From: Ignavibacteria bacterium
Lineage (GTDB): Bacteria; Elusimicrobiota; Endomicrobiia; PHAN01
Assembly: GCA_041694835.1 (NCBI GenBank)
Contig: JBGFRZ010000012.1
Location: 1 to 48,876 of the forward strand
Direction: 5' to 3'
DNA: 48,876 bases
Shown here one piece after another: positions 1 through 48,876 of this stretch. Made by a program: the position numbers and the translations under genes. Below the pieces are notes generated by a model. That model was given only the letters and a program-made list of their open reading frames with translations. It was not told where the DNA came from and did no database searches. How positions within the stretch are numbered: the stretch's first letter is position 1; the number at the start of each line of letters is the position of its first letter.

Positions 1-186
1 ATCATTTCCATTTTTATCTTAAAGAAATTGAGTTTCGTTTTAATCATAGAACTGAAAATTTGTTCTTTCTATTCGCTAAGTTATTAACAAAATTTAGTCC
101 AAATCTTACTTAATTACCAAAAATTATTACGGGTCGCAGATTCAACGGATTTTTGAATATCAATGTCTTTTCATATTTCAATTTTT

Positions 187-1350
187 TTAAAATTTTGTTT
201 CTTCGACTATCTTTATCGCCTTCCATAATTCTTTAATGCACACTTTCCTATTTAAGAACCTCATGCTTTCGGCTGGTGAGACGGCAACTCTCATAGCTTC
301 TTTTAATCCGTTGAAAGTCAAATTTTTCAAACCAAGGTGTCTTATGCTATAGGGAATGCGGCATCTCCTGTAAAACATGGAGAGTTCCCCGAAATCTTCG
401 TATTTATTTTCAAGCACCGACTGAACAAGTAAGCCCCATCCTACCCTGTGTCCATGAAGCGATTTTTTTGTAAAATCGTTAAAAGTCAGTCCGTTGGCGA
501 GGGCATGCGCTCCGACAGCTCGGCAGCCTTTCCCGCCGATACCACTCACCAGGCCGGTTAAAACGATGGCGGCATAGATTAATCTCTTAAATTCCTCGTT
601 TGGCTTTTTCAAGCGAATCGCCGAAAGCGCTGATTCGGAAAATTCAAAGATATCATCGCGTATGGCGCGGCTGAGCATAAACGCCGTCAAGACAAAACTA
701 CTTTCGGCGAACAAGGGGTGGGAGTTTATAAACGCGGCGGTCTCATAATACTTCGCAAGAGCATCGGTAATGCCGCTTGTAAAAAGTCTAACGGGTTGGT
801 TGAACAATATATCATAGTCGATTACGCAGACATCCGGTGCTTTTTTCAAATTGATTGTTTTGAACTTCCTTCCATCCTGATGATAAGTCGGAGAGATGGA
901 GGTAAAAGCGGCGCAGGTGGCTGACGATGTCGGAACTGTCATTAGTTTCGAACCTAATTTCTGCGCGACAATTTTCGATGTGTCTATGATTTTTCCGCCA
1001 CCAATTGCTACGATTGTTTCTGTATTTAATCCGCCCAACAGATTTGTAATTCTTGCCACCTCATCTAAACTACACTCGCCTCTGAAATATACAACTTTGG
1101 GTTTTAATTTATAAATTCCATCAAGATGATTTTTGAATTTTTCTTCTATCTTTCTTTCAACAATCAGCGCGGAACGTCTGTTGGTGAGTGATATTATCTT
1201 TTCATCGTTAAGAAGGGAGTTTCCCTCGAAAAGAAGGGATGGGGCTATGCGGTAGGCGTTTACCCTGTTAGAAATTTCAACTGGATTGCAGTATCCGCCG
1301 AAACTCCTGGTTTTCTTTCGAATAACCTTATAATTTCTGACGGGGTTCAA
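187..1350 (-). CDS. Glycerol dehydrogenase-like / iron-containing alcohol dehydrogenase family
   Basis: AIGGGKIIDTSK, VPTS, GITDALAK and HALANG/LHGHRVG metal-binding motifs. A TTG at 1350 overlaps the msbA stop. About the first 29 codons come from a palindromic insert. Confidence 0.8.
   Translation of the reverse strand: MNPVRNYKVIRKKTRSFGGYCNPVEISNRVNAYRIAPSLLFEGNSLLNDEKIISLTNRRSALIVERKIEEKFKNHLDGIYKLKPKVVYFRGECSLDEVARITNLLGGLNTETIVAIGGGKIIDTSKIVAQKLGSKLMTVPTSSATCAAFTSISPTYHQDGRKFKTINLKKAPDVCVIDYDILFNQPVRLFTSGITDALAKYYETAAFINSHPLFAESSFVLTAFMLSRAIRDDIFEFSESALSAIRLKKPNEEFKRLIYAAIVLTGLVSGIGGKGCRAVGAHALANGLTFNDFTKKSLHGHRVGWGLLVQSVLENKYEDFGELSMFYRRCRIPYSIRHLGLKNLTFNGLKEAMRVAVSPAESMRFLNRKVCIKELWKAIKIVEETKF
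1262..1346. repeat. CCCCG-family palindromic element (ACCCYGTYAGAAATT...AATTTCTRACRGGGT)
   Basis: 15-bp inverted repeat at 1262-1276 / 1332-1346 with two mismatches, both G.T on the + strand. Confidence 0.8.
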
Positions 1351-3065
1351 AGTAACTGCAGCTGGCATATACGGTGATATATTCCTTTCTGCTCGAGCAG
1401 TTCTTCGTGGGTACCCTCCTCAACCAGAGAACCTGATTCAATCACGAGTATTCTGTCGGCTCTTTTGACGCTGGAAAGTCTGTGGGCGATCATAAGAACG
1501 GTCCGTTCAGCCATTAGGTTTTCTAAAGCTTCGGAAACAAGTTTTTCCGATTCGGAGTCGAGAGAACTTGTGGCCTCGTCAAGAATAAGGAGCGGTGCAT
1601 TTTTCAAAATAGCGCGGGCTATGGCGATTCTTTGTTTCTGACCGCCGGAGAGCTTCGTGCCCCTCTCGCCTACAACATTGTCATACGCTTGAGGAAATTT
1701 CTCGATAAACTGATGGGCATTTGCCCTTTTTGCCGCTTCAAGAATCTCATCATCCGCGGCATCTGGATTCCCGTACGCTATGTTGTATTTTACGCTCTCA
1801 TTGAAAAGAACTATATCCTGAGTGACGAGAGCGATGTGTTTTCTCAGCGAAGTCAGCGTCAGATCTTTTATGTCCTCACCGTCTATTAAAATCCTCCCGC
1901 CCGTCACATCGTAAAACCTGAGTATAAGATGAGCCAGAGTGGTTTTTCCCGAGCCGGATGGACCGATAATGGCGATCTTTTCGCCTTTTTTTAAGGTAAA
2001 GTTCACGTTTTTTATAACCGGATGATTGTCATCATATGAGAAAATAACGTTGTCAAATTTTATTTCGCTTTCAAATTTATGAAGTTCTTTTGCGCCCGGT
2101 TTGTCGCTTATAGCGGATTTTTCGTCCAAAATGTCGAATATTCTTTTTGCGCTCACGACCGTCTGCTGAAACAATGCGTTGGTGTTCGAAAAATTCTTGA
2201 GCGGTTTGTATATTGATAGCGCCGCGCCAAGAAATGCAAAGAACGCTCCGGACGTCCATGCACCATTAAGTACATCCATCGCCCCGTACCACACAATAAA
2301 CGTTATCGCCAATGACCCTATGAACTCCATTATAGGGCTTGATCTCGAATCGACTTTAACAAAATTCATCTGATGACCATAAAAAATCTCGTTCTCCCTT
2401 TGAAATCTTTTTTTCTCCGCTTCTTCCCTGATGAAAGATTTTATCACTGAAATACCGGAGATGCCCTCCTGAATCCTGTGGTATATCTCGGCTATCTGCT
2501 TCTGTCCTTTTTGCGCAGCGGCTCGCATCTTTTTCGCGAAATTGGCAAGAGGCAAAGCCACAATCGGAAAAACAATGAAGGCGATGAGCGCAAATTTAAA
2601 ATTTAGATAAAAAAGCAGCCCTATCAAAAATATGACTGTAAGCGTGTCGCCTATAAAACTTAAAGGCAGTCTGAGCAGTCCGTTTTGGATTACGTGGAGG
2701 TCGTTCGTCATGCGTGATATTATCTTCCCGCTTGGATTCCTATGATAAAAATCGTGAGAAAGCTCCATGAGCTTGCCGAAAAGGTCGTTTCTCAGACGTT
2801 GCGTTACACGTTGTCCAATATATTGCAGAAGATAACTCTGGCCGTAAAAAGCTAAACCCCTCACAAGCCATATAGAGGGTATCAGCCAAAGCATTTTATA
2901 AAGCATAGATAAATCCTTCAAGATAAAAACTCTGTCGATTACGGGTTTTATAAGCCACATGGAAACACCCATAAGCCCCGAGACTACTATCATGCAAATG
3001 CCGGCGGATATCAACCTTGATTTATAAGGAAAAATATACTTAAAAAGTCTTAAAAGCGATTTCAT
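1347..3065 (-). CDS. msbA: Lipid A export ABC transporter MsbA
   Basis: N-terminal TM domain plus NBD (GPSGSGKT, LSGGQKQR, LILDEATS); adjacent to lpxB. Confidence 0.88.
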   Translation of the reverse strand: MKSLLRLFKYIFPYKSRLISAGICMIVVSGLMGVSMWLIKPVIDRVFILKDLSMLYKMLWLIPSIWLVRGLAFYGQSYLLQYIGQRVTQRLRNDLFGKLMELSHDFYHRNPSGKIISRMTNDLHVIQNGLLRLPLSFIGDTLTVIFLIGLLFYLNFKFALIAFIVFPIVALPLANFAKKMRAAAQKGQKQIAEIYHRIQEGISGISVIKSFIREEAEKKRFQRENEIFYGHQMNFVKVDSRSSPIMEFIGSLAITFIVWYGAMDVLNGAWTSGAFFAFLGAALSIYKPLKNFSNTNALFQQTVVSAKRIFDILDEKSAISDKPGAKELHKFESEIKFDNVIFSYDDNHPVIKNVNFTLKKGEKIAIIGPSGSGKTTLAHLILRFYDVTGGRILIDGEDIKDLTLTSLRKHIALVTQDIVLFNESVKYNIAYGNPDAADDEILEAAKRANAHQFIEKFPQAYDNVVGERGTKLSGGQKQRIAIARAILKNAPLLILDEATSSLDSESEKLVSEALENLMAERTVLMIAHRLSSVKRADRILVIESGSLVEEGTHEELLEQKGIYHRICQLQLL

Positions 3066-3068
3066 GGT

Positions 3069-4262
3069 TTAACTAGTGCCAACTGTTTCCTTCATAATGT
3101 TTTCGGCCACCCTGATGGACGCGTCCGACGGATGAAGCATCTCGCGGATTCTCTTGAGCTTTTTTTTCACATCCCGCCGACCCGGGGGATTTTCGATGTA
3201 TCCGATGATTTTCTCGGATAGAATTTCAGGCGTGGAGTTTTCCTGCAGACATTCTGGAAAAACTTCATAATCAAGTAGAATGTTCGGAAGAGCCACATAT
3301 TTTGTCTTTATGAGTTTCTTCAATACCATGGCGTTCAGCCAGCCGATTTTATAGAAAATAACCGTCGGTATTTTGCATAGAGCCAGTTCCGTGGCAACCG
3401 TTCCCGAAACGCTCATAGCGATATCGATATCGGATTTTTTCATTGCGCCGTCATCTTCATAAACTATCCCTATTGAACTGCTGATACTCGTATATGCACG
3501 GTTGAGATTTTTCAAACCGAAAAGATGAAATGAAACTTTTTTATGCGGGAGTTTTCTTTTGATAATCTCCGCAACATCGTTGATTATCCCGATGTGCCTT
3601 TTTATAACGTGCGAGCGGCTGCCCGGGAAAAATCCGATTTTTACCGTATCGCCTTGCGGCGAATCTTCTTTTTCTTCAGCTATCTCAACCAAAGGATTCC
3701 CCACATAAATCGCTTTGATTTTTTCTTTTCTGTAAATCTCCTCTTCAAAAGGAAGTGTCAAAAAAACCTTATTGATGTATTTTTTTATATTTTCTATCCT
3801 GCCGTAACGGGATGCCCAAACCTGCGGCGGTATGTAGTAATAGACGGGAATGCTCAACTTGGAGGCGGCTTCAGCGATTTTTATGTTAAATCCGTAAAAA
3901 TCAACGAGGAGCGCTGCGGCGGGCTTTTGAGTGCGAAAATAATCTTTTACTTTTTTGAAAACACCATAAAGTCCCAAAACAGAAGCAAACGACAGCATAA
4001 AGCCGAAAGTTTCGAGCGAAACGGTATCGGCTATGAAATCTTCGGATACATCTTTCAGCTTTTCTCCACCGACCGAGGATATCGCAAAGCCGTGAATTTT
4101 TAGTTTTTCAGCAACCATGGCGGCGTGCAAATCACCTGATGGGTCCCCAGCCGAAATAAATATTTTTTTCGCCCTGTTAGAGATAGTTCCGATATATCGG
4201 GAGGTGTTATTTATAACCTTGCTTGATAAATTTTGTTCATATTGATTTATCATAACTATCAT
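3069..4262 (-). CDS. lpxB: Lipid-A-disaccharide synthase
   Basis: IFISAGDPSGDLH, PPQVWA, PFE, VGNPL, PGSR, SGT, LPNIL motifs. The first ~30 aa derive from an inserted element, so the start is uncertain. Confidence 0.92.
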   Translation of the reverse strand: MIVMINQYEQNLSSKVINNTSRYIGTISNRAKKIFISAGDPSGDLHAAMVAEKLKIHGFAISSVGGEKLKDVSEDFIADTVSLETFGFMLSFASVLGLYGVFKKVKDYFRTQKPAAALLVDFYGFNIKIAEAASKLSIPVYYYIPPQVWASRYGRIENIKKYINKVFLTLPFEEEIYRKEKIKAIYVGNPLVEIAEEKEDSPQGDTVKIGFFPGSRSHVIKRHIGIINDVAEIIKRKLPHKKVSFHLFGLKNLNRAYTSISSSIGIVYEDDGAMKKSDIDIAMSVSGTVATELALCKIPTVIFYKIGWLNAMVLKKLIKTKYVALPNILLDYEVFPECLQENSTPEILSEKIIGYIENPPGRRDVKKKLKRIREMLHPSDASIRVAENIMKETVGTS

Positions 4263-4476
4263 TTGTAAGATGAGCTCGTTGAAAAACCTTAATTTTTTGA
4301 ACGATTTGGCAGTTTCAAGTTAAAAGTTGAAATCGTTTAGACCGCAATGTCTGACGAGCAAAGCGAGGAGTTTTGCGGTCTGATTGAAACTTTTAACCGT
4401 TAAGAAACTGCCCTTTAAGTGAAAAAGATGGGTTTTTCAATAATCTCAAGATAACAAAATGTATCTCTAACGGGGT
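4171..4476. repeat. CCCCG-family palindromic element containing a nested MITE
   Basis: GCCCTGTTAGAGATA (4171-4185) pairs with TATCTCTAACGGGGT (4462-4476); same termini as 1262-1346. Confidence 0.8.
4272..4447. mobile_element. MITE-like foldback element with 5-bp target-site duplication
   Basis: Ends GAGnnnnTTGAAAAACC / GGTTTTTCAAnnnnCTC, three further nested stems, flanked by direct AAGAT at 4267-4271 and 4448-4452. Confidence 0.75.
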
Positions 4477-5415
4477 TCAACCATGCTTTATTATCTTAAG
4501 TATCTCGTGAACAACTTCAAGAGCGTCCCTTCCATGCTCTCCCGTGACAAGTGGTTTTTTTCCATGACTTACGCATTCCACGAAGTGGTTCAGTTCGCAT
4601 TCCAACTGGTCATAAACGGGTGGCTTCGGCTTTTCAATGACAATGTCTGAGAAACTTCTTGGGTTGGGGAGTCTTTTGCTGTAAACCTTTACGCCCTTTG
4701 AAGCATAGTCGATAGATATGTAGCTATCCGCCTGAAATATCCTTATTTTCCTCTGTTTTTCCAGGGATACACGGCTCGCCGTCAAATCGCAGACGCATCC
4801 GTTCTCGAACTTTATTCTGACTTTTGCCATATCCTCATGGTCTGTTAAAACCTTCGCTCCGATTGCGTCTATTTCTTTTATGGGACCATCTATAAGATAA
4901 AGGAGTATGTCTATGTCGTGGAGCATCAAATCCATAATGACGCCGATATGGCTGACACGGGGGCTAAACTCCCCTATTCTATGGGCTTCGACAAATTTCG
5001 GTTCTTTTATATAAGGTTTTGCCGCAACTATCGCCGGGTTGAATCTCTCTATATGCCCGACCTGCAATGTTAAATTTTTTGATTCGGAAATTTCTATTAA
5101 TTCTTCCGCATCCTCCACGGTGGAAGTAAAAGGTTTCTCGACGAAACAGTGGATGCCCTTTTCCAGAAGATTTTTAACTATGCTGTAATGCGTTGGAGTA
5201 GGTGTGACTATGATCGCGGCGGTAGGTTTTATCGTCAATTCGCTCAGTGATGTAAAATAACTTGCGTTATATTTTTTTCCTATTGTGAGAGCGCGGCTTT
5301 CGTCGGAATCCACAAGCCCGATAAATTCTATGTCTTTGTTCCGGGAGAGTATCCTTGCGTGATGCTGCCCCAGCTGTCCCGCCCCCACAAGCAGTATTTT
5401 TATTTTATCACTCAT
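4477..5415 (-). CDS. Gfo/Idh/MocA oxidoreductase, GnnA-like candidate
   Basis: VGAGQLG Rossmann motif, VEKP, VGHIERFNPA, DLMLHDID; lies within the lpx operon. Confidence 0.85.
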   Translation of the reverse strand: MSDKIKILLVGAGQLGQHHARILSRNKDIEFIGLVDSDESRALTIGKKYNASYFTSLSELTIKPTAAIIVTPTPTHYSIVKNLLEKGIHCFVEKPFTSTVEDAEELIEISESKNLTLQVGHIERFNPAIVAAKPYIKEPKFVEAHRIGEFSPRVSHIGVIMDLMLHDIDILLYLIDGPIKEIDAIGAKVLTDHEDMAKVRIKFENGCVCDLTASRVSLEKQRKIRIFQADSYISIDYASKGVKVYSKRLPNPRSFSDIVIEKPKPPVYDQLECELNHFVECVSHGKKPLVTGEHGRDALEVVHEILKIIKHG

Positions 5416-6253
5416 CTTTGTATCCATATACGGTGATATTTTTGACGGAGGCGAGATCCAATACTTTCTGTTTGTTAAATATAAGCGTCTTCTCCGCTTC
5501 GACGGCTATAACGCGAGCGCGGTTTGAAGCCAAGAGCTCAATTGTTTTTTCACCGATAACCGGCACATCAAATCTCATGTCCTGCTTTGGCCTTGCAACT
5601 TTAATGATTATGTTTCCATCTCCACTCAATTTATACGCCCTGGCGATCAACTCATCTGTTCCTTCAATCGCCTCCACCGCGACAACCGTACCTTTTTTTA
5701 CCGCAACGCTCTGACCGATATCAAATGAAGAAAGTCCTTTTGCCACCTTAAAGCCCAATCCGATGTCGTTTATTTCTCCGTGCAAAAGCCCTACATCGTT
5801 CAGGATGCCTGACCCTGCAAAAAGATGTTCGAGCCCCGCACATGAGCTAATAACCGCAACACCAATTTTTTTCAATTCGTTTATTAAGCCATACAATATG
5901 CTTTCAGCGCGTGTGTCGGGGAGTGTTCGGAAAAATTCAATGGCAGAATCGTCAAGTTTTTTCTGAAACAGATATTTATGATCTATTTTGCCGGCCAATA
6001 TCAAATCCTTTATATTTTTTTCGGTGATTATCCTGAAAATCTCCGAGAGACTTCCGAGTTCAATCCAAGAAACGTCCTTGGAAAATTTTTCTATTATAGC
6101 GGAGGTTTCGTTCTTAAACGCGATAACCGAGATTTCGTGTCCTTTCGAAGAAAGTTCATGGGCTATAATGACTGGAAAATCTCCGGCGCCGGCGAGTAGA
6201 AGTATCTTTTTGGGCGACTCCGACGGATTGGCGACATCCGATGAATTACTCAT
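5408..6253 (-). CDS. lpxI: UDP-2,3-diacylglucosamine diphosphatase LpxI
   Basis: AGAGDFP, DIGQSV, VEAIEGTD, KVARPKQDMRFDVPVIG motifs; downstream of lpxA. Confidence 0.88.
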   Translation of the reverse strand: MSNSSDVANPSESPKKILLLAGAGDFPVIIAHELSSKGHEISVIAFKNETSAIIEKFSKDVSWIELGSLSEIFRIITEKNIKDLILAGKIDHKYLFQKKLDDSAIEFFRTLPDTRAESILYGLINELKKIGVAVISSCAGLEHLFAGSGILNDVGLLHGEINDIGLGFKVAKGLSSFDIGQSVAVKKGTVVAVEAIEGTDELIARAYKLSGDGNIIIKVARPKQDMRFDVPVIGEKTIELLASNRARVIAVEAEKTLIFNKQKVLDLASVKNITVYGYKDE

Positions 6254-7040
6254 CTTCGGAAAATGTCTCCTTGTATCTTGGGTGGCAGACGCCTCTCTTC
6301 GATTTCGATATGAAATCCAAAAGCTCCATCACCGCCGGACACGGCTCCGATGCTGCTATCTGATCAAGCGCTTCCTGCATGGGGAGTCCGGAAACGAATA
6401 TGCTTTTGTAAGCGCTTTTTATTTCAGATATTACATCGGATGAAAAATGGTTTCTTTTAAGTCCGACTATGTTTAATCCTATCAGCTTGACTCTGTCCCC
6501 CTGCGCCTGACAGAATGGCGGGATATCCTGAGAGACCATCGCTCCTCCGCCTATCATCGCAAGTCGGCCTATCCTTACAAATTGATGAACTGCGACAAGC
6601 CCCGATATAATTGTGCCGTCCTGAACCTCGACATGCCCCCCCAACAGCGAACCATTCGCCAATATGACGCGATTCGCCACTTTACAGTCATGTGCCACAT
6701 GCGCAGACGCCATTAGATAACAGTTGTCGCCTATTTTTGTTGGCACATCGGGATTTGTCGCTCTGTGTATAGTCGAAAACTCCCTAATTGTGCAATTTTC
6801 TCCAACAATTACGTTCGTGGGTTTGAAGTCGTATCTCATATCCTGCGGTGGTGCGCCTATAACGGCATATGGAAATATTTTGTTGTTCGGGCCTATATTC
6901 GAGAACTCAATCCATGCATGATGTCCGACAGTTGTCCCTTGCCGAATCTCCGTGCCGGGACCTATGACCGCATAAGCGCCGATTTCTGCGGAAGGATGGA
7001 TTTTAGCCGATGGATCTATTAATGCCGTTGGATGAATCAT
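6246..7040 (-). CDS. lpxA: UDP-N-acetylglucosamine O-acyltransferase
   Basis: Hexapeptide repeats, PQD, IREF, HVAHDC, VHQFVRIG. Confidence 0.95.
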   Translation of the reverse strand: MIHPTALIDPSAKIHPSAEIGAYAVIGPGTEIRQGTTVGHHAWIEFSNIGPNNKIFPYAVIGAPPQDMRYDFKPTNVIVGENCTIREFSTIHRATNPDVPTKIGDNCYLMASAHVAHDCKVANRVILANGSLLGGHVEVQDGTIISGLVAVHQFVRIGRLAMIGGGAMVSQDIPPFCQAQGDRVKLIGLNIVGLKRNHFSSDVISEIKSAYKSIFVSGLPMQEALDQIAASEPCPAVMELLDFISKSKRGVCHPRYKETFSEDE

Positions 7041-8362
7041 AATTTACCACCCCCCTTTGAATTCTTGTCTACAAGGGCAAAGGAAAACTCGGCTTCCGTC
7101 ACAAGATTCCCGTCAACATATGCCTCGCCTTTCACTTTTCCGAATTTTTCGCGTGCTTTTAAAACCTCGATTTTTAGTTCAAGATAATCCCCCGGTCCCA
7201 CAGGCCTTCTGAACTTAGCGTTTTCTATCGACATAAAAAACGCTATTTTATCTCCCAAATCCGGGCGGGAGAGGAAAAGCACGCATGATGTTTGTGCGAG
7301 AGCTTCGACTATCAAAACCCCGGGCATAATGGGATTCCCAGGAAAATGCCCCTGGAAAAAAGGCTCGTTGCCGCTTACAGCCTTGTAGCCCATCGCTTTT
7401 TTTTCGGCATCCGTAATTATGACCTTGTCTATCATAAGAAATGGGTATCTGTGAGGTATAATCCGCTGAATTTTTTTCAAATCCAGAACTTCTCCGACTT
7501 TGATATCGACAGACATTTTTTCCTCCGGAAGAAGATTTTCTTCTATTAATTTTCTCACAAAGTTGATGTTGTGTTTGTGCCCGCTTCTTACGGCGGTGAT
7601 CTTCGCCTTTACAGGCATGCCCAAAAGATACAGATCGCCGACAAGATCCAACACTTTATGCCTTGCGCATTCGTCGTCAAATCTAAGGCCCCCTTCAATG
7701 TGATATCTGTCGGGGCATATGACGATGGTGTTCGTGAGAGCGCCGCCTTTTCCCAGTCCTTTGTTTTGAAGCGCCTCTATTTCGTAGTCAAAACAAAAAG
7801 TTCTTGCCGGCGCGATTGTTTCCGAGAATATCTCCGGCGTTATCTCGGAAACAAACCTTTGGCTTTTTATCATCGGGTGGTCGTAAATTATCGTGCAATC
7901 GATCTCAAGCTTCTCAGATGGCTCCGCTGTAATTGTCGTGTTGCCGTCTGTATATTCTATCCTTTTTGAAACATTGAAATAATTTTTGGGGACGGATTGC
8001 TCGACTATGCCGGCTTTTATGATTTCGTCGATATACGGCTTTGAACTTCCATCCAGAGCGGGAGGCTCAGTGTTATCCATATGAATGCAAATATTGTCTA
8101 TCTCCATCGCCGATATCGCCGCAAGTATATGCTCGACGGTGTGTATGTGAACCAGCTTGTCGCCTATCGTAGTTCCCCTTATTACCCCGAGGACATTTTT
8201 ATGGTCAAGGATAATTTTAGGTTTAGAGTTCAAATCCTCTCTTATAAAAACTGTCCCTGTATTTTCCGGGGCGGGGACAAATTTTATTTTTGTTTTATTG
8301 CCGGTATGCAGCCCGGGTCCGGACAATGTGAATTCTTTGGCTATAGTTTTTTGATTCACCAC
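7037..8362 (-). CDS. lpxC: Bifunctional LpxC deacetylase / FabZ dehydratase fusion
   Basis: N-terminal GLHTG, TVEH, DGSS, ARTF, RHKVLDLVGDL; C-terminal PHRYPFL, FFQGHFP, PGVLIVEALAQ. Confidence 0.95.
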   Translation of the reverse strand: MVNQKTIAKEFTLSGPGLHTGNKTKIKFVPAPENTGTVFIREDLNSKPKIILDHKNVLGVIRGTTIGDKLVHIHTVEHILAAISAMEIDNICIHMDNTEPPALDGSSKPYIDEIIKAGIVEQSVPKNYFNVSKRIEYTDGNTTITAEPSEKLEIDCTIIYDHPMIKSQRFVSEITPEIFSETIAPARTFCFDYEIEALQNKGLGKGGALTNTIVICPDRYHIEGGLRFDDECARHKVLDLVGDLYLLGMPVKAKITAVRSGHKHNINFVRKLIEENLLPEEKMSVDIKVGEVLDLKKIQRIIPHRYPFLMIDKVIITDAEKKAMGYKAVSGNEPFFQGHFPGNPIMPGVLIVEALAQTSCVLFLSRPDLGDKIAFFMSIENAKFRRPVGPGDYLELKIEVLKAREKFGKVKGEAYVDGNLVTEAEFSFALVDKNSKGGGKL

Positions 8363-8433
8363 ATTACCTTGCCCCCAATGAATTGGGTGTTGAGTCTCCG
8401 CAAATAGATTTCATAGGAGATGATATATTAAAT

Positions 8434-8819
8434 GGAACGCAGATGAAAAAAGATTTGAACCACGAAAGCGTGAAAACACGAAAATACTTGTAAAGAATTT
8501 TGTGATTTCTAATTTTCGTGATTTCGTGGTAAAGTTTTTAATCTGCGATAATCCTGTAAATCTGCGTCCTAAAAAATAATTGAACGCAGATGAACGCAGA
8601 TTTGACAAGAAGATTGACGCAGATGTTTTTGAAATCCATTGAATCTGCGAAAATCTGCGTCCTAAAATAGGGTTCACTGACGCTTTGCTAAAATTCACCA
8701 CAGAGGCACAGAGAAAAAACACAGAGATAATATCTCCATTGGCAATTTCTCTGTGATACTTTCATTTTTCTTTGTGTCTCTGTGGTAATTAGCATTTTAG
8801 TGTAGCGTCAGCAGCCCCT
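8434..8819. repeat. Cluster of nested palindromic elements (ACGCAGAT/ATCTGCGT, ACCACGAAA, ACCACAGAG types)
   Basis: Hairpins 8434-8569 (nesting 8458-8530), 8582-8662 and 8669-8819 (nesting 8697-8786). Confidence 0.8.
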
Positions 8820-8825
8820 TATTTA

Positions 8826-9818
8826 TTACTTACCACTTACCTTTCTATATATCTCCGGTAGTTTTTCTATCAAAGCATAAAGTCTCATGGCCTTCATATG
8901 TGGCCGCGCCGGATACCCTGAAACGACTTCATTTGGTTTTACATCTCCGATGACACCGGCCTGCGCCCCTATAATCGCTCCGTCGCCTATGTTAAGATGC
9001 CCGGAAATTCCCACCTGACCGGCCATCGTAACGCCATCCCCAACGCTCGTCGAGCCCGCTATCCCCGTCTGAGACGCTATAAGGCAATTTTTTCCTATTT
9101 TTACATTGTGGGCTATCTGAACGAGATTGTCTATTTTCGTGCCATTTCCTATTTCAGTTGTTCCGAGTGTCGCTTTGTCTATCGACGTGTTCGAGCCGAT
9201 CTCGACATCATCGCCTATTTTTACGATACCTACCTGAGGAATCTTTTTATTCAAGGGGCCGGATTTAATATAACCAAATCCGTCGGAACCTATAACGCTG
9301 CCGGAGTGAATCATTACCCTGTCGCCTATGACGCATCTGTCATAAACAACGACTGACGGGAAAAACCGGCATTCTTTGCCTATGGACGATGCCGTTCCTA
9401 TATAACAGCCGGCCATTATAGAGGTGTCGTCGCCGACGGACACACCGTCGCATATTACGGCATAGGCTCCGATTGAGACGTTTTTACCGAGTTTTGCGTC
9501 CTTTGATATCGCCGCCGATGGATGTATGCCGGATGTTCTCTCTTCTTTTTCGTCGGATATTATTTCAAGTATTTTTATGAAAGATTCAAGCGGGTTTTTA
9601 ACGATTATAAAGTTTTTTTGCGTTCCGTACTTTTTTTCGGCGACTATGCACCCGGCATGGGTCGTCTCGACGAATTTCTCAAACCTGGGGTGGGAAATAA
9701 ACGTTATGTCGGAAGGGCCGGCATCCTTAATGGGCGAGGCGCCCGTAATCAACGCGTTCGGATTTCCGAACAATTCTCCGTCTATTACTCTTGTTATCTC
9801 CGAAAGTTTCAGTTTCAT
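8826..9818 (-). CDS. lpxD: UDP-3-O-acylglucosamine N-acyltransferase
   Basis: GSDGFGY, KIPQVG, KIDNLVQIAHN, GQVG; ATG at 9818. Confidence 0.95.
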   Translation of the reverse strand: MKLKLSEITRVIDGELFGNPNALITGASPIKDAGPSDITFISHPRFEKFVETTHAGCIVAEKKYGTQKNFIIVKNPLESFIKILEIISDEKEERTSGIHPSAAISKDAKLGKNVSIGAYAVICDGVSVGDDTSIMAGCYIGTASSIGKECRFFPSVVVYDRCVIGDRVMIHSGSVIGSDGFGYIKSGPLNKKIPQVGIVKIGDDVEIGSNTSIDKATLGTTEIGNGTKIDNLVQIAHNVKIGKNCLIASQTGIAGSTSVGDGVTMAGQVGISGHLNIGDGAIIGAQAGVIGDVKPNEVVSGYPARPHMKAMRLYALIEKLPEIYRKVSGK

Positions 9819-9838
9819 TTTATCTGCGGCCAAGGCGG

Positions 9839-9904
9839 CTTATTTTATCCTCGAAAAATCTTCGGCTATTTTAGCCTCGAAGAATCTTCGGCTATTTTAG
9901 CCTC
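9839..9904. repeat. 26-bp tandem duplication across the skp stop codon
   Basis: TATTTTAKCCTCGAARAATCTTCGGC x2 plus a partial third copy. Confidence 0.75.
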
Positions 9905-10518
9905 TCAACGACTTTGTGCGTTATGTCATAACCGGGCGGGCCGTAAAGTATGTAGTTCTTATCGATGATCAAGCTCAGTTCGTCTTCTTTAGCTATCGCT
10001 TCAAGAACTCTATATATTTGCTCAAGAACGTCTGAAACTTCAGCCTTTTCGAACTCGGCCATTTCTGATGCCATCTTTTCGCGGATTTCTTGTAAATCCT
10101 TCTCAAGATTATTAACAGAGTCAGCGATGAGCTTTTTTGTTAACTCCTTTTCATAAGCACCCGACAACGAAGTATCGGCCGTTTCTGTCCCGGTAGAAGC
10201 CGCAACCGCGGGACGGCTTTTTATCTTTTCTATCTCTTTTGAAATATTTTCGAACTCTTCCTTTTTAGACTCTATGGCGGCTGTAATCGACGAAATTTTT
10301 ACATCGTAATTTTTCTTCAATTCATTGTAGGCTTCCATCATTTTCGACTTCTGTGGACTAACGTTGTAAACAAGTTCCATATCAACGTATGCGATATTCG
10401 TCATTTTTCCCTCTTTGACATCAAGAGGAATTTCTACGGCGTGAAGAGAGATTAGAGTATAGAGTTGGGAGATTAGTAAAATACCAAAAAGTGCGAGATA
10501 TTTTTTGCTTAACACCAT
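9892..10518 (-). CDS. skp: Skp/OmpH periplasmic chaperone
   Basis: Signal peptide, IAYVDM, coiled coil, ILYG..DIT..V; lies between bamA and lpxD. Confidence 0.82.
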   Translation of the reverse strand: MVLSKKYLALFGILLISQLYTLISLHAVEIPLDVKEGKMTNIAYVDMELVYNVSPQKSKMMEAYNELKKNYDVKISSITAAIESKKEEFENISKEIEKIKSRPAVAASTGTETADTSLSGAYEKELTKKLIADSVNNLEKDLQEIREKMASEMAEFEKAEVSDVLEQIYRVLEAIAKEDELSLIIDKNYILYGPPGYDITHKVVERLK

Positions 10519-10535
10519 CTTTAGCCCCACCTAAA

Positions 10536-12773
10536 TCAAAACATCTGTCCCAATGTGAAGTAAAACTGACTCGGCTCCGCAACGCCAGGTTTGTGGTTAA
10601 GACCATAACCCCAGTCAAGTCTTATTGGAAATACCGGAGTTGTAAACCTTATACCAAATCCAACACCTGATTTTAAATCAAAGTCACCGGTGCCAGTTCT
10701 CAGACTTATATCGCCTATGTTATGCCACGAACCGCCAATATCGTAAAATAAAGCGCCCTGCAAAATCGACCTGTTTTTTTCCTGAACTATCGGGAATTTA
10801 TACTCGAAGTTTAAGACCATCATCGTTCTGCCGCCTGCAGCGGGTCCTATTTCGCCCCTGTATCTGTAACCCCTTACAGTCTCAGCGCCTCCGACATAAA
10901 ATCTTTCATATATCGGCACGTCGGTGGACGGAGCAAAAGCAGCCGTCCATCCAAATTGGAAATTCGCCGATAGCACAAACTTCCAGAATGTCGGGATAAA
11001 CCACGACGAACGGGCTATCGTTTTTAGAAAGTTTACATCGCCGCCAAGAAGTCCGCCGGCGTACTGTAAGCTCAGCGAGTTTCTCGAACCCCTTGATGCA
11101 TCGAATATATTATCGCGAGTGTCCCTTATAACCTGACTCGACAAACTTGAAGTCACATTTCTCGAAGGTATGATTTCTCTTACAATATTTGGGTGGATGT
11201 GAAAAATCTTTATCTCTTCGTAAGAATACGAAAAAAGCAAACTTAAAATATCGCTTAGACGCGGTCCAACCCTGACGGTTCCACCTTTTCTCGACTCTTT
11301 GTACGCATTGTAAATGGCGCCATAATCCCTATTTCTTTCTGTATTGAATACGTCTATTCCGAAGCTCATGGGTCTGTCCAGAAACCACGGCTCTGTCCAC
11401 GATATCTCATAACTCTGTTTCCTGGCGCCAAATTCCCACATGAGGTTAAGACGTTGGGCCCGGCCGAGAAGGTTTATGTGTTGAACCTGAAGTGTTCCGA
11501 CAAGCTGGTCAACCGTAGAGTAACCAGCGCCGGCGGAAAGTATGCCCGGCTTCCCCTCGGCGACGTTCAAAACGAGATCGACTTCGTTCTCCTTTGGGGT
11601 CGGCCTGATCTCGGGCTCGACATATTCTATAAACCCAAGGTTGTAAATCTTCTCGAGGCTTCTCCTCAAAACACCCGCTCTGAAAACCTTCCCCTCCTTC
11701 AAGACGACTTCTCTTCTTATCACCTTCTCCTTGGTATAATTTAATCCGATTATATCAACGTAACCGAGATAAAAAACGGGACCTTCTTCTATGTCGAAAA
11801 TAACATTCATAACCTCCGCTTCTTTGTTTTTCTCATAATGAGGTTCTATCGATGCCCTCAGATAGCCCTTGTCCGAGTATAGCTGGGCCAAGTTGGACAA
11901 GGATTCCTTGAATTTTTCATCGTTGTAATGCCGGTTTTTCACGAGCGTTATCTGTTTTTTGAGCTCAGCATTAGAATATGCGGTGTTGCCCTCGAAAGTT
12001 ATCTCTCCTACTTTGTACCTTACGCCTTCCGAAATTATCAGAAGTATCTGCATTTTCGTCCTTGCTTCGTCGAAGACTATCTCCGGGCGCGATATGGCGA
12101 TTTCCTGATATCCCTTGTTTTTATAAAAATTCCCTATCTCTTTTATATCGTTATCCATTGTTTCTTGCTTGAAAACCTTCTTTTTTTTGGTCTTCATCAG
12201 GGACATTATCTTTTTCCCGCTGAAAGCTTTTGTGCCCCTTATGGAGACATCCGCTATCAGTATTTTATTGCCTTCCGTTATAAGAAAATTAATAGATACC
12301 CGGTTTTTTTCGTCAATAGACGAGAGTGTTTCTACGGAACAGTCGGCGTAACCCTCGTCTCTATATAATGAGAGTATTTTGCTCTCTGACTCCATAATGG
12401 AGAGCTTGTCAAGAAATGTCTTTTCCTGAATTGTTATCTCGTCTTTAAGTCTTCCTTTAGAGAATCTTTTGTTCCCGCGAAACTCTATCTTTTTTACGAA
12501 AGACTTTTCTTTAACGCTTACATTGAGAATGTAAGACGCCGTGTCGAACGAAATTTCAACGTCCTCAAAATGGCCCATGGAGACTATGCTTTCTATGTCG
12601 CCTTTCACCTTCTCAGGAACGTACTTCACGCCCTTCCTCAGTTTCATCTGCGAAAGAACGTTTTTTTCTTTTACATTGACGATTCCATCAAAGACAACCT
12701 TAGAAATGTTCTGCGCCATCAATATCGGAGCGATCGAAAATAATATAAAAAAAAGCGAAAAAGTTTTCTTCAT
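10536..12773 (-). CDS. bamA: Outer membrane protein assembly factor BamA
   Basis: Five POTRA-like repeats, VRGY motif, GFGIRF..P..PIRLDWG, terminal Phe. Confidence 0.95.
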   Translation of the reverse strand: MKKTFSLFFILFSIAPILMAQNISKVVFDGIVNVKEKNVLSQMKLRKGVKYVPEKVKGDIESIVSMGHFEDVEISFDTASYILNVSVKEKSFVKKIEFRGNKRFSKGRLKDEITIQEKTFLDKLSIMESESKILSLYRDEGYADCSVETLSSIDEKNRVSINFLITEGNKILIADVSIRGTKAFSGKKIMSLMKTKKKKVFKQETMDNDIKEIGNFYKNKGYQEIAISRPEIVFDEARTKMQILLIISEGVRYKVGEITFEGNTAYSNAELKKQITLVKNRHYNDEKFKESLSNLAQLYSDKGYLRASIEPHYEKNKEAEVMNVIFDIEEGPVFYLGYVDIIGLNYTKEKVIRREVVLKEGKVFRAGVLRRSLEKIYNLGFIEYVEPEIRPTPKENEVDLVLNVAEGKPGILSAGAGYSTVDQLVGTLQVQHINLLGRAQRLNLMWEFGARKQSYEISWTEPWFLDRPMSFGIDVFNTERNRDYGAIYNAYKESRKGGTVRVGPRLSDILSLLFSYSYEEIKIFHIHPNIVREIIPSRNVTSSLSSQVIRDTRDNIFDASRGSRNSLSLQYAGGLLGGDVNFLKTIARSSWFIPTFWKFVLSANFQFGWTAAFAPSTDVPIYERFYVGGAETVRGYRYRGEIGPAAGGRTMMVLNFEYKFPIVQEKNRSILQGALFYDIGGSWHNIGDISLRTGTGDFDLKSGVGFGIRFTTPVFPIRLDWGYGLNHKPGVAEPSQFYFTLGQMF

Positions 12774-12813
12774 ACCATGATAACCCTCTGAAAAATTCAG
12801 ATAAATTTAATTT

Positions 12814-12843
12814 ATTCTACTATATTTATGAAATTAAAAGCAA
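12814..12843 (-). promoter_or_regulatory. Putative sigma70 promoter of the bamA-lpx operon
   Basis: TTGCTT-N18-TAGAAT on the minus strand, upstream of bamA. Confidence 0.45.
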
Positions 12844-12859
12844 ATTTAGGCGGAATAGA

Positions 12860-13834
12860 TTAAGGGAGTCTTGAAAAAAATTCTGCATATTTGGAGAGAA
12901 AGTTGCTGCGGGAGTTTTCGATTGCTTTACTAAAAGCCGCTTTTGCCTCATTTCTCATCCCCCTCTTGTCAAGAATGATGCCGAGAAAAAAATAGGAAAG
13001 CGCGGGTTCCTTGTTTTTGTCGAGCAAGATTTTGAAAATCTTTTCCGCTTCGGTCAACTGGTTGTTTTTATAGTAGGACATCCCGATGTAAATATACGCT
13101 TCTGCCTTTTCCGGAAAAAACCTTACGCATCCGGAAAACGCCTCTATCGACTTATCGAACGCCCTTTTACTGTAATAGAGTTTTCCAAGCTGCATATATC
13201 CTTCGTAATTGGGCATCTCCTCAAGAGCTTTTTTTAACATCAGTTCGGCCAAATTTATCTCCCCTGTATTCTCATAGCAAAATGATATTTTTTGAAATAT
13301 TTCTGGCGAAGGGCCGATGAAAACCGCTCTTTCATAATAATCCAATGCCCGTCTGTATAATCCCCTTTTTTTATGTATATCCCCAAGGCTTTCAAGGGCA
13401 TCCCTGTCTCGGGCTATCTTGATTATCTCTTCGTATTCGCTTACAGCATGTTCATAGAGATCAGCAGCAGAATAATAGCTTCCCAACTTTTTTCTCAGAG
13501 AAATATTTTGGGGGTTTAGTCTCAGTGCGTCTTTAAGAATATCTATCGATTTCGCCGTGTTACCGAGAACAAAATATGTCTCAGCGGCTTTTTCCGAGGC
13601 CGTTAAATATTGTTTTGGGGAATTTGCCCCGTCAAGTACGCGCAAATAATAATTCAAAGCGTCCTGAAGCCGACCGTCATTTGAATAAATATCCCCCAAC
13701 TTTAAATATATTTCGTTTCTCTTTAAATCAGGGATATTTCCGGAAAGCCGCGACTGCAGTTCATCGGCGGTTTCGGCAAAAAGCGGAAACGCGACAAGAA
13801 TTAAAAACAAAATGGAAATTACCTGAATTCGCAT
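12860..13834 (-). CDS. Exported tetratricopeptide-repeat protein
   Basis: Signal peptide plus multiple TPR-like units. Confidence 0.82.
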   Translation of the reverse strand: MRIQVISILFLILVAFPLFAETADELQSRLSGNIPDLKRNEIYLKLGDIYSNDGRLQDALNYYLRVLDGANSPKQYLTASEKAAETYFVLGNTAKSIDILKDALRLNPQNISLRKKLGSYYSAADLYEHAVSEYEEIIKIARDRDALESLGDIHKKRGLYRRALDYYERAVFIGPSPEIFQKISFCYENTGEINLAELMLKKALEEMPNYEGYMQLGKLYYSKRAFDKSIEAFSGCVRFFPEKAEAYIYIGMSYYKNNQLTEAEKIFKILLDKNKEPALSYFFLGIILDKRGMRNEAKAAFSKAIENSRSNFLSKYAEFFSRLP

Positions 13835-13840
13835 AAAAAT

Positions 13841-14797
13841 CTATCTGAAAAATGTTTTTTCGATTATGAATTTTTTTATTTCGTCAATTCTTTTGTTCGC
13901 CTCGACTATCCCGGCATTGATACACTCACCCCCCCTCGAAAGATCTACGGCAGATACATCCTTGACATCCGGGGATATGACGATATCGGCTTTTTTCAAA
14001 GATGCATTTTCAAGGAGCGACCCCTGTATGTAAATCGCCTGGATGAGAATTTTAAAAACATTGTCCACGACGTTTTTCGTAAAATCCGAACGGGCCGTAA
14101 AAACGATAACGATGTCCGCACCCATGCTTTTTGCAATATCAACGGGGATATTGTCGACAAGCCCACCATCGACAAGCAACCTGTGGCGAAAGGAAACCGG
14201 TTCAAACAGTCCCGGTATTGTCGCGCTTGCCCTGACAGCCATAGCGACATCGCCCTCGGTAAAAATTATCTTTTCGCCGGAAGTTATGTCAACAGCCACG
14301 CATGCAAACTTTCTTTTTAACTCGTAAAAACTTTTGTTCCCAAGATAAAGTCTCAGATATCTTTCCATTTTTTCGGTCGAAAGGAGCTTCTGACTCAGAA
14401 TAAGATTAAGCATTGAGGGTTTGCTGATATCCACAAGTTTGTTCCATCCCATATCTGTCGACATATATTCAAGTTTTTCGAGCGGGACACCGTCGGCGTA
14501 AAGGGCGCCGATTATCGAACCCACGCTTGCGCCCACCACTATATCTATTGGAACTTTATTTTCCTCAAAAACCCTTAACGCCCCTATGTATGAAAATCCC
14601 CTCGCTCCGCCGCCGGAAAAGACAAGAGCGATTTTTGGACGAGATTCTTTCGGCATGTTTACGACTTCCTGCCATAGAAAATCGAGAAGTATCTTCTCTT
14701 CGATATTTCCAGCTTCAGATTCCCGGGCACAGATTTTTTGGGGAGATGCGACAAGGAAAAGCAACAAACAAAACATTAAAACATTGCGTATCATCAC
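13841..14797 (-). CDS. Patatin-like phospholipase
   Basis: GGGARG, GASVG (GxSxG) and DGG motifs; signal peptide. Confidence 0.88.
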   Translation of the reverse strand: MMIRNVLMFCLLLFLVASPQKICARESEAGNIEEKILLDFLWQEVVNMPKESRPKIALVFSGGGARGFSYIGALRVFEENKVPIDIVVGASVGSIIGALYADGVPLEKLEYMSTDMGWNKLVDISKPSMLNLILSQKLLSTEKMERYLRLYLGNKSFYELKRKFACVAVDITSGEKIIFTEGDVAMAVRASATIPGLFEPVSFRHRLLVDGGLVDNIPVDIAKSMGADIVIVFTARSDFTKNVVDNVFKILIQAIYIQGSLLENASLKKADIVISPDVKDVSAVDLSRGGECINAGIVEANKRIDEIKKFIIEKTFFR

Positions 14798-15996
14798 AGT
14801 TCTTTGCCGACGGCTTTTTCCAGTTGTATATAGCTCAATGCAACGTCAAGCTTCGACTCTAAAAGATTATTTTTGGCGGCAAATATTTTTTTTCTATCCG
14901 CACCCTGAGCGATAAATCGTTCCAGATTCTCGCTGTCAAATTTTAATTTTTCCTTTGATACTTCATAAGCGAGATAAGATCTTCTGACATCGAGAGCTAT
15001 CGTATCATCTATAATTGTCTTCCGAAGACCGCTTTGCTTAAGGTGAGATTTTTTTGCCGAAAGACGAGCCCACGATGCCCATCCATCGAAAATAGGTAAA
15101 TTGAGATTTATATAAACAGCCCAGTTTTTGGTGCCCTTCGAGAGATTTATTTCCGGCAATTCGTAAGTTCCCCCAAGCGTTATGGTGGGATATTTTTCCG
15201 TCTGAAGAAGCGAAACGGAAAGAGAATCTATGGTCTCTTGTATGGCTACCGCGTTCAATTCTTTTCTGTACTGATAAGATATAGCAAAGAGTTTGTTTAT
15301 ATCGAAGGATTTCAATTCAATTTCAATACTTCCCGTCACATCGAAATCCGTGTTCAATTCAATACCCAATTTTGACAGAAAGTTCAACCGAGCGATCTCC
15401 AGGAGTATTTTTGCATTATATCTCTCCCTATTCAACTCAACAACCCAATCATTATATCTCGGAACTTTTTGTTTTGCGATGGCTTTTATTTCATCATCCC
15501 ATAATCTGTATTTTTCTTTCGCGTATAGAAGATTGTAGTAGACCTTTTTCACTTCATACTTCACCATGGCAACCACTATATCCCTGTTTGCCTCGGAAGC
15601 CTGAAGATTGGTTTTGGCAAGCTTAAAATTCGACGTATATCTTCCACCCGCATATAGATACTGCAAAATTGAAAATCTTGCCGCATAGTTTGAAGAGAGC
15701 CCCCCCTTTTTGGGGTAATAAACTGAGCCCAGATAATCGGAAAGCATGAAAGGAGACATCGTTTCATACTGAGAAGCATTAAAATTGAAATCGATTTTGG
15801 GGAAGTTAAGCGCCCGAGTTTCCATTATCCTCGCTTTTGCTATCTCGACATCTTCATTCGCAACCAGAATCTGCTGGTTGTTTTTCATCGCATAAAATAT
15901 GGAGTCGTTCAGGCCGAAAGTTCTTGAGCTCTGAGCGAATAGATAATTGATAAAACAAAACAGCGGGAAAAATAAAACAACAAATTTTATAATCAT
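14794..15996 (-). CDS. TolC-family outer membrane protein
   Basis: Signal peptide, two OEP repeats (FPKIDF, YPTITL, LPIFDG), C-terminal LEKAVG. Confidence 0.8.
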   Translation of the reverse strand: MIIKFVVLFFPLFCFINYLFAQSSRTFGLNDSIFYAMKNNQQILVANEDVEIAKARIMETRALNFPKIDFNFNASQYETMSPFMLSDYLGSVYYPKKGGLSSNYAARFSILQYLYAGGRYTSNFKLAKTNLQASEANRDIVVAMVKYEVKKVYYNLLYAKEKYRLWDDEIKAIAKQKVPRYNDWVVELNRERYNAKILLEIARLNFLSKLGIELNTDFDVTGSIEIELKSFDINKLFAISYQYRKELNAVAIQETIDSLSVSLLQTEKYPTITLGGTYELPEINLSKGTKNWAVYINLNLPIFDGWASWARLSAKKSHLKQSGLRKTIIDDTIALDVRRSYLAYEVSKEKLKFDSENLERFIAQGADRKKIFAAKNNLLESKLDVALSYIQLEKAVGKEL

Positions 15997-17321
15997 GTTT
16001 TTGCCTTTGCAATCTGCTTTCCGACGGACAAGCGGGAAGTTCCACCGAGAGATTTTTTTGATTCTATAACATTTTTTATATTCAGTCGGTTATGGATGTC
16101 GCTTTTGAAGTACCCGGAAAACTTTTTATACTCTGAAAGTTTTAGTTCAGAGAGATTTTTTTTGTTTTTTATCGCGTGCTCGACTATTTTTTTGGTTATT
16201 CCGTGAGCGGTTCTAAACGGGAGACCTTTTTTCGTCAGATAATCAGCCACCTCTGTAGCCAGGATGTAGTCATTTTTGAATGCCTCTTCCATTTTTTCGT
16301 GATTCAATTTCAATGACGATATTATTTCCGAAAGCACCGCTAAAACATCCTTCAGTGTGTCTGCTGTGTCAAAAAGCGGAATTTGAGCCTCTTGAAGGTC
16401 GCGGTTGTATGAAAGCGGCAAACCTTTTAAAATCGTCAAAATCGAAGTGAGATTCCCGTAGATTCTGCCTGTTTTTCCTCTAATAATCTCCAAGAAATCG
16501 GGATTTCTCTTCTGAGGCATTATGGAAGAGCCGCTCGTGAATTGAGCGGCAATTTTTACAAAATCAAACTCGTCCGACGACCAAATAATCAAATCCTCCG
16601 CTAACCTTGAAGTGTGGAGCATCAAAATAGCAGCCGAGGCGATAAATTCGGTTGCAAAATCTCTGTCGCTTACCGAATCGATTGAATTTTCCGAAACCCT
16701 CGCAAATCCCATAAGTTTCGCTGAAATCCCTCTATCTATCGGAAAGGAAGTCCCGGCAAGCGCGGCTGAGCCCAACGGCGATTCGTCCAAATTGTCATAG
16801 CAGTTTTTGAATCTTTTTATATCTCTTTCAAACATCTGAAAATAAGCCATCATGTGATGAGAGAATAAAATCGGTTGCGCCTGTTTAAGATGAGTGTAGC
16901 CGGGCATAATAGCGTCGATGTTGTTCCTGGCGACTTTTAAAATTGCTCTCTGAACGGATAAAAGCGACGACACTATGTTTTTTATTTCATCTTTAAGATA
17001 CAATTTCAGGTCAGTTGCGACCTGGTCGTTTCTGCTTCTTGCGGCATGCATTTTTCCTCCGACAACGCCTATTCTTTTTATGAGTTCTTTTTCTACGGCG
17101 TAGTGAACATCTTCCGCGGAAGGCAATGACTTTCCTCTTTTCAAATCGTCCGCTATTGCTCCAAGTCCTTTTATAATTTTTTTTGCGTCACCGTCGGAAA
17201 TTATACGGCACTTGCTCAACATTTTTACATGAGCCAGAGCGCCCGCTATGTCATAGGGCGCAAGCCGTTTGTCAAAATCAAACGATGAAATAAAGTTTTG
17301 TTTTCTTAAATTTCTGTTCAT
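15993..17321 (-). CDS. argH: Argininosuccinate lyase
   Basis: RSRNDQVATD, PGYTHL, GSSIMPQKRNPD, YNRDLQE. Confidence 0.95.
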   Translation of the reverse strand: MNRNLRKQNFISSFDFDKRLAPYDIAGALAHVKMLSKCRIISDGDAKKIIKGLGAIADDLKRGKSLPSAEDVHYAVEKELIKRIGVVGGKMHAARSRNDQVATDLKLYLKDEIKNIVSSLLSVQRAILKVARNNIDAIMPGYTHLKQAQPILFSHHMMAYFQMFERDIKRFKNCYDNLDESPLGSAALAGTSFPIDRGISAKLMGFARVSENSIDSVSDRDFATEFIASAAILMLHTSRLAEDLIIWSSDEFDFVKIAAQFTSGSSIMPQKRNPDFLEIIRGKTGRIYGNLTSILTILKGLPLSYNRDLQEAQIPLFDTADTLKDVLAVLSEIISSLKLNHEKMEEAFKNDYILATEVADYLTKKGLPFRTAHGITKKIVEHAIKNKKNLSELKLSEYKKFSGYFKSDIHNRLNIKNVIESKKSLGGTSRLSVGKQIAKAKT

Positions 17322-17679
17322 CAGATTGTCTCCAAGTCATTCAAGGCGGTGTCAGGTTTTTCGCCGCAGATAAACATCGCGGATTGACACTGTTCGCCGA
17401 CGATATTTTTTTGTTTCATCATTCCTTGTAAAATCAAATTCTTCACTGATTTTTTCTGGTATCACGGATATATTCATAATCCCTTCTCTTTTTAATTGAA
17501 ACACATTATTCAACTTTCACTGGTTTTACCAACAATATCCCGCCGCAACACAAAATTTCACTCTACTTAAACTATAGAATTTAAGACCAAGCCAAGCAAC
17601 GGTCAAGTCGGAAGTTGTAGCGTTTATAGCCGTGACAAAGGGCGGGCACCCTTAAATTAGGTCGATTCGCAAATGAACA

Positions 17680-17976
17680 TTAAAGTCGCCCCGACGAGCA
17701 TGTGTCAAAAAACAACGTTTTCACGCATTTTTCAGGATTAATTGCAATATTTCTACAATAGAATCGACCGTGATTTTTTTCAAAGCGTATAAAATTCCAA
17801 TTTTTTTGCCCGGAGAATTCCTTGAAGACCGCACAGGTTTCATCTGTTGACCCATCATCAACTATGAACGCTTCATAGTCAGTGAATGTTTGCAATGATA
17901 AACTTTTCAGACATTGACGTAAAAATCGCGCTCTATTATATGTGGGTATGATTACACTGAATAGTGGAGGATTCAT
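17680..17976 (-). pseudogene. Truncated GT2 glycosyltransferase
   Basis: FSVIIPTYNRA...VDDGSTD N-terminus; the fold breaks off after RNIAI (~17742), before the DXD motif. Confidence 0.75.
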
Positions 17977-19003
17977 ATTTTTGTGCCAATAATAAGATAA
18001 AACAACCTTTGTCTCTGCGACGGAGATGTCTAACTAATAAGTAAACCACACCGACACTTACAGGGAACACTACCATATAATATAGAAATTTCACAAATTC
18101 CATAATATTATTTTTGAATTTTTCATTAAGGAGCAACTTTTTTACAAACGTAATTTTTTTGTTTCCGGATGAGTAATAAGTTCTCAATGGCATGGTTCTT
18201 AAATCATGTATCTTTTTTTGTGGGAATAAAACTTTCTTTATCAAGGCAAGAAGATTAACTGTAAAAAAATAAAACAAATTTTCATAGAAAGATTTTAGCG
18301 GGTATATTGTTGTTGTCGCTGCTATAATTCTAAATCCATTTCTTTGTAAAAAATTGAACAAAGGTTTAACACCCCACCTGGTAAAATGAAACGGCGGATA
18401 ATCTATAATTCCAGATGCTGTAGATAATAGACGATTAGCATTAGGAACATCTAATATGATATATCCATCAGGCTCTAAAATATTTCTTACTGAACGGATA
18501 AATTCAAATGGATTTTCAACATGTTCAAGTACTTCCAAAAAGGCCACTACATCAAACTTATTGTTTTTATTTTCCGTGAAGAATTTTTCAAAACTCTTTT
18601 GTTTTACATATTCCTGACCCACTTTTTTAGCAGCAATACCTATTCTTTCTTTGTCAAAATCTATACCGTAAACATCATAACCCATTTTTTTTGCTTCCAT
18701 TAAAAAATTACCACAGCCACAACCCAATTCCAATAACTTCAATATTTTTTTCTTTTTTTCCTGATAGATTTTCTTCAGTAAGTCTATTCTATATTTTGAT
18801 ATTATATTCGTTTTGTTTTCCCCACCCCCCCATAATTTATTAAATTTTTCATACCATTCATGTCCGGGATTTTCCATCGGGTTGGAGAATTGAACTTCAC
18901 AGATAGGGCAGAGGTAGATTTTATATTGCTGACCTTCAATTGGGTCAATATGTGTTTCAATTAACTTTGGTTTAATTTCTTCCTGACATACAGGGCATTT
19001 CAT
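17936..19003 (-). CDS. Class I SAM-dependent methyltransferase with N-terminal CxxC..CxxC
   Basis: LELGCGCG, FDVV, EVLEHV, VPN, PPFH; markedly AT-rich. Confidence 0.85.
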   Translation of the reverse strand: MKCPVCQEEIKPKLIETHIDPIEGQQYKIYLCPICEVQFSNPMENPGHEWYEKFNKLWGGGENKTNIISKYRIDLLKKIYQEKKKKILKLLELGCGCGNFLMEAKKMGYDVYGIDFDKERIGIAAKKVGQEYVKQKSFEKFFTENKNNKFDVVAFLEVLEHVENPFEFIRSVRNILEPDGYIILDVPNANRLLSTASGIIDYPPFHFTRWGVKPLFNFLQRNGFRIIAATTTIYPLKSFYENLFYFFTVNLLALIKKVLFPQKKIHDLRTMPLRTYYSSGNKKITFVKKLLLNEKFKNNIMEFVKFLYYMVVFPVSVGVVYLLVRHLRRRDKGCFILLLAQKYESSTIQCNHTHI

Positions 19004-19128
19004 TTTAAAAATGTTCCTTTTGCCTGTCTAAATAAATTATTGGATAAATGTTGGACATAATCAGGTGCTCTCCTGCCAAACTCTTTTCTGTTTTATTCTG
19101 TCGTTTATTGAGTTCATTAGACATTTTT

Positions 19129-19156
19129 ATTGTAACAAAAAAACATATTTTTTCAA
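19129..19156 (-). promoter_or_regulatory. Putative sigma70 promoter for the methyltransferase
   Basis: TTGAAA-N16-TACAAT on the minus strand. Confidence 0.45.
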
Positions 19157-19202
19157 ATGAACCGAATCAAATCATTTAAGCCAAGCGGGGAAGTGTTTTT
19201 CG

Positions 19203-20237
19203 TCATTCGTTTTTGAGAGGACGGGTCATCAACGTTGTTATGGATTTTCTGGGCGGCTTGTTATTATACAAAATGTTGTACACCTCGGTGAGTATGGGAA
19301 GTTCGACTTTTAACTTCCCCCTGATTCTGTTTATCGCCTTTACGGCATATATGCCCTCTGCGACCATTGACACGCGTTTAAGAGCGGCGCTAAAATTTGC
19401 TCCCTTCCCTATCATCTCCCCCACCGCCCGGTTTCTGGAATGTCTCGAATAGCATGTTACAATCAGATCCCCCGCGCCAGCAAGACCGATAAAAGTTTCA
19501 ACACGTCCTCCCATCAAAACTCCAAGCCGTACCATTTCGTTTAGGGCTCTTGTCACAAGAGCCGCTTTTGTATTGTCACCGAGGCCGAGACCGTCGCATA
19601 TCCCGGCGGCTATGGCGTAGATGTTTTTGAGCGCGCCGGCCAATTCAACTCCCCTTAAGTCAGTGTTCGTGTAAACCCTAAAATTTTCAGTCGAGAATAT
19701 CTTCTGTATCCACTTCGTCAAAGATTCATCTTCGGAGGCTGCGGTAATCGCCGTCGGAATTTCTTTTGAAACCTCTTCGGCGTGCGATGGTCCCGACAGA
19801 ACGGCGGATTTTGCCTTGGGGAATTCGTCTTTCGCCACCTGCGAGAGCGTCTTTGCCGTGGAGATTTCAAAGCCCTTCGTCGCTATAACAAGTGATGGAT
19901 TTTCGACGGCGCCGGCCGCCTTTAATTTTTTCAATGTCTCTCTAAATGCGAAAGAGGGCACGGCAATTACTATCAAATCCGCGGGAATTATTTCCGTCAT
20001 ATCCGAGGTAACAAAAATTTTTTTGGGAATTTTTAACCACGGCAGAGTTTTTAATATCCTTTTTTCGCGTACGCTTTTTGCTACATCTTCGCAGTATTCC
20101 CAAAGCCTTATTTCATATCGCTTTTTCGAAAGAATCGTCGAAAGTGTCGTTCCCCATGTTCCGGCGCCAAGTAACCCCACCACCTGCCTCTTTGCCGACA
20201 GGCGAAACTTTGTTTTCGAGGCAGATGGTTGGGTCAT
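19203..20237 (-). CDS. gpsA: NAD(P)H-dependent glycerol-3-phosphate dehydrogenase
   Basis: GAGTWG, TKG, SGPSHA, GALKN, GDLIVTC, SRN. Confidence 0.95.
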   Translation of the reverse strand: MTQPSASKTKFRLSAKRQVVGLLGAGTWGTTLSTILSKKRYEIRLWEYCEDVAKSVREKRILKTLPWLKIPKKIFVTSDMTEIIPADLIVIAVPSFAFRETLKKLKAAGAVENPSLVIATKGFEISTAKTLSQVAKDEFPKAKSAVLSGPSHAEEVSKEIPTAITAASEDESLTKWIQKIFSTENFRVYTNTDLRGVELAGALKNIYAIAAGICDGLGLGDNTKAALVTRALNEMVRLGVLMGGRVETFIGLAGAGDLIVTCYSRHSRNRAVGEMIGKGANFSAALKRVSMVAEGIYAVKAINRIRGKLKVELPILTEVYNILYNNKPPRKSITTLMTRPLKNE

Positions 20238-20818
20238 ATTTTTGTCCTGGGCTCCTTTTGTTCAATAAGTCTTTTTATATTGGGTTTGTGCCTGTATATT
20301 ACAAGCACTACGGCAAGAAATGTCACGAAAATCACTATGGCGGGTTCGTTCAGAATCAAAACTCCGACGAAAAGCGTTATTGAAGCCGCTATGGAACTTA
20401 TGGATATTATCTTAGTAATCAAAAAGGAAATGAGAAAACCAGCAAGCCCCATCAGCACAGAAATTGGCGATATCGCAAGGAATACACCCGCCGAAGTGGC
20501 TATGCCTTTGCCGCCTTTGAATCCCATGAAAACGGTGTAGGTGTGGCCTATTATCGCGAAAAATCCCGTCAGGATAGCGTAGTTTATGCCTAAGTATTTT
20601 TTAATTACGAAAGCCGGAATCAGCCCTTTGAGCAAATCACAGACAAGCGTCAGAGCGCCTGCGAACTTGCCAACCGTTCTATAGACGTTTGTCGCTCCGG
20701 GGTTCCCCGAGCCGAGCGTTCTTATATCGACGTCTTTGCACATCTTAGTGATTATATAGGCGAAAGGCAGCGAGCCGGCGAGATATCCGAATAAAACAGA
20801 AATCGTGGTATCTATCAT
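20234..20818 (-). CDS. plsY: Glycerol-3-phosphate acyltransferase PlsY
   Basis: GSGNPGATN, DLLKG, GH, FKGGKGIAT, RHKPNI. Confidence 0.95.
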   Translation of the reverse strand: MIDTTISVLFGYLAGSLPFAYIITKMCKDVDIRTLGSGNPGATNVYRTVGKFAGALTLVCDLLKGLIPAFVIKKYLGINYAILTGFFAIIGHTYTVFMGFKGGKGIATSAGVFLAISPISVLMGLAGFLISFLITKIISISSIAASITLFVGVLILNEPAIVIFVTFLAVVLVIYRHKPNIKRLIEQKEPRTKI

Positions 20819-20819
20819 C

Positions 20820-22121
20820 TCATTTGCTCCTCTGAAAGTATAGTTTAAGCGGTGTCCCTCTGAGGGGGAAGTTCGCCCTTATCTCATTTATGAGATATCT
20901 TTCGTGTGAAAAATCGAGTATTTCCGGATTTGAAACTAAAATTTCAACCCCGGGCGGTCGCGTCAAAATTTTCTTTATACCTTTTAGCAGGAACTTTCTG
21001 CCCTTTTTAACGAGTGATTTTTCGCTAAACGCGCGATGAAGAACTTCCATCAGTTTTTTTTCATCAAGTGCATAGTTGTAAGCATAGCAAACTGAGCCGA
21101 GTTTTTCAAAAACAGAGTTCATTCTTAAACCAGATTTAGCGGAGATAGTAGTGAACTCCGCCCAATTTAAGAAATTGAATCTTCTAACGAACTGCTCCTT
21201 AAGCTCTTCAAATTTTTTCCCCTTTTCTTCGACCAAGTCCCACTTGTTCATCGCGACGAGACAGCCTATGCCCGATTCTTTTATCAAGCCGGCGAGCGAC
21301 TCGTCAGCTTTCGTTATTCCGAAAACAGCGTCTATAAGAAGTACAGCCGCATCCGCATATTTGACTGACTTGCTCATGCTTAAATAGGAGAGATAGTCAA
21401 GAAAGCTGTCGTATTTTCTTTTCCTCGTTATCCCCGGTGTATCTGTTATAAGATAGTTTCTTACGCCACATTTGAAGTTTACGTTTACGCTTTCCCTTGT
21501 GGTTCCGGGATTTTCGTCCACTATTGTTCTTTCCTGCGATATGAGCTTATTTAAAAGCGTGGATTTGCCGGCATTTGGTCTTCCGAGTATTATTATTTTC
21601 GTTTCTTCCGTCGCCGTCTTATGCTTTTTTTTGATTTTCTCAACGAGGGCATCGAGAAGAAAGTCTATGTTCCTTCCGCCAAGAGCGCTTACGCCGAAGA
21701 GCTTTTCAAAGCCGAATTTGAAAAACTCGGCCGAATGGCTTTCCCGCTTTTGCGAATCCACTTTGTTTACGGCGACTATAACGTTTTTCCCGAACTTTCT
21801 CAGATATTCGCCCAGCTCTTCGTCTGCGGGCGTAATCCCGCTTTTTGCATCGACAACGAAGATGATAACGGAGGATTTTTCGACAAGATAGCGGAGAATC
21901 TTGTTCATCTTGATGTGTATGTTGTCGGTCGCTTTCGGAAGCCATCCTCCCGTGTCTATCAGCGTAAAACGTTTGCCGTTCCATTCCGCGTCGGACTCTA
22001 TGTAGTCGATGGTAGTGCCCGGGGTTTCGTTCACAAGTGCTCTCCTATGAGAGATGAGCCTGTTGAAAAGAGTTGATTTACCAACGTTTGGTCTGCCGAC
22101 TATGGAGACTATATCAAGCAT
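20820..22121 (-). CDS. der: Ribosome biogenesis GTPase Der (EngA)
   Basis: Two tandem G domains (GRPNVGKS, GRPNAGKS, DTGG/DTPG, NKVD/NKWD) plus KH-like C-terminus. Confidence 0.92.
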   Translation of the reverse strand: MLDIVSIVGRPNVGKSTLFNRLISHRRALVNETPGTTIDYIESDAEWNGKRFTLIDTGGWLPKATDNIHIKMNKILRYLVEKSSVIIFVVDAKSGITPADEELGEYLRKFGKNVIVAVNKVDSQKRESHSAEFFKFGFEKLFGVSALGGRNIDFLLDALVEKIKKKHKTATEETKIIILGRPNAGKSTLLNKLISQERTIVDENPGTTRESVNVNFKCGVRNYLITDTPGITRKRKYDSFLDYLSYLSMSKSVKYADAAVLLIDAVFGITKADESLAGLIKESGIGCLVAMNKWDLVEEKGKKFEELKEQFVRRFNFLNWAEFTTISAKSGLRMNSVFEKLGSVCYAYNYALDEKKLMEVLHRAFSEKSLVKKGRKFLLKGIKKILTRPPGVEILVSNPEILDFSHERYLINEIRANFPLRGTPLKLYFQRSK

Positions 22122-22650
22122 ATTTACTGAGTTTTCTTGTTCCTGATACCGTATAATCTATGATCGACAAAGCGGTTGCGACCGTGGTTAAATACAGAAG
22201 AATTTTTTCGAAGTTCCATGACGGAGACCGGAGCGAAGCGGGATTTATCAGAATGAACAATATAAAAAACATCTGTAGTATAACGGCCGTCTTTCCCGTG
22301 AATCGCGGCGATATCTCCTTCCTGTTTGTTATCAGAAAAATCAAAGACCATCCTGCCACGACAAGAATATCCCTGCTCAAAACAAGGGCGAACATCCACT
22401 CCGGTATTATCTTCTGGTGGCTAAGTGTAAGAAACGTGAAAATCAAAAGAAGTCTGTCAGCCATAGGGTCGAGAAAAGCTCCGAGAGCCGTTTGCTGTTT
22501 TTTTATCCTCGCGAAAAAACCGTCGAGAAAATCGCTGAGCATTATTGGAATATACAAAAAAACTGTTATCGGCCACTGTTGAAGAAGGGCTATTATGAAA
22601 ACGGGTGTGATGATGATTCTTGATATCGTGATTTTGTTTGCCAGTGTCAT
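22114..22650 (-). CDS. pgsA: CDP-alcohol phosphatidyltransferase (PgsA-like)
   Basis: ANKITISR, DFLDGFFAR...GAFLDPMAD. Confidence 0.78.
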   Translation of the reverse strand: MTLANKITISRIIITPVFIIALLQQWPITVFLYIPIMLSDFLDGFFARIKKQQTALGAFLDPMADRLLLIFTFLTLSHQKIIPEWMFALVLSRDILVVAGWSLIFLITNRKEISPRFTGKTAVILQMFFILFILINPASLRSPSWNFEKILLYLTTVATALSIIDYTVSGTRKLSKYA

Positions 22651-22684
22651 GGTTTATACGAGATTGGCGATATAGCCGCTGAAC

Positions 22685-23911
22685 CTATCCACCGCTCACT
22701 ATCGATTTTATTTTCTTAACATTTGACGGCGGCGCCTTGAAATGTAAAATAACGCCGTCGTTTTTGTACTCGGTTTTTAACATTATACTCAAATTGTAAA
22801 TTTCGGTCAAGCGGTTCGATAAACTGTAAGGCAGAAACGCTCTCGACTTTTTTAATTTCGGCTCGACTATATTTTCCACGGCATCAAGAAGACTTTCGAT
22901 TCCGGCGCCGGTTTTCGCCGAAACAAGTATTTTATGTTTTGAATCGCCCATTGCCGCGACGACATCCACCTTGTTATACACCTCAATCACAGGAGGTCCG
23001 TTCTTGAATCTTTCCATTGTGTTTCTGACTGTTTCGCGCTGTGTTCTATAGTTTTCAGACGAATAATCTATAAGATGTATAATGCAGGAGGAATCTTTTA
23101 TTTCCTCAAGCGTGGATTTAAAAGCGTCTATCAGTTCGTGCGGCAGGTTTTGTATAAAACCCACCGTGTCCGTAAAAATCACTTTTCTTCCCGATGGAAG
23201 TTTCACTGCCCTTGAAGTCGGATCGAGTGTTGCGAAAAGTTTGTCGTCGGCGCATATGTCGCATTTTTTCGTGAGGCAATTCAGGAGCGTGGATTTTCCA
23301 ACGTTCGTATAACCCACTATCGATATGACGGGCATCCCCGTTTTTCTTCTCCTTGTCTTCTGTATCGTTCTGTGCGAGCGAATTTGAGATATCTCCTCCT
23401 TCAGTCTCGCTATCTGCTCCCTTATCCTTCGGGCATCCACCTCGAGTTTCTTCTCGCCGGGACCCCTTGTGCCTATACCGCCGGTTTGCTGCTCAAAAGT
23501 TCCGAACCTCTCTGTTATTCGCGGGAGGAAGTAATTCAGCTGGGCGAGTTCGACTTGAAGTTTTCCTTCGGCCGAGCGGGCGCGTTTCGCAAATATGTCA
23601 AGTATAAGACGATTCCTGTCAATAATTTTGAGCCCTGTGAGTTCTTCGAGTTTTCTCTGCTGTGCGGGCTTGAGAGCGTTGTCGAAAATTATGGCGGAAG
23701 CCCCTATATCACTTGCTTTGCGTTTTAACTCCGCGGCTTTTGGTTTGCTCGTCAAATAGGCGGGGTCGAACTTTTTCTTGTACTGAGTTTCGGATGCAAG
23801 AACCAAGCCCCCGGCGGTTTCGCTTAATCTTTTAAGCTCTTCCATGGAGTTTCGAAAATCAGAGATATTGACCCCGTGGTGCCTTATGCCGAAAAGTATG
23901 ACTTTTTCCAT
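22685..23911 (-). CDS. hflX: GTPase HflX
   Basis: LILDIFA, GPGEKKLE, GYTNVGKS, LFATLD, DTVGFI. Confidence 0.95.
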   Translation of the reverse strand: MEKVILFGIRHHGVNISDFRNSMEELKRLSETAGGLVLASETQYKKKFDPAYLTSKPKAAELKRKASDIGASAIIFDNALKPAQQRKLEELTGLKIIDRNRLILDIFAKRARSAEGKLQVELAQLNYFLPRITERFGTFEQQTGGIGTRGPGEKKLEVDARRIREQIARLKEEISQIRSHRTIQKTRRRKTGMPVISIVGYTNVGKSTLLNCLTKKCDICADDKLFATLDPTSRAVKLPSGRKVIFTDTVGFIQNLPHELIDAFKSTLEEIKDSSCIIHLIDYSSENYRTQRETVRNTMERFKNGPPVIEVYNKVDVVAAMGDSKHKILVSAKTGAGIESLLDAVENIVEPKLKKSRAFLPYSLSNRLTEIYNLSIMLKTEYKNDGVILHFKAPPSNVKKIKSIVSGG

Positions 23912-23916
23912 GCTTC

Positions 23917-24834
23917 TTATTTGCGCGTTATTAACATTAGAACAATTTCCGTCGCAGCATTTTCGACAGATTTATCCGATATGTCAATCCATATTATGTT
24001 TGGAGGATATTTCTTAAACCAAGTCATCTGTCTTTTTATGTATTTTCTTGTATCCGAAAAAATACCTTCGACAAGATCTGCCCTTGAGATTTTACTTCCG
24101 AGATAATCGAAGACGCGACTGTAGCCTATGGAGCCAAAACCCGGTGATGTCCTTGGATATCCCATATCGAGAACCGACTTTGTTTCTTCGATGATTCCGT
24201 TTTCAACCATCCATGCACTTCTTGCTTTTATCCTTTCAATAAGCAAATCCTTTTTCATACCAATACCAACGCAAAAAAAATTTCTTCCGAAAAATTTTTG
24301 TGATAATTCCCGTTTTTGCTCCGCGTGCCACCGTGACATAGGAACGCCGGTTTTATAATAGACTTCAAGCGCTCTTATCAAACGATGAGTATTCCCCTTG
24401 TTTTTTTCGGCCAATAAGGGGTCTGCTTCCAGGAGTTTTTTGTAAAGGGTTTCGCTCTCGAGCGTGGCGAGTTTTTTTCTCAAATCCCAATCAGCCGTCG
24501 GAAGCGACGCCATGCCCCCGTCAATCAGAGTTTTTATGTAAAGCCCTGTACCGCCGGCAACGACCGGTATTTTTTTATTTCTTCTGATTTCTTTTATTTT
24601 TTCAACCGCTAGCTCGAAAAAATCACCTGAAGAAAATCTTTCGTCGGGATTTATTATATTAATGAGATGCTGTTTTGATTCGGTTTGAATCTTGTTTGTT
24701 CCGACATCAAGATACCTGTAAACCTGACGGGAGTCCGCCGATATAATCTCGCCGTTTATTTTTCGGCACAGAATATCGGCAACTTGCGTCTTGCCAGAGC
24801 CCGTGGGTCCCAGAATTATCGGTATGTTGTTCAT
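23917..24834 (-). CDS. miaA: tRNA dimethylallyltransferase
   Basis: GPTGSGKT, SADSRQVY, GGTGLY, RALEV, KRQMTWF. Confidence 0.95.
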   Translation of the reverse strand: MNNIPIILGPTGSGKTQVADILCRKINGEIISADSRQVYRYLDVGTNKIQTESKQHLINIINPDERFSSGDFFELAVEKIKEIRRNKKIPVVAGGTGLYIKTLIDGGMASLPTADWDLRKKLATLESETLYKKLLEADPLLAEKNKGNTHRLIRALEVYYKTGVPMSRWHAEQKRELSQKFFGRNFFCVGIGMKKDLLIERIKARSAWMVENGIIEETKSVLDMGYPRTSPGFGSIGYSRVFDYLGSKISRADLVEGIFSDTRKYIKRQMTWFKKYPPNIIWIDISDKSVENAATEIVLMLITRK

Positions 24835-24956
24835 TCAAAAATAGATGGGCCCACGAGAAATACTCACAACTGAAAAACTTAAAGATATGTGCGAATTATC
24901 CATATTGTCGGGCGTCGAATGGCATCAGCGTTTATCAGCGTCCTAGCGCCAAAAAA

Positions 24957-25028
24957 TGCGCCTGCCGGGAGTCGAACCCGGAATTAAAGCTCCGGAGGCT
25001 TTCGTGATATCCATTTCACCACAGACGC
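24957..25028 (-). tRNA. tRNA-Arg(CCG)
   Basis: Cloverleaf GCGTCTG.../CAGGCGC-A; anticodon arm AAAGC-CTCCGGA-GCTTT; TTCGA loop. Confidence 0.93.
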
Positions 25029-25107
25029 AGTCACAATTTATTGCGGCGGGATATTAAAGCGAAAACACTTATGCCGCGATTTATTTCGTTTTATTCTACG
25101 CCCTCGT

Positions 25108-26784
25108 TTATCTTTTGAATTTCCTTGAGAGCTCATCTTTAGTTATCCTTATTATCGTCGGTCTTCCATGCGGACATGTCTGATAGTTCGGCGTGGAAAA
25201 AAGTTCATCAAGCAGTTTTTGGGCTTCTATGAAGTTTAGTTTTTCTTTTCCCCTTACAGCGGCGCGGCACGCCATTTTTATAAGTTCATCAGCGTTGGCG
25301 TCGCCATCTTTTTTTATAACCGATATCAGCTCTAATAGTATTTCGCGGGTGGAAGAGTTGTAAAAAATGGTCGGTACGCCTTCGCATCTTATCGTATTTT
25401 CTCCAAAAAATTCCACTCGCCAGCCAAGGGATTTCAACAAATCCGATTTCTCGCACAATGAGTGAGCTTTGTCCTCTCTCATATCGATCAAAATGGAGTC
25501 CGTCAGAAGTTGCGTTGGTACACCGGTGCCGGTCTTTTCGGCTTGGGTTTTGTATTTTTCATACAAGACCCTTTCTTCGGCGGCATGAGTGTCTATGAGA
25601 TAAAGATTTTCCCGATCTTTAGCGATGATGCAGAAATCGAAAGCCTCTGAGACGTATTTCACCCCCGACATCGACAATTTTTCTTCGAGAACCATGCCGC
25701 CTTGTGTTCCTCTCATATCGTAGTACTCCGACAAAGTCTCTTTCAAACTCTTTTCCTCGCGTTCCGCTTCTTTGCGGTAGTATCTTTCAGGCGATTGAGC
25801 GGCAAGAGATTCTCTGACAGATTTTACCGTAAGATCGAAAACAAAATTTTCGTCGGAAAATTTGACCTCTTTTTTCGTGGGATGAACGTTGACATCGACC
25901 ATAGAAGGAGGGGTCTCTATGAAAAGAACGAAGGCGGGGTGGCGACCTGAGGCCAGAAATCCTCTCGAGGCTTCGTAGAACGAATGCGTTATCTTTCTGG
26001 TTTCGACGTTTCTCTTATTTACATATATATACTGGAAATCGCGCGTAGTCGCAAAGCCGTTTAGTCCGGAAATATATCCGGATACTTCAATGTTTTCATT
26101 TCGCCCGATAAAACTGATCATCGCCGAAAACATATCCTTCTTAAAGACATCTCTGATTCTTTCCCCCATATCAGATGGCATGAGGTTCATAATCTCCTTG
26201 CCGTCCATTCTTAAAATAAACCACACTCGTGGATTCGCTATCGCTATACTCTGGACTGTTTTTATTATGGCTTTCTTTTCAGACGCTGCCGATTTAAGGA
26301 ATTTGAGCCTTGCGGGGGTGTTATAAAAAAGGTTTTTTATCTCGACGATACTGCCTTTTTCGACAGGTGATGGAACCGCAGACGAAAGCTTTCCAAAATT
26401 CGACTCGACTGTCCAACCGCTCTCGCCTTCGACAGCTGAAGATATTTTGAGCGCGGAAACGGCGCAGAGCGATGAGAGGGCTTCACCTCGAAAACCCATC
26501 GTCTTGATGTCAAATATATCCTCATATCTGAAGATTTTGCTTGTCGTGTGTCTCAGAAAAACTTTGGGCAGATCGTCAGCGGCGATGCCTGATCCGTCGT
26601 CGCAAACTCTTATGAGTTTCTTACCGGTTTCCTCTATCTCTATGGTTATTTTGCCTGCGCTGGCATCAAGTGAATTTTCGAGCAATTCTTTTACCGCCGA
26701 GGATGGTCTTTCTATCGCTTCACCTGCGGAAATTTTTTCGATTGTGTCTTCGGGGAGGAGCCTTACGGGGCTATACTTTTGCAT
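25108..26784 (-). CDS. mutL: DNA mismatch repair endonuclease MutL
   Basis: KELLENSLDA, GFRGEAL, DVNVHPTK, DTHAAEERVLYE, CPHGRP. Confidence 0.95.
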   Translation of the reverse strand: MQKYSPVRLLPEDTIEKISAGEAIERPSSAVKELLENSLDASAGKITIEIEETGKKLIRVCDDGSGIAADDLPKVFLRHTTSKIFRYEDIFDIKTMGFRGEALSSLCAVSALKISSAVEGESGWTVESNFGKLSSAVPSPVEKGSIVEIKNLFYNTPARLKFLKSAASEKKAIIKTVQSIAIANPRVWFILRMDGKEIMNLMPSDMGERIRDVFKKDMFSAMISFIGRNENIEVSGYISGLNGFATTRDFQYIYVNKRNVETRKITHSFYEASRGFLASGRHPAFVLFIETPPSMVDVNVHPTKKEVKFSDENFVFDLTVKSVRESLAAQSPERYYRKEAEREEKSLKETLSEYYDMRGTQGGMVLEEKLSMSGVKYVSEAFDFCIIAKDRENLYLIDTHAAEERVLYEKYKTQAEKTGTGVPTQLLTDSILIDMREDKAHSLCEKSDLLKSLGWRVEFFGENTIRCEGVPTIFYNSSTREILLELISVIKKDGDANADELIKMACRAAVRGKEKLNFIEAQKLLDELFSTPNYQTCPHGRPTIIRITKDELSRKFKR

Positions 26785-27199
26785 CTTTGTTACAAACGGT
26801 GTAATAATGGCATTTCTTGAAACAGACGTCGGAAAGTCCCAGTAGAAGCTTGGTTTCGCAGTCCGAGTAGTCCTGAGCTATTTTGTTAAGATGTTCCCTG
26901 TCTTTGTTCGAGATTTTCAAAAATCTTATTCCGACCTTGTTTATATCCGGTTTGTTTTCAACCCTCACGACGATGCATTCGATAGAATCTATGTTAATGG
27001 AAGGGAGTTGTATGGACATTTTGAACTCTGTTCCTATCTTTAAATCTGCCGATGTAAGAAGCGCAATGCCGCCGGATGAAATGTCAATTATCACCGCCTC
27101 GTCGTGTCTGAAGCTGTTTTGCGTCTTTATATCCAGAGTAACAATCCTTCCGACATCGTGTGCCAACGGAAATCTTATGTGCCGGCGCCTCTCCTTCAT
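26771..27199 (-). CDS. PilZ-domain protein
   Basis: RRHIR (RxxxR) and DISSGG (DxSxxG) motifs. Confidence 0.8.
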   Translation of the reverse strand: MKERRRHIRFPLAHDVGRIVTLDIKTQNSFRHDEAVIIDISSGGIALLTSADLKIGTEFKMSIQLPSINIDSIECIVVRVENKPDINKVGIRFLKISNKDREHLNKIAQDYSDCETKLLLGLSDVCFKKCHYYTVCNKDAKV

Positions 27200-27201
27200 G
27201 A

Positions 27202-29781
27202 TTACCGCTCCTCCGTTTTCGTTTTTCCCATCATATCCGCAAGTATTTTATGCGCTTCAAGTGGTGTGATTTTGTTTATGTCCATCTTTTTAAGTTTATC
27301 AAAAATAATGAAATCTTCAAAATCCATCTGCTCCCGCGGAAGCTCTCTTTTTGCAAGATTGTTCGACTGGTTTCTGAGTTCGGACAGAATCTGCTTGCTT
27401 CTTGAAACGATTCCATCCGGGATACCGGCAATCTTGGCTACGTGAATACCGTAGGATTTATCGGCGGCGCCAGGAAGTATTTTGTGAAGGAAAACAATTT
27501 CGTTTTTCCACTCGCTGACCTTGACATTGAAATTTTTTACCCTCGGAAGATTCTGCGCCAGATCAGTGAGTTCGAAATAGTGCGTTGCAAATAAGACTTT
27601 AGGTCTATGTGATTCTGAGCCTGCCTCATGAAGATACTCTATTGTTGCCTGCGCTATCGATATGCCGTCGAAAGTTGATGTCCCTCGGCCTATCTCATCC
27701 AGTATGAGTAGGCTTCTTGGCGAAAGGTTTCTAAGTATGTTCGCCGCCTCCGTCATCTCCACCATGAATGTCGACTCACCGCCAGCAAGGTTGTCGGAAG
27801 AGCCTATTCTCGTGAAGATTTTATCAACGACCCCTATCTTCGCCGATGATGCCGGGATAAAACATCCGCTTTGCGCAAGTATCACCAAAATAGCCACCTG
27901 TCTAAGATATGTTGATTTGCCGGCCATGTTAGGACCGGTGATAATTAGAATCTGATTTTCTGAAGAATCGAGATTTATATCGTTTGGCACAAACTCTCCG
28001 GAGTTCAACTTTCTTTCAACGACAGGATGCCTGCTTCCCTTTATATCTATGGCTTCATCGGAGTTTACTTCCGGCTTTATCCACCCGTTTTTTTTTGAAA
28101 CAAAAGCAAAATTTGAAATAACGTCTATCGTAGCGATAGCATGAGCTATAGTCAGTATTTTCTCCCGATGATTTAGTATCTTCGTCCTTATTTCGGAAAG
28201 AAGCTCTTTTTCCAAAGATTCTATTTTCTGGGATGCATAATAAATTTTTTTCTCCATTTCACTCAAGCCCGACACAACGAATCTCTCTGCATTGGCGAGG
28301 GTTTGCTTCCTTACATAATCCTGCGGTACAAGATGGAGGTTTGATTTTGTGATTTCGATGTAGTAACCAAAAACCGAAGTATAACCTATTTTAAGCGAAT
28401 TTATTTTTGTCCTTTCTTTTTCTTTTTTTTCAAGTTCAACTATTAGACCGCGCGAATCTTCAGAAATTTTTCTGTATTCGTCAAGCGTCGAATTATATCC
28501 CGTTTTGATATAGCCCGAACCGATACTTTCTGGATCTATGCTGTTTTCTATGAGTTCCACAACTTCTTGAAGCCCGTCAATAGAATTGACAGCATCTTCG
28601 ACAACAAAAGGCAGGGTTATCGCTTTTTCCGCAATAATCTCGTTTTTAATTTCGCTCGAAGTTTTTATGGATTTTCCGAGATGCCAGATTTCGCGCGAAG
28701 ATGCCGACTGTGTCGCGAGACGCGTCACTATTCTCTCCATATCGCCTATTTTTTTTAGTGCGTTTCTCAAATTCTCTCTCAAAATCGCATCTTCAAAAAA
28801 ATATTCTACAGCGCGGTGCCGCTTGGAAATCTCGGATATATCCGTCAGCGGCTCTAAAATCCACGACTTGAGCAATCTGGAGCCCGCCGGTGTAATACAA
28901 CAGTCAAGCATCTCTACGATTGTATTCTCCATTCCTCCCGTCATAATGTTCGATGTAATTTCCAAAGTCCTCAACGCCGTAGAATCAAGATGTACGGATT
29001 TCTTCTGATGTTTGAACCTAAGACGACTTAAAAGAGCGGAGACGTCCGGGAATTGTATGTGTTTGAGATAAGAAAGCATTCCGCCGAGGGATTTTTGCGC
29101 AAATGTCTTACCATCGGCGCCAAACGGTTTCCATGAATTTACTCCCGAGAATCTTTTTATCTCGGAAAGCGCAATACTCTCGTCGAATTGCCAATCGGGG
29201 ACATATGAAATCGCTGTGGCGAAGATAACGGCGATGTTTTTTGAATCTTTATTTTTGAATGCTTCAGGAAGGATAATCTCTTTCGGTTTTATTTTTGATA
29301 ATTCGGAGTTTATTTTTTCGGACTCCGTTTCCGAAATAAAGATTTCACCCGTAGAGATATCGGCTGCACAAAAACCCGATTGCTCGCCGTCACCAACAAA
29401 AATTGAAACGATAAAGTTGTTGCTCCCCGATTCGACAAAGTTTTCCTCCCATACGGTTCCGGGTGTTATCAGCCTTACGACATCCCTGTCAATGAGATTC
29501 TTTTCAGATTTCGATTCCTGTTGTTCGCACACGGCTATCTTTCGACCTTTTGAAAGCAACGTTTTTATATAGTTGATTGCCGAGTGATGAGGTACACCAC
29601 ACATCGGAATATTTTGTCTCTGAGTCAGAACCACGCCCAAGAGAGGCGCCGAGATGATTGCATCGTCGCCGAACATCTCGTAGAAATCGCCTAATCGAAA
29701 GAATATAATATAATCCGGATATCTCGCCTTTATCTTATTGTATTGTTCCATCAGCGGGGTTGTCGGCTTCTGGGTTTTCAT
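27202..29781 (-). CDS. mutS: DNA mismatch repair protein MutS
   Basis: TPLMEQY, GDFYEMF, GPNMAGKS, STFMVEM, DEIGRGTS, SYGIHVA; ATG at 29781 overlaps the slt stop. Confidence 0.96.
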   Translation of the reverse strand: MKTQKPTTPLMEQYNKIKARYPDYIIFFRLGDFYEMFGDDAIISAPLLGVVLTQRQNIPMCGVPHHSAINYIKTLLSKGRKIAVCEQQESKSEKNLIDRDVVRLITPGTVWEENFVESGSNNFIVSIFVGDGEQSGFCAADISTGEIFISETESEKINSELSKIKPKEIILPEAFKNKDSKNIAVIFATAISYVPDWQFDESIALSEIKRFSGVNSWKPFGADGKTFAQKSLGGMLSYLKHIQFPDVSALLSRLRFKHQKKSVHLDSTALRTLEITSNIMTGGMENTIVEMLDCCITPAGSRLLKSWILEPLTDISEISKRHRAVEYFFEDAILRENLRNALKKIGDMERIVTRLATQSASSREIWHLGKSIKTSSEIKNEIIAEKAITLPFVVEDAVNSIDGLQEVVELIENSIDPESIGSGYIKTGYNSTLDEYRKISEDSRGLIVELEKKEKERTKINSLKIGYTSVFGYYIEITKSNLHLVPQDYVRKQTLANAERFVVSGLSEMEKKIYYASQKIESLEKELLSEIRTKILNHREKILTIAHAIATIDVISNFAFVSKKNGWIKPEVNSDEAIDIKGSRHPVVERKLNSGEFVPNDINLDSSENQILIITGPNMAGKSTYLRQVAILVILAQSGCFIPASSAKIGVVDKIFTRIGSSDNLAGGESTFMVEMTEAANILRNLSPRSLLILDEIGRGTSTFDGISIAQATIEYLHEAGSESHRPKVLFATHYFELTDLAQNLPRVKNFNVKVSEWKNEIVFLHKILPGAADKSYGIHVAKIAGIPDGIVSRSKQILSELRNQSNNLAKRELPREQMDFEDFIIFDKLKKMDINKITPLEAHKILADMMGKTKTEER

Positions 29782-30299
29782 ATAATCCTTTTCAACCAGG
29801 CATAAATTCTCGTCACTTTCTTTATATAATTTCTCGTTTCGTTGTACGGTATATCGTCGATTTTTAAGTCGTCGGAGGCTTTCTTTTTCCATGCGATCGT
29901 CTTTGTTTTCCCGGCGTTATATGCGGAAAGAAGTTCCACATCTGTAATCATTTTTTGCTTCTTTAGTATACTCAAATAATAGACGCCGACCCGAATATTC
30001 ACATCCGGTTTTTTAAGCAGAGTTATATCGTCGCCCAAATTCAGTTCACTCCTGAGATCTTTGAAAGTTGTAGGTAAAATCTGCATAAGACCCATTGCCC
30101 CCTTATGGGATTTCGCATGTGGGATGAAACTTGATTCGGCATATATAATCGAAAGGACAAGCCTGTGGTCCACGCCGTACATCTCCGAGTATTTTCTGAC
30201 GCTCTCGTAGTAAATAACCGATTTTATTATACCGGACAGGTTAATGAAAAAGACGAACAAAACCAAAGTGGTGATTAGAATTTTATACTTTAATTTCAT
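29778..30299 (-). CDS. Lytic transglycosylase (SLT domain)
   Basis: AESSF, GAMGLMQ, AYNAG, ETRNY. Confidence 0.9.
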   Translation of the reverse strand: MKLKYKILITTLVLFVFFINLSGIIKSVIYYESVRKYSEMYGVDHRLVLSIIYAESSFIPHAKSHKGAMGLMQILPTTFKDLRSELNLGDDITLLKKPDVNIRVGVYYLSILKKQKMITDVELLSAYNAGKTKTIAWKKKASDDLKIDDIPYNETRNYIKKVTRIYAWLKRII

Positions 30300-31366
30300 T
30301 CTGTGATTTTCAGCGATTTTTGGAGTCTTAAAACTTCCGAAAGCCTTTTTTCTTTTTCCGATAGATGGACGCTGTCTTCCAGCCCGCTTGCCGATGTTTG
30401 CTCTCTCACAGAGTATTTGAAGCCGAAGATGTTTGAGTAGCCGATATCCTTTATCATCAAGAGGGTTTCAGCGAAGTCCTCTTCGGTTTCCATCGGAAAA
30501 CCAACAATGATATCCGTCGAAATCTCTGCGGATGGTATCGCCACCCTGATTTTATCGACGAGATTCTTGTATGAGTCTTTCGTATATCCCCTATTCATAA
30601 GTTTGAGTATCCTGTCCGAGCCTGATTGAAGCGGTAGATGAAAGTGTTTTTCTATTTTTGGATTTTCTGCGACGACTTTTATTATTTTGTCTGACATATC
30701 CTTCGGGTGATTCGTGAGAAATCCGACGCTTCTGATTTTTTCGATTCCGCAAACTTCTTCAAGAAGTTCAGCGAAATCGCAGCCATCATATTCGTACGAA
30801 TTTACATTTTGGCCGAGGAGAACGACTCTATCAATGCCGCTGTCGGCTTTTTTTTTCACTTCATAAATTATATCTTTAACGGGCAAGTGTCTTACTTCCC
30901 CTCTAACGTAAGGAACTATGCAATAGGAGCAGTAGTTTGAGCATCCACGGCTTATTGTAACGAAATCCGATCGACCGGACGAGATGCCGCCGTATTCGTC
31001 ATTTGAATTAAAAAATTCACTTAGATGCTTCCGAAAGTCGTCCATATCCTTCGCTCCCAGCAAAAGATCGACATAAGGAAATCTATTTTTTAATTCGCAC
31101 TTCAGACGTTCTGCAACGCAGCCAGCCACGATAATCCTTAAATTTTTATTTTTTGCTTTTATCTTTTTCAAGGTTCCTATGAAAGAAAGCGCCCTGTCTT
31201 CAGCGTGCTGTCTCACCGTGCAGGTATTGACGACTATAACATCTGCATCTTCAGGATTTTCACAAGCAGAATAGCCATTGCTGTCAAAATAACCCGCAAT
31301 AAAATCCGAATCGGCCACATTCATCTGACATCCGAAAGTTTTGATAAAAAATTTTTTGCTGTCCAT
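30296..31366 (-). CDS. miaB: MiaB-like radical SAM methylthiotransferase (no TRAM domain)
   Basis: TFGCQMN, NTCTVR, GCVA, CSNYCSYC, LLGQNVN, HLPLQSGS. Confidence 0.85.
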   Translation of the reverse strand: MDSKKFFIKTFGCQMNVADSDFIAGYFDSNGYSACENPEDADVIVVNTCTVRQHAEDRALSFIGTLKKIKAKNKNLRIIVAGCVAERLKCELKNRFPYVDLLLGAKDMDDFRKHLSEFFNSNDEYGGISSGRSDFVTISRGCSNYCSYCIVPYVRGEVRHLPVKDIIYEVKKKADSGIDRVVLLGQNVNSYEYDGCDFAELLEEVCGIEKIRSVGFLTNHPKDMSDKIIKVVAENPKIEKHFHLPLQSGSDRILKLMNRGYTKDSYKNLVDKIRVAIPSAEISTDIIVGFPMETEEDFAETLLMIKDIGYSNIFGFKYSVREQTSASGLEDSVHLSEKEKRLSEVLRLQKSLKITE

Positions 31367-31534
31367 TTCCCGGAACTTGAAATATAGTCGCTTTAATTAT
31401 ATCAAATGATGTTGTAATGCAAAAAATGAAAATCACAAAAGATGGAGAGATATCTGAAGAGAAAAAAAGGAAAGTAGCGAAAAAACAGAATACAGAAGCG
31501 GGTAAAACAAATAGCGCATTTTGGTTCGTCAGAT

Positions 31535-31845
31535 TGTAGCCGCATCGCTCTCCCTATCCACTGGAGTTTACCCCGTACTTTGATACGGGGCAAGGACAAG
31601 TTTCACGAGGACAGGCTTTGCGATGCTATTCCCCTCTAAAAAGAGGGGTTGGGGGTGTGTTGTCGCACAACAAGTTGGGTGCGGCTACAACCAAAAAATC
31701 GCTCATGCAAAAGAACAACTATTTGTGAGACGGAGCACTATACCGCACTGGATAAACTCCGAAAAAAAGTTCACAGAGTTGTTTCTCATCCTACCCCTTA
31801 ACTCCTGTTGTTCTCTGTGTCCATCTGTGTTTATCTGTGGTTCCA
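31535..31845. repeat. Nested REP-like palindromes
   Basis: TGTAGCCGCA...TGCGGCTACA (31535-31689) encloses CCCCGTA/TACGGGG and CCCCTCT/AGAGGGG hairpins; an ATCTGTGTTTATCTGTGGTT arm lies near 31824-31842. Confidence 0.65.
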
Positions 31846-31870
31846 AAATTATTTGTGGCGATTTTTTATT

Positions 31871-33022
31871 TCAAAAAAAATTCTCTTTCACATATTTTGC
31901 AATCGGAAGCGACGCTGTCAATCCCGGCGAGTCAATCCCTATCAAATGAATGCAGTTGGGACAAATGTCATCTCTCTTGATGACAAAGTCATCGTAATCC
32001 TTGAGTTTTGCCCGATTGCCCGCATAATCGATTTGCAAATCTTCCATTTTTATATTCGGGAAAAATCTTACAATGTCTTCATAAAAATACTCGGGACCAC
32101 GACGGCCGGTTTCATAATCATGTTTGTCTTTGACCGGAATTGAAGTGGGCCCCACGGAAACAGAGCTTCCTATGACTTGTTTGTTATCTTTAAGTTCGAA
32201 TTTTGGTGTGAGATGTATTCCGATTCCAAGATACATTTTCCCGTCTATGTAAAAGGGTTCCTGCACTTGATAAACATTCATTCCGTTGAGTTTTATGTCG
32301 TCTCTTTTGCTTGAATCGAATCTGTAATACTCTCCTCTCAAAGGAGTTATATGGTAAGGATTCTTCGGATTTATCATAGATGCGATTTCGTCGGAATAGA
32401 GTCCCGCGGCGTTTATTAAAATCTCTGTTTCAAACAACTCTGTTCCACCTCGCAGATTTTGAACATGGACTATAAATGAGTCATTTCTTGGTTCAATTTT
32501 AACAACCTTCGACTCTTTGATAATTTCCGCTCCCGACTCCTTCGCCAATCTGGCAAGCGTATTTATATAGGCAGGAACATCCATTATTCCGCTTGACGGC
32601 ACAAACAGAGCGCTTACAGCCTCGACATTCGGTTCGAGTTTTTTTATTTCATCCCGGTATATTTTTCTTAATCCCTCAACACCGTTTGCTTTTGCTCTTT
32701 GAAAATAATAATCAATTTTTTGAGTTTTTTCCTCATCTACGGCGACGATGATTTTTTTGGTGTTAGCGCATGCAATGTCATATTTGGCGCAAAAATCATA
32801 GAGCATTTTATTTCCGCCGACGCAGAGTTTTGATTTGAGCGAACCTTCGGCATAATAAATTCCGGCATGAATAACGCACGAACTCCTGCCTGATTGCTCG
32901 TCGCCCAAAAACGGATTTTTTTCAAACAGAAAGACGCCCTCTTTGCCGTTTTTAGATAATTCCCATGCTATAGCAAGGCCTATAACACCACCGCCAACGA
33001 TAGTTATCGGGATTTTTTCCAT
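31871..33022 (-). CDS. FAD-dependent oxidoreductase, L-2-hydroxyglutarate oxidase-like
   Basis: GGGVIG, VIHAGIYY, INAAGL, RGEY, GIHLT, GIDSPGLTAS. Confidence 0.85.
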   Translation of the reverse strand: MEKIPITIVGGGVIGLAIAWELSKNGKEGVFLFEKNPFLGDEQSGRSSCVIHAGIYYAEGSLKSKLCVGGNKMLYDFCAKYDIACANTKKIIVAVDEEKTQKIDYYFQRAKANGVEGLRKIYRDEIKKLEPNVEAVSALFVPSSGIMDVPAYINTLARLAKESGAEIIKESKVVKIEPRNDSFIVHVQNLRGGTELFETEILINAAGLYSDEIASMINPKNPYHITPLRGEYYRFDSSKRDDIKLNGMNVYQVQEPFYIDGKMYLGIGIHLTPKFELKDNKQVIGSSVSVGPTSIPVKDKHDYETGRRGPEYFYEDIVRFFPNIKMEDLQIDYAGNRAKLKDYDDFVIKRDDICPNCIHLIGIDSPGLTASLPIAKYVKENFF

Positions 33023-33100
33023 AAAGTATAATACTCTCTAACAAAGCGCTATACTTTATCAAATTTTTCAGAGTTTACACAAATTTTATATACTGATTGT

Positions 33101-33496
33101 ATGGAAATAAAAATTTATTACGAAGACACCGACGCCGGCGGGGTTGTTTACTACGCAAACTATCTCAAATACTTCGAGCGCGCAAGAACCGAGTTTATGG
33201 CTTCAAAAGGAATCGATGTAGCCAAATTAGCCGAAAGAGGCATTCATTTCGTAGTTGTAAGTGCAGAAATATATTATAAAAAACCAGCGAGACTCGGTGA
33301 GACAATAACAGTGATGACAAAAATAGTGGAGATGGGTAAAGTAAGTTTTACTTTTGGATATAAGGCCATCAATAAAAAATCCAGTGTTCTCATTGTCGAA
33401 GGAAAAACCAAACTTGTCTGCGTCAACAACGAATTAAAACCCGCCAGAATTCCTGCCGGAATATTTGAAAAAATCGCCTCCGCGCCTGAAAATTAA
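33101..33496 (+). CDS. ybgC: YbgC/YbaW-family acyl-CoA thioesterase
   Basis: YYEDTDAGGVVYYANYLKYFERARTE. Confidence 0.88.
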   Translation: MEIKIYYEDTDAGGVVYYANYLKYFERARTEFMASKGIDVAKLAERGIHFVVVSAEIYYKKPARLGETITVMTKIVEMGKVSFTFGYKAINKKSSVLIVEGKTKLVCVNNELKPARIPAGIFEKIASAPEN

Positions 33497-33512
33497 TTGC
33501 CGTCCACATCTA

Positions 33513-33929
33513 TTATTCACCAATAATTTTTATCAACACCTTTTTTGGTCTTCTGCCGTCGAACTCGCCGTAAAAAATCTGCTCCCACGGACCAAAATCC
33601 AGTTTTCCCCCGGTAATTGCCACAACCACTTCGCGGCCCATAATTGTTCTTTTCAAGTGAGAGTCGCCGTTGTCTTCGCCCGTAAGGTTGTGGCGATATT
33701 TTTCGGGAGCATACGGAGCGAGTTTTTCAAGCCAATCAGAAAAATCTTTGTGAAGTCCCGATTCGTCGTCATTTATAAAAACAGACGCTGTAATATGCAT
33801 CGCATTGACAAGACAAAGGCCTTCTTTGACGCCGCTTTTTTTCAACGCATCTTCGACCTGCGGCGTTATGTTTATGAACTCCCGCCGATTTTTCGTGTTG
33901 AAGGTAATTACTTCTCTAAATGATTTCAT
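33513..33929 (-). CDS. yjbQ: YjbQ (UPF0047) family protein
   Basis: [28 protein letters not shown]. Confidence 0.88.
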
Positions 33930-34000
33930 TATTTTTACACATCAGAGAAAAAAGATTTTTAAGCAATTGCTTAAAAATGAGGCAGCGCGACAGAACACCA

Positions 34001-34054
34001 GTATCGGCGGGGTTGCTATCCCGCAAATCGTCGCATAGCAATGCGACCGCTACA
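34001..34054. repeat. GTAG-type REP doublet
   Basis: Inverted pair GTATCG-GCGGGG-TTGCTA-TCCCGC and (reverse complement) TGTAGCG-GTCGCA-TTGCTA-TGCGAC. Confidence 0.72.
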
Positions 34055-34110
34055 ATACACAGATTAGCACCGCAAGACGATGATGCTACATTGCTATCCC
34101 CTACCTACTA

Positions 34111-34277
34111 CTCTGTGACATTAGTTTTTGATATTTTACAGGTGTTCGATTTTTTAACTTGCCAACTTTGCTTCCTATTTACTTCTCTTGTAAATCCCCC
34201 TGCTTCGTTTCCCCCTTTATTAAAGGGGGAGTAAGGGGGATTTGTTCCTGACACTATCGAGAAATTCTGTCACAGAG
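34111..34277. mobile_element. MITE-like element with CTCTGTGACA termini and an internal CCCCCTTT/AAAGGGGG hairpin
   Basis: Perfect 10-bp IR at 34111-34120 / 34268-34277 with imperfect extension; inner double hairpin at ~34192-34243. Confidence 0.6.
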
Positions 34278-34296
34278 CACTACTATCTAATATCTG

Positions 34297-36174
34297 CTAT
34301 CTCTCCACCACCATCTTGCCGACTTTTACTTGTCCGTCTGCCCGAATTCTATAGAGATAAATTCCCGGCGCCACGGGTGAGTGGGATTCGTCTCTCCCGT
34401 CCCAGTCGTATTCGTAGACCCATTTATTATCCGTAGAACCGCCGGCGGCAGACATTCTTACCGAGAGTGAATTTTTTTCTATATTTTTGATTCTGTCGCC
34501 TGAAATATTGTAAATAGCAAGATTTAAAGAAGTGGGGGGTCTTGTCATCTGAAAATTGATTGTCGTCATAACTCCTGGACGCGGATGAAAATAATTTCTT
34601 CCAGCGGGATTTGGATAATTTACGGATTTTAAGAGCGCAAGAGTTGGGGCAGCAAGAATTCTGTCAATAGAAAATGATGCGTACAAAGTAAATAATTCAA
34701 AACCGCCGACAGTGATGCCCGAAAGTTTTCCGTTATAAGCGTCTGACTGTGGAGAAGCAAATACCCCCTTTTGGCCGGGCCAGGGATCTGTTGAATCACC
34801 GTAATTTGCAGACGGATCTGAGTTATCGGCTTCCTCCAAATCAACCCGCTTTATTGCATAGTTGTTCACATCATTATTTGCTATCGTTCCAATAGAGTCG
34901 TTAATGTGCCATATCAGAACACCGCTACCCGGAAGTCCTTTATCATAAAAAGAGGCATCACTTCTTCTATATTCTACAAGAAAATACTCGTTTGCTGGAT
35001 TGTCGGCGGTCGGTATCGGTATTCTGATGACATCCGAAGAATTTGAGACCACATTGATTGAATGATTTCCGGTCGTCACTTCTAGCGGCGCAACCCAGCC
35101 AAGAAGTTGCTTGCACCATGCACTCGGATGAGACGGATTAGTGCCATTATTTGCCCAAGTGCCCATATCCATAAGACACCATACACCCACCTGCGAAGGC
35201 ATTTTTCTTCCGTCAGTCGCGTATAAATCAGGCAATCCCAACTGATGCCCCATCTCGTGGCAATATACACCGAACGGCGAAGCATTTCTTTGGAATTCAG
35301 GAACTAAAAAACCTTCCGTAAATCCGTTAACCGCAGGGGACCAAACATAAAATGCAGAATGAATATCACCATTATTAGTTGTTGACTCATTCCCAAGGCC
35401 GGCACGGGCAACCATAACACCGTCAAAATTCAACTTATTAATACCGGCTTTTGTGATGGCTTCTCTTATCAGTACATCTCCCCTCTCCGGATCGCCGTAA
35501 AATTCCATCGCGTTATCGGCCATAAATGCTGAAGGCACGGGGAAGGTGGAAGGGAAGTAAGAAAATTGCAAATCCAACGTGTTATATGATACTTCTTTAT
35601 AGAACCGCCGCATGGCGGCGATGTAACCGATAATGTTGGTATAATTTTGTATTGTTGGCGAGCCACTTGTAGTTGTGCCAGCGGATGGAAAATTCATAAA
35701 AACGACCGCTATTCTTTGAACCCCGACTGCACCGATGGCTTTTTGTATTTTTTCAGGAGCGTAACCGAGTGCCCTTAAACGTTGGGCTTCTTGTGCTCTT
35801 TGGCTGACACCGTCGACAGGCTGGCCGGGAATTCGTCTGCCTGATATATGCGGAGCGGCGTGTAGTGGACAGCAAATAGCAAATAGCGAATAGCAAATAG
35901 CGAATAGCAAATAGCGAATAGAAGATAGAGATGAGAGATGAGAGGTGAGAGAATAGCGTATAGAGAATAGAGGATAGGGGAGAAGGAATTGAATAAAAAT
36001 TTCCATTCCCTGACCTCTCTCCTCTCGTCTCTGTCCTCTGACCTCTGTCCTCTCGTCTCTACCCTCTGTTCCCTGTCCTCTGTCCTCCGACTTGTGCTCT
36101 TGTGCCCTTGTGCACTTGTGCACTTGCCCTCGTCCCTCTATCGCTCTGATTTTCTTACATTTATTTATGCTCAT
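34297..36174 (-). CDS. Secreted M6-family (immune inhibitor A-like) metalloprotease with C-terminal FlgD/T9SS-like Ig domain
   Basis: HEMGHQLGLPDLY, WCLM, GVLIWH, NYPNP...IYNISG...WDGRD...GIYLYRI. The N-terminus is encoded by repeats; alternative start at 36006. Confidence 0.85.
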   Translation of the reverse strand: MSINKCKKIRAIEGRGQVHKCTRAQEHKSEDRGQGTEGRDERTEVRGQRREERGQGMEIFIQFLLPYPLFSIRYSLTSHLSSLSSIRYLLFAICYSLFAICCPLHAAPHISGRRIPGQPVDGVSQRAQEAQRLRALGYAPEKIQKAIGAVGVQRIAVVFMNFPSAGTTTSGSPTIQNYTNIIGYIAAMRRFYKEVSYNTLDLQFSYFPSTFPVPSAFMADNAMEFYGDPERGDVLIREAITKAGINKLNFDGVMVARAGLGNESTTNNGDIHSAFYVWSPAVNGFTEGFLVPEFQRNASPFGVYCHEMGHQLGLPDLYATDGRKMPSQVGVWCLMDMGTWANNGTNPSHPSAWCKQLLGWVAPLEVTTGNHSINVVSNSSDVIRIPIPTADNPANEYFLVEYRRSDASFYDKGLPGSGVLIWHINDSIGTIANNDVNNYAIKRVDLEEADNSDPSANYGDSTDPWPGQKGVFASPQSDAYNGKLSGITVGGFELFTLYASFSIDRILAAPTLALLKSVNYPNPAGRNYFHPRPGVMTTINFQMTRPPTSLNLAIYNISGDRIKNIEKNSLSVRMSAAGGSTDNKWVYEYDWDGRDESHSPVAPGIYLYRIRADGQVKVGKMVVER

Positions 36175-36358
36175 TTATAATCAAACGAAATCGGTTGAAA
36201 AACATACCAAATTCTCGTGTGGATTGCCTCCCCAAATAAATTCTGGAGGCACGGCATTGAAATGTCGTCTACCCCGCGAGGTGCGGAGTAAATCAGCAAC
36301 TACAACACCGACCACCAACCACTATTTGCTATTCGCTATTTGCTATTTGCTATTTGCT
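35870..36358. repeat. Composite 7/8-mer inverted tandem-repeat element
   Basis: (AAATAGC/GAATAGC)n and (GATGAGA)n at 35870-35985; (CTCTGTC)n and (CTTGTGCN)n at 36010-36140; complementary (GCTATTT)n at 36320-36358. Confidence 0.85.
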
Positions 36359-37956
36359 TAAAAGTTCAACGAGAGCGTCATAGAAGCCATCGCGCGAGAA
36401 GGGATTGCCCTGCCACCTTCTATAAGAACCCTGTCAGCAGAAATCGCACCACCGAGTTCAAAGACAAAATGAAACAGATTCAATCCTAAACCTGCTGTAT
36501 ATGTCAGGGGGCTGTGTTGAACGGCGAAGTTTTTGAGCATACCGGCTCTCAATGCGAGATTGAGCCGCGGCCTGTTAAATACGTTAAATTCATTCCCCAG
36601 AGAGACATTGCGAGCGGCGTGACCTTCGACGGCTGTTTTATTTTCGGTAATATCAATATCAGATGCTATCAACCACCAGTTGAACGGCCTAATCGCCGCT
36701 CCAAGACGCAGTTGTGGTTCGACGACATAATTTGCATAACCGGCATCTTTTGCAGCCGTCGGTTGAGTGAAACTCGGCGAGTTTATGTTTTTTGCAAGTA
36801 GTCCGAAGCGGGGTTTAAGAGGTATTTTTTCGCCAATCCACAGAACTCCTAAATCAAGTCCAAAATTTGCCGACTGACTTACATGTTTTTTAAACACAGT
36901 GTCCATACCATTGAAATCCAATGTCTGTTCTTTCAACAAATACTGCCTCATGAAAGCCACATACGCGAGCATATATTTGACATTAACCCCGAAATATATT
37001 GAATTAAAAAGAGGTTTGTCGGAAATAAAAGAAAGCGAACGGCCGTGGCTGAGCGTAAACTCCGTAATAGCAACGCCGCTGATAGTAAGGTTAGAGTTAT
37101 TTTTCACAAATACATTGCCGCTTAATATGTCCATAATTAACTGTTTAGCGTCGACTATCTGATTTACTGCGTTTATAATTTCTGAATCTCGAGCCCCTTG
37201 TCCCCGGGCATAGTTGATAAGAGCGTTTGCAATATGTTCAGGTGTAAATGTTCCGAGTGAAACCCCCGCCGCCGAATCAAGGGCGTCTATCACCTTTGCC
37301 AACTCCCTGCTTTGAGTTTCAAGTCCCGACGGCGCTGTTGTAGTAGACAATGCAACAAGTCCTGACAAATCTATCCCACCCGAGCCGCCGCCAGAAGTAT
37401 AATAAACTCCGTGCATCCGCGGCGCATTGGAAAATGTTCCCGTGCCTAAATACAGATTTGTAAGGTCGATATAAGGACTTACACCTATAGAAGTGAAGTT
37501 GTTGACGGTAAAAGCCCACCTTCCAACTCTTGTGTTGAGACCGCCGGCAACTTCAGCCAGGAGACCCTTGCCCTTTCCTTCCATCTCCTTCAAATTTTTT
37601 AGCGCAGCCGAAAATGCTTTAATCTGATGGAGGTCTATGTATCCGCCTTCTTTCTGTGCTTTCATTACTTTTTCGATGTTTGTTAACGAATCGCCTACCT
37701 TTTGGGCAGAATGCAGAATATTCCCCGTCGCTTCGAGATTGGCATTGAACGGAATTTGCAAATCAAATCCCTTCTGAAGTCCCAAAGCGGCCGGGTTCCA
37801 ATGGGGAGCGAGAGCGTCGTCTGCGACGGCAACAAACGCTCCGCCCATTCCAAGCGGCCTTGTTCCGAGTACATTGAAAGACCTGGCGTAAAGACAGAGA
37901 GTGAGAAAGTGAGAGAGTAAGAGAGTGAGAAAAATCAAACCCGAAATATTTTTCAT
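36358..37956 (-). CDS. TraF-like / FadL-PorV-like outer membrane beta-barrel protein
   Basis: GTRPLGMGGAFVA..D..WNPAAL N-terminal motif, GLDLG, KNINSP, terminal Phe. Confidence 0.72.
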   Translation of the reverse strand: MKNISGLIFLTLLLSHFLTLCLYARSFNVLGTRPLGMGGAFVAVADDALAPHWNPAALGLQKGFDLQIPFNANLEATGNILHSAQKVGDSLTNIEKVMKAQKEGGYIDLHQIKAFSAALKNLKEMEGKGKGLLAEVAGGLNTRVGRWAFTVNNFTSIGVSPYIDLTNLYLGTGTFSNAPRMHGVYYTSGGGSGGIDLSGLVALSTTTAPSGLETQSRELAKVIDALDSAAGVSLGTFTPEHIANALINYARGQGARDSEIINAVNQIVDAKQLIMDILSGNVFVKNNSNLTISGVAITEFTLSHGRSLSFISDKPLFNSIYFGVNVKYMLAYVAFMRQYLLKEQTLDFNGMDTVFKKHVSQSANFGLDLGVLWIGEKIPLKPRFGLLAKNINSPSFTQPTAAKDAGYANYVVEPQLRLGAAIRPFNWWLIASDIDITENKTAVEGHAARNVSLGNEFNVFNRPRLNLALRAGMLKNFAVQHSPLTYTAGLGLNLFHFVFELGGAISADRVLIEGGRAIPSRAMASMTLSLNF

Positions 37957-38318
37957 GTTTTCCGCCTCTGGGCTTCAATTAACCCATTTAATAGACGATG
38001 AACATCGTTAACTTTATCTAGTGTTTTATTTGTATCCTCAGCAGATATAAAACTTAACTTTCTACTTACTTCTATTTGACTATCAATTTCACTTAATGAC
38101 CCACGAGCTATATAGAAAAACTGTATTTTTTCTTTACTACACTGCCGAGCACATCCTTCGGCAATATTGGAACTAACCGATATAACTGCCCGACGAATCT
38201 GCAGAATTAACCCGTATTTTTCTGTCTCAGGAAATTTTTTGGTCAATTCATATATTTCTTTGGCTAATTCAACAGATTTTTGCCAAACTAATAAATTCTT
38301 GTGTGGTCTTTCGCTCAT
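37953..38318 (-). CDS. Four-helix-bundle protein (23S rRNA IVP / Avd-like family)
   Basis: HKNLLVWQKS, FPETEKYGL..QIRRA..SVSSNIAEG, ARGSLSE. Confidence 0.9.
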   Translation of the reverse strand: MSERPHKNLLVWQKSVELAKEIYELTKKFPETEKYGLILQIRRAVISVSSNIAEGCARQCSKEKIQFFYIARGSLSEIDSQIEVSRKLSFISAEDTNKTLDKVNDVHRLLNGLIEAQRRKT

Positions 38319-38357
38319 TCTCTTTTCTCTTACTCTCTTTTCTCTTACTCTCTGCCT

Positions 38358-39671
<1,314 letters not shown>

Positions 39672-39692
39672 TTAATCGCTTAATCGCATAAG

Positions 39693-40016
39693 TCATAAGG
39701 ATTTGTAGAACTTCCATAATATTTTTCCGACTTCCGTATGTAAACTATACAATTTAGCATGTTCCCCAATCGTAAGGTACTTTAATCTTAAAGAAAAATC
39801 CAAAAGATATTCCGTCTCCGCTAATGAACCCAAGGCGATATTGATGAACTGCCTTAACTCGTTTCTGTGTTGCCTTCCATATCCTTCTACTATGTTAGTA
39901 GGTATGGATAAAACCGCCCTTCTTACTTGAGATGTAATTCCGTAGATTTCTTCTTTCGGAAACTTTTTTGTCGCTAAATAAATTTGATATGCTAACTCGT
40001 TTGCTTTTTGCCACAC
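39693..40016 (-). CDS. Four-helix-bundle protein (23S rRNA IVP / Avd-like family)
   Basis: (GYKKLL)VWQKA, FPKEEIYGITSQVRRA..SIPTNIVEG, ALGSLAE. The frame continues to 40034 without an ATG. Confidence 0.88.
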   Translation of the reverse strand: MWQKANELAYQIYLATKKFPKEEIYGITSQVRRAVLSIPTNIVEGYGRQHRNELRQFINIALGSLAETEYLLDFSLRLKYLTIGEHAKLYSLHTEVGKILWKFYKSL

Positions 40017-40054
40017 GAGTAGTTTTTTATATCCCCTCCCTGTGCTCTTGTGCT

Positions 40055-41251
40055 CTATTTTATTTCCGACTTCAGGGCGGCGATTTTATCGGTTTTTTCC
40101 CATTTGAATTCTTCTCTACCGAAATGACCGTAGGACGCCGTGCGAGAATACACCGGCTTATGTAGTTCAAGCATCTCTATAATTCCACGGGGCGTAAGTG
40201 CAAAGACCTTCCTGACCGCTTTTTCAAGTTTTGCGTTGTCGACGCCAGTGCCCAGGGAATCTAGCATAATAGAGACCGGCTCTGCTACACCAATGGCATA
40301 AGCAAGTTGAACCATGCATTTTTCCGCAAGGCCGGCGGCGACAACATTCTTTGCGATATATCGGGCCATGTAACAAGCAGAGCGGTCAACCTTTGTCGGG
40401 TCCTTCCCCGAAAAAGCGCCGCCTCCGTGAGGCGCCATTCCGCCGTAAGTGTCGACGATGATTTTTCTGCCCGTCATACCCGTGTCCGATTGAGGTCCTC
40501 CGATTACGAATCTTCCCGTGGGATTTATGTAACAGTCGTTTTTGAAACTGAAATTTTTGAGCAAATTTTTCGAGATAACCGGCATTATTACGGAATCTAT
40601 TATCTCATCTTTTGCCCAGTTGGCAAGATTGCCGGTTTTTTTGTCGACAGAATCTTCCGTGTGTTGCGTCGAAAGAACTATTTTGGTAACCCCCGCAGGT
40701 TTTCCGTCGGAGTATTTAACTGTCACCTGAGATTTTCCGTCGGGGCCGATATAACCGAGGAGATTTTTCTTTCTCACTTCGGCAAGACGGTTTGTCAGAC
40801 GATGAGCCAAACTTATGGGAAGCGGCATAAAATCATTGGATTCATTGGTGGCATAGCCGAACATAATACCCTGGTCGCCGGCGCCGATTGTTTTTCCTTT
40901 TTTCGTCACTCCCTGGGAAATATCGGGTGATTGACGGCCGATTGCGTTGAGTATTCCGCATGTCTGATAGTTAAAACCATATTTTGCGTCGGTGTAGCCA
41001 ATGTCTTTTATGACACCTCTGGCAAGGTCTTGAACATCGACAAAAGCGTCGGTCGTTATCTCACCTCCGACTATCAAAAGCCCAACCGTAATATAGGTCT
41101 CGCACGCGACGCGGCACCTGAAATTATTTTTTAACGGCGGGTCTTTTTTGTAGACCTCGTCCAACACCGCATCCGAAATCTGGTCGCAAACCTTGTCCGG
41201 ATGGCCTTCTGTCACTGACTCCGATGTAAAAACATAATCACCGCTGAACAT
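40055..41251 (-). CDS. metK: S-adenosylmethionine synthetase
   Basis: [46 protein letters not shown]. Confidence 0.97.
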
Positions 41252-41271
41252 CTTCTCCTCCTAATTAAAAA

Positions 41272-41412
41272 CAGTATGTAGTATGTAGAGCGAATTGCTA
41301 TTCGCCGTTTTTTTGCGGGATGGCAATCCCGCCGCTACACTATTCACTATTGCCTATATTCTCTATTATCTATTCTCTACCACCTATCTACTACCTACTA
41401 TCTACTTGCTGC
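41272..41412. repeat. GTAG-type REP doublet embedded in degenerate 7-mer repeat arms
   Basis: REPs at 41284-41305 and 41315-41339, flanked by (AGTATGT)2 and (CTATTCT/CTACCTA)n tracts. Confidence 0.72.
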
Positions 41413-42441
41413 TTAATCAACAAGCAAAATTGTTCCTTCATAGACGGAGATGTCAGAAACAACTTTTGCTCTGTAACCTATTATGCAGTTGTCGAGTTTG
41501 ACATTTTTCGCAACCTCAACGCGCCCCCACAAAATTGAATTCGACACAACGGCGCCTGACGCTATCTTGCATTTTGCGGCTATAACCGTGTGTGGTCCGA
41601 TGATAGAATTTTTTTCGATAACGCAATCGCTTCCAACCACGCAAGGCGCAATCAATTTTGTTCTCTTGTCTATTTTTGCGCCGCGACTTACATAAATCCC
41701 CTTTTTCCTCTCCTCTCCGGGTATATTTAATTTTATTTTTCCGTCGAGAGCATCTCGCTGTCCCTGACGATATTCTTTCAAATTGCCGACATCAGTCCAG
41801 TAGTTATTTATCACGATGCCATAAATGTTTTTTTTCATACTAAGAAGTTTGGGCCAAAGTTGAGAACCAAAGTCATAGAACTCGCCTTTGGGAATATATC
41901 TGAATATCTCGGGCTCAAAAATATAAATACCTGTGTTGACCGTATTTGAAAAGACATCCGACCATCGGGGTTTCTCGATGAACTTTTTGATTCGCCCCGA
42001 TTTGTCGCAGAGGGTTACGCCGTAATCGAATTTCGAATCAACTTCCTTGAGAGCCATCGTAGCAAGCGCCTTTTTTTTTCTGTGAAAGTTCAAAACCCCT
42101 GTCAAGTCCAAATCCGTCAGACCGTCGCCCGAGAGCACAATAAATGTATCGTCGAAAAAATCCTCTTTTTTCTTTACTCCGCCGGCTGTTCCAAGAAGTT
42201 TTTTTTCATAAGAATATTCTATATTTATTCCCAGTTTGGAACCGTCGCCGAAGTAATCCTTTATCATGCCTCCGTAGTAGTGAAGATTCATAACCATATC
42301 TTCGATACCGTGCTTTTTCAAGTTTTCGAGCGTATGCTCTAGAACGGGTTTGTTCACGACGGGAACCATCGGTTTTGGAATGCTGTAAGTTAATGGCCTT
42401 AGTCGCGTTCCCGCCCCTGCCGCCATCACAAATGCTTTCAT
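41413..42441 (-). CDS. NDP-sugar pyrophosphorylase (mannose-1-phosphate guanylyltransferase-like)
   Basis: MAAGAGTRLRPLT..PKPM, LGTAG, EKP, C-terminal hexapeptide repeats. Confidence 0.88.
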   Translation of the reverse strand: MKAFVMAAGAGTRLRPLTYSIPKPMVPVVNKPVLEHTLENLKKHGIEDMVMNLHYYGGMIKDYFGDGSKLGINIEYSYEKKLLGTAGGVKKKEDFFDDTFIVLSGDGLTDLDLTGVLNFHRKKKALATMALKEVDSKFDYGVTLCDKSGRIKKFIEKPRWSDVFSNTVNTGIYIFEPEIFRYIPKGEFYDFGSQLWPKLLSMKKNIYGIVINNYWTDVGNLKEYRQGQRDALDGKIKLNIPGEERKKGIYVSRGAKIDKRTKLIAPCVVGSDCVIEKNSIIGPHTVIAAKCKIASGAVVSNSILWGRVEVAKNVKLDNCIIGYRAKVVSDISVYEGTILLVD

Positions 42442-42473
42442 TATTTTGTCTCTTACGAAAAATTTAACCTATG

Positions 42474-42603
42474 AAACCACAGACGAACACAGATGAACGC
42501 AGAATCCCGCCAAAGGCGGGATGTATTTGGTGGTTTAATAATACCTAACCACAGATTACACGACATGGGCTTGTTATGGATTCCCGCTTTCGCGCAAATG
42601 ACA
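42474..42603. repeat. Mixed palindromic element cluster
   Basis: AACCACAGAY-GAACACAGAT arm, ATCCCGCC-AAA-GGCGGGAT hairpin, GGATTCCCGCTTTCGCG..AATGAC motif. Confidence 0.65.
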
Positions 42604-42610
42604 TTCCGTG

Positions 42611-43987
42611 TCATTTGCGGTTAAAATCGTCGGCTATTCTTATTATGTCGTCCTCGCCTATGTATTTGCCACGGGAAATCTCGAGCAATTTTAGCATTTT
42701 TTTCGAGATATTTTCAAGGCGATGAGTCGTAAAGGCGGGTATTTCGACGAGCCGCCCTTTTTTAAGAATAAACGACCTGTCGTTTTTCACGATTTTTGCA
42801 CTGCCGTCGACAACAAGCCAGTGCTCCGAACGTCTTTTGTGTTTCTGTAAACTCAACTTTTTTCCGGGGAGAACATGTATAATTTTCACTTTATATCCCC
42901 TGCCTTTTTCAAGAACCGTGTAGTCGCCCCACGGACGACTTACACTTTTGTGATATAAACTTTCCTCTTGCTCAGATATTTTTTCCACGACCTCTTTTAC
43001 CCTCTGAGATGCATCTTTGCTCGAGATAAGGAGAGCGTCTTCCGTGTCAACTATGACAATGTCCTTAAGACCCAGTGTGGCTATCAATCTTTTTGAACCC
43101 AGAACGGTTATGTTGTGGCTGTCGATGTCAACGACTTTTCCTTCGAATATGTTGCCGTTAGAATCTGTTTTATAGACCCGCCCCATTGAATTCCAGTCGC
43201 CAAGGTCGTCCCACTTTATATCAAGTTTTGCCGCCACAATATTTTTTGTTTTCTCTATTACGCCGAAGTCAATGGAGATATTTTCAATTTTTTCATAATT
43301 TTTTTTGCTTAGAAAATCACGACGCGAAATCCCTGAATAAACCTCGGGAATAAATTTTTTTATCTCCTCAAGAATTACTGACGGCTTGAAAAGAAAGAGC
43401 CCGGCATTCCAGTAAAAGTTTCTGTTTTTAACATATAATCTTGCTTTTTCGAGGGAGGGTTTCTCGGTAAATTTTCCCACGGTGTATATTCCGTCAACGA
43501 TTTTCTGACCGAATTTTATATAACCGTAGCCCGTTTCAGGTCGGCTGGGCTTTATCCCAAAAATGACTATTTTATTTTTGTTCGCCGCAGATTCGGTTGT
43601 TCTGACGACGGATGCAAATTTTTTATTGTCTTTTATCAGATGGTCGCTCGGACAAAAGAGAGCGGGTTCGTCGCCGCAATTTTCAATGATGTATCTTGAA
43701 GCGAGGGCTATTGCGGGGGCGGTGTTTCTGGCAAGTGGTTCTACGATTATGTTGGATTCAGGATAGTTTATCCCGAGGTCAGCTATGTTTTCTTTTATCA
43801 GAAACTTATGTTCGACATTTGCCACCACCAAAATTTTTTCAGAGGGCATAAACGACGACAACCTCAAAAAGCACTCCTGTAAAAGCGAATACTCGCCGAA
43901 TTTCAAAAGAAATTTCGGCCAATACGCCCTGCTTCTGGGCCAAAGACGTGTGCCGGCGCCGCCTGCTAAAATAACTCCGAACATCAC
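42611..43987 (-). CDS. manC: Mannose-1-phosphate guanylyltransferase / mannose-6-phosphate isomerase
   Basis: ILAGGAGTRLWP, EPLARNTAPAI, PSDH, ETGYGYI, RPWG, LSLQKH cupin domain. Confidence 0.9.
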   Translation of the reverse strand: MMFGVILAGGAGTRLWPRSRAYWPKFLLKFGEYSLLQECFLRLSSFMPSEKILVVANVEHKFLIKENIADLGINYPESNIIVEPLARNTAPAIALASRYIIENCGDEPALFCPSDHLIKDNKKFASVVRTTESAANKNKIVIFGIKPSRPETGYGYIKFGQKIVDGIYTVGKFTEKPSLEKARLYVKNRNFYWNAGLFLFKPSVILEEIKKFIPEVYSGISRRDFLSKKNYEKIENISIDFGVIEKTKNIVAAKLDIKWDDLGDWNSMGRVYKTDSNGNIFEGKVVDIDSHNITVLGSKRLIATLGLKDIVIVDTEDALLISSKDASQRVKEVVEKISEQEESLYHKSVSRPWGDYTVLEKGRGYKVKIIHVLPGKKLSLQKHKRRSEHWLVVDGSAKIVKNDRSFILKKGRLVEIPAFTTHRLENISKKMLKLLEISRGKYIGEDDIIRIADDFNRK

Positions 43988-44006
43988 AAACTCCTATGAT
44001 GATTTT

Positions 44007-44306
44007 TCACCGCAGAGCACAAGGCATTGTAAGGTCCCGTCTTACACGGGACGAGGTACACAAGTGCACAAGAGCACAAGGGCACAAGTCAGAGGACAGA
44101 GGTCAGACGAGAGAAAAAACTCACCTCTCACCTCTCATCTCTCATCTCTATCTTCTATTCGCTATTTGCTATTCACTATTTGCTATTCACTATTTGCTAT
44201 TCGCTATTTGCTATTCTCTATCTTCTTACTTCTGTCTTTCTATCTGTGTTAATCTGTGGTTTCATTTTATCTTTTTTCTCTGCGTTCTTTGCAAACTCTG
44301 CGGTGA
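44007..44306. repeat. Composite 7/8-mer repeat element nested in a TCACCGCAGAG inverted repeat
   Basis: IR at 44007-44017 / 44296-44306; inside are (GCACAAGN)4, (AGAGGWC)n, (CTCTCAY)n and (GCTATTY)n. Confidence 0.85.
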
Positions 44307-44309
44307 TTT

Positions 44310-45251
44310 TTATATACCATCTCTCGCTTTGCGGGACTTAAAATAAAGGAGCGTCTTTTTTAATCCGTCTTCAATTTTTACTTGCGGCGACCAGTTAATA
44401 ACCCTTTTGGCTCTATTGATGTTCAAAAAACTTTTGAAAAGTTCGCCGGTTCTCGGCGGTTTGTTGATTGCCTTTGAAACACTATCTTTCCACTGTAACG
44501 AGAGTAATTCAAATAGTCGATTGACGCTTATAGGCAGGGATGTTCCGATATTTATAATCTCATCATCACCCGCTTCCAATGAAAGCAGATTTGCCCGGAC
44601 GACATCTCCGACATAAACATAATCCCGCATCTGCTCGCCGTCGCCGTAAATAAAAACATCGTCGCCGTTTAGGAGACGCTCTGAAAAAATCGCAACTACC
44701 CCTGCTTCGCCGTGCGGGTCTTGTCGGGGACCATAAACATTTGTGTATCTTAATGAAGTAAATTTTATTCCGTATGTTTTTGCGTAGTAGTTCAGATAAT
44801 ACTCCGAACAGAGTTTTGAAATCCCGTAGGGGGACAGCGGATTTGGTTTGGCAGATTCGTCGGGAGGCGCATCGCCGCATTCTCCGTAAATGGTCCCGCC
44901 CGAAGACGCAAAAATGACTTTTTTTACGCCGTTTTTTTTTGACGCTTCGAGAATGTTTATGATTCCGACGATATTGACATTTGCGTCAAAAACAGGAGCG
45001 GCAACCGATTTTCTCACATCGATTTGAGCGGCATGATGATTTACGACCTCCGGCTTTTCTAATTTAAAAATCTCCGATATCCGTTTTTCATCGCAAACAT
45101 CGGCTTCATAAAACCTCGCTTTCGGATTTATGTTTTCCTTTTTGCCTGACGAGAGATTGTCTATTACGGCTACCGAGTGTCCTTCTTGTATGTATCTGTC
45201 TGCTATGTTTGAACCGATAAAACCAGCCCCGCCGCTGACAAGAATCTTCAT
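44310..45251 (-). CDS. NAD-dependent epimerase/dehydratase (UDP-glucose 4-epimerase-like)
   Basis: GGAGFIG, HHAAQ, YGISK, NVYGPRQ; ATG at 45251 with a GGAG RBS. Confidence 0.88.
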   Translation of the reverse strand: MKILVSGGAGFIGSNIADRYIQEGHSVAVIDNLSSGKKENINPKARFYEADVCDEKRISEIFKLEKPEVVNHHAAQIDVRKSVAAPVFDANVNIVGIINILEASKKNGVKKVIFASSGGTIYGECGDAPPDESAKPNPLSPYGISKLCSEYYLNYYAKTYGIKFTSLRYTNVYGPRQDPHGEAGVVAIFSERLLNGDDVFIYGDGEQMRDYVYVGDVVRANLLSLEAGDDEIINIGTSLPISVNRLFELLSLQWKDSVSKAINKPPRTGELFKSFLNINRAKRVINWSPQVKIEDGLKKTLLYFKSRKARDGI

Positions 45252-45264
45252 TTTCTCTCCACAA

Positions 45265-45798
45265 TTACGGTTCAAGCGCCGCACTTCTTCCTTCAACCAG
45301 AATTTCAAGAGTTCTAACATCCGGAAACTGCCTGACAACTTCCTCGACAGCCGTCCTGAGTTGCCACATTGCCAAAGAGCCGCCGCCGGGTGAAAAATCC
45401 TTTGAAAAATTCAAGGTCAGTTTTTTGTCCCTAAAGGCGATGTTTTTTATTTTGCCGCCGGGAACAAGACTGTAAAGTCTCAGTTGTTTTTCCGCAGGGA
45501 GAGGTCCTTCAAGAAGCATTTGAACAGCGTTTTTTATGTTGGTCACTTCATCGTTTTCGAGAGGGATTTCCCTCTGGAAATAAACCATATCTTCGCCTGT
45601 TTTTGAGCCTTCAAGCCCGAAAGCGATCCAGAATTGAATAACCCTTTTTGTGCCGTAATCGACGATATTTCTCTTCAGACCAAGGGCGGATGTTCTCTGC
45701 GCTATGACAGGTGTTATCTGTGTGTATCTTTTTCGCCCCAGGTAATAGCCGGCAACAAAGAACAGGGCGATTGATATCATTAAAAATGTTCTTTTCAT
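45265..45798 (-). CDS. GerMN-domain protein
   Basis: N-terminal TM, LLEGP, LNFSKDF..GGGS, QFPDV..VEG; ATG at 45798. Confidence 0.72.
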   Translation of the reverse strand: MKRTFLMISIALFFVAGYYLGRKRYTQITPVIAQRTSALGLKRNIVDYGTKRVIQFWIAFGLEGSKTGEDMVYFQREIPLENDEVTNIKNAVQMLLEGPLPAEKQLRLYSLVPGGKIKNIAFRDKKLTLNFSKDFSPGGGSLAMWQLRTAVEEVVRQFPDVRTLEILVEGRSAALEP

Positions 45799-45921
45799 TA
45801 AATAACCCAAAGTGTTTAAGCGTGTTTTGTCAAGGGCAACATTTGACAACATAAGGTGTGACCTTACATCGGGGGAGAATAAATGAAAACACTTATGGGG
45901 TTTTCCTATTTGCTGCGCTCT

Positions 45922-46983
45922 CTATTTTTTCCTGGCAGGAGAACCCGCCGCTTTGCCAATCGTGGCAGTCATTGAGTTGTTATCGCGATTACTCCCGAAA
46001 AATTTATCTCTTACGGCCTTTTCTATCTCTTCGGCGACTTTTGGGTTTTCTTTGAGGTAATTTTTTGCATTATCCTTACCTTGTCCGAGCCTTGTATCGT
46101 TGTACATAAACCACGTGCCCGATTTTTCGACAAGGCCGCCTTCGACAGCGGCGTCGATTAAGCAACCCTCCTGGCTGACGCCTTCACCGTAGAGCATCTC
46201 AAACTCGGCTTGTCCGAACGGCGGCGATACCTTGTTTTTTACCACCTTAACCCGTATCTTGCTGCCTACCGCCTCGTCGCCTTTTTTAATAGTTTCCGTG
46301 CGCCTGATGTCAAGCCTCACGGATGCATAAAATTTCAACGCAAGGCCGCCTGTCGTGGTCTCGGGATTTCCCCACATAACGCCGATTTTTTGTCTTATCT
46401 GATTGATGAAAATTACGCTGGTCTTCGATTTGGAAATGACGGAAGTCAGTTTTCTAAGTGCCTGGCTCATAAGGCGGGCCTGCAGACCAACATGAGCGTC
46501 TCCCATCTCTCCATCTATCTCTGCTCTGGGGACTAGCGCGGCGACAGAGTCTATGACAACGACATCGACGGCTGCCGAACGAACCAGCTTTTCAGCTATC
46601 TCAAGAGCCTGCTCGCCGGAATCAGGTTGCGATATATAAAGGTTGTCTATGTCGACACCAAGCTTCTTTGCGTACTCGGGATCCATGGCGTGTTCGGCAT
46701 CGATGAACGCCGCGACGCCGCCCATTTTCTGAGCCTGTGCCACGATTAAAAGCGTCAGGGTGGTTTTACCGCTTGATTCCGGTCCGTAAATTTCTATCAC
46801 TCGACCGCGCGGAATCCCACCGATGCCTATGGCGATGTCGAGAGGTAATACCCCGGTAGGTATAGCTTCAACCTGAGTCTTCGCATGTTTTTCCCCGAGC
46901 CTCATGACGGCTTCCTTTCCGTGGTCTTTCTCTATCTGAGATATGGCAAGTTCAAGGGCCTTCATTCTCTCTGTGTTAGACAT
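45922..46983 (-). CDS. recA: Recombinase A
   Basis: [35 protein letters not shown] at 46983 follows GGAGG. Confidence 0.97.
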
Positions 46984-47008
46984 AAAATCCTCCATCCTGA
47001 AATTAACG

Positions 47009-47055
47009 GTTGAATTTCAACGCTTTCATTATATTAAAATTTCAAGCTTTATCAA
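47009..47055 (-). promoter_or_regulatory. Putative recA promoter with downstream palindrome
   Basis: TTGATA-N16-TATAAT (47055-47028) and GTTGAA-T-TTCAAC (47009-47021). Confidence 0.45.
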
Positions 47056-47140
47056 AATTTACAATGTAAAGCGACAAAAAGACATCGCCCGACAGATATA
47101 AAAATGAGACGACCGTTTTTACTTTAATCCTACTGCAACC

Positions 47141-47316
47141 AGCCGATGATGGGATTTGAACCCGCAGACTATCGCTTATTCACCCCGCACCATTTTCAGC
47201 CGAGAGCGAGATTTGAACTCGCGACCTATGGTTTACGAAACCATTGCTCTACCACTGAGCTATCCCGGCAAATGGTGCGGGGCAAGGCGATTACTCTGCC
47301 GTTGAGATGCCTCGGC
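47141..47316 (-). pseudogene. Interrupted, degenerate tRNA-Thr(UGU)
   Basis: The 5' half (47283-47316) and 3' half (47141-47178) rejoin into a cloverleaf with ATCGC-CTTGTAA-GCGAT; mismatches in the acceptor, D and T stems. Confidence 0.75.
47198..47269 (-). tRNA. tRNA-Thr(CGU)
   Basis: GCCGGGA/TCTCGGC acceptor, ATGGT-TTCGTAA-ACCAT anticodon arm, canonical D and T arms. Confidence 0.95.
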
Positions 47317-47317
47317 G

Positions 47318-47518
47318 AATAAAAATGCCGCAGGAAAATCTGCCTGTCGCACAAGTTAGGTGTCGACGCAGCATTTTAATAAAAAATGCCGCAGGAAAAT
47401 CTGCCTGTCGCACAAGTTAAGTGTCGACGCGACATTTTAATAAAAAATGCCGCAGGAAAATCTGCCTGTCGCACAAGTTAAGTGTCGACGCAGCATTTTA
47501 ATAAAAAATGCCGCAGGA
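47318..47518. repeat. 61-bp tandem repeats carrying the tRNA-Phe 3' end
   Basis: TGCCGCAGGA recurs at 47326, 47387, 47448 and 47509; the units are near-identical. Confidence 0.9.
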
Positions 47519-47581
47519 CGGAATCGAACCGTCGACACTCGGTTTTTCAGACCGATGCTCTACCGACTGAGCTACCGCGGC
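47509..47581 (-). tRNA. tRNA-Phe(GAA)
   Basis: GCCGCGG/CTGCGGC-A acceptor, TCGGT-CTGAAAA-ACCGA anticodon arm, TTCGATT loop. Confidence 0.95.
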
Positions 47582-47641
47582 ATTACTTCTATTTCAAACA
47601 AACTTGAATATTCTTTACCTGAATTTAACACGCAGTAAAAA

Positions 47642-47765
47642 TCAGTCGGTAGAGCGAGCTCTTCCGGGGCGCTCACTAACTCGCGCCCTTCGCCAAACTC
47701 GTTGCGACTTATTCGTCGCAACGGCGAACCAACTGAGCTACCGCGGCATTCGGTATTTCAAACAA
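47642..47765 (-). pseudogene. Fragmented duplicate of the tRNA-Phe 5' end with inserted hairpins
   Basis: GCCGCGGTAGCTCAGT plus leader at 47729-47765 duplicates 47566-47600; inverted D-arm piece at 47642-47655. Confidence 0.6.
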
Positions 47766-47781
47766 TTTTTGGGGGAGGGGA

Positions 47782-48030
47782 TTATTTTTTTTCGTATGCC
47801 TTCTTTCCCGCTGTCACCGCCGACTCTATCCTATCCTTCTCGTCGCACGCTTTTTCTTTAATATCCGAGACGAATTCATCGACGCTCTCTCTTAAATCGT
47901 CGGCTACGTCCTTGAGCTTTTTTCTCGTCTCTTTACCGGAGGAGGGGGCGTACAAAACCCCTATGGCCGCGCCGATAATACCGCCGAGTAAAAAAGCAAG
48001 GATGGTCTCCCCTGAAGATCTTTCAGACAT
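47782..48030 (-). CDS. YtxH-domain protein
   Basis: FLLGGIIGAAIGVLYAPSSGKETRKKL; ATG at 48030 follows GGAGG. Confidence 0.88.
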   Translation of the reverse strand: MSERSSGETILAFLLGGIIGAAIGVLYAPSSGKETRKKLKDVADDLRESVDEFVSDIKEKACDEKDRIESAVTAGKKAYEKK

Positions 48031-48068
48031 AACCCACCTCCTGTCCCGGTCAGATGCCGGGACCAAAA

Positions 48069-48365
48069 TTAAGATTTTGTTTCATTTTCCCTGTGCTTTC
48101 TTTTAAAAATACCCCGGCTTAACACAGCGCCGATGATGCCGGTTAAAAATTTTGCAACCGTAGAGAATGTCATGCCGCCCAAAAACCTTGCGGCACCCTC
48201 CAACGATTTAAGTTCGCCGTTCAGAGTTTTTATTATTAATTCAGCCTCCGAAGCGGCCTTCTTCAACTGCACCAAGGTGAGAATCCAAAAGATCATTGCG
48301 GTAACTATCGAAACGGTCAGCAATATGAGACAGATTATCAGTATTAAATTCATTCTCGCCTCCAT
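48069..48365 (-). CDS. DUF948/YoxC-like membrane protein
   Basis: N-terminal TM helix plus coiled coil, directly upstream of the YtxH gene. Confidence 0.55.
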   Translation of the reverse strand: MEARMNLILIICLILLTVSIVTAMIFWILTLVQLKKAASEAELIIKTLNGELKSLEGAARFLGGMTFSTVAKFLTGIIGAVLSRGIFKRKHRENETKS

Positions 48366-48368
48366 CTG

Positions 48369-48749
48369 TTATTTTTTTGAGCTGGTCAGTTTCTCTATCT
48401 TTTCAAGTAAATCTTTTACTTCAAATGGTTTCGATATAAATTCGTCGGCGCCGAACAAGAATGCGTCGTGTTTCGTTTCTTCATCGTCATAAGCCGTAAC
48501 AATAATTATGGGAATGTCAGCGGTTGATGGAGCGCTCTTCATATGCCGGCAGAGACTGATACCGTCTATACCAGGCATGCTGGCATCTATAAGCACTATA
48601 TCGGGCAGAGTTTTCGACAACGCTGTTCTCGCCTCGTTTTCATCTTCGCACAAATCGACAAGATAATTATTGTCTTCCAACGCCGTTCTTAAAAAATCCA
48701 AAATAGCGCGATCGTCATCAATAGCCAGAACCCTTTTTATATTCGTCAT
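48369..48749 (-). CDS. Single-domain response regulator
   Basis: AIDDD, PDIVLIDASMPGIDG, TA, ISKPF; ATG at 48749. Confidence 0.9.
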   Translation of the reverse strand: MTNIKRVLAIDDDRAILDFLRTALEDNNYLVDLCEDENEARTALSKTLPDIVLIDASMPGIDGISLCRHMKSAPSTADIPIIIVTAYDDEETKHDAFLFGADEFISKPFEVKDLLEKIEKLTSSKK

Positions 48750-48876
48750 TGTTTTTATTTTGAGAGTGTTGAAAAAGTCAGTATTTAGCAAAGCCAGCGC
48801 CATTTAGCCGGTAGGTTTAGCAATTTATGTTTGAAAAATTGCTGACAGTTCTTTCAATTTCTGAATTTTCTCTCAA

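Follow-up and report, generated by a model that had tools for sequence, protein, structure and literature searches.

A palindrome-bounded tRNA-Thr(CGU) gene between the halves of a damaged tRNA-Thr gene in an Elusimicrobiota genome

How does a complete tRNA gene come to lie within another tRNA gene? The question is raised by positions 47141-47316 of contig C55 from an Elusimicrobiota genome (here G000; 1.9 Mb in 89 contigs, 97% complete, with 38 tRNAs and a tmRNA). The contig was analysed over its whole length of 48,876 nucleotides, called the window below. From its letters alone it had been predicted that a palindrome-bounded tRNA-Thr(CGU) interrupts the anticodon loop of a tRNA-Thr(UGU), either as an element that captured a tRNA and inserted into an isoacceptor gene or as the relic of an intron-like arrangement.

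An intact tRNA-Thr between the halves of a damaged one

When run on the window, ARAGORN called a tRNA-Thr(cgt) on the minus strand at the center of the locus, and the Rfam tRNA model matched it over its full length (74.4 bits, E 7e-16). A repeat search placed arms of 13 nt on either side of it, 100% complementary and separated by 74 nt (coordinates in Table 1). Thus, the predicted enclosure of an intact tRNA-Thr(CGU) by a tight, perfect 13-bp inverted repeat was borne out. The 5' arm runs right up to base 1 of the inner gene, and the 3' arm starts 2 bases past the discriminator; the insert measures 100 bp, is made up of the two perfect arms around a tRNA gene of 72 nt and has no space for an ORF. 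The two arms are the only exact copies of the 13-mer in the window, in which matches with up to 3 mismatches number 14 against 12.9 expected. Beyond the arms, 34 and 38 bases correspond to the 5' and 3' halves of another tRNA, and these halves flank the inner gene at 0-17 nt. Apart from the inner gene, no Thr(CGU) gene was found in the assembly. Upstream lies a tRNA-Phe(gaa), also full length (73.9 bits). The locus contains other tRNA-Phe fragments as well, together with three 61-bp repeats, each of which ends in a tRNA-Phe 3' end.

To characterize the outer gene, the insert was removed in silico, the halves were rejoined at 81 boundary variants and ARAGORN was run on the products. None of the 81 was called at the default threshold, and 6 were called at 95% of it. 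As a control, lowering the threshold to 95% added 2 ARAGORN calls across the 1.9-Mb genome (from 38 to 40), and rejoined shuffled halves were called in 0 of 500 cases at 95, 90 or 85%. The rejoined halves therefore score better than random, and these figures together establish that the outer sequence is a real, damaged tRNA gene, far above chance. Damage is visible as one mismatch each in the acceptor, D and T stems, and the 3' half of the outer gene shows 72% identity to the corresponding stretch of the inner one. In intron mode, ARAGORN reported the inner genes alone from the natural sequence. The arms, the ARAGORN and Rfam calls and the rejoined halves thus uphold the central claim, namely that a palindrome-bounded element with an apparently functional tRNA sits inside another tRNA-Thr gene.

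The identity of the outer gene is less certain. It had been claimed that deletion of 47179-47282 gives a tRNA-Thr(UGU) cloverleaf. With these boundaries a tRNA-Thr(tgt) cloverleaf was indeed obtained, only at 95% of the default threshold, and the anticodon changed with the position of the cut (at 95%, Ala, Thr or Ile), so that the claim stands at the relaxed threshold and not at the default. A clean join at the same boundaries reproduces the exact anticodon arm of the Thr(UGU) genes of other Elusimicrobiota lineages. Away from the junction, by contrast, 68 outer bases agree with Thr(CGU) genes of those lineages at 60 positions and with their Thr(UGU) genes at 56, in a comparison set that was retrieved with a word from the outer gene and is hence biased toward similarity. 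Moreover, the outer anticodon equals the inner one in 8/8 other nests where it could be read (by eye). Given this agreement, a Thr(CGU) origin appears favored for the outer gene of the window, and its assignment as an isoacceptor, Thr(UGU), is best graded uncertain. An intact tRNA-Thr(tgt) gene was in any case present elsewhere in the genome (ARAGORN; G000:C49 c3856-3927), as the original prediction had proposed to check.

For the transcript from 47322 to 47135, folding (-80 kcal/mol, z -6.2) predicts that the inner cloverleaf forms, that the paired arms stack on its acceptor stem and that this helix runs on into the anticodon stem of the outer gene; a transcript folded in this way could plausibly be a substrate for RNase III and RNase P. 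A promoter search, weak evidence in itself, showed no promoter-like site in or just before the cassette and only one in 46950-47900, which precedes recA. As for expression, no public run covered more than 0.06 of the words sampled from 46700-47800, and none of the runs listed was of RNA.

Table 1. Features of the nested tRNA-Thr locus (window coordinates) and the other nests of the same genome (contigs)
Feature	Position	Strand	Description
Outer dead tRNA-Thr, 5' half	47283..47316	-	acceptor strand, D arm, 5' anticodon-stem strand
Junction bases CTTG, end of outer 5' half	47286-47283	-	from sequence
Inverted-repeat arm, directly before base 1 of inner tRNA	47270..47282		reads CCCCGCACCATTT on the tRNA-sense (minus) strand
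Inner intact tRNA-Thr(CGU)	47198..47269	-	ARAGORN; Rfam RF00005
2-base spacer GA (sense strand)	47196-47197		between inner tRNA and second arm
Second inverted-repeat arm	47183-47195		reads AAATGGTGCGGGG on the tRNA-sense strand
Junction 4-mer TGAA (sense)	47179..47182	-	in place of the first four anticodon-loop bases
Outer dead tRNA-Thr, 3' half	47141..47178	-	last 3 loop bases, 3' anticodon stem, variable loop, T arm, acceptor strand, discriminator
tRNA-Phe(GAA), upstream context	47508..47582	-	ARAGORN, Rfam
tRNA-Met(cat) inside Met relic	C28		broken at the start of the anticodon loop, like Thr
tRNA-Pro(tgg) inside Pro relic	C11		
Complete 5S rRNA inside second 5S copy	C31		

Relatives of the nested element

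Three further nests with the same CCCCGCACC/GGTGCGGGG termini were present in G000, holding a tRNA-Met, a tRNA-Pro and a 5S rRNA. Two of them, on C28 (Met) and C11 (Pro), are what the suggested search for other CCCCG...CGGGG pairs enclosing tRNAs recovered in this genome. With Rfam, the three inner genes scored 88.1 (the 5S), 71.6 and 69.1 bits. Only the three nested tRNAs (of 38) and the nested 5S have the arms; no other tRNA in the genome has them. In helices I, II and III, the outer 5S departs from the inner one through compensatory changes, indicating that the outer copy was formerly a working gene. The two copies have an identical 39-nt block in common, and both carry a hairpin specific to this lineage.

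The pattern CCCCGCACC-N76-106-GGTGCGGGG occurred in 8 of 401 Elusimicrobiota genomes and in none when a reversed control was used. All six of the tRNA-carrying cassettes examined in those genomes were nested in co-oriented halves of the matching tRNA (Glu in G002, Val in G046, Pro twice in G050, Thr and Lys in G069). A scan of species genomes with the bare pattern was swamped by chance pairs in GC-rich genomes, whose arms are exactly 9 bp; elements with arms of 11-23 bp were obtained from Planctomycetota, Omnitrophota, Thermodesulfovibrionales, Spirochaetota and Patescibacteria, and the tRNA-bearing ones were nested in 5/5 cases examined, at least 4 of them from Patescibacteria. Overall, each of the 14 tRNA nests checked by hand in Elusimicrobiota and Patescibacteria lay in co-oriented relics of the matching tRNA. 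When a T-loop word was added to the pattern, at least 117 further stretches were found in species genomes, mostly from Patescibacteria, also from Elusimicrobia, Omnitrophica and a few others. Among the matches listed, ARAGORN detected a tRNA in 109/118 cassettes, with 36 anticodon types, and the flank aligned co-oriented to the inner tRNA in 83/107 scorable cassettes as compared with 4/107 for an antisense control (67 versus 0 with a stricter score); the remaining 24/107 had no flank similarity at the score used. These tRNAs, together with the Met, Pro and 5S nests of G000, agree with the original prediction that the family can enclose cargo that is functional, to judge from its sequence. A larger arm pair in L133 consists of two distinct elements, located around the genes of ribosomal proteins L18 and S5.

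The same termini also bound elements of about 100 bp with unrelated cargo, both here and in several other phyla. G000 has elements of about 104 bp with these termini, a three-hairpin interior and TTTA or TAAA on both sides; Rfam returned no family for the 104-bp cloverleaf-shaped element copies. Across phyla, the non-tRNA members have direct 4-bp flanks reading TTGA, TGAA, TTTA, TAAA or TCAA. Common termini, unrelated cargo and direct flanks are together the signature of a mobile family. Past the conserved 9 bp the arms vary among copies, yet they remain complementary over 11-23 bp; since complementarity is kept while the sequence differs, the pairing itself matters, and this points to a hairpin, in single-stranded DNA or RNA, as the probable working form. 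A link of the arms to CRISPR type I-E repeats, a tRNA 3' end or a primer-binding site was considered and set aside. We tried and rejected the notion that the non-tRNA cargo is decayed tRNA: at an 80% threshold 9 of 62 cassettes were called versus 1.6 for shuffled cargo, and 6 of the 9 were intact tRNAs.

In addition, G000 has a short hairpin repeat, CCCCGCAC, and a large sister family with CCCCGTTAGAAAT arms, 29-345 bp in length and often with identical 4-bp flanks. The sites near 1262, 4171 and 31571 of the window, which had been taken to match the cassette termini, are real palindromic elements whose arms read CCCTGTTAGA... and CCCCGTAC...; the match extends to the first 4-5 bases (CCCCG; CCCTG at 1262 and 4171) and to the kind of flanking 4-mer, whereas the rest differs, and they represent the sister family.

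Cassettes were found in anticodon loops, T loops and D loops. No direct repeat was present at the junctions in any of 14 nests; the window copy, for instance, has CTTG on one side and TGAA on the other. The 3' TGAA recurs at four other nests (G069 Thr, G069 Lys, L123 and L201). In the window copy, which lies in an anticodon loop, and in the T-loop nests G069 Lys, L123 and L201, the order is the same: a stem strand of 5 bp is followed by 4 bases and the cassette, and after the cassette come TGAA, the final 3 bases of the loop and the other stem strand. Natively, TTCG would be expected at this place in these four nests; their 5' junction 4-mers are CTTG, TTTA, CCCG and CCTG, for the most part CTTG or CYYG. 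The lengths of the junctions fit a 4-bp duplication and their sequences do not. Target duplication, inverted duplication and stem extension were each considered for the junction 4-mers, and none accounts for them. In the remaining nests, either the 3' junction is clean or 10-21 bases are missing, and some outer copies have lost the acceptor strand.

The resident copy and the search for an enzyme

We asked which of the two genes in a nest belongs to the lineage. Paired Phe and Thr tRNA matches 10-200 nt apart were found in at least 14 of 40 relatives (by our own reading), and the nested Thr of G069 shows the same Phe-Thr order. Since this tandem is found in many relatives, the outer relic occupies the resident Thr position. 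The Thr(CGU) type to which the outer gene matches at 60/68 bases is common in other classes of the phylum; its agreement with the inner gene is 51/68 and that with the gene of same-family relatives 49-50/68. A word spanning the D arm and anticodon stem of the outer Thr was present in 84 of 401 genomes, in 0/2 of the same family and in 0/89 of the largest family in the same class. For Pro, the outer 3' half agrees at 28/33 bases with the tRNA-Pro(tgg) of a same-family relative, including a compensatory T-stem change, versus 53/75 for the inner gene. For Met, the outer copy retains the T loop and acceptor bases of relatives, where the inner copy differs by a compensatory pair; overall, both copies are about equally close to the relatives. 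The two Met copies are identical centrally, over 30/30 and 29/31 bases next to the cassette, and differ distally, a distribution that suggests later conversion of the central bases. In all three tRNA nests of G000, the outer gene thus fits the resident lineage better and the inner one is a different allele, most clearly for Pro.

Comparison of the locus in relatives, as had been suggested, showed that the same-family genomes G001 and G002 have an un-nested Thr(CGU) without arms in a rearranged neighborhood. An empty-site allele of this locus was not found in a search of metagenome contigs via RecA, in which the best RecA match was 76% identical and no close relative turned up; 80 metagenome RecA loci contained 0 tRNAs according to ARAGORN.

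Candidate enzymes that might mobilize the cassette were sought around the nests and across the genomes. No homing-endonuclease family was found among 26 ORFs within about 1.5 kb of 8 nests, where the only recombination genes, encoding a large serine recombinase and a PD-(D/E)XK protein, lie beside the C11 nest. Among the 8 ORFs scanned at 44.5-48.9 kb of the window there was no integrase or recombinase. In five cassette-bearing genomes, nothing exceeded the cut-off of the DDE_Tnp_1 (PF01609) and IS1380 (NF033539) models; PF01609 gave one match below the cut-off, on C46, outside the element end and without a convincing ORF, and NF033539 gave none. A parent IS with the same ends was not seen in G000 either, where long-range CCCCG-arm pairs enclose ordinary-looking ORFs (judged by eye).

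Y1_Tnp genes were present in four of the five cassette-bearing genomes. The sole one of G000 (C41:8754-9467) is bracketed by a different repeat, and no CCCCGCACC arms surround the Y1_Tnp loci examined in G000, G002, G046 and G069. A Zixibacteria chromosome contains a 624-bp unit in which arms of 13-15 bp containing CCCCGCACC hold a 183-aa Y1_Tnp gene (L177 6371-6919). We take a Y1_Tnp gene bracketed by inverted repeats to be the REP-RAYT layout. Among homologues of the Zixibacteria gene, 56/80 are bracketed by lineage-specific inverted repeats of at least 11 bp, and CCCCG-type arms occur at 2/80 loci, the query itself and one homologue of 81% identity. The link to REP-RAYT systems may therefore be regarded as a lead and not as a finding.

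How the nests may have arisen

The reading that we consider probable, with real reservations, is that the cassette is a non-autonomous, hairpin-ended element, similar to REPINs or MITEs, which breaks a small-RNA gene and supplies a replacement. The mobile unit would be 47183-47282, perhaps with the two flanking 4-mers, and its hairpin-forming CCCCGCACC...GGTGCGGGG ends would wrap a complete tRNA-Thr(CGU) gene tightly. It would have inserted into the anticodon loop of a formerly working tRNA-Thr downstream of tRNA-Phe, leaving the old Thr gene split and decaying. As the cassette has no promoter-like site, it would presumably be transcribed by read-through from the promoter of the old gene, which would explain the constant co-orientation of inner and outer genes. 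The arms would pair in the transcript and lengthen the inner acceptor stem into a long helix; to free the inner tRNA from it would take RNase P, trimming of the 3' end and possibly RNase III. The net effect would be replacement of the resident small-RNA gene by the incoming allele, with the cell made dependent on the cassette by the breakage of its old copy. We infer mobility itself, the processing route and the dependence on the cassette from these data, and likewise the enzyme, for which the best lead would be a RAYT-like HUH Y1 transposase acting on single-stranded hairpins. A simple transposition model is not matched by the nests, since they do not have the direct 4-bp flanks of the non-tRNA members and their junction 4-mers differ from the native loop bases. 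For the window copy the argument for dependence is also weaker, given that Thr(CGU) may be non-essential in the presence of tRNA-Thr(UGU).

Homing would explain the choice of target in another way. A trans-acting, site-specific endonuclease would cut the intact target tRNA gene and the break would be repaired from a transferred cassette allele; with the outer halves serving as homology arms, only the matching gene would be hit. This is consistent with the lack of target-site duplications at the nests and with the anticodon match in 8/8 readable nests, and both the identity of the Met copies next to the cassette (30/30, 29/31), with differences distally, and the 39-nt block of the 5S copies resemble co-conversion. 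We nevertheless consider homing improbable: no homing-endonuclease family is represented among the 26 ORFs near the 8 nests, RecA-type repair would have to work with short homology arms of about 35 nt, the first nest would need another origin, and the presence of the same termini on non-tRNA elements with direct 4-bp flanks would be left unexplained. Some of these observations bear on duplication in place, whereby a palindrome in the anticodon loop would provoke template switching and copy the gene into itself, making inner and outer genes paralogues. The central identity of the Met copies and the lineage-specific hairpin of both 5S copies would be expected from such an event. However, the Pro copies are of different lineages (53/75 versus 28/33 to the relative), the Thr copies agree at only 51/68 bases and the same 9-bp termini recur across phyla, which leaves this explanation a very small chance.

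It is also doubtful, to a marked degree, that there is no cassette at all and that the inverted repeat natively serves the inner tRNA as a stem for its processing, the half-tRNAs being scars of unrelated integrase events at a tRNA hot spot. tRNA genes are known as integration sites, tRNA-Phe fragments and the three 61-bp repeats are found at this locus and a serine recombinase adjoins the C11 nest; yet integrase scars duplicate one end of a tRNA and do not leave both halves around an intact gene, no integrase was found at 44.5-48.9 kb, and the arms, besides being confined to three nested tRNAs of 38 and the nested 5S, are the termini of dispersed elements with other cargo. A nested gene that is functional as a whole seems highly unlikely. 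Here, the insert would be removed from the RNA by cleavage in the long helix and RtcB would rejoin the ends, so that both tRNAs are made. The fold does set the insert on a long helix closing the outer anticodon stem, the genome encodes RtcB and compensatory changes kept helices I-III of the outer 5S. But the outer Thr falls below the ARAGORN threshold and has acceptor- and T-stem mismatches, other outer copies are missing 10-21 bases or the acceptor strand, and RtcB is common in bacteria, as a control search showed, while the tRNA-splicing endonuclease (PF01974) is absent from this 97% complete genome. No intron family was among the 12 Rfam matches at E up to 10. The decay of the outer gene, the deletions in other outer copies and the lack of a splicing-endonuclease family or intron-family match speak against the relic intron-like arrangement that had been offered as an alternative. 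Finally, an assembly artefact of the metagenome bin is hardly credible. The assembly has 89 contigs and no public run with the stretch was found, but at about 72-75% identity the inner and outer genes differ too much for mis-joining to be expected, and the same design is found in independent assemblies from many studies.

The hairpin-ended cassette that we favor can be set beside several known systems. REPs and REPINs are inverted-arm doublets of about 100 nt that form a long hairpin, exist in many dispersed copies and are associated with RAYT (HUH Y1) transposases. The cassette resembles them in having two arms and a spacer that fold as a long hairpin, many dispersed copies and pairing conserved despite drift, and in the location of a Y1_Tnp gene inside the same arms, the latter in one Zixibacteria chromosome and one homologue only. 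HUH transposition makes no 4-bp direct flanks, however, whereas the non-tRNA members of the cassette family have them; no cognate RAYT was found in G000 or the other Elusimicrobiota examined; and we know of no REPINs that carry functional RNA genes or split genes. MITEs and mobile insertion cassettes are bounded by inverted repeats and have no transposase, and some carry passenger genes. Like them, the element is small, ends in inverted repeats, lacks a transposase and varies in its cargo, and its non-tRNA members have direct 4-bp flanks. It differs from these in that no autonomous IS with such ends was found, in that the nested copies are without target-site duplication and in its passenger, a tRNA or 5S that matches the gene hit. 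Archaeal tRNA introns can contain a functional small RNA, and group I introns occur in bacterial anticodon loops. An anticodon-loop insert containing what may be a functional RNA recalls these introns, but here there is no splicing endonuclease and no match to an intron model, the insert could not accommodate a group I core, the outer gene has decayed and T- and D-loop sites are used too. An integrase-borne island at a tRNA gene would have an adjoining integrase, which was not found here among the 8 ORFs scanned, and would repeat one end of the tRNA directly at its far junction; here both halves of the old gene flank the new one.

Insertions in the rRNA genes of CPR bacteria resemble introns or code for homing endonucleases, and they leave the host RNA functional (Tsurumaki et al. 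2024, PMC11270868). Like these and the rRNA intervening sequences, the cassette appears as extra DNA with a long stem in a loop of a structural RNA, in similar uncultured bacteria; it differs by bringing a whole second RNA gene while the host copy decays. In tRNA-dependent lysogeny, a phage inserts itself into a tRNA gene that its host needs and does not restore that gene (Guerrero-Bustamante and Hatfull 2024, PMC10865867). This is the closest functional analogue; in both cases an element disrupts the host tRNA and brings a cognate tRNA. There, the element is an entire temperate phage, equipped with a tyrosine integrase and an attP/attB core (PMC10865867); the cassette is about 100 bp, has no protein gene, ends in hairpins, is nested exactly in the broken gene and also occurs with 5S rRNA. 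Our literature search, at the level of listings and abstracts, returned no description of a bacterial tRNA gene nested in a tRNA gene, and no papers on MITEs or mobile cassettes with tRNA passengers. New here are the Elusimicrobiota cases, the 9-bp terminus common to several phyla and the tie to dispersed non-tRNA members, and also the evidence on the resident copy, the co-orientation and anticodon counts and the Y1_Tnp lead.

A wider proposal, which we put forward tentatively and with slightly more doubt than belief, is that a single family of cassettes of about 100 bp, with 9-bp termini kept in Elusimicrobiota, many Patescibacteria lineages and some other uncultured bacteria, may be a dedicated vehicle by which essential small-RNA genes (5S, and tRNAs of at least 36 anticodon types) are replaced horizontally, entering exposed 7-base hairpin loops of the matching gene, killing it and making the cell dependent. 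The match of cargo to target and the conserved termini raise the question of an enzyme that reads CCCCGCACC hairpins and of the way in which the cognate loop is found. In practice, nested cassettes cause annotation errors, such as pseudo-tRNAs and false 'introns', in small-genome uncultured bacteria. tRNA and 5S rRNA genes are usually regarded as stable, vertically inherited core genes. If the proposal is true, a protein-less element that splits such genes would constitute a new route for horizontal replacement of translation components, a selfish 'gene-for-gene swap' that would account for tRNA alleles moving between distant lineages. It would also be a new form of addictive selfish DNA and, among the analogues of tRNA-dependent lysogeny, the smallest known.

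The 5S rRNA nest and elements without a tRNA

The arrangement of a complete gene inside a second copy was also seen in an rRNA operon of the genome of the window (G000), where one 5S rRNA lies within another. One arm of this nest carries a single mismatch, and helices I-III of the outer copy are preserved through compensatory changes. Two kinds of dispersed element without a tRNA were found as well. In the element of about 104 bp, three interior hairpins are closed by a terminal stem, giving a cloverleaf-like shape; its flanks are TTTA or TAAA, and no family in Rfam matched it. The sister family of palindromic elements occupies at least 40 sites across the genome, with lengths of 29-345 bp and 4-bp flanks that are often identical, and some of its copies sit within a larger composite repeat.

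Locations of the 5S rRNA nest, the dispersed elements and two ORFs beside nests (Cn, contigs of G000; Lnnn, extracted loci)
Feature	Location	Remarks
Complete 5S rRNA within second 5S rRNA gene	G000:C31:14162-14341 (L022)	rRNA operon; termini as in the tRNA nests
~104-bp element	G000:C42:145-248, C54:15003-15106, C81:12058-12162, C80:27913-28018, C84:2363-2466	CCCCGCACC termini
Sister family, palindromic	window 1262-1344, 4172-4475, 31571-31594 and others	CCCCGTTAGAAAT-type arms
Large serine recombinase ORF, 461 aa	G000:C11:890-2272 (L036 109-1491)	truncated Resolvase N-domain match
PP-loop ATP_bind_3 protein ORF	G000:C28 (L041 515-1483)	adjoins nested tRNA(cat)

Partial tRNA copies and bare hairpins

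Immediately downstream of the intact tRNA-Phe of the window, a 61-bp unit is repeated three times in tandem (47321-47518), each unit finishing with the final ~10 bases of the tRNA-Phe gene and its T-rich tail. To judge by their sequence, the three units resemble stacked 3' relics of former Phe genes. About 164 bp upstream of the same tRNA, within 47640-47760, its upstream region and first 20 bases occur a second time. Behind this copy come an insert of unrelated sequence, rich in hairpins, and the Phe D arm in antisense orientation. This Phe-derived structure is without CCCCG arms and, as read from the sequence, looks like a replacement scar with a different type of junction.

In both same-family relatives (L029, G001:C19; L031, G002:C189), the first ~12 bases of tRNA-Thr(cgt) and its leader are duplicated just upstream of that gene, and the duplicate pairs with an intervening complementary stretch to form a hairpin. 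Two nests from the species-genome scan (L212 4400-4590; L201 2950-3020, Doudnabacteria by record title) have, besides the tRNA cassette, a bare 30-bp hairpin in another part of the same outer relic, with arms CCCCGCAC or CCCCGTCC.

Genes next to the nested tRNA-Pro and tRNA(cat)

About 10 bp lie between the end of the serine recombinase ORF and the cassette with the nested tRNA-Pro, and the ORF runs over the 3' relic of the outer gene; on the opposite side, ~1 kb away, lies a gene of the PD-(D/E)XK nuclease family. The ATP_bind_3 family includes the lysidine synthase TilS. Since the ORF next to the nested 'Met' tRNA(cat) belongs to this family, that tRNA could be a lysidine-modified tRNA-Ile.
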